Positions 1-13,980 of a DNA stretch of 13,980 nt are shown here, piece by piece (positions within the stretch are counted from its first letter, which is position 1; every line of letters starts with the position of its first letter). The stretch spans positions 1 through 13,980 of the forward strand of contig JAHQWH010000225.1 of assembly GCA_029856105.1 (NCBI GenBank). Reading direction: 5' to 3'. The notes beneath the pieces are model-generated. The model made no database searches and had not been told where the DNA came from. It saw only the letters and a list, made by a program, of their open reading frames with translations. A program made the position numbers and the translations under genes. Source of the stretch: Promethearchaeia archaeon. Lineage in GTDB: Archaea > Asgardarchaeota > Lokiarchaeia > Sigyniarchaeales > SOKP01.

Positions 1-121
1 CGAAATGATCGAAGATAACTAAGAAAATCATTACTGCTTTCAGAAAATCTATTTGAAAATAGTTCGTCTTACGTCCATTTTGTTCTTCTTGTTCAAGATC
101 TTGTAAAATAGTTTCATTCAT
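1..121 (-). CDS. Acyltransferase family 3 (OafA/YrhL-like membrane acyltransferase), 5' part only, runs off window start
   Basis: Manual translation from ATG at 121: MNETILQDLEQEEQNGRKTNYFQIDFLKAVMIFLVIFDHF, open to base 1. IDFLKAVMIFLVIFDH fits the first-helix motif ID-x-L-R/K-x6-V-x3-H of Acyl_transf_3. Confidence 0.7.
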   Translation of the reverse strand, partial: MNETILQDLEQEEQNGRKTNYFQIDFLKAVMIFLVIFDHF

Positions 122-309
122 GTTATTTATCGAAATTTTTAATGTTCATTTTTTATTGTAAATTATAATATTTTTACGGTATAGTAAATTATAATACTTT
201 ATCATTGCAAAATTTTATATTGTTAAAGGAGTCCGATTTTTACAATTGAGGACATATTATAGAAATTATTCATTTAAAAATTAAGCTTGAATTATCTGAT
301 TTTAATTGT

Positions 310-2223
310 TTAGTTTTTATTAATTTGAGCTAGAAATAGATCTGCTATCGTGAGCCATTTCAGCTTTGTTTCAGAGTCAGATTTACTTTTGGTTGCTAAA
401 TTTTTACCTTCTTTTAGATTTTTAAGTGCTAAATCATATTTTTCAAGAGCTTTATAACAAATTCCTAATTTAATGTAAGTTTGATAAACGTACCAATCAT
501 CAATTCCTATCACCATCGCCTTGAGGAACTTTTTGATTGCTTCATCATACTCTTCAAAATACATCAAAATTTCACCGTAAGTATCTTGATATATTCCATT
601 TTCGGGTTCTATTTTAGTGAGTTCTTTTATAATTTTAATCGATTCTTCTTTGTTGTCTAAATAATACGTCCAATAGGCTTTATAACAGATAAGATCATTG
701 TTATTTGGAAATTCTTGAATAAGGTTGTTAATTATCTTTAATCCTGTTTCAATATTTTGATTTCTTCTATGCACTACCGCCGTTAATAATTTAATATCTT
801 TTTCACTTTCAGGAAAAAGTTCAAGCATATTATTCAATAGTTTTAATGCTTCTTGGTATTGGTTAAAATAAATCAATGTTCTAATCTTCAAATAATACAG
901 GTCAAGATTTTCTGGCTTCAAATCAATTTTTTTATCGATTTCTTTTATTTGTTCTTCATATTGATTTTCCATATTTTCAGTGATTTCTAATTGAAAATTA
1001 TCTGATATGCTCTGCCAAATAATACCCTCTAATTTGTCATATGTTTCTTTTAATTTTCTTCTAGTCTTAATTTTATAAGCAAGATATTTAATATATTCGG
1101 GTAAAAACTGTTTTAATGCTGGTTTTAAGTCTGCATTAAATAAGATTTCACAGCTCTTGTTTGCGATACCATCTACTATGGATTCAATATCTATTGTAGG
1201 GTCATTTTGAGTTGATTGTGAGAAGAGTTTATTCAAATAAAACACTTTAGTCATATTATTCTCAACCAATGCTCGAAGAATTCTTTCTATTTTTCCGTCT
1301 GATTTAAAGTAATATTGTTCCCCTGATGGTTGCGGTAATATAAAAAACCTTTGTGGATAGATTTTGCCTTCCGATATTTCAGTAATATAATAGTCAAGCG
1401 TAGTTTTCTTAATTTTATATATTTTTGAAAAATCTTCTGGAGAAATGAAGTTTGGGTAATTATCTGGATGATTAATTGAAAGAAATAATAAAATTTTGTG
1501 AAAAACCGCCTCGTCTTTTAATATTGGCTTTACTTTTTCATAACCTAATGTTAAAATAGTGTTAAGAAATCTAAATTGAATATCTTTATCTTTAATTCTG
1601 AAACAATCGAAAAATTGAATTGTTTTATTAGTTATCTCTTCAATTCGTTTACCTTCTTCTTCTAAAATGGTTTGTCTATCTAAGTCGTATTTTTGAAGCA
1701 TCCTTGAATACTCAGATTTACCGGCTCTAGTTATTATATATTTTCCCTCCTTTTTTATTAAAAAACCCTTTTCGATTAGTATACTCAGATTTTTTGACAA
1801 GGAAGATTGATTAATTGAGAGGGGATCTTCAAGAAATTCAGACCTTTTACAGTAATCATTATTGTAAACCATCCATAGAATCCAGTGAGAGTAGTTTCTT
1901 CCGCTTTTTAAAATAATATTTGGAGGATAAATTAGTTTATGAGTCTTTCCTTTGGGACTGGATAACTCATGAAATTCTTTTCTTCCCTCGGAAGTAATTC
2001 TATAATGCCCTCGAGAAAGTTTTTCTGCATAACCGTTGCGTTTTAAAGCTTCAAGATGTCTAGATAAAGTCCCAGGCGGGATTTCAATTGGTTCCTTACA
2101 AAAATCTGCCCACTTACACACATCATTATTATTCAACATCCAGAGAATGATATGGTCATAATTTGGCCTTTTCCACTTAGAGGGTATATATATCTTTTCT
2201 GGAGGATAAGTTACATTTCCCAT
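310..2223 (-). CDS. Multi winged-helix (2 clear + 1 degenerate wHTH) protein with C-terminal TPR repeats; putative transcription regulator
   Basis: 637-aa ORF. aa 6-88 and 99-177 are homologous (YPP..NY.H.ILWM..NND.CK...F..P..I...LS..L..L...G...K...Y.IT..G), resembling MarR/ArsR wHTH. C-terminal TPR patterns include YQDTYGEILMYFEEYDEAIKKFLKA and TYIKLGICYKALEKYDLALKNLKEG. Confidence 0.8.
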   Translation of the reverse strand: MGNVTYPPEKIYIPSKWKRPNYDHIILWMLNNNDVCKWADFCKEPIEIPPGTLSRHLEALKRNGYAEKLSRGHYRITSEGRKEFHELSSPKGKTHKLIYPPNIILKSGRNYSHWILWMVYNNDYCKRSEFLEDPLSINQSSLSKNLSILIEKGFLIKKEGKYIITRAGKSEYSRMLQKYDLDRQTILEEEGKRIEEITNKTIQFFDCFRIKDKDIQFRFLNTILTLGYEKVKPILKDEAVFHKILLFLSINHPDNYPNFISPEDFSKIYKIKKTTLDYYITEISEGKIYPQRFFILPQPSGEQYYFKSDGKIERILRALVENNMTKVFYLNKLFSQSTQNDPTIDIESIVDGIANKSCEILFNADLKPALKQFLPEYIKYLAYKIKTRRKLKETYDKLEGIIWQSISDNFQLEITENMENQYEEQIKEIDKKIDLKPENLDLYYLKIRTLIYFNQYQEALKLLNNMLELFPESEKDIKLLTAVVHRRNQNIETGLKIINNLIQEFPNNNDLICYKAYWTYYLDNKEESIKIIKELTKIEPENGIYQDTYGEILMYFEEYDEAIKKFLKAMVIGIDDWYVYQTYIKLGICYKALEKYDLALKNLKEGKNLATKSKSDSETKLKWLTIADLFLAQINKN

Positions 2224-2296
2224 AATTTAAGAAATCAAAATGTAATTTTTCTGAATTATAGATCAACATCTATTCTATTTATATTTATTTCATAAA

Positions 2297-2350
2297 AGTT
2301 TCAATAAAAATCGAAACTATCGAGAAACTATCGATAGCTCAATTATATAT
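2297..2350. promoter_or_regulatory. Putative operator (11-bp tandem repeat/palindrome) next to a TATA-like box in the divergent promoter
   Basis: GAAACTATCGA at 2313-2323 and 2324-2334. Palindrome CTATCGATAG at 2328-2337. AGTTTC-N10-GAAACT at 2297-2318. TTATATAT at 2343-2350. Confidence 0.45.
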
Positions 2351-2429
2351 GCAACAATATCTAAAATTCTAATTAATCATCATAAAGATGATAAAACCGA
2401 AATTTAACAAAAAAGAGTGGAAAAAAAAA

Positions 2430-2825
2430 ATGACCGAAATTAAAAAACTTACAAAAATCGTACTTATAGTGGATGCTATTATTTGGTTCATATTTGGGAC
2501 ACTCCTTACATTTCTATATGATATGGCATTGAATCCTGAGGGTTGGACAAATCCCTATTTCCCAAGAATGTTTGGGGGAGTTAATTACCTATCTGCCATT
2601 TTCGCAATTTTAATGTTTCGCAAAAAGGAATGGGAAGAAATTAAATTTACATTTGCGTATTTGGTAGGATGGTGTTTATCGACATTAATCATTGAAGTTG
2701 CTGTATTAGCTACATTTGGCTCCACTTTTGGAGCTTCGATAATTCAATCAGGTTTAGGTACTATAACCATAGAGGCTGTACTTTTAACGCTTGGAATTGT
2801 CTCTTATATCAAACAGAGAAGCTAA
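2430..2825 (+). CDS. Small integral membrane protein (about 4 TM helices), function unknown
   Basis: Four hydrophobic segments. The ORF track starts at 2388, but ATG 2430 (MTEIKKLTK) is preferred because it follows GAGTGG plus an A-run, and the extra 14 aa read like a translated A-rich leader. Confidence 0.75.
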   Translation: MTEIKKLTKIVLIVDAIIWFIFGTLLTFLYDMALNPEGWTNPYFPRMFGGVNYLSAIFAILMFRKKEWEEIKFTFAYLVGWCLSTLIIEVAVLATFGSTFGASIIQSGLGTITIEAVLLTLGIVSYIKQRS

Positions 2826-2854
2826 ACGCAACATATGAAAAATTAATTAATAAA

Positions 2855-2866
2855 TTTTTTTTTTTT
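2855..2866 (+). terminator. Archaeal oligo-T terminator
   Basis: T12 run about 30 nt after the TAA at 2825. Confidence 0.5.
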
Positions 2867-3039
2867 AGTTCTAGTTCCTGATTATAGAAACCTTTCTGAA
2901 TAATAAATGAATTTTTCTTAACTTTTAACTTAATATTCAAAATCCAAATGAAAGTCTTTTTATAAAGGAGTTATACACTAGATTTAAAATCATAAATGGT
3001 TTATTAATTCATAAGGTTTAATCTATATTAATTAATAAA

Positions 3040-5004
3040 ATGTCTTATTCAAAGCTAAATCCACTAATGTTGGCAGAAGAGCTTTTTGATACGGGCAACC
3101 TTGATGAAGCTCTTGAAATACTAAATCATGAGAGCCATTTTGAGGGGCTTAGTCTTCAGCAAAAAAGTCATTTTCAGTTTCTTAAGGGTTTAATTCTCTT
3201 GTATCTTAATCAAGGAGAAGAACTCATTAATTTCGGCGAGATAATGTATAAAGAAGGTCAAAAATGTAAGGATAAGCTCCACTCTTTTGATGGATTATGG
3301 TTTATTATCATTGGATTAGCTATATCAGGTAAATTTGAGGAAGCGTTTAATTTTTTTAAAGAAATTGAATTAGTAATAAAGTCTATTTCAAATGCGTCTA
3401 AAGAAATTATAACTCAAAGAAAAGTTCGTCTAAGTGTAACAAAAGCCTTTGTTGGATTGCATGGTGGTAATGTAGATTTGGGTGAGAAGTCTTTAGAGTG
3501 GATCTTAGATTCACAAGAAAAATTCGATAAATCATTCGAAATCGTCTGGGCTAATCTTATAATGGCGAGTTATTTAATGCGAGTAAAAAGCAGGTTTGAT
3601 CTTTGTCTGGAGCACATCAAAAAAGCATTATCTCTTGCAAAGGAAATTAAATTCAATCACTTCTGGATTGCTCTGTGTCAACTCTATTTTGGAGGATATT
3701 ATATATCTATTGGCGAAATGGATAAGAGCTTGAAATATAACATAAAGGGTTTAGAATTATTTAAAAAGATAAAGAGTAGTTTTAATATTGCAATTCTATT
3801 AAATAATATTGGGAATTTATATGGTGAAATGGGTGAATATGAACTTGCTGTGGAACATTTAGAGGAGAGTATAAATCTTTTAGAGCAGATTCCTCAAAGT
3901 TTCTTTTCTATTGAAGGTACTATTGAAAGTTTAATAACCTTAGCCGTTGAAAATGGAGATAAGGAACGTGCTCAAAAATATTTTCATCGTTTGGAAAATA
4001 TTTATAACCAGAAAAGAGGCGATGGAATTGAATTTAGTTACAAATTCGCTAAAGCCCTAATTTTAAAAACAAGTTCTCGAATCCGAGATAAAGCAAAAGC
4101 AGAAGATTTATTCAAAGAACTTATAGAAACTGAAACTATATTTTTTGATGTTATTATAAAAGCTCATATCCATCTTTGTGACATACTTCTCACGGAATAT
4201 CGTATAGAGAATAATGTTGAGGTACTTAATGAACTTAATTATTATATTTCCAGGCTATTGGATATTGCTGAAAAGCAACATTCATATCTAGTTTTTTGTG
4301 AGTCGTTCATATTACGAGCTAAATTAGCTTTGATTGATTTCAATATGAAAGCAGCAAGGCGTTACTTAACTCAAGCTCAAAAAATAGCGGAATCATATGG
4401 AATAAAACGATTGGCGATGAAAATTTCATATGAACACGACGAATTACTTAAACAATCTAAACTATGGGAGAGCTTAAAAGAATCAAAAATGCCGTTATCT
4501 GAACGTTGGAAACTTGCTGGCTTGAACGAACAAATGGTGAAAATGGTGAAAAAACGAATGATTGAAATTCCGAAGCTTTCAAACGAGGAGCCTGTTCTTC
4601 TTTTAATCGTATCAGAGGGAGGGGTACCTTTTTTTTCACATTCTTTTATAGAGGATAAATCCTTTGGATCGCACCTTTTTGGTGGTTTTCTGAGTACAAT
4701 TGATTACTTTATTAAAGAAATGTTTTCAGAAGGATTGGATCGAGCAGTATTCGGTGAACATACGCTTCTTATGAAATCTATTCCGCCATTTTTCATTTCT
4801 TACATATTTAAAGGCGACTCTTATTATGCTCTACAAAAATTAGATTATTTTAAAGATCACTTACAAAAAGATGAGGATATTTGGAAAAAATTACTCAGAT
4901 ATAAACAAGTAAACGAATCAATTAATTTAAGAGATATGCACGTGCTTGAATCCTTAATAGCTGATATTTTTATTGCTAAGAGTATAATATCTAGCGATCT
5001 TTAA
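3040..5004 (+). CDS. TPR-repeat protein with C-terminal longin-like domain
   Basis: 654 aa. TPR patterns such as IAILLNNIGNLYGEMGEYELAVEHLEESINL. From aa ~516 (nt 4585), PVLLLIVSEGGVPFFSHSF...HLFGGFLSTIDYFIKEMF..LDRAVFGEHTLLMK...FFISYIFKG..helix fits the beta-beta-alpha-beta-beta-beta-alpha longin pattern. Confidence 0.75.
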   Translation: MSYSKLNPLMLAEELFDTGNLDEALEILNHESHFEGLSLQQKSHFQFLKGLILLYLNQGEELINFGEIMYKEGQKCKDKLHSFDGLWFIIIGLAISGKFEEAFNFFKEIELVIKSISNASKEIITQRKVRLSVTKAFVGLHGGNVDLGEKSLEWILDSQEKFDKSFEIVWANLIMASYLMRVKSRFDLCLEHIKKALSLAKEIKFNHFWIALCQLYFGGYYISIGEMDKSLKYNIKGLELFKKIKSSFNIAILLNNIGNLYGEMGEYELAVEHLEESINLLEQIPQSFFSIEGTIESLITLAVENGDKERAQKYFHRLENIYNQKRGDGIEFSYKFAKALILKTSSRIRDKAKAEDLFKELIETETIFFDVIIKAHIHLCDILLTEYRIENNVEVLNELNYYISRLLDIAEKQHSYLVFCESFILRAKLALIDFNMKAARRYLTQAQKIAESYGIKRLAMKISYEHDELLKQSKLWESLKESKMPLSERWKLAGLNEQMVKMVKKRMIEIPKLSNEEPVLLLIVSEGGVPFFSHSFIEDKSFGSHLFGGFLSTIDYFIKEMFSEGLDRAVFGEHTLLMKSIPPFFISYIFKGDSYYALQKLDYFKDHLQKDEDIWKKLLRYKQVNESINLRDMHVLESLIADIFIAKSIISSDL

Positions 5005-5045
5005 AAATAAAACTTAAGAATTATAGTATTAAAACTCAACTACCT

Positions 5046-5057
5046 AAAGTTTTATAT
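5046..5057 (+). promoter_or_regulatory. Putative BRE/TATA box of the GTPase gene
   Basis: AAAG followed by TTTTATAT (5050-5057), about 60 nt upstream of ATG 5118. AT-rich background limits certainty. Confidence 0.35.
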
Positions 5058-5117
5058 TCCGCACCATCTAATTTTACATTAAAGTAAAATTTTAATTAAA
5101 AAGCACTTAATTATTCA

Positions 5118-5672
5118 ATGACTAATTCTCGGGAATTTGAATTTAAAATATCCATAATAGGAGATGGAGGTGTCGGGAAAACTTCTTTAATTAAGAAGTT
5201 TACGAATGGAACTTTTGAGAAAGATTATATTAAGACTATCGGCGCTCAATTTTCAAAGTATGATAAAAAAATTAATGAAGATGTAATTAATTTAATATTT
5301 TGGGATATTGCAGGTCAAAAGGATTTTAAATTTCTACATCCCTTATTTTATAAAGAAAGCCGAGCTGGAATCATTGTTTGTAGCCTTGAAGTAAACGATT
5401 TAGGAAAAAACAGCTTCTTACATGTAGAGAATTGGTGTAAAGAATTAGAAAAGTATTGTGGCGATATTCCTGTAGTTTTATTTGCAAACAAAGTTGATTT
5501 AGTAGATGAAAATAAATTAAGTAAAATCAGATTTCGAGAATTTGCAGAAAATTATAATTTACTTGAATATTATATTACTTCCGCAAAAACAGGAGAGGGA
5601 GTAATAGAAGCATTTAATTCAATTATTGAAAAATTATATTATAAATATAAAACTTTATCTTCCCAGAAATAA
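5118..5672 (+). CDS. Rab-like small GTPase (Ras superfamily)
   Basis: G1 GDGGVGKT, G2 YIKTIG, G3 WDIAGQ, G4 NKVD, G5 SAK. RabF-like IGAQF, NLIFW and FYKES. No C-terminal Cys prenylation motif. Confidence 0.93.
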   Translation: MTNSREFEFKISIIGDGGVGKTSLIKKFTNGTFEKDYIKTIGAQFSKYDKKINEDVINLIFWDIAGQKDFKFLHPLFYKESRAGIIVCSLEVNDLGKNSFLHVENWCKELEKYCGDIPVVLFANKVDLVDENKLSKIRFREFAENYNLLEYYITSAKTGEGVIEAFNSIIEKLYYKYKTLSSQK

Positions 5673-5735
5673 CCCATTTCTTTTTCTCGTCCGTGTTCAA
5701 ATCGGAAGTGCGTTTATCACTTTAGAAAGTTTGTC

Positions 5736-5786
5736 AAAAAAATTATAACAAAAATTAGCATTTAGCACTCTTGAAAAGAATGCTAA
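5736..5786 (-). terminator. Stem-loop plus oligo-T terminator of the J-domain gene
   Basis: Minus-strand RNA UUAGCAUUCUU-UUC-AAGAGUGCUAA (5786-5762) forms an 11-bp stem with one G-U pair, overlapping the TAG stop. It is followed by U5 (5754-5750) and U7 (5742-5736). Confidence 0.45.
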
Positions 5787-6136
5787 GTATACATTTCTTC
5801 AGGAGGAGGCTTATTGTATGGAGTTCTATAAAAGTTCGAATATAACTGTCTTAAATTTTCTCTAAATCGAGTAGAGTTATATTTCCAAAGCAAATCGCTT
5901 AAATCAACGTTTTTTGGATTGTACCCTGCTTGGTCATAAATTTTCCTTCTTTGGGGATCGCTTAATGTATCGTAGGCTTCGTGTAGTTCAATAAATCTCT
6001 CCTTAGCTTTGGGATCGGTTTTATTAAGGTCGGGATGATATTTTTTCGCTAGTTTCCGATAAGACCGTTTAATCTCTTCCTTGGAAGCGTCTGCTTCGAC
6101 CTCGAGAATTTTATAATAATCCTTATTCTTTTCCAT
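5783..6136 (-). CDS. Small J-domain protein (class III DnaJ-like)
   Basis: [39 protein letters not shown]...RK.YDQ is a J-domain with intact HPD. No G/F region, Zn finger or CTD. Confidence 0.92.
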
Positions 6137-6200
6137 TTTAGATATTTTTCTTTATTTTTGTATAAGAAGAAAATGAGGAAATATAAATCCTTGGTCTTTT

Positions 6201-6210
6201 AAAAAAAAAA
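6201..6210 (-). terminator. Oligo-T terminator of the MFS gene
   Basis: A10 on plus (T10 on minus), about 23 nt after the stop at 6233. Confidence 0.4.
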
Positions 6211-6232
6211 GTAGAAGTTATTTGCTTTTCTA

Positions 6233-7522
6233 TTACTCTTTGATTGCTTTGTGTTCGTAATCTTCCCTTTTTATCATTAGGAAGGCCAAAAGGCCAATAT
6301 TGCCCCCTATGGCTAAAAATAGAAACACTATTAGATACGATGCGGTAGCTGTTAAAATAATTCCTGTTAAAGACATCCCGACTATAGAACCTAAATTTGC
6401 GAAAGCATTACACATAGAATAATAAGTACTACTCATTTCAGGGTGCTGCTTTGAAATTTCAGTTACTACAGCAGCGTAGCTAGAATGTCGCCACCCAATT
6501 GCTATACCTACAAATGACGAAAAGATCAATAAAATATGCCATTCTAATGGAGCCATCATTAGAAATAAAGCGATGGTAGTTATAATGTACGCAAGATAAA
6601 CGCTTATTTTTCTTGTGATTCGATCAGCGATTTGTCCTCCGAGTATTGCTCCAATCACCACCCCAATAGCAATTATCATAGTTAAGTAGCCATTTACTAA
6701 GTATATCTCTAAATCATCGCTAGGCAGTGAAAGGGATGTCCCACTTGAAGATAATAAACCCATTTGTATTAAGATGAAAATTGAGACAAACAAAACACCA
6801 ACAGAATCTATAAGAGCAGCGAATAAAGAAAATCCGTAAGCTTTCCAATCTCTTTTATTGTTGAACATTTCCTTGAGATGCTTACCAATTTTGGCTTCTG
6901 GGTATGACTTAGGCTCTTTTATGAGAACGGTTAAAAATGAACACAAAATAGTTAAAATTCCTATAAGGATAAATAACATTGGTACATTTAAAACGCCGGT
7001 TACTACTAATAAAGCAAATAATGGACCTCCAGCTACAGCTCCTACTGACCTTAGACCCCAATTAAACCCTGATACGCGTCCTAATTTTTCTTTTGGTGTA
7101 ATATCCAGCATTAAACCGTCGATAATTGTATCACCCCAAGCAACTCCAAGAAAAATTAGAAGACCCATAATCGTAAAAACAGAAATGGCGTTTTCAGAGT
7201 TAATCGTGTTATTTAATCCTAAAATCATCCATAATAGTCCTGAAAATGATACCATGCCTATTATCCAAGGTCGTCTTCTCCCTATTTTTTTAAGCCCAAA
7301 TTTATCGCCAAGAATTCCATAAAAAATTTTAAAAATCCAAGGTAAACCAATTATGGATCCCATAAACGCGAGTTTCGAAGCATCGAGCACTCCAATAAAT
7401 TGGATCAAATAAATTGGTATAATTACCGCAAATAGAGATTGATTTATTCCTTGGAAAAGGTAATTCACATTAAAAATAGCAATATAATAACTCTTAAATT
7501 CGACTTGTTCTAGTTCAGTCAT
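6233..7522 (-). CDS. MFS permease, AmpG/acetyl-CoA transporter (PAT)/BT1-like
   Basis: 429 aa, about 12 TM segments. LPWIFKIFYGILGD..GRRRPW and DTIIDG are typical of AmpG/ACATN/BT1-type MFS. Second-half motif A is GGQIADRITRK. Confidence 0.88.
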   Translation of the reverse strand: MTELEQVEFKSYYIAIFNVNYLFQGINQSLFAVIIPIYLIQFIGVLDASKLAFMGSIIGLPWIFKIFYGILGDKFGLKKIGRRRPWIIGMVSFSGLLWMILGLNNTINSENAISVFTIMGLLIFLGVAWGDTIIDGLMLDITPKEKLGRVSGFNWGLRSVGAVAGGPLFALLVVTGVLNVPMLFILIGILTILCSFLTVLIKEPKSYPEAKIGKHLKEMFNNKRDWKAYGFSLFAALIDSVGVLFVSIFILIQMGLLSSSGTSLSLPSDDLEIYLVNGYLTMIIAIGVVIGAILGGQIADRITRKISVYLAYIITTIALFLMMAPLEWHILLIFSSFVGIAIGWRHSSYAAVVTEISKQHPEMSSTYYSMCNAFANLGSIVGMSLTGIILTATASYLIVFLFLAIGGNIGLLAFLMIKREDYEHKAIKE

Positions 7523-7571
7523 TTTTTTTTTTTAATATTTTAATTAGTTTCAATAATTAAATTATTCGACA

Positions 7572-7586
7572 TTTATAAAATTTCTA
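7572..7586 (-). promoter_or_regulatory. Putative BRE/TATA of the MFS gene
   Basis: Minus strand reads TAGAAA-TTTTATAAA, about 50 nt upstream of ATG 7522. Confidence 0.35.
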
Positions 7587-7764
7587 GTAGGATAAAGATA
7601 ATGAATATCATTTATTTTTTCCTCTTTACATTTATGTAAATGTATTATTGACATAAAAGTAAGCGATATATCTAGGTTTTAAAAAGATGATCCGAAATTA
7701 TCACTTAAACTTAGTATTAGATTGTTTAATATTAGATTCATTATCTCTAATAGAAAAACTCTTA

Positions 7765-8241
7765 TTACTCAGGAATTATGATCGTATGGTCCTCTTTAAT
7801 ACGATCTAATACTATTTGAGTCTTAATTTCTTCAACACCGGGAAGGTTTCGCAATTTCTCAATTAAAACCATTGAATCTTCGTGATCCATACATTTAGCC
7901 ATGATAAACAAGGGATATTCCCCCGTGACTATATACGCAAACTTGATTTTTTCCATACCTTCAATATGTCCCTTAATGCGTTCCAAAGGCTCAGAAGAAT
8001 TTACTCGTAATGAAGCTATTACCATTTCGCGATATCCTAATTGACGGCAATCTATTAAAGCTACGTATTTTTTAATAAGATTTTCTTCTAACCTTACTAT
8101 TCGAGACCTTATAGCAGTAGGACTTTTTCCAACTTTCACAGAAATCTCTTTTATTGTAATTTTTGCATCGTTTTGTAGTAATTCTAAAATGTCTTTATCA
8201 ATTCCATCAATCTCTGGAAGTTTTAAGTTTGTTGCTGTCAT
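7765..8241 (-). CDS. Lrp/AsnC family transcriptional regulator
   Basis: N-terminal HTH IDKDILELLQNDAKITIKEISVKVGKSPTAIRSRIVRL. Linker Y.ALID..LG. RAM domain with VTGEY and LRNLPGVEEIKTQIVL. Confidence 0.92.
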   Translation of the reverse strand: MTATNLKLPEIDGIDKDILELLQNDAKITIKEISVKVGKSPTAIRSRIVRLEENLIKKYVALIDCRQLGYREMVIASLRVNSSEPLERIKGHIEGMEKIKFAYIVTGEYPLFIMAKCMDHEDSMVLIEKLRNLPGVEEIKTQIVLDRIKEDHTIIIPE

Positions 8242-8322
8242 GTTATTTTTCTTATTATTTTTATATTTTTTAAAAATTTTATTCTCTAAAGCTTTATTAA
8301 GATTTTATTACTTATAATTTTT

Positions 8323-8354
8323 TCACTAAAATCACACTTTACTTTAGTGATTTT
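8323..8354. promoter_or_regulatory. Putative operator in the lrp/tusA divergent promoter
   Basis: Overlapping perfect 8-bp inverted repeats: TCACTAAA-N12-TTTAGTGA (8323-8350) and AAAATCAC-N11-GTGATTTT (8328-8354). Confidence 0.4.
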
Positions 8355-8500
8355 TTATAGATAAATCAATTTCTTATAGTTAAAAAAACTACTATTTAAA
8401 TATTATTTCATATTTATTTACTACAAAGATATCATAAATTAATTTAATTTGATACCATAATAAAAAAAAATAGATAAAATAACTATTGAAAGTGAAAAAA

Positions 8501-8725
8501 ATGGCTGATAAAACAGTTGATTATACTGGTTTAAAATGTCCGTTACCAGTTTTGAAAACTAAAAAAGAATTGAAAAGTTTGACTTCAGGACAAATAATTG
8601 AAGTAATCGTTGATGATGTTGGGGCGAAGAAGGACATCCCAGCGCTTCTCACTAAAATAGGCGACGAATTAGTCGAACTTCGAGAAGATAATGGAAACTT
8701 AATTTTTGTCATTAAAAAGGCTTAA
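8501..8725 (+). CDS. tusA: Sulfur carrier protein TusA/SirA family
   Basis: VDYTGLKCPLPVLKTKK contains the CPxP persulfide motif, followed by L.SGQI.EV.VDD.GA..DIP. ATG 8501 (74 aa) is preferred over TTG 8486. Confidence 0.92.
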   Translation: MADKTVDYTGLKCPLPVLKTKKELKSLTSGQIIEVIVDDVGAKKDIPALLTKIGDELVELREDNGNLIFVIKKA

Positions 8726-8754
8726 AACGCATTATACGGAGTAAGGATATTAAC

Positions 8755-9123
8755 ATGTCTAAATATATTTTCTTTATTAGCACAGAACCCTATAAATTTC
8801 AAGCTGTTGATTCTTTAATTGAGATTTGTAAAGCTATTATTAGAAAGGGAAATACAGTAAGGGGATTATTCTTTTACGGCTCGGGAGTATACAACTTGAA
8901 GAAAGATATTAGCAGTGGCACTTCAATCAGGAACATTCCAAAGAAGTTAGAAGAATTTTGCGGTGAAAATAAGATACCTGTTGTTGGTTGTAGTACTTGG
9001 GTTAGTCTTACAGGTTTAAACGAAAGCAATTTCATCAATGGAGCTACCGAAGAGGGATTAGGGGACTTCTCAAATTGGGCAATAGAATCAGATAAATTAA
9101 TTGTATTCGGAACGGGGGGCTAA
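8755..9123 (+). CDS. dsrE: DsrE/TusD-like sulfurtransferase subunit
   Basis: I..EPY, FFY.SGVYN, Cys79 (VVGCSTW) at the position of the DsrE/TusD catalytic Cys78, and C-terminal GLGDF......DKLIVF. Confidence 0.85.
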   Translation: MSKYIFFISTEPYKFQAVDSLIEICKAIIRKGNTVRGLFFYGSGVYNLKKDISSGTSIRNIPKKLEEFCGENKIPVVGCSTWVSLTGLNESNFINGATEEGLGDFSNWAIESDKLIVFGTGG

Positions 9124-9127
9124 AACT

Positions 9128-9496
9128 ATGGTAGAATCTGTTGTAATTATAACCGATCAATCACCTACTGGCAAAAATTCTGCAGCTGAAGCGATTCGAA
9201 TTGGTTCGGGATTTGTAGCTCTTGGAGAATCTATCAATTGCCAAATAGTTCTCACTGGAGACGCGGTTTATCTTTTAAACAAACACTCTACGCCTACAGT
9301 CGTTGGTATGGACCCAGTAGATGAATTTATTGAAATAGCAGACTTATCTGACTTGGAAATATATGTTTTAGATAAATCGTTAAAAGAAGCTGGTTTAACC
9401 TTTGAAGATTTAATAGAATACGAGAATTTAAAGGTCATTAGTATCGACGAATTAATCGATTTAATCGAACAAGCAGACACCTGCTTTAGGTTTTAA
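9128..9496 (+). CDS. dsrF: DsrF/TusC-like subunit
   Basis: SP.GK..AAEAIR, L.GDAVYLL, IYV..SL.E.GL, C-terminal LIEQAD..F. Lies between dsrE and dsrH. ATG 9128 follows a G6 SD and is preferred over the ORF-track start at 9101. Confidence 0.8.
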   Translation: MVESVVIITDQSPTGKNSAAEAIRIGSGFVALGESINCQIVLTGDAVYLLNKHSTPTVVGMDPVDEFIEIADLSDLEIYVLDKSLKEAGLTFEDLIEYENLKVISIDELIDLIEQADTCFRF

Positions 9497-9511
9497 CGGG
9501 GGGATATAAAA

Positions 9512-9862
9512 ATGACGCAAGAATTGAGTGAATTTAAATTTTTATATTTATTTGGGTTTAGCGAAATTACAGGGAACCATTTAGAGCGGTTATTACCAAT
9601 ATTGAAAGGCCAAATTAAAAAAGGGGGCCAAATTGGGATTGTTTTAATTCACGATGGGGCAATTGGCATTAATAAAAGAGGCCGGATTACAAAGGCAATG
9701 GAAGAGCTTCTCAGCTTGAAAGTTATATTATATGCTATGATCCCCGATTTGAAAGCTCGTGGAATAGACTTGGAGCAAACGCACGAAAAAATTAAACCAA
9801 TTGAATATGACGACTTAATAGATCTTTTAGATAATACGCTAAAAATAATATCTTGGATGTAA
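9512..9862 (+). CDS. dsrH: DsrH/TusB-like subunit
   Basis: IVLIHDG, YAM.PDLKARG, I.YDD.IDL and C-terminal ISW are DsrH/TusB hallmarks. Confidence 0.85.
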   Translation: MTQELSEFKFLYLFGFSEITGNHLERLLPILKGQIKKGGQIGIVLIHDGAIGINKRGRITKAMEELLSLKVILYAMIPDLKARGIDLEQTHEKIKPIEYDDLIDLLDNTLKIISWM

Positions 9863-9975
9863 TAGTCTGAGACAAAAATTATGATTTTTTTAATAGCATA
9901 TCAAGAGAAATTAGTTAAAAATTTAGTAAAAAAATATAAAAAAATAAAAAAAAAACAGAAAAAAAAGTGTTTAAA

Positions 9976-10404
9976 ATGGTTGAAAAAGTGGTTGAAAAAA
10001 TGAGTTTTATTGTAAGTGATAAATCCTTCGAGAAATTTATGATGGCGACGATACTTGGGACTACTGGAGCAGCAATGGACGAACAAATGAACTTTTTCTT
10101 TACTTTTTGGGGTTTAAGTCTCTTAAAAAAGAAATTTAAGCCTAAAGCTACTGGCATGCCAACCGCTATGAAAGGGATGGGTGCTCTAATGTTTAGGAGA
10201 AAGTTAAAGAAATTTGGGATTGATAACCCTTGGGAATTAATTAAGGACGCTGTTGAAGACGGTAAAATGAAACTTTACCCATGTCAGATGACTATGGATT
10301 TAATGGGTATAAAAAGAGAACAAATGTGGGACTTTGTTGAAGATCCAATTGGAGCAGCAGGTTTCATGGAAATTAGCGAAGGAGCAAAAGTAGTATCGTT
10401 ATAG
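9976..10404 (+). CDS. dsrE2: DsrE2-type (DrsE_2 family) sulfurtransferase/sulfur carrier
   Basis: AAM....FFFTFWGL..L and YPCQMTMDLMG (the only Cys), plus GAAGF. The start could be 9967, 9976 or 9988. Confidence 0.85.
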   Translation: MVEKVVEKMSFIVSDKSFEKFMMATILGTTGAAMDEQMNFFFTFWGLSLLKKKFKPKATGMPTAMKGMGALMFRRKLKKFGIDNPWELIKDAVEDGKMKLYPCQMTMDLMGIKREQMWDFVEDPIGAAGFMEISEGAKVVSL

Positions 10405-10416
10405 ATACTATTCTAA

Positions 10417-10429
10417 TTTTTTTTTTTTT
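10417..10429 (+). terminator. Oligo-T tract between dsrE2 and hdrC (possible partial terminator)
   Basis: T13 starting 13 nt after the TAG at 10404. Confidence 0.45.
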
Positions 10430-10466
10430 ATTCAAGATAATTAAGCAGTAAAAAAGATGGTAAAAA

Positions 10467-11033
10467 ATGTCAGATACAAAAGAATACCACCGAGAATTTA
10501 AGACAGAAAAAGATTTCGATAAAGATTATTTTAAAAATATAGATAGAAAGTCTAATATTTGGCAATGCATTCAATGTGGTTCGTGTACTGCGAGTTGTGA
10601 GAGTGGTAGATGGACCGCATTAAAGACTCGTATGATTATACGAAAAGTTGTTCTTGGAGATTTATCAGTGCTTAGTGATCCTGATATTTGGTTGTGTACT
10701 ACATGCTATCAATGTTATGAGCGTTGTCCTCGCGATGTGAGGCCCACAGATGTTATAATGGAATTGAGAAACTACGCAACAAAACTGGGAAATATATCAC
10801 CAAATCATCGGGCAGTTGTAGGGTACTTGACAAAATATGGACACGCGGTACCGATAAATGACGAGATAAAACAAAGAAGGGTTGAATTAGGATTAGACGA
10901 ACTTCCTCCCACTGCTTTTAAGTTTAAGCAAGAGGGGGACGATAAAGATTTAAAGAAATTTGAAGAACATTTGTTTGACCTTCCTCCAGTTAAGGAAATT
11001 AAGGAGGAAAAAAAGAAGGAGGAGGAGAAATAA
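10467..11033 (+). CDS. hdrC: Heterodisulfide reductase subunit C
   Basis: Two ferredoxin motifs, CIQCGSCTASC and IWLCTTCYQCYERCPR. C-terminal GHAVPI......R..LGL...PPT as in methanogen HdrC. Confidence 0.93.
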   Translation: MSDTKEYHREFKTEKDFDKDYFKNIDRKSNIWQCIQCGSCTASCESGRWTALKTRMIIRKVVLGDLSVLSDPDIWLCTTCYQCYERCPRDVRPTDVIMELRNYATKLGNISPNHRAVVGYLTKYGHAVPINDEIKQRRVELGLDELPPTAFKFKQEGDDKDLKKFEEHLFDLPPVKEIKEEKKKEEEK

Positions 11034-11036
11034 GTT

Positions 11037-11954
11037 ATGGTAAAAGAAAATACATTTGCGTTTTTTTTAGGGTGTCTCATGCCTAATAGATATCCAGCAA
11101 TTGAAAAAGCTACGATGTATGTTATGGAAAAATTAGGTTATACTTTAATAGATATGGAGAGAGCCACATGTTGTCCCGCTCCAGGAGTATTTCGCTCGTT
11201 CAACAAAGTTGATTGGATGGTGGCGGGTGCGAGAAACCTCTGTATAGCTGAGAAGCTTGACGCGGACATTATTACTGTCTGTAATGGATGTTTTGGAACG
11301 CTCCAAGAAATAAACAAACATTTAAAAGAAAACGAAGAGCATAGGGAATTGGTAAACGAAAAACTGAAACTTCTTGGCGATTATGAGTTTAAAGGAACGA
11401 TTGATGTCCGACATATTATGTCGGTGTTAGGATATGAAGTTGGTCCTTGGGGTATTGAAGAGGTTATAATAAGAAAAGTTAACGCCCGTGCTGCGGTACA
11501 TTACGGTTGTCACTTTCTAAAACCAACTAGAATTAGAGAAATTGAAAGCTCTGAGGGACCAACGATCGTAGAAGAGTTTATCGAAGCGTTAGGGGTAGAG
11601 TCTGTAAGATTTAAAGAACAATTAACTTGTTGCGGCGCTGGCGGAGGAGTAAAAGCGTACTCTGGCGACGCAAGCATGACGATTTTTGGGGAAAAAATGA
11701 AAAATATTGAGGAAGTTAAACCTGATTTTATATTAGATATATGTCCTTTCTGTCATCTACAATTTGAGACTGGACAAGATCATCTTAATAAAAATGAAGA
11801 TTGTAATTACGATTATCCAGTTATTCACATTTCGCAACTTGTTGCATATTGTATGGGGATGGACCAAGAATTTGTTGGTCTTCAATACCAATTAATGGGC
11901 AAAGATTACATTTTTGGCGGGCAAGAAATCAAAAAAGAAGAGGAGGCATTGTAA
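11037..11954 (+). CDS. hdrB: Heterodisulfide reductase subunit B
   Basis: Two complete CCG domains: FFLGC / CCPAPG / CNGC and HYGCH / CCGAGGG / CPFC. Confidence 0.95.
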   Translation: MVKENTFAFFLGCLMPNRYPAIEKATMYVMEKLGYTLIDMERATCCPAPGVFRSFNKVDWMVAGARNLCIAEKLDADIITVCNGCFGTLQEINKHLKENEEHRELVNEKLKLLGDYEFKGTIDVRHIMSVLGYEVGPWGIEEVIIRKVNARAAVHYGCHFLKPTRIREIESSEGPTIVEEFIEALGVESVRFKEQLTCCGAGGGVKAYSGDASMTIFGEKMKNIEEVKPDFILDICPFCHLQFETGQDHLNKNEDCNYDYPVIHISQLVAYCMGMDQEFVGLQYQLMGKDYIFGGQEIKKEEEAL

Positions 11955-13980
11955 TTGACTGTTAAAGAAGAAAAAGTAAAGCCAACAGAAGAAATTATAG
12001 AAAAAACTATATCTCAAGATTCAAAAGATGAAGAGCCTCGGATTGGCGTTTTTGTATGCCATTGCGGGCACAATATTGCTGGAACTGTAGATGTAGCTAA
12101 AGTAGCAGAATACGCAGGAACTTTACCCAATGTGGTAAAGGCAGAGCATTACATGTTTATGTGTTCAAAGCCAGGCGTTCAGATGGTTAAGGATTCCATT
12201 AAAGAATTAGGAGTTAATAGAACTGTCGTAGCAAGTTGTTCTAAAAACCAACACGGCAGAACCTTTGCGAGAACTATCGCTGAAGAGGGTATTAATAAAC
12301 ATCGCCACCAACAAGTTAATATACGGGAATATTGTAGTTGGGTTCATAAAAAAGACGAAGAAAAAGCGACTGCAAAATCGCTTCGTTTGGTAGAAGCTGG
12401 AGTTAATCGAGCTCGAAAACTTGACGAGGTAGAAACAAGGCGAGTTACGACCACTAAAGCAGCTTTGGTGATTGGAGGGGGTATCGCGGGACTTAGATCT
12501 GCTCACGATATGGCAGAATTAGGAATATCAGTGTTTTTAGTTGAGAAAAACTCCACGATAGGAGGCCATATGACTAGATTGAACAAAACATTTCCTACAT
12601 TAGAGTGTCCGCAATGTTCAATATCCCCGTTAACGAATGGAGTAGCAAATCATCCATTAATTGAGCTTTATACAAACGCTCAAGTTAAAAGCGTTGAGGG
12701 ATCTTTAGGAAATTTTGAAATTGAAATCGAAATTAAGCCTCGATATGTTAAAGATAATTGTACTTCGTGTGGTGAGTGCTCCTTACATTGTCCAGTAGAA
12801 GTGCCAAGCGAATGGGATAAAGGTATGTCTATGCGGAACGCTATTTATAAAGCGTATCCTCAAGCAATTCCCGCAACATTCGTAAGGGATAAGAAGGCTT
12901 GTATTGAGTGTAATACATGTATTAACATATGTCCAGTCCAAGCAATTGATTTTTCGATGCAACCTGAAACTAAAACGGTTAAAGTTGGCTCAATCATAGT
13001 TGCTGCGGGTTTTAGCGAATACGACCCTACGGAGATTGAACCTTACCACTATGGGCAAGAGGGATACGAAGATGTCATTACTCAATTGAAATTGGAAAGA
13101 ATGTTATCACCAACTTCTTTAACGAATAGCGAAGTATTGCGACCATCTGACGGAAAGCTTCCTAAAAGCGTTGTAATAATTCAATGTGTAGGTAGTAGAA
13201 ACGATCAAGTCGGTAATCAATATTGTACGGGCGTGTGTTGTAAATTTGCGATAAAAAACGCTCGAATCGTAAAAGAAATGTATCCCGAAACCGATGTAAC
13301 GATTTGTTACATTGATATAAGAACTCCTGGATTAAATTTCGAAGAATTATATAAATCTGCTCAAGAAGTTGGAGTCAGATTCATCCGAGGGAGACCTTCA
13401 GAAATTGTTAAGAATCCAATTAGTGGAGAGTTAACTGTTATTGTAGAAGATACTTTGAGCATGACGCCTTTGCAATTATCAGCTGATTTGGTAGTGTTGT
13501 CAGCAGCAATGGTGCCTCCTGAAGGAATTGGGCCGCTAGGTTCTAAACTTCACGTATTACGCTCAAAAGAAGGATTCTTGAAAGAATTTCACATAAAAAT
13601 GAACCCTACATTAAGTAGCAAAGGAGGAATATTTTTAGCAGGTGCGATTCAAGGGCCAAAAGATATTTCTGAGACCGTAGCTCACGCAGGAAGCGCTGCT
13701 GCTCTAGCGGCTGCACCATTGGTAAAAGGCTACATAGAAAAGGAAATGTTGGTTCCAACGATAGATTACGAATTATGTGTTAATTGTGGGATTTGTAAAA
13801 CGATATGTGCTCCAGCTGCTATTGATATTGACGAAAACGGAAGACCTACAGTTAACGAAATAGCGTGTAAATCATGCGGTATGTGCATGGCAAGTTGTCC
13901 AACGAGCGCAATTCAATTGATTAATTTCACAGAAGATCAACTATACGATGAAATAATCGCCGTATCAGGTGGAGGTGCCG
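11955..13980 (+). CDS. hdrA: Heterodisulfide reductase subunit A (full-length type), stop codon beyond window end
   Basis: Manual translation gives 675 uninterrupted codons from TTG 11955 (AGGAGG at 11941-11946). Motifs: RIGVFVCHCGHNI, NIREYCSWVH, ALVIGGGIAG, KTFPTLECPQC, inserted ferredoxin CTSCGECSLHCP/CIECNTCINICP, QCVGSR..YCTGVCC, GIFLAG..QGPKDI, C-terminal ferredoxin CVNCGICKTIC/CKSCGMCMASCP. Confidence 0.95.
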   Translation, partial: MTVKEEKVKPTEEIIEKTISQDSKDEEPRIGVFVCHCGHNIAGTVDVAKVAEYAGTLPNVVKAEHYMFMCSKPGVQMVKDSIKELGVNRTVVASCSKNQHGRTFARTIAEEGINKHRHQQVNIREYCSWVHKKDEEKATAKSLRLVEAGVNRARKLDEVETRRVTTTKAALVIGGGIAGLRSAHDMAELGISVFLVEKNSTIGGHMTRLNKTFPTLECPQCSISPLTNGVANHPLIELYTNAQVKSVEGSLGNFEIEIEIKPRYVKDNCTSCGECSLHCPVEVPSEWDKGMSMRNAIYKAYPQAIPATFVRDKKACIECNTCINICPVQAIDFSMQPETKTVKVGSIIVAAGFSEYDPTEIEPYHYGQEGYEDVITQLKLERMLSPTSLTNSEVLRPSDGKLPKSVVIIQCVGSRNDQVGNQYCTGVCCKFAIKNARIVKEMYPETDVTICYIDIRTPGLNFEELYKSAQEVGVRFIRGRPSEIVKNPISGELTVIVEDTLSMTPLQLSADLVVLSAAMVPPEGIGPLGSKLHVLRSKEGFLKEFHIKMNPTLSSKGGIFLAGAIQGPKDISETVAHAGSAAALAAAPLVKGYIEKEMLVPTIDYELCVNCGICKTICAPAAIDIDENGRPTVNEIACKSCGMCMASCPTSAIQLINFTEDQLYDEIIAVSGGGA

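Follow-up and report, generated by a model that had tools for sequence, protein, structure and literature searches.

What does a methanogen-type HdrABC reduce in an archaeon that makes no methane, and do the sulfur carriers encoded beside it supply the substrate? Both questions are raised by the window analysed here, a stretch of 13,980 nt that is one entire contig from a Promethearchaeia archaeon. The preliminary description proposed that a persulfide relay formed by TusA, DsrEFH and DsrE2 feeds HdrB. We confirmed nine genes at the positions originally assigned to them, with lrp divergent from tusA-dsrE-dsrF-dsrH-dsrE2-hdrC-hdrB-hdrA:

7765-8241, minus strand: Lrp/AsnC-family transcription regulator (PF13404 and PF01037), divergent from tusA
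8242-8485, no strand: divergent control region with a TATA-like ATTTAAATA and an inverted repeat
8486-8725, plus strand: TusA sulfur carrier (PF01206, E 7e-24), single Cys18 in LKCPLP
8755-9123, plus strand: DsrE/TusD-like subunit (PF02635), active-site Cys79
9101-9496, plus strand: DsrF/TusC-like subunit (PF02635)
9512-9862, plus strand: DsrH/TusB-like subunit (PF04077), without cysteine
9967-10404, plus strand: DsrE2, soluble DsrE2B-type sulfur transferase (PF13686, E 3e-24), Cys106 in YPCQMTM
10417-10429, plus strand: tract of 13 T between dsrE2 and hdrC, with a GGTG-type ribosome-binding site after it
10467-11033, plus strand: HdrC (TIGR03290, 175 bits against a cut-off of 160), two [4Fe-4S] motifs
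11037-11954, plus strand: HdrB, catalytic subunit (TIGR03288, 359 bits against a cut-off of 345), two CCG motifs (non-cubane clusters)
11955-13980, plus strand: HdrA, bifurcating flavoprotein of full methanogen-type architecture, open at the contig end

The gaps from tusA to hdrA measure, in order, 29, -23, 15, 104, 62, 3 and 0 nt, or +1 for dsrE-dsrF when counted from the next ATG and 113 for dsrH-dsrE2 when counted from the ATG, in agreement with the short spacing and shared orientation reported initially. The start codon of dsrE2 is uncertain (GTG at 9967, ATG at 9976 or later). HdrA stops at the contig end three residues short of its 678-aa orthologue, which is followed by mvhD. The whole operon, conserved in Lokiarchaeia, has approximately 13 genes, and the window contains its first two thirds.

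This adjacency is neither accidental nor unique to one genome. Identical gene order was found in 15 of 20 relatives and then in additional relatives, including closed genomes, and it is shared by dozens of related genomes in which identity falls as low as 63% for HdrB and 48% for DsrE2, among them Promethearchaeum syntrophicum MK-D1, Ca. Lokiarchaeum ossiferum and Ca. Sigynarchaeum. Across 135 genomes of the window's family, dsrE2 and the HdrB orthologue lie less than 2.5 kb apart in 58 of the 59 genomes that have both, the two genes being split at contig ends in the remaining one, and all four apparent 'Hdr-only' cases sit at contig edges. The operon is missing from roughly half of the family and is thus dispensable. 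Relay genes without Hdr are genuine in several genomes, three of which retain a 3' stub of tusA2 directly after dsrE2 that we interpret as the scar of a loss of hdrC to tusA2 in a single block. This Hdr was never observed without the relay, whereas the relay does occur without Hdr. Outside Lokiarchaeia, the relay (tusA-dsrE2 with or without dsrEFH and lrp) is accompanied by no Hdr at all and occurs widely in Bathyarchaeia as well as in other Asgard classes, so its ancestral role differs; in one Heimdall-type genome it adjoins an Mrp/NUBPL Fe-S carrier gene.

Both halves of the operon are transcribed in cultured MK-D1, where the twelve genes DSAG12_01139-01150 show genome-typical values of 191-348 RPKM (Imachi 2020, Suppl. 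Table 3) that are flat and hence non-discriminating. Every family examined shows linkage of lrp to the relay, the gene being divergent in the window's family and on the same strand between dsrE2 and hdrC in MK-D1 and L. ossiferum, and the Lrp-DsrE2 pair is retained even in Freyarchaeia and Jordarchaeia. In the control region, ATTTAAATA lies at 8394-8402 with AAAAAACTA just before it, and an 8-bp inverted repeat, TCACTAAA/TTTAGTGA, spans 8323-8350. Of 25 distinct orthologous intergenic regions, 17 contain ATTTAAATA and 15 contain TTTTCACTA; these elements are a putative promoter and Lrp site. Between dsrE2 and hdrC, 25 of 27 distinct orthologous gaps retain 9-15 consecutive T, suggestive of a leaky archaeal oligo-T terminator or attenuator that would fix the ratio of relay to Hdr. 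Lrp and this tract probably govern the timing and ratio of the system, but the tract may also partially uncouple the two halves, which would count against a linked reading.

We next consider the type of Hdr. HdrC retains both CX2CX2CX3C motifs (at residues 34 and 77), the CCG motifs of HdrB span residues 13-85 and 158-239, and HdrA carries four intact CX2CX2CX3C ferredoxin motifs together with an intact GxGxxG (GGGIAG). HdrA matches 5odc_A over residues 26-667 (E 6e-194), whereas sHdrA (6TJR) matches it over part only (E 2e-38). HdrB aligns with methanogen HdrB structures at E 1e-89 and shares about 59% identity with methanogen HdrB (61 matches in the first 103 aligned columns); its best paralogue in the same genome is 42% identical. 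In addition, sHdr comprises C1B1/C2B2 pairs, in contrast to the single HdrB/HdrC pair of this operon. Together with the TIGR03290 and TIGR03288 scores, these comparisons bear out the initial assignment to canonical methanogen-type Hdr rather than sHdr, and the operon encodes a complete soluble HdrABC with an MvhD connector.

The host is non-methanogenic, as first proposed: its nearest records are Promethearchaeota/Lokiarchaeota, and the 92%-complete MAG contains no mcrA. Also absent from this MAG are ComA and ComDE of CoM synthesis, DsrC/TusE and any sulfite-reductase domain, and MnmA is represented by weak PP-loop matches only. The operon block lacks lbpA and a lipoate-ligase gene; two GcvH homologues are located elsewhere.

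The cysteines reported for the carriers proved to be conserved: TusA Cys18 is invariant in 47 of 47 distinct orthologues, DsrE Cys79 in 40 of 40, and DsrE2 Cys106 is kept in 121 of 122, while DsrF Cys47 is kept in 36 of 38 orthologues. DsrE2 matches PDB 2QS7 at E 1e-20, a structure named as a DsrE2B homotrimer (PMC11094781). The DsrEFH subunits score below their curated cut-offs (DsrE, TIGR03012, 48.7 bits against 89; DsrF, TIGR03010, under its cut-off; DsrH, TIGR03011, 45 against 49.2). In relatives, carriers flank the redox genes, with TusA opening the operon and TusA2, whose best NCBIfam match is the selenium-metabolism protein YedF, closing it. Further TusA copies lie beside a cysteine desulfurase on contig C228 and beside YeeE on contig C19, indicating that housekeeping sulfur routes own separate TusAs. 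Each of the genome's three DsrEFH triplets has a gene for a CCG-domain (HdrB/HdrD-type) protein within 7 kb, against a rough chance expectation of ~1e-4 (14 CCG-domain loci in 3.66 Mb).

The electron-input arm was read from a 96%-identical relative; the operon tail of the window's own genome is on contig C28, outside the stretch that the preliminary description covered. In relatives, this tail encodes MvhD, a nickel-free MvhG::MvhA relic, an FrhB/GltD flavoprotein and TusA2. The relic is a 413-aa protein in which residues 1-125 resemble MvhG in fold (Z 13.8) and residues 263-413 a [NiFe] large subunit of reduced size (FrhA, Z 10.9, 147 residues); the lack of any cysteine past residue 189 leaves it without Ni-Fe ligands. 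The flavoprotein is an 821-aa fusion of FrhB_N, GltD/NfnB and FrhB_C, and the presence of CofE makes F420 plausible. As deduced from these sequences, the arm contains no active hydrogenase and its terminal flavoprotein is predicted to oxidise NAD(P)H and/or F420H2, making NAD(P)H or F420H2, not H2, the predicted electron donor.

A relay-fed HdrABC using sulfane sulfur as ultimate acceptor and NAD(P)H or F420H2 as donor is the reading that we tentatively adopt, rating it just short of an even chance. Sulfane sulfur from S0, polysulfide, thiosulfate or cysteine would be bound as a Cys persulfide or thiosulfonate on TusA, DsrE, DsrE2 and TusA2, and we infer that these carriers deliver it to Hdr. 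As the ultimate high-potential electron acceptor it would be released as H2S, and this exergonic branch would allow HdrA to drive a second electron onto ferredoxin, raising electrons from the NAD(P)H or F420H2 level to that of ferredoxin, to exit as H2 or formate. HdrB might act on the carrier-bound or inorganic per/polysulfide itself, or on a disulfide formed when the persulfide is resolved by a second thiol, either a CoM/CoB-like small molecule or TusA2's own CxxxC pair; the two options are about equally likely. Precedents for the chemistry are the reduction of the DsrC trisulfide by DsrK, which is a CCG protein, and the acceptance of non-native disulfides by Hdr (PMC13261682); the second option would parallel DsrC serving DsrK. 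Persulfide/sulfide couples have a potential below that of CoM-S-S-CoB, so bifurcation from NAD(P)H would be tight.

The HdrB pocket bears directly on this choice. It reads R, G, G, K, F, T against R14, G46, G198, R201, F233 and R240 of 5ODR; thus R14, G46, G198 and F233 of the CoM/CoB pocket are unchanged, R201K is the single consistent substitution, and R240T/S is uninformative, M. marburgensis having Val at 240. Given these nearly unaltered residues, we regard direct persulfide reduction and reduction of a small disulfide mediator that sulfane sulfur re-oxidises as equally likely. The pocket would accommodate a small disulfide resembling CoM-S-S-CoB no less readily than a persulfide on a protein, its narrow lipophilic tunnel for a heptanoyl chain being an awkward fit for a Cys on a folded carrier. 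The original proposal of relay-fed persulfide turnover by HdrB is partly supported: relay and Hdr are kept together as one unit, both halves are transcribed in MK-D1, the Hdr is methanogen-type and the host lacks Mcr, but a persulfide as the substrate of HdrB is a candidate that the pocket favours no more than a small disulfide. The combination is still uncharacterised, as first stated, although a 2025 preprint on Nerearchaeum, a related genus in culture, had already put forward the same hypothesis and presents the system as reductive sulfur assimilation.

The same pocket underlies an unlikely but serious alternative, in which Hdr reduces a CoM-S-S-CoB-like small heterodisulfide, sulfane sulfur is not the electron sink, and the carriers are present for another reason, such as adding sulfur while that thiol cofactor is made, or shared regulation. 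The pocket keeps its residues for the CoM sulfonate, for the CoB carboxylate/phosphate and for the lipophilic tunnel, and HdrB and HdrC exceed curated CoB-CoM equivalog cut-offs. Hdr accepts non-native disulfides, including those with carboxylate and other head groups, according to PMC13261682, and 'other heterodisulfide cofactors' have been proposed for other non-methanogens (PMC10667645). However, the genome lacks ComA and ComDE as well as an Mcr to form the heterodisulfide, and carriers bracketing an operon whose Hdr never occurs without the relay would be left unexplained. We know of no oxidising reaction in these fermenters that would regenerate the disulfide.

We consider it less probable still that the relay, although next to a very Fe-S-rich enzyme, serves housekeeping or biosynthetic sulfur or selenium trafficking (Fe-S clusters, thiolated cofactors or tRNA, Sec, selenophosphate) rather than HdrB, or that Hdr frees sulfide or selenide for biosynthesis. 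The Hdr-less relays of other Asgard classes and Bathyarchaeia, the copy adjoining Mrp/NUBPL, the YedF match of TusA2 and the preprint's assimilatory framing favour such a role, as do the use of selenoproteins by Lokiarchaeota and the selenium response of TusAD transcripts in M. maripaludis (PMC11097638). Yet an operon missing from about half of the family is not essential housekeeping, separate TusA copies exist near cysteine desulfurase and YeeE, TusE and a clear MnmA were not found in the MAG, HdrA and MvhD of the operon are Cys forms without in-frame TGA, and a bifurcating complex of more than 10 subunits would be costly for trace sulfide in sulfidic sediment. An oxidative, sHdr-like mode, in which carrier sulfane sulfur would yield sulfite or thiosulfonate and pass electrons to NAD(P)+, F420 or ferredoxin, seems very improbable. 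TusA/DsrE-type carriers beside Hdr-like genes are a hallmark of sHdr sulfur oxidisers (PMC11094781), and an Acidianus sHdr cluster (locus L160) was retrieved by the same DsrE2 query, but the long methanogen-type HdrA, the single HdrB/HdrC pair and the block's lack of lbpA and lipoate-ligase genes argue against it, and these organisms, being strict anaerobic fermenters, have no evident acceptor for sulfur oxidation (PMC7015854).

Taken together, the five carrier genes kept beside Hdr in this Lokiarchaeial operon provide a testable candidate for the substrate of Hdr outside methanogens.

Open reading frame listing and profile searches agreed with the gene list and coordinates of the preliminary description, in which a divergent lrp gene is followed by eight co-oriented genes, and the intergenic gaps had the sizes reported there. 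Where no score is given, the assignments below come from the open reading frame listing together with the profile search.

7765-8241, minus strand: Lrp/AsnC regulator
8486-8725, plus strand: tusA
8755-9123, plus strand: dsrE
9101-9496, plus strand: dsrF
9512-9862, plus strand: dsrH
9967-10404, plus strand: dsrE2 (PF13686, 86 bits against a cut-off of 25)
10467-11033, plus strand: hdrC (TIGR03290, 175.4 against 160)
11037-11954, plus strand: hdrB (TIGR03288, 359.3 against 345.15)
11955 to contig end, plus strand: hdrA

Since the window spans contig C224 from end to end, within a MAG of 3.66 Mb (92% complete, 6% contamination), HdrA is cut three residues short of its end at the assembly edge. 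The carrier cysteines, previously described as intact, proved near-invariant among orthologues (TusA C18 in 47/47, DsrE C79 in 40/40, DsrE2 C106 in 121/122). All three subunits of DsrEFH have Pfam matches in the order E-F-H, the conserved Cys79 being that of DsrE/TusD, and because they score under the NCBIfam equivalog cut-offs (DsrE 48.7 against 89, DsrF 34 against 94, DsrH 45 against 49) they represent a divergent branch. DsrE2 has the PF13686 fold with a single conserved cysteine and is of the soluble DsrE2B type, with a score of 56 against the cut-off of 210 for the DsrE2 equivalog NF047629; its nearest solved relative is 2QS7 (E 1e-20), the DsrE2B of Sulfolobales (PMC11094781). A selenocysteine in DsrE2 was considered and rejected, as translation showed the in-match TGA of two relatives to be a stop upstream of the start codon.

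The remaining genes of the contig (310-7522) lie outside the sulfur/Hdr system. They encode a 637-aa wHTH+TPR protein (310-2223, minus strand), a 654-aa TPR protein directly 5' of a Ras/Rab-like small GTPase (3040-5672, plus strand), a DnaJ-domain protein (5783-6136, minus strand) and an MFS transporter (6233-7522, minus strand), the last two of which recur as neighbours in the closest relatives only.

Using curated cut-offs and E-values against PDB chains, we found the earlier assignment of HdrCBA to the methanogen type to be sound. HdrB, with both CCG motifs (two CX31-39CCX35-36CXXC motifs, residues 13-85 and 158-239), and HdrC, with both ferredoxin motifs ([4Fe-4S] motifs at residues 34 and 77), score above the curated CoB-CoM equivalog cut-offs. 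HdrB matched five chains of solved methanogen HdrB (E 1e-89 to 4e-71); compared with that of M. thermolithotrophicus, it has the same residue in 61 of the first 103 columns aligned (about 59%). HdrA aligns over residues 26-667 with residues 2-646 of 5ODC chain A (E 6e-194), and a motif scan recovered four ferredoxin motifs and the FAD fingerprint (GxGxxG) in a long architecture of N-terminal, FAD, inserted and C-terminal ferredoxin domains; it falls below the NCBIfam HdrA/HdrA2 cut-offs (734 against 1100) because these models include a fused MvhD part. The genome encodes at least ten HdrA-like proteins, making the operon Hdr one module among many, and the best of some 14 CCG paralogues is only 42% identical to its HdrB. 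The operon Hdr is the module in this genome most like the methanogen enzyme.

The adjacency of relay and Hdr recurs in related genomes and named records and is therefore not unique to this genome. A protein search recovered DsrE2 orthologues from 30 of 41 genomes in the genus and, more widely, from several families of its order, and nearly all fetched 18-kb stretches showed lrp divergent from tusA-dsrEFH-dsrE2-hdrCBA, followed after about 4 kb by a further tusA gene, tusA2. The full block is also found in Ca. Sigynarchaeum, and in the cultured Promethearchaeum syntrophicum MK-D1 and Ca. Lokiarchaeum ossiferum B35, where lrp is co-oriented with its neighbours and placed between dsrE2 and hdrC. 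MK-D1 additionally carries a second hdrC-hdrB-hdrA-mvhD-ferredoxin set (NZ_CP042905.2, fetched as L100, 2068-7100; DSAG12_01134-01138; 38-44% identical) that is divergent directly upstream of tusA, so that Hdr modules stand to either side of its relay. Stretch L049 (G060:C5, 7400-18000), which comes from another family of the class, has dsrE2-hdrC-hdrB followed by an array of split or duplicated HdrA-like genes and tusA, with dsrEF and lrp divergent.

Among the 135 genomes of the family, counting HdrB orthologues at E below 1e-100, DsrE2 was present in 73, HdrB in 63, both in 59 and neither in 58; these counts are descriptive and carry no statistical test, since the genomes are kin. The distance between dsrE2 and hdrB was below 2.5 kb in 58 of the 59 genomes with both genes, the 59th having them divided between two contig ends. 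All four genomes with Hdr only had it at contig edges, and the 14 with the relay only were mixed, some being contig edges and some real. The real cases comprised one full relay without hdr and several loci with just lrp divergent from tusA-dsrE2. In three relay-only genomes a 3' fragment of tusA2 directly follows dsrE2, indicating that the stretch from hdrC to tusA2 was deleted as one piece:

L079 (G202:C76), 7971-9163: tusA2 3' stub, in a locus that also retains a dsrE-dsrH fusion remnant
L077 (G028:C6), about 7204: tusA2 3' stub
L083 (G270:C18), about 14423: tusA2 3' stub

Thus this Hdr was never observed apart from the relay, the relay also exists on its own, and the redox genes come and go as a single block.

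We resolved the operon beyond the contig end in a relative (L034) whose Hdr proteins are 96% identical, and in which four genes lie between hdrA and a GNAT gene: mvhD, a gene for a 413-aa Oxidored_q6 protein, one for an 821-aa fusion with a GltD/NfnB-type NAD(P)H flavoprotein between FrhB_N and FrhB_C, and tusA2. The N-terminal FrhB part of the fusion matches 8RJA_E (E 7e-25), and TusA2 bears a CGLVCP (CxxxC) motif, of which C14 is kept in 22/22 and C10 in 19/22 orthologues. In our genome, the end of contig C28 carries tusA2 together with the final 691 residues of the fusion, and an assembly gap takes in mvhD and the gene for the 413-aa protein. In a structure of the 413-aa protein predicted with 16 orthologues, residues 1-125 superpose on MvhG (5ODC_E, Z 13.8) and residues 263-413 on [NiFe] large subunits (FrhA 6QGT_A, Z 10.9), the latter over 147 residues scattered across target positions 40-404. 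The middle, with 13 invariant cysteines, was modelled at low confidence and in its position is the counterpart of the three-cluster wire. The large-subunit-like part, a stub some 150 aa long that is joined to MvhG, has no cysteines, which makes Ni-Fe binding impossible; the arm is thus a hydrogenase relic that serves as wire and scaffold, fed by a flavoprotein using NAD(P)H and/or F420H2. The genome encodes CofE, and its genuine [NiFe] hydrogenases lie elsewhere, on contigs C19 and C225. An active donor module (MvhAG hydrogenase or FdhAB) was missing from the operon in the tails of the relatives that we examined. The operon carries its own hydrogenase-free input arm.

The preliminary description had listed, among the findings that would count against it, that the two halves of the operon are never co-expressed. 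For MK-D1 growing on amino acids, RPKM values of DSAG12_01139-01150, twelve genes in all, range from 191 to 348, about the usual level for the genome (Imachi 2020, Suppl. Table 3). Both halves are therefore transcribed; the values are so flat that co-regulation cannot be read from them. A conserved TATA-like box is present in the lrp-tusA spacer in 17 of 25 loci. In addition, 25 of 27 orthologous dsrE2-hdrC gaps contain an oligo-T tract of 9-15 nt (10417-10429 in the window) ahead of a GGTG ribosome-binding site; by inference the tract could act as a leaky oligo-T terminator, possibly an archaeal attenuator, yielding more carriers than enzyme.

Outside the Lokiarchaeia, where distant relatives were searched with an alignment of five DsrE2 sequences, the relay occurs without any Hdr in Atabeyarchaeia, Freyarchaeia, Jordarchaeia and Heimdall-, Hod- and Odin-type genomes, in the form of tusA-dsrE2, often with dsrEFH and lrp. 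One such relay adjoins a gene for an Mrp/NUBPL Fe-S carrier, and no shared redox partner was seen among relay neighbours in the non-Loki Asgard genomes. DsrE2B-TusA pairs are likewise common without Hdr in Bathyarchaeia, and the Acidianus match of the search is a classical sHdr cluster. This distribution indicates that the relay predates its link to Hdr, and that the canonical HdrCBA joined it within Lokiarchaeia. Two uncultured Spirochaetia MAGs (L122 and L168; L122:2495-8489) carry arsR-tusA-mvhD-qmoA-like-qmoB-like-qmoC-like-dsrE2. TusA and DsrE2 here enclose a bacterial Qmo-type (HdrA-family) complex, a separate instance of the theme that lacks a CCG subunit.

We also checked the host for the marker genes named in the preliminary description. 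Neither mcrA, ComA and sulfopyruvate decarboxylase (ComDE), DsrC/TusE (PF04358) nor a sulfite-reductase (NIR_SIR) domain such as that of DsrAB was found in the 92%-complete MAG, nor was a clear MnmA, PF03054 giving only weak partial PP-loop matches. We know of no specific marker gene for CoB synthesis. No lbpA or lipoate-ligase genes were seen in the operon, and the two GcvH-type genes of the genome lie away from it on contigs C225 and C16. Additional TusA copies are found beside yeeE on C19 and on C228 (8682-10033), where tusA is directly followed by a cysteine-desulfurase-type gene; on C58 (4689-5295) a tusA gene adjoins a single DsrE-like gene. In MK-D1, genes for SirA, a DsrE-like protein, IscS and a scaffold protein are consecutive.

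The genome contains exactly three DsrEFH triplets, each within 7 kb of a CCG-domain gene, an arrangement with a rough chance of about 1e-4, given that the 3.66-Mb genome has 14 CCG loci. The pattern suggests CCG proteins as general DsrEFH partners in this lineage, replacing DsrC or TusE. The second triplet (C19:23791-29950; L085:8791-14950) is part of an island with genes in the order hdrC-like, hdrB-like (CCG), molybdopterin oxidoreductase (689 aa, Fdh-like), tusA, yeeE/yedE (Sulf_transp), dsrE, dsrF and dsrH, which is divergent from a gene for a channel of the formate/nitrite(/hydrosulfide) family (FNT; L085:7382-8494, minus strand). The island could be a formate-linked counterpart of the operon or a thiosulfate/selenium uptake route. 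The third triplet (C158:15255-23315; L086:1255-9315, minus strand) heads a co-oriented run that continues with GNAT, GlcD-like, acetoacetate decarboxylase (ADC)-like, GlcD-like, HdrD-like CCG/Fer4 and ADC-like genes.

The Loki system combines known kinds, namely an Hdr with a Mvh- or Elp-like arm and carrier coupling of the sHdr type. With the MvhAGD-HdrABC and VhuAGD-HdrABC complexes of hydrogenotrophic methanogens (5ODC, 9SFI, 8RVU) it shares full-length HdrA, HdrB and HdrC (E 6e-194 and 1e-89 for the first two), the cluster motifs, near-identical pocket residues, the MvhD connector and a MvhG-like wire. It differs from them in that the host MAG, at 92% completeness, has no detected Mcr or CoM genes, that the large subunit is a cysteine-free stub fused to MvhG, that a FrhB/GltD flavoprotein is added, and that an Lrp regulator and five to six genes for sulfur carriers belong to the operon. 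Among characterised systems, the arm has its nearest analogue in ElpABC-HdrABC of M. marburgensis, a hydrogenase-free Hdr in which a dead FdhA remnant, a FrhB-type subunit and a MvhD homologue replace Mvh, the FrhB-type subunit being an F420H2-oxidising FrhB/FdhB-type flavoprotein that feeds the enzyme via the MvhD homologue (PMC12350162). Both systems have a dead scaffold, a FrhB/FdhB-type flavoprotein and a MvhD homologue. The Loki scaffold, however, derives from MvhG/MvhA rather than FdhA, which makes the arm an analogue and not an orthologue; the Loki flavoprotein has an inserted NfnB/GltD NAD(P)H module, and Elp lacks sulfur carriers and serves CoM-S-S-CoB reduction in a methanogen.

The genetic tie of a CCG enzyme of the Hdr type to TusA and DsrE-family carriers, here tusA, dsrEFH, dsrE2 and tusA2, is shared with the sHdr-LbpA system, which together with TusA, DsrE2 and DsrE3 functions in sulfur oxidation in Hyphomicrobium, Aquifex and Sulfolobales (PMC11094781). 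Unlike the Loki HdrA of 678 aa, sHdrA is short (about 340 aa, without ferredoxin domains), and 6TJR aligns only with residues 342-589 (E 2e-38). The sHdr systems have two HdrC/HdrB pairs (C1B1 and C2B2 or B3) with lbpA/lipoate-ligase genes, whereas the Loki operon has a single hdrC-hdrB pair, and their hosts are aerobic or denitrifying sulfur oxidisers, a feature absent in the Loki case.

In Allochromatium, sulfur passes from TusA via DsrEFH to DsrC. DsrK, the CCG-domain subunit of DsrMKJOP, reduces a protein-borne tri- or disulfide of DsrC. For a heterodisulfide mediated by a protein, this offers the best precedent in mechanism; DsrC/TusE, DsrAB and DsrMKJOP were not found in the Loki genome, however, and the acceptor slot would need DsrE2 or the CxxxC protein TusA2. 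FlxABCD-HdrABC of Desulfovibrio and MetFV-HdrCBA-MvhD of acetogens are HdrABC systems of non-methanogens whose disulfide partner is a protein or unknown; they have an NAD(P)H-type input arm and a MvhD-like connector, with input subunits that differ from those of the Loki operon. Their operons are not known to include sulfur-carrier genes.

The main rival to a sulfur-fed enzyme is that the operon Hdr reduces a small heterodisulfide, and here the substrate pocket is informative. In 5ODR, the backbones of Gly46 and Gly198 contact the CoM sulfonate, Arg201 the CoB carboxylate and Arg14 and Arg240 the CoB phosphate, with Phe233 in the lipophilic tunnel (PMC13261682, 2026). At R14, G46, G198, R201, F233 and R240 the window HdrB has R, G, G, K, F and T, and the K at 201 and the T or S at 240 are fixed across all relay-linked HdrB orthologues. 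The change at 240 was rejected as a sign of altered substrate, M. marburgensis HdrB (8RVU) having Val there; since this position varies in methanogens too, the conservative R201K is the sole consistent pocket difference. The chief argument against HdrB acting directly on a persulfidated cysteine of a folded carrier is that the pocket, judged by sequence, still looks suited to a small anionic thiol and a long-chain anionic thiol.

The earlier proposal of a relay-fed Hdr is supported in part: it held for the conserved linkage and lost ground for persulfide reduction by HdrB itself. Given the near-unchanged pocket, we weight a mediated route equally with direct reduction: a carrier persulfide would be resolved by a second thiol, giving H2S and a disulfide that HdrB would then reduce. 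Candidates for the second thiol would be the CxxxC pair of TusA2, acting like DsrC, or a small thiol outside the known set, and linear polysulfide may be a further HdrB substrate. Sulfane sulfur as the ultimate oxidant of the operon Hdr is the best single reading, unproven, and one on which we stand evenly balanced. More specifically, that the Loki HdrABC uses protein-delivered sulfane sulfur, directly or via a DsrC-like TusA2, as its bifurcation oxidant seems to us rather doubtful.

Our search of the Asgard literature for the operon returned a single source, a 2025 bioRxiv preprint on Nerearchaeum marumarumayae (Promethearchaeaceae, of the same order as our genome), in which the idea is already sketched; priority is limited accordingly. 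Imachi 2020 treated Asgard Hdr as Mvh-Hdr or Flx-Hdr and did not mention the carriers. With regard to the electron donor, the present data differ from the preprint, since the operon brings a hydrogenase-free arm.

Taken together, our results demonstrate that the Loki operon is a real, conserved, accessory system that unites a canonical bifurcating Hdr with a dead-hydrogenase/flavoprotein arm and its own sulfur carriers. Genes for HdrABC are abundant in Asgard archaea, Bathyarchaeia, Korarchaeia and many anaerobic bacteria without CoM or CoB, and among cultured organisms Lokiarchaeia stand nearest to the host lineage of eukaryotes. The substrate of Hdr in the absence of CoM/CoB is a long-standing gap in models of energy metabolism, and hence in H2- and sulfur-syntrophy models of eukaryogenesis. 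Because the operon is present in organisms that can be grown (MK-D1, L. ossiferum and Nerearchaeum), this question is directly testable, and the answer would be informative either way: were the sulfur reading false and a small thiol pair found instead, it would point to an undiscovered cofactor. If the reading is true, sulfane sulfur would be an electron acceptor that drives bifurcation in Lokiarchaeia, solving the question of Hdr without CoM/CoB, and Asgard fermentation and syntrophy would have zero-valent sulfur as a hidden sink for electrons.
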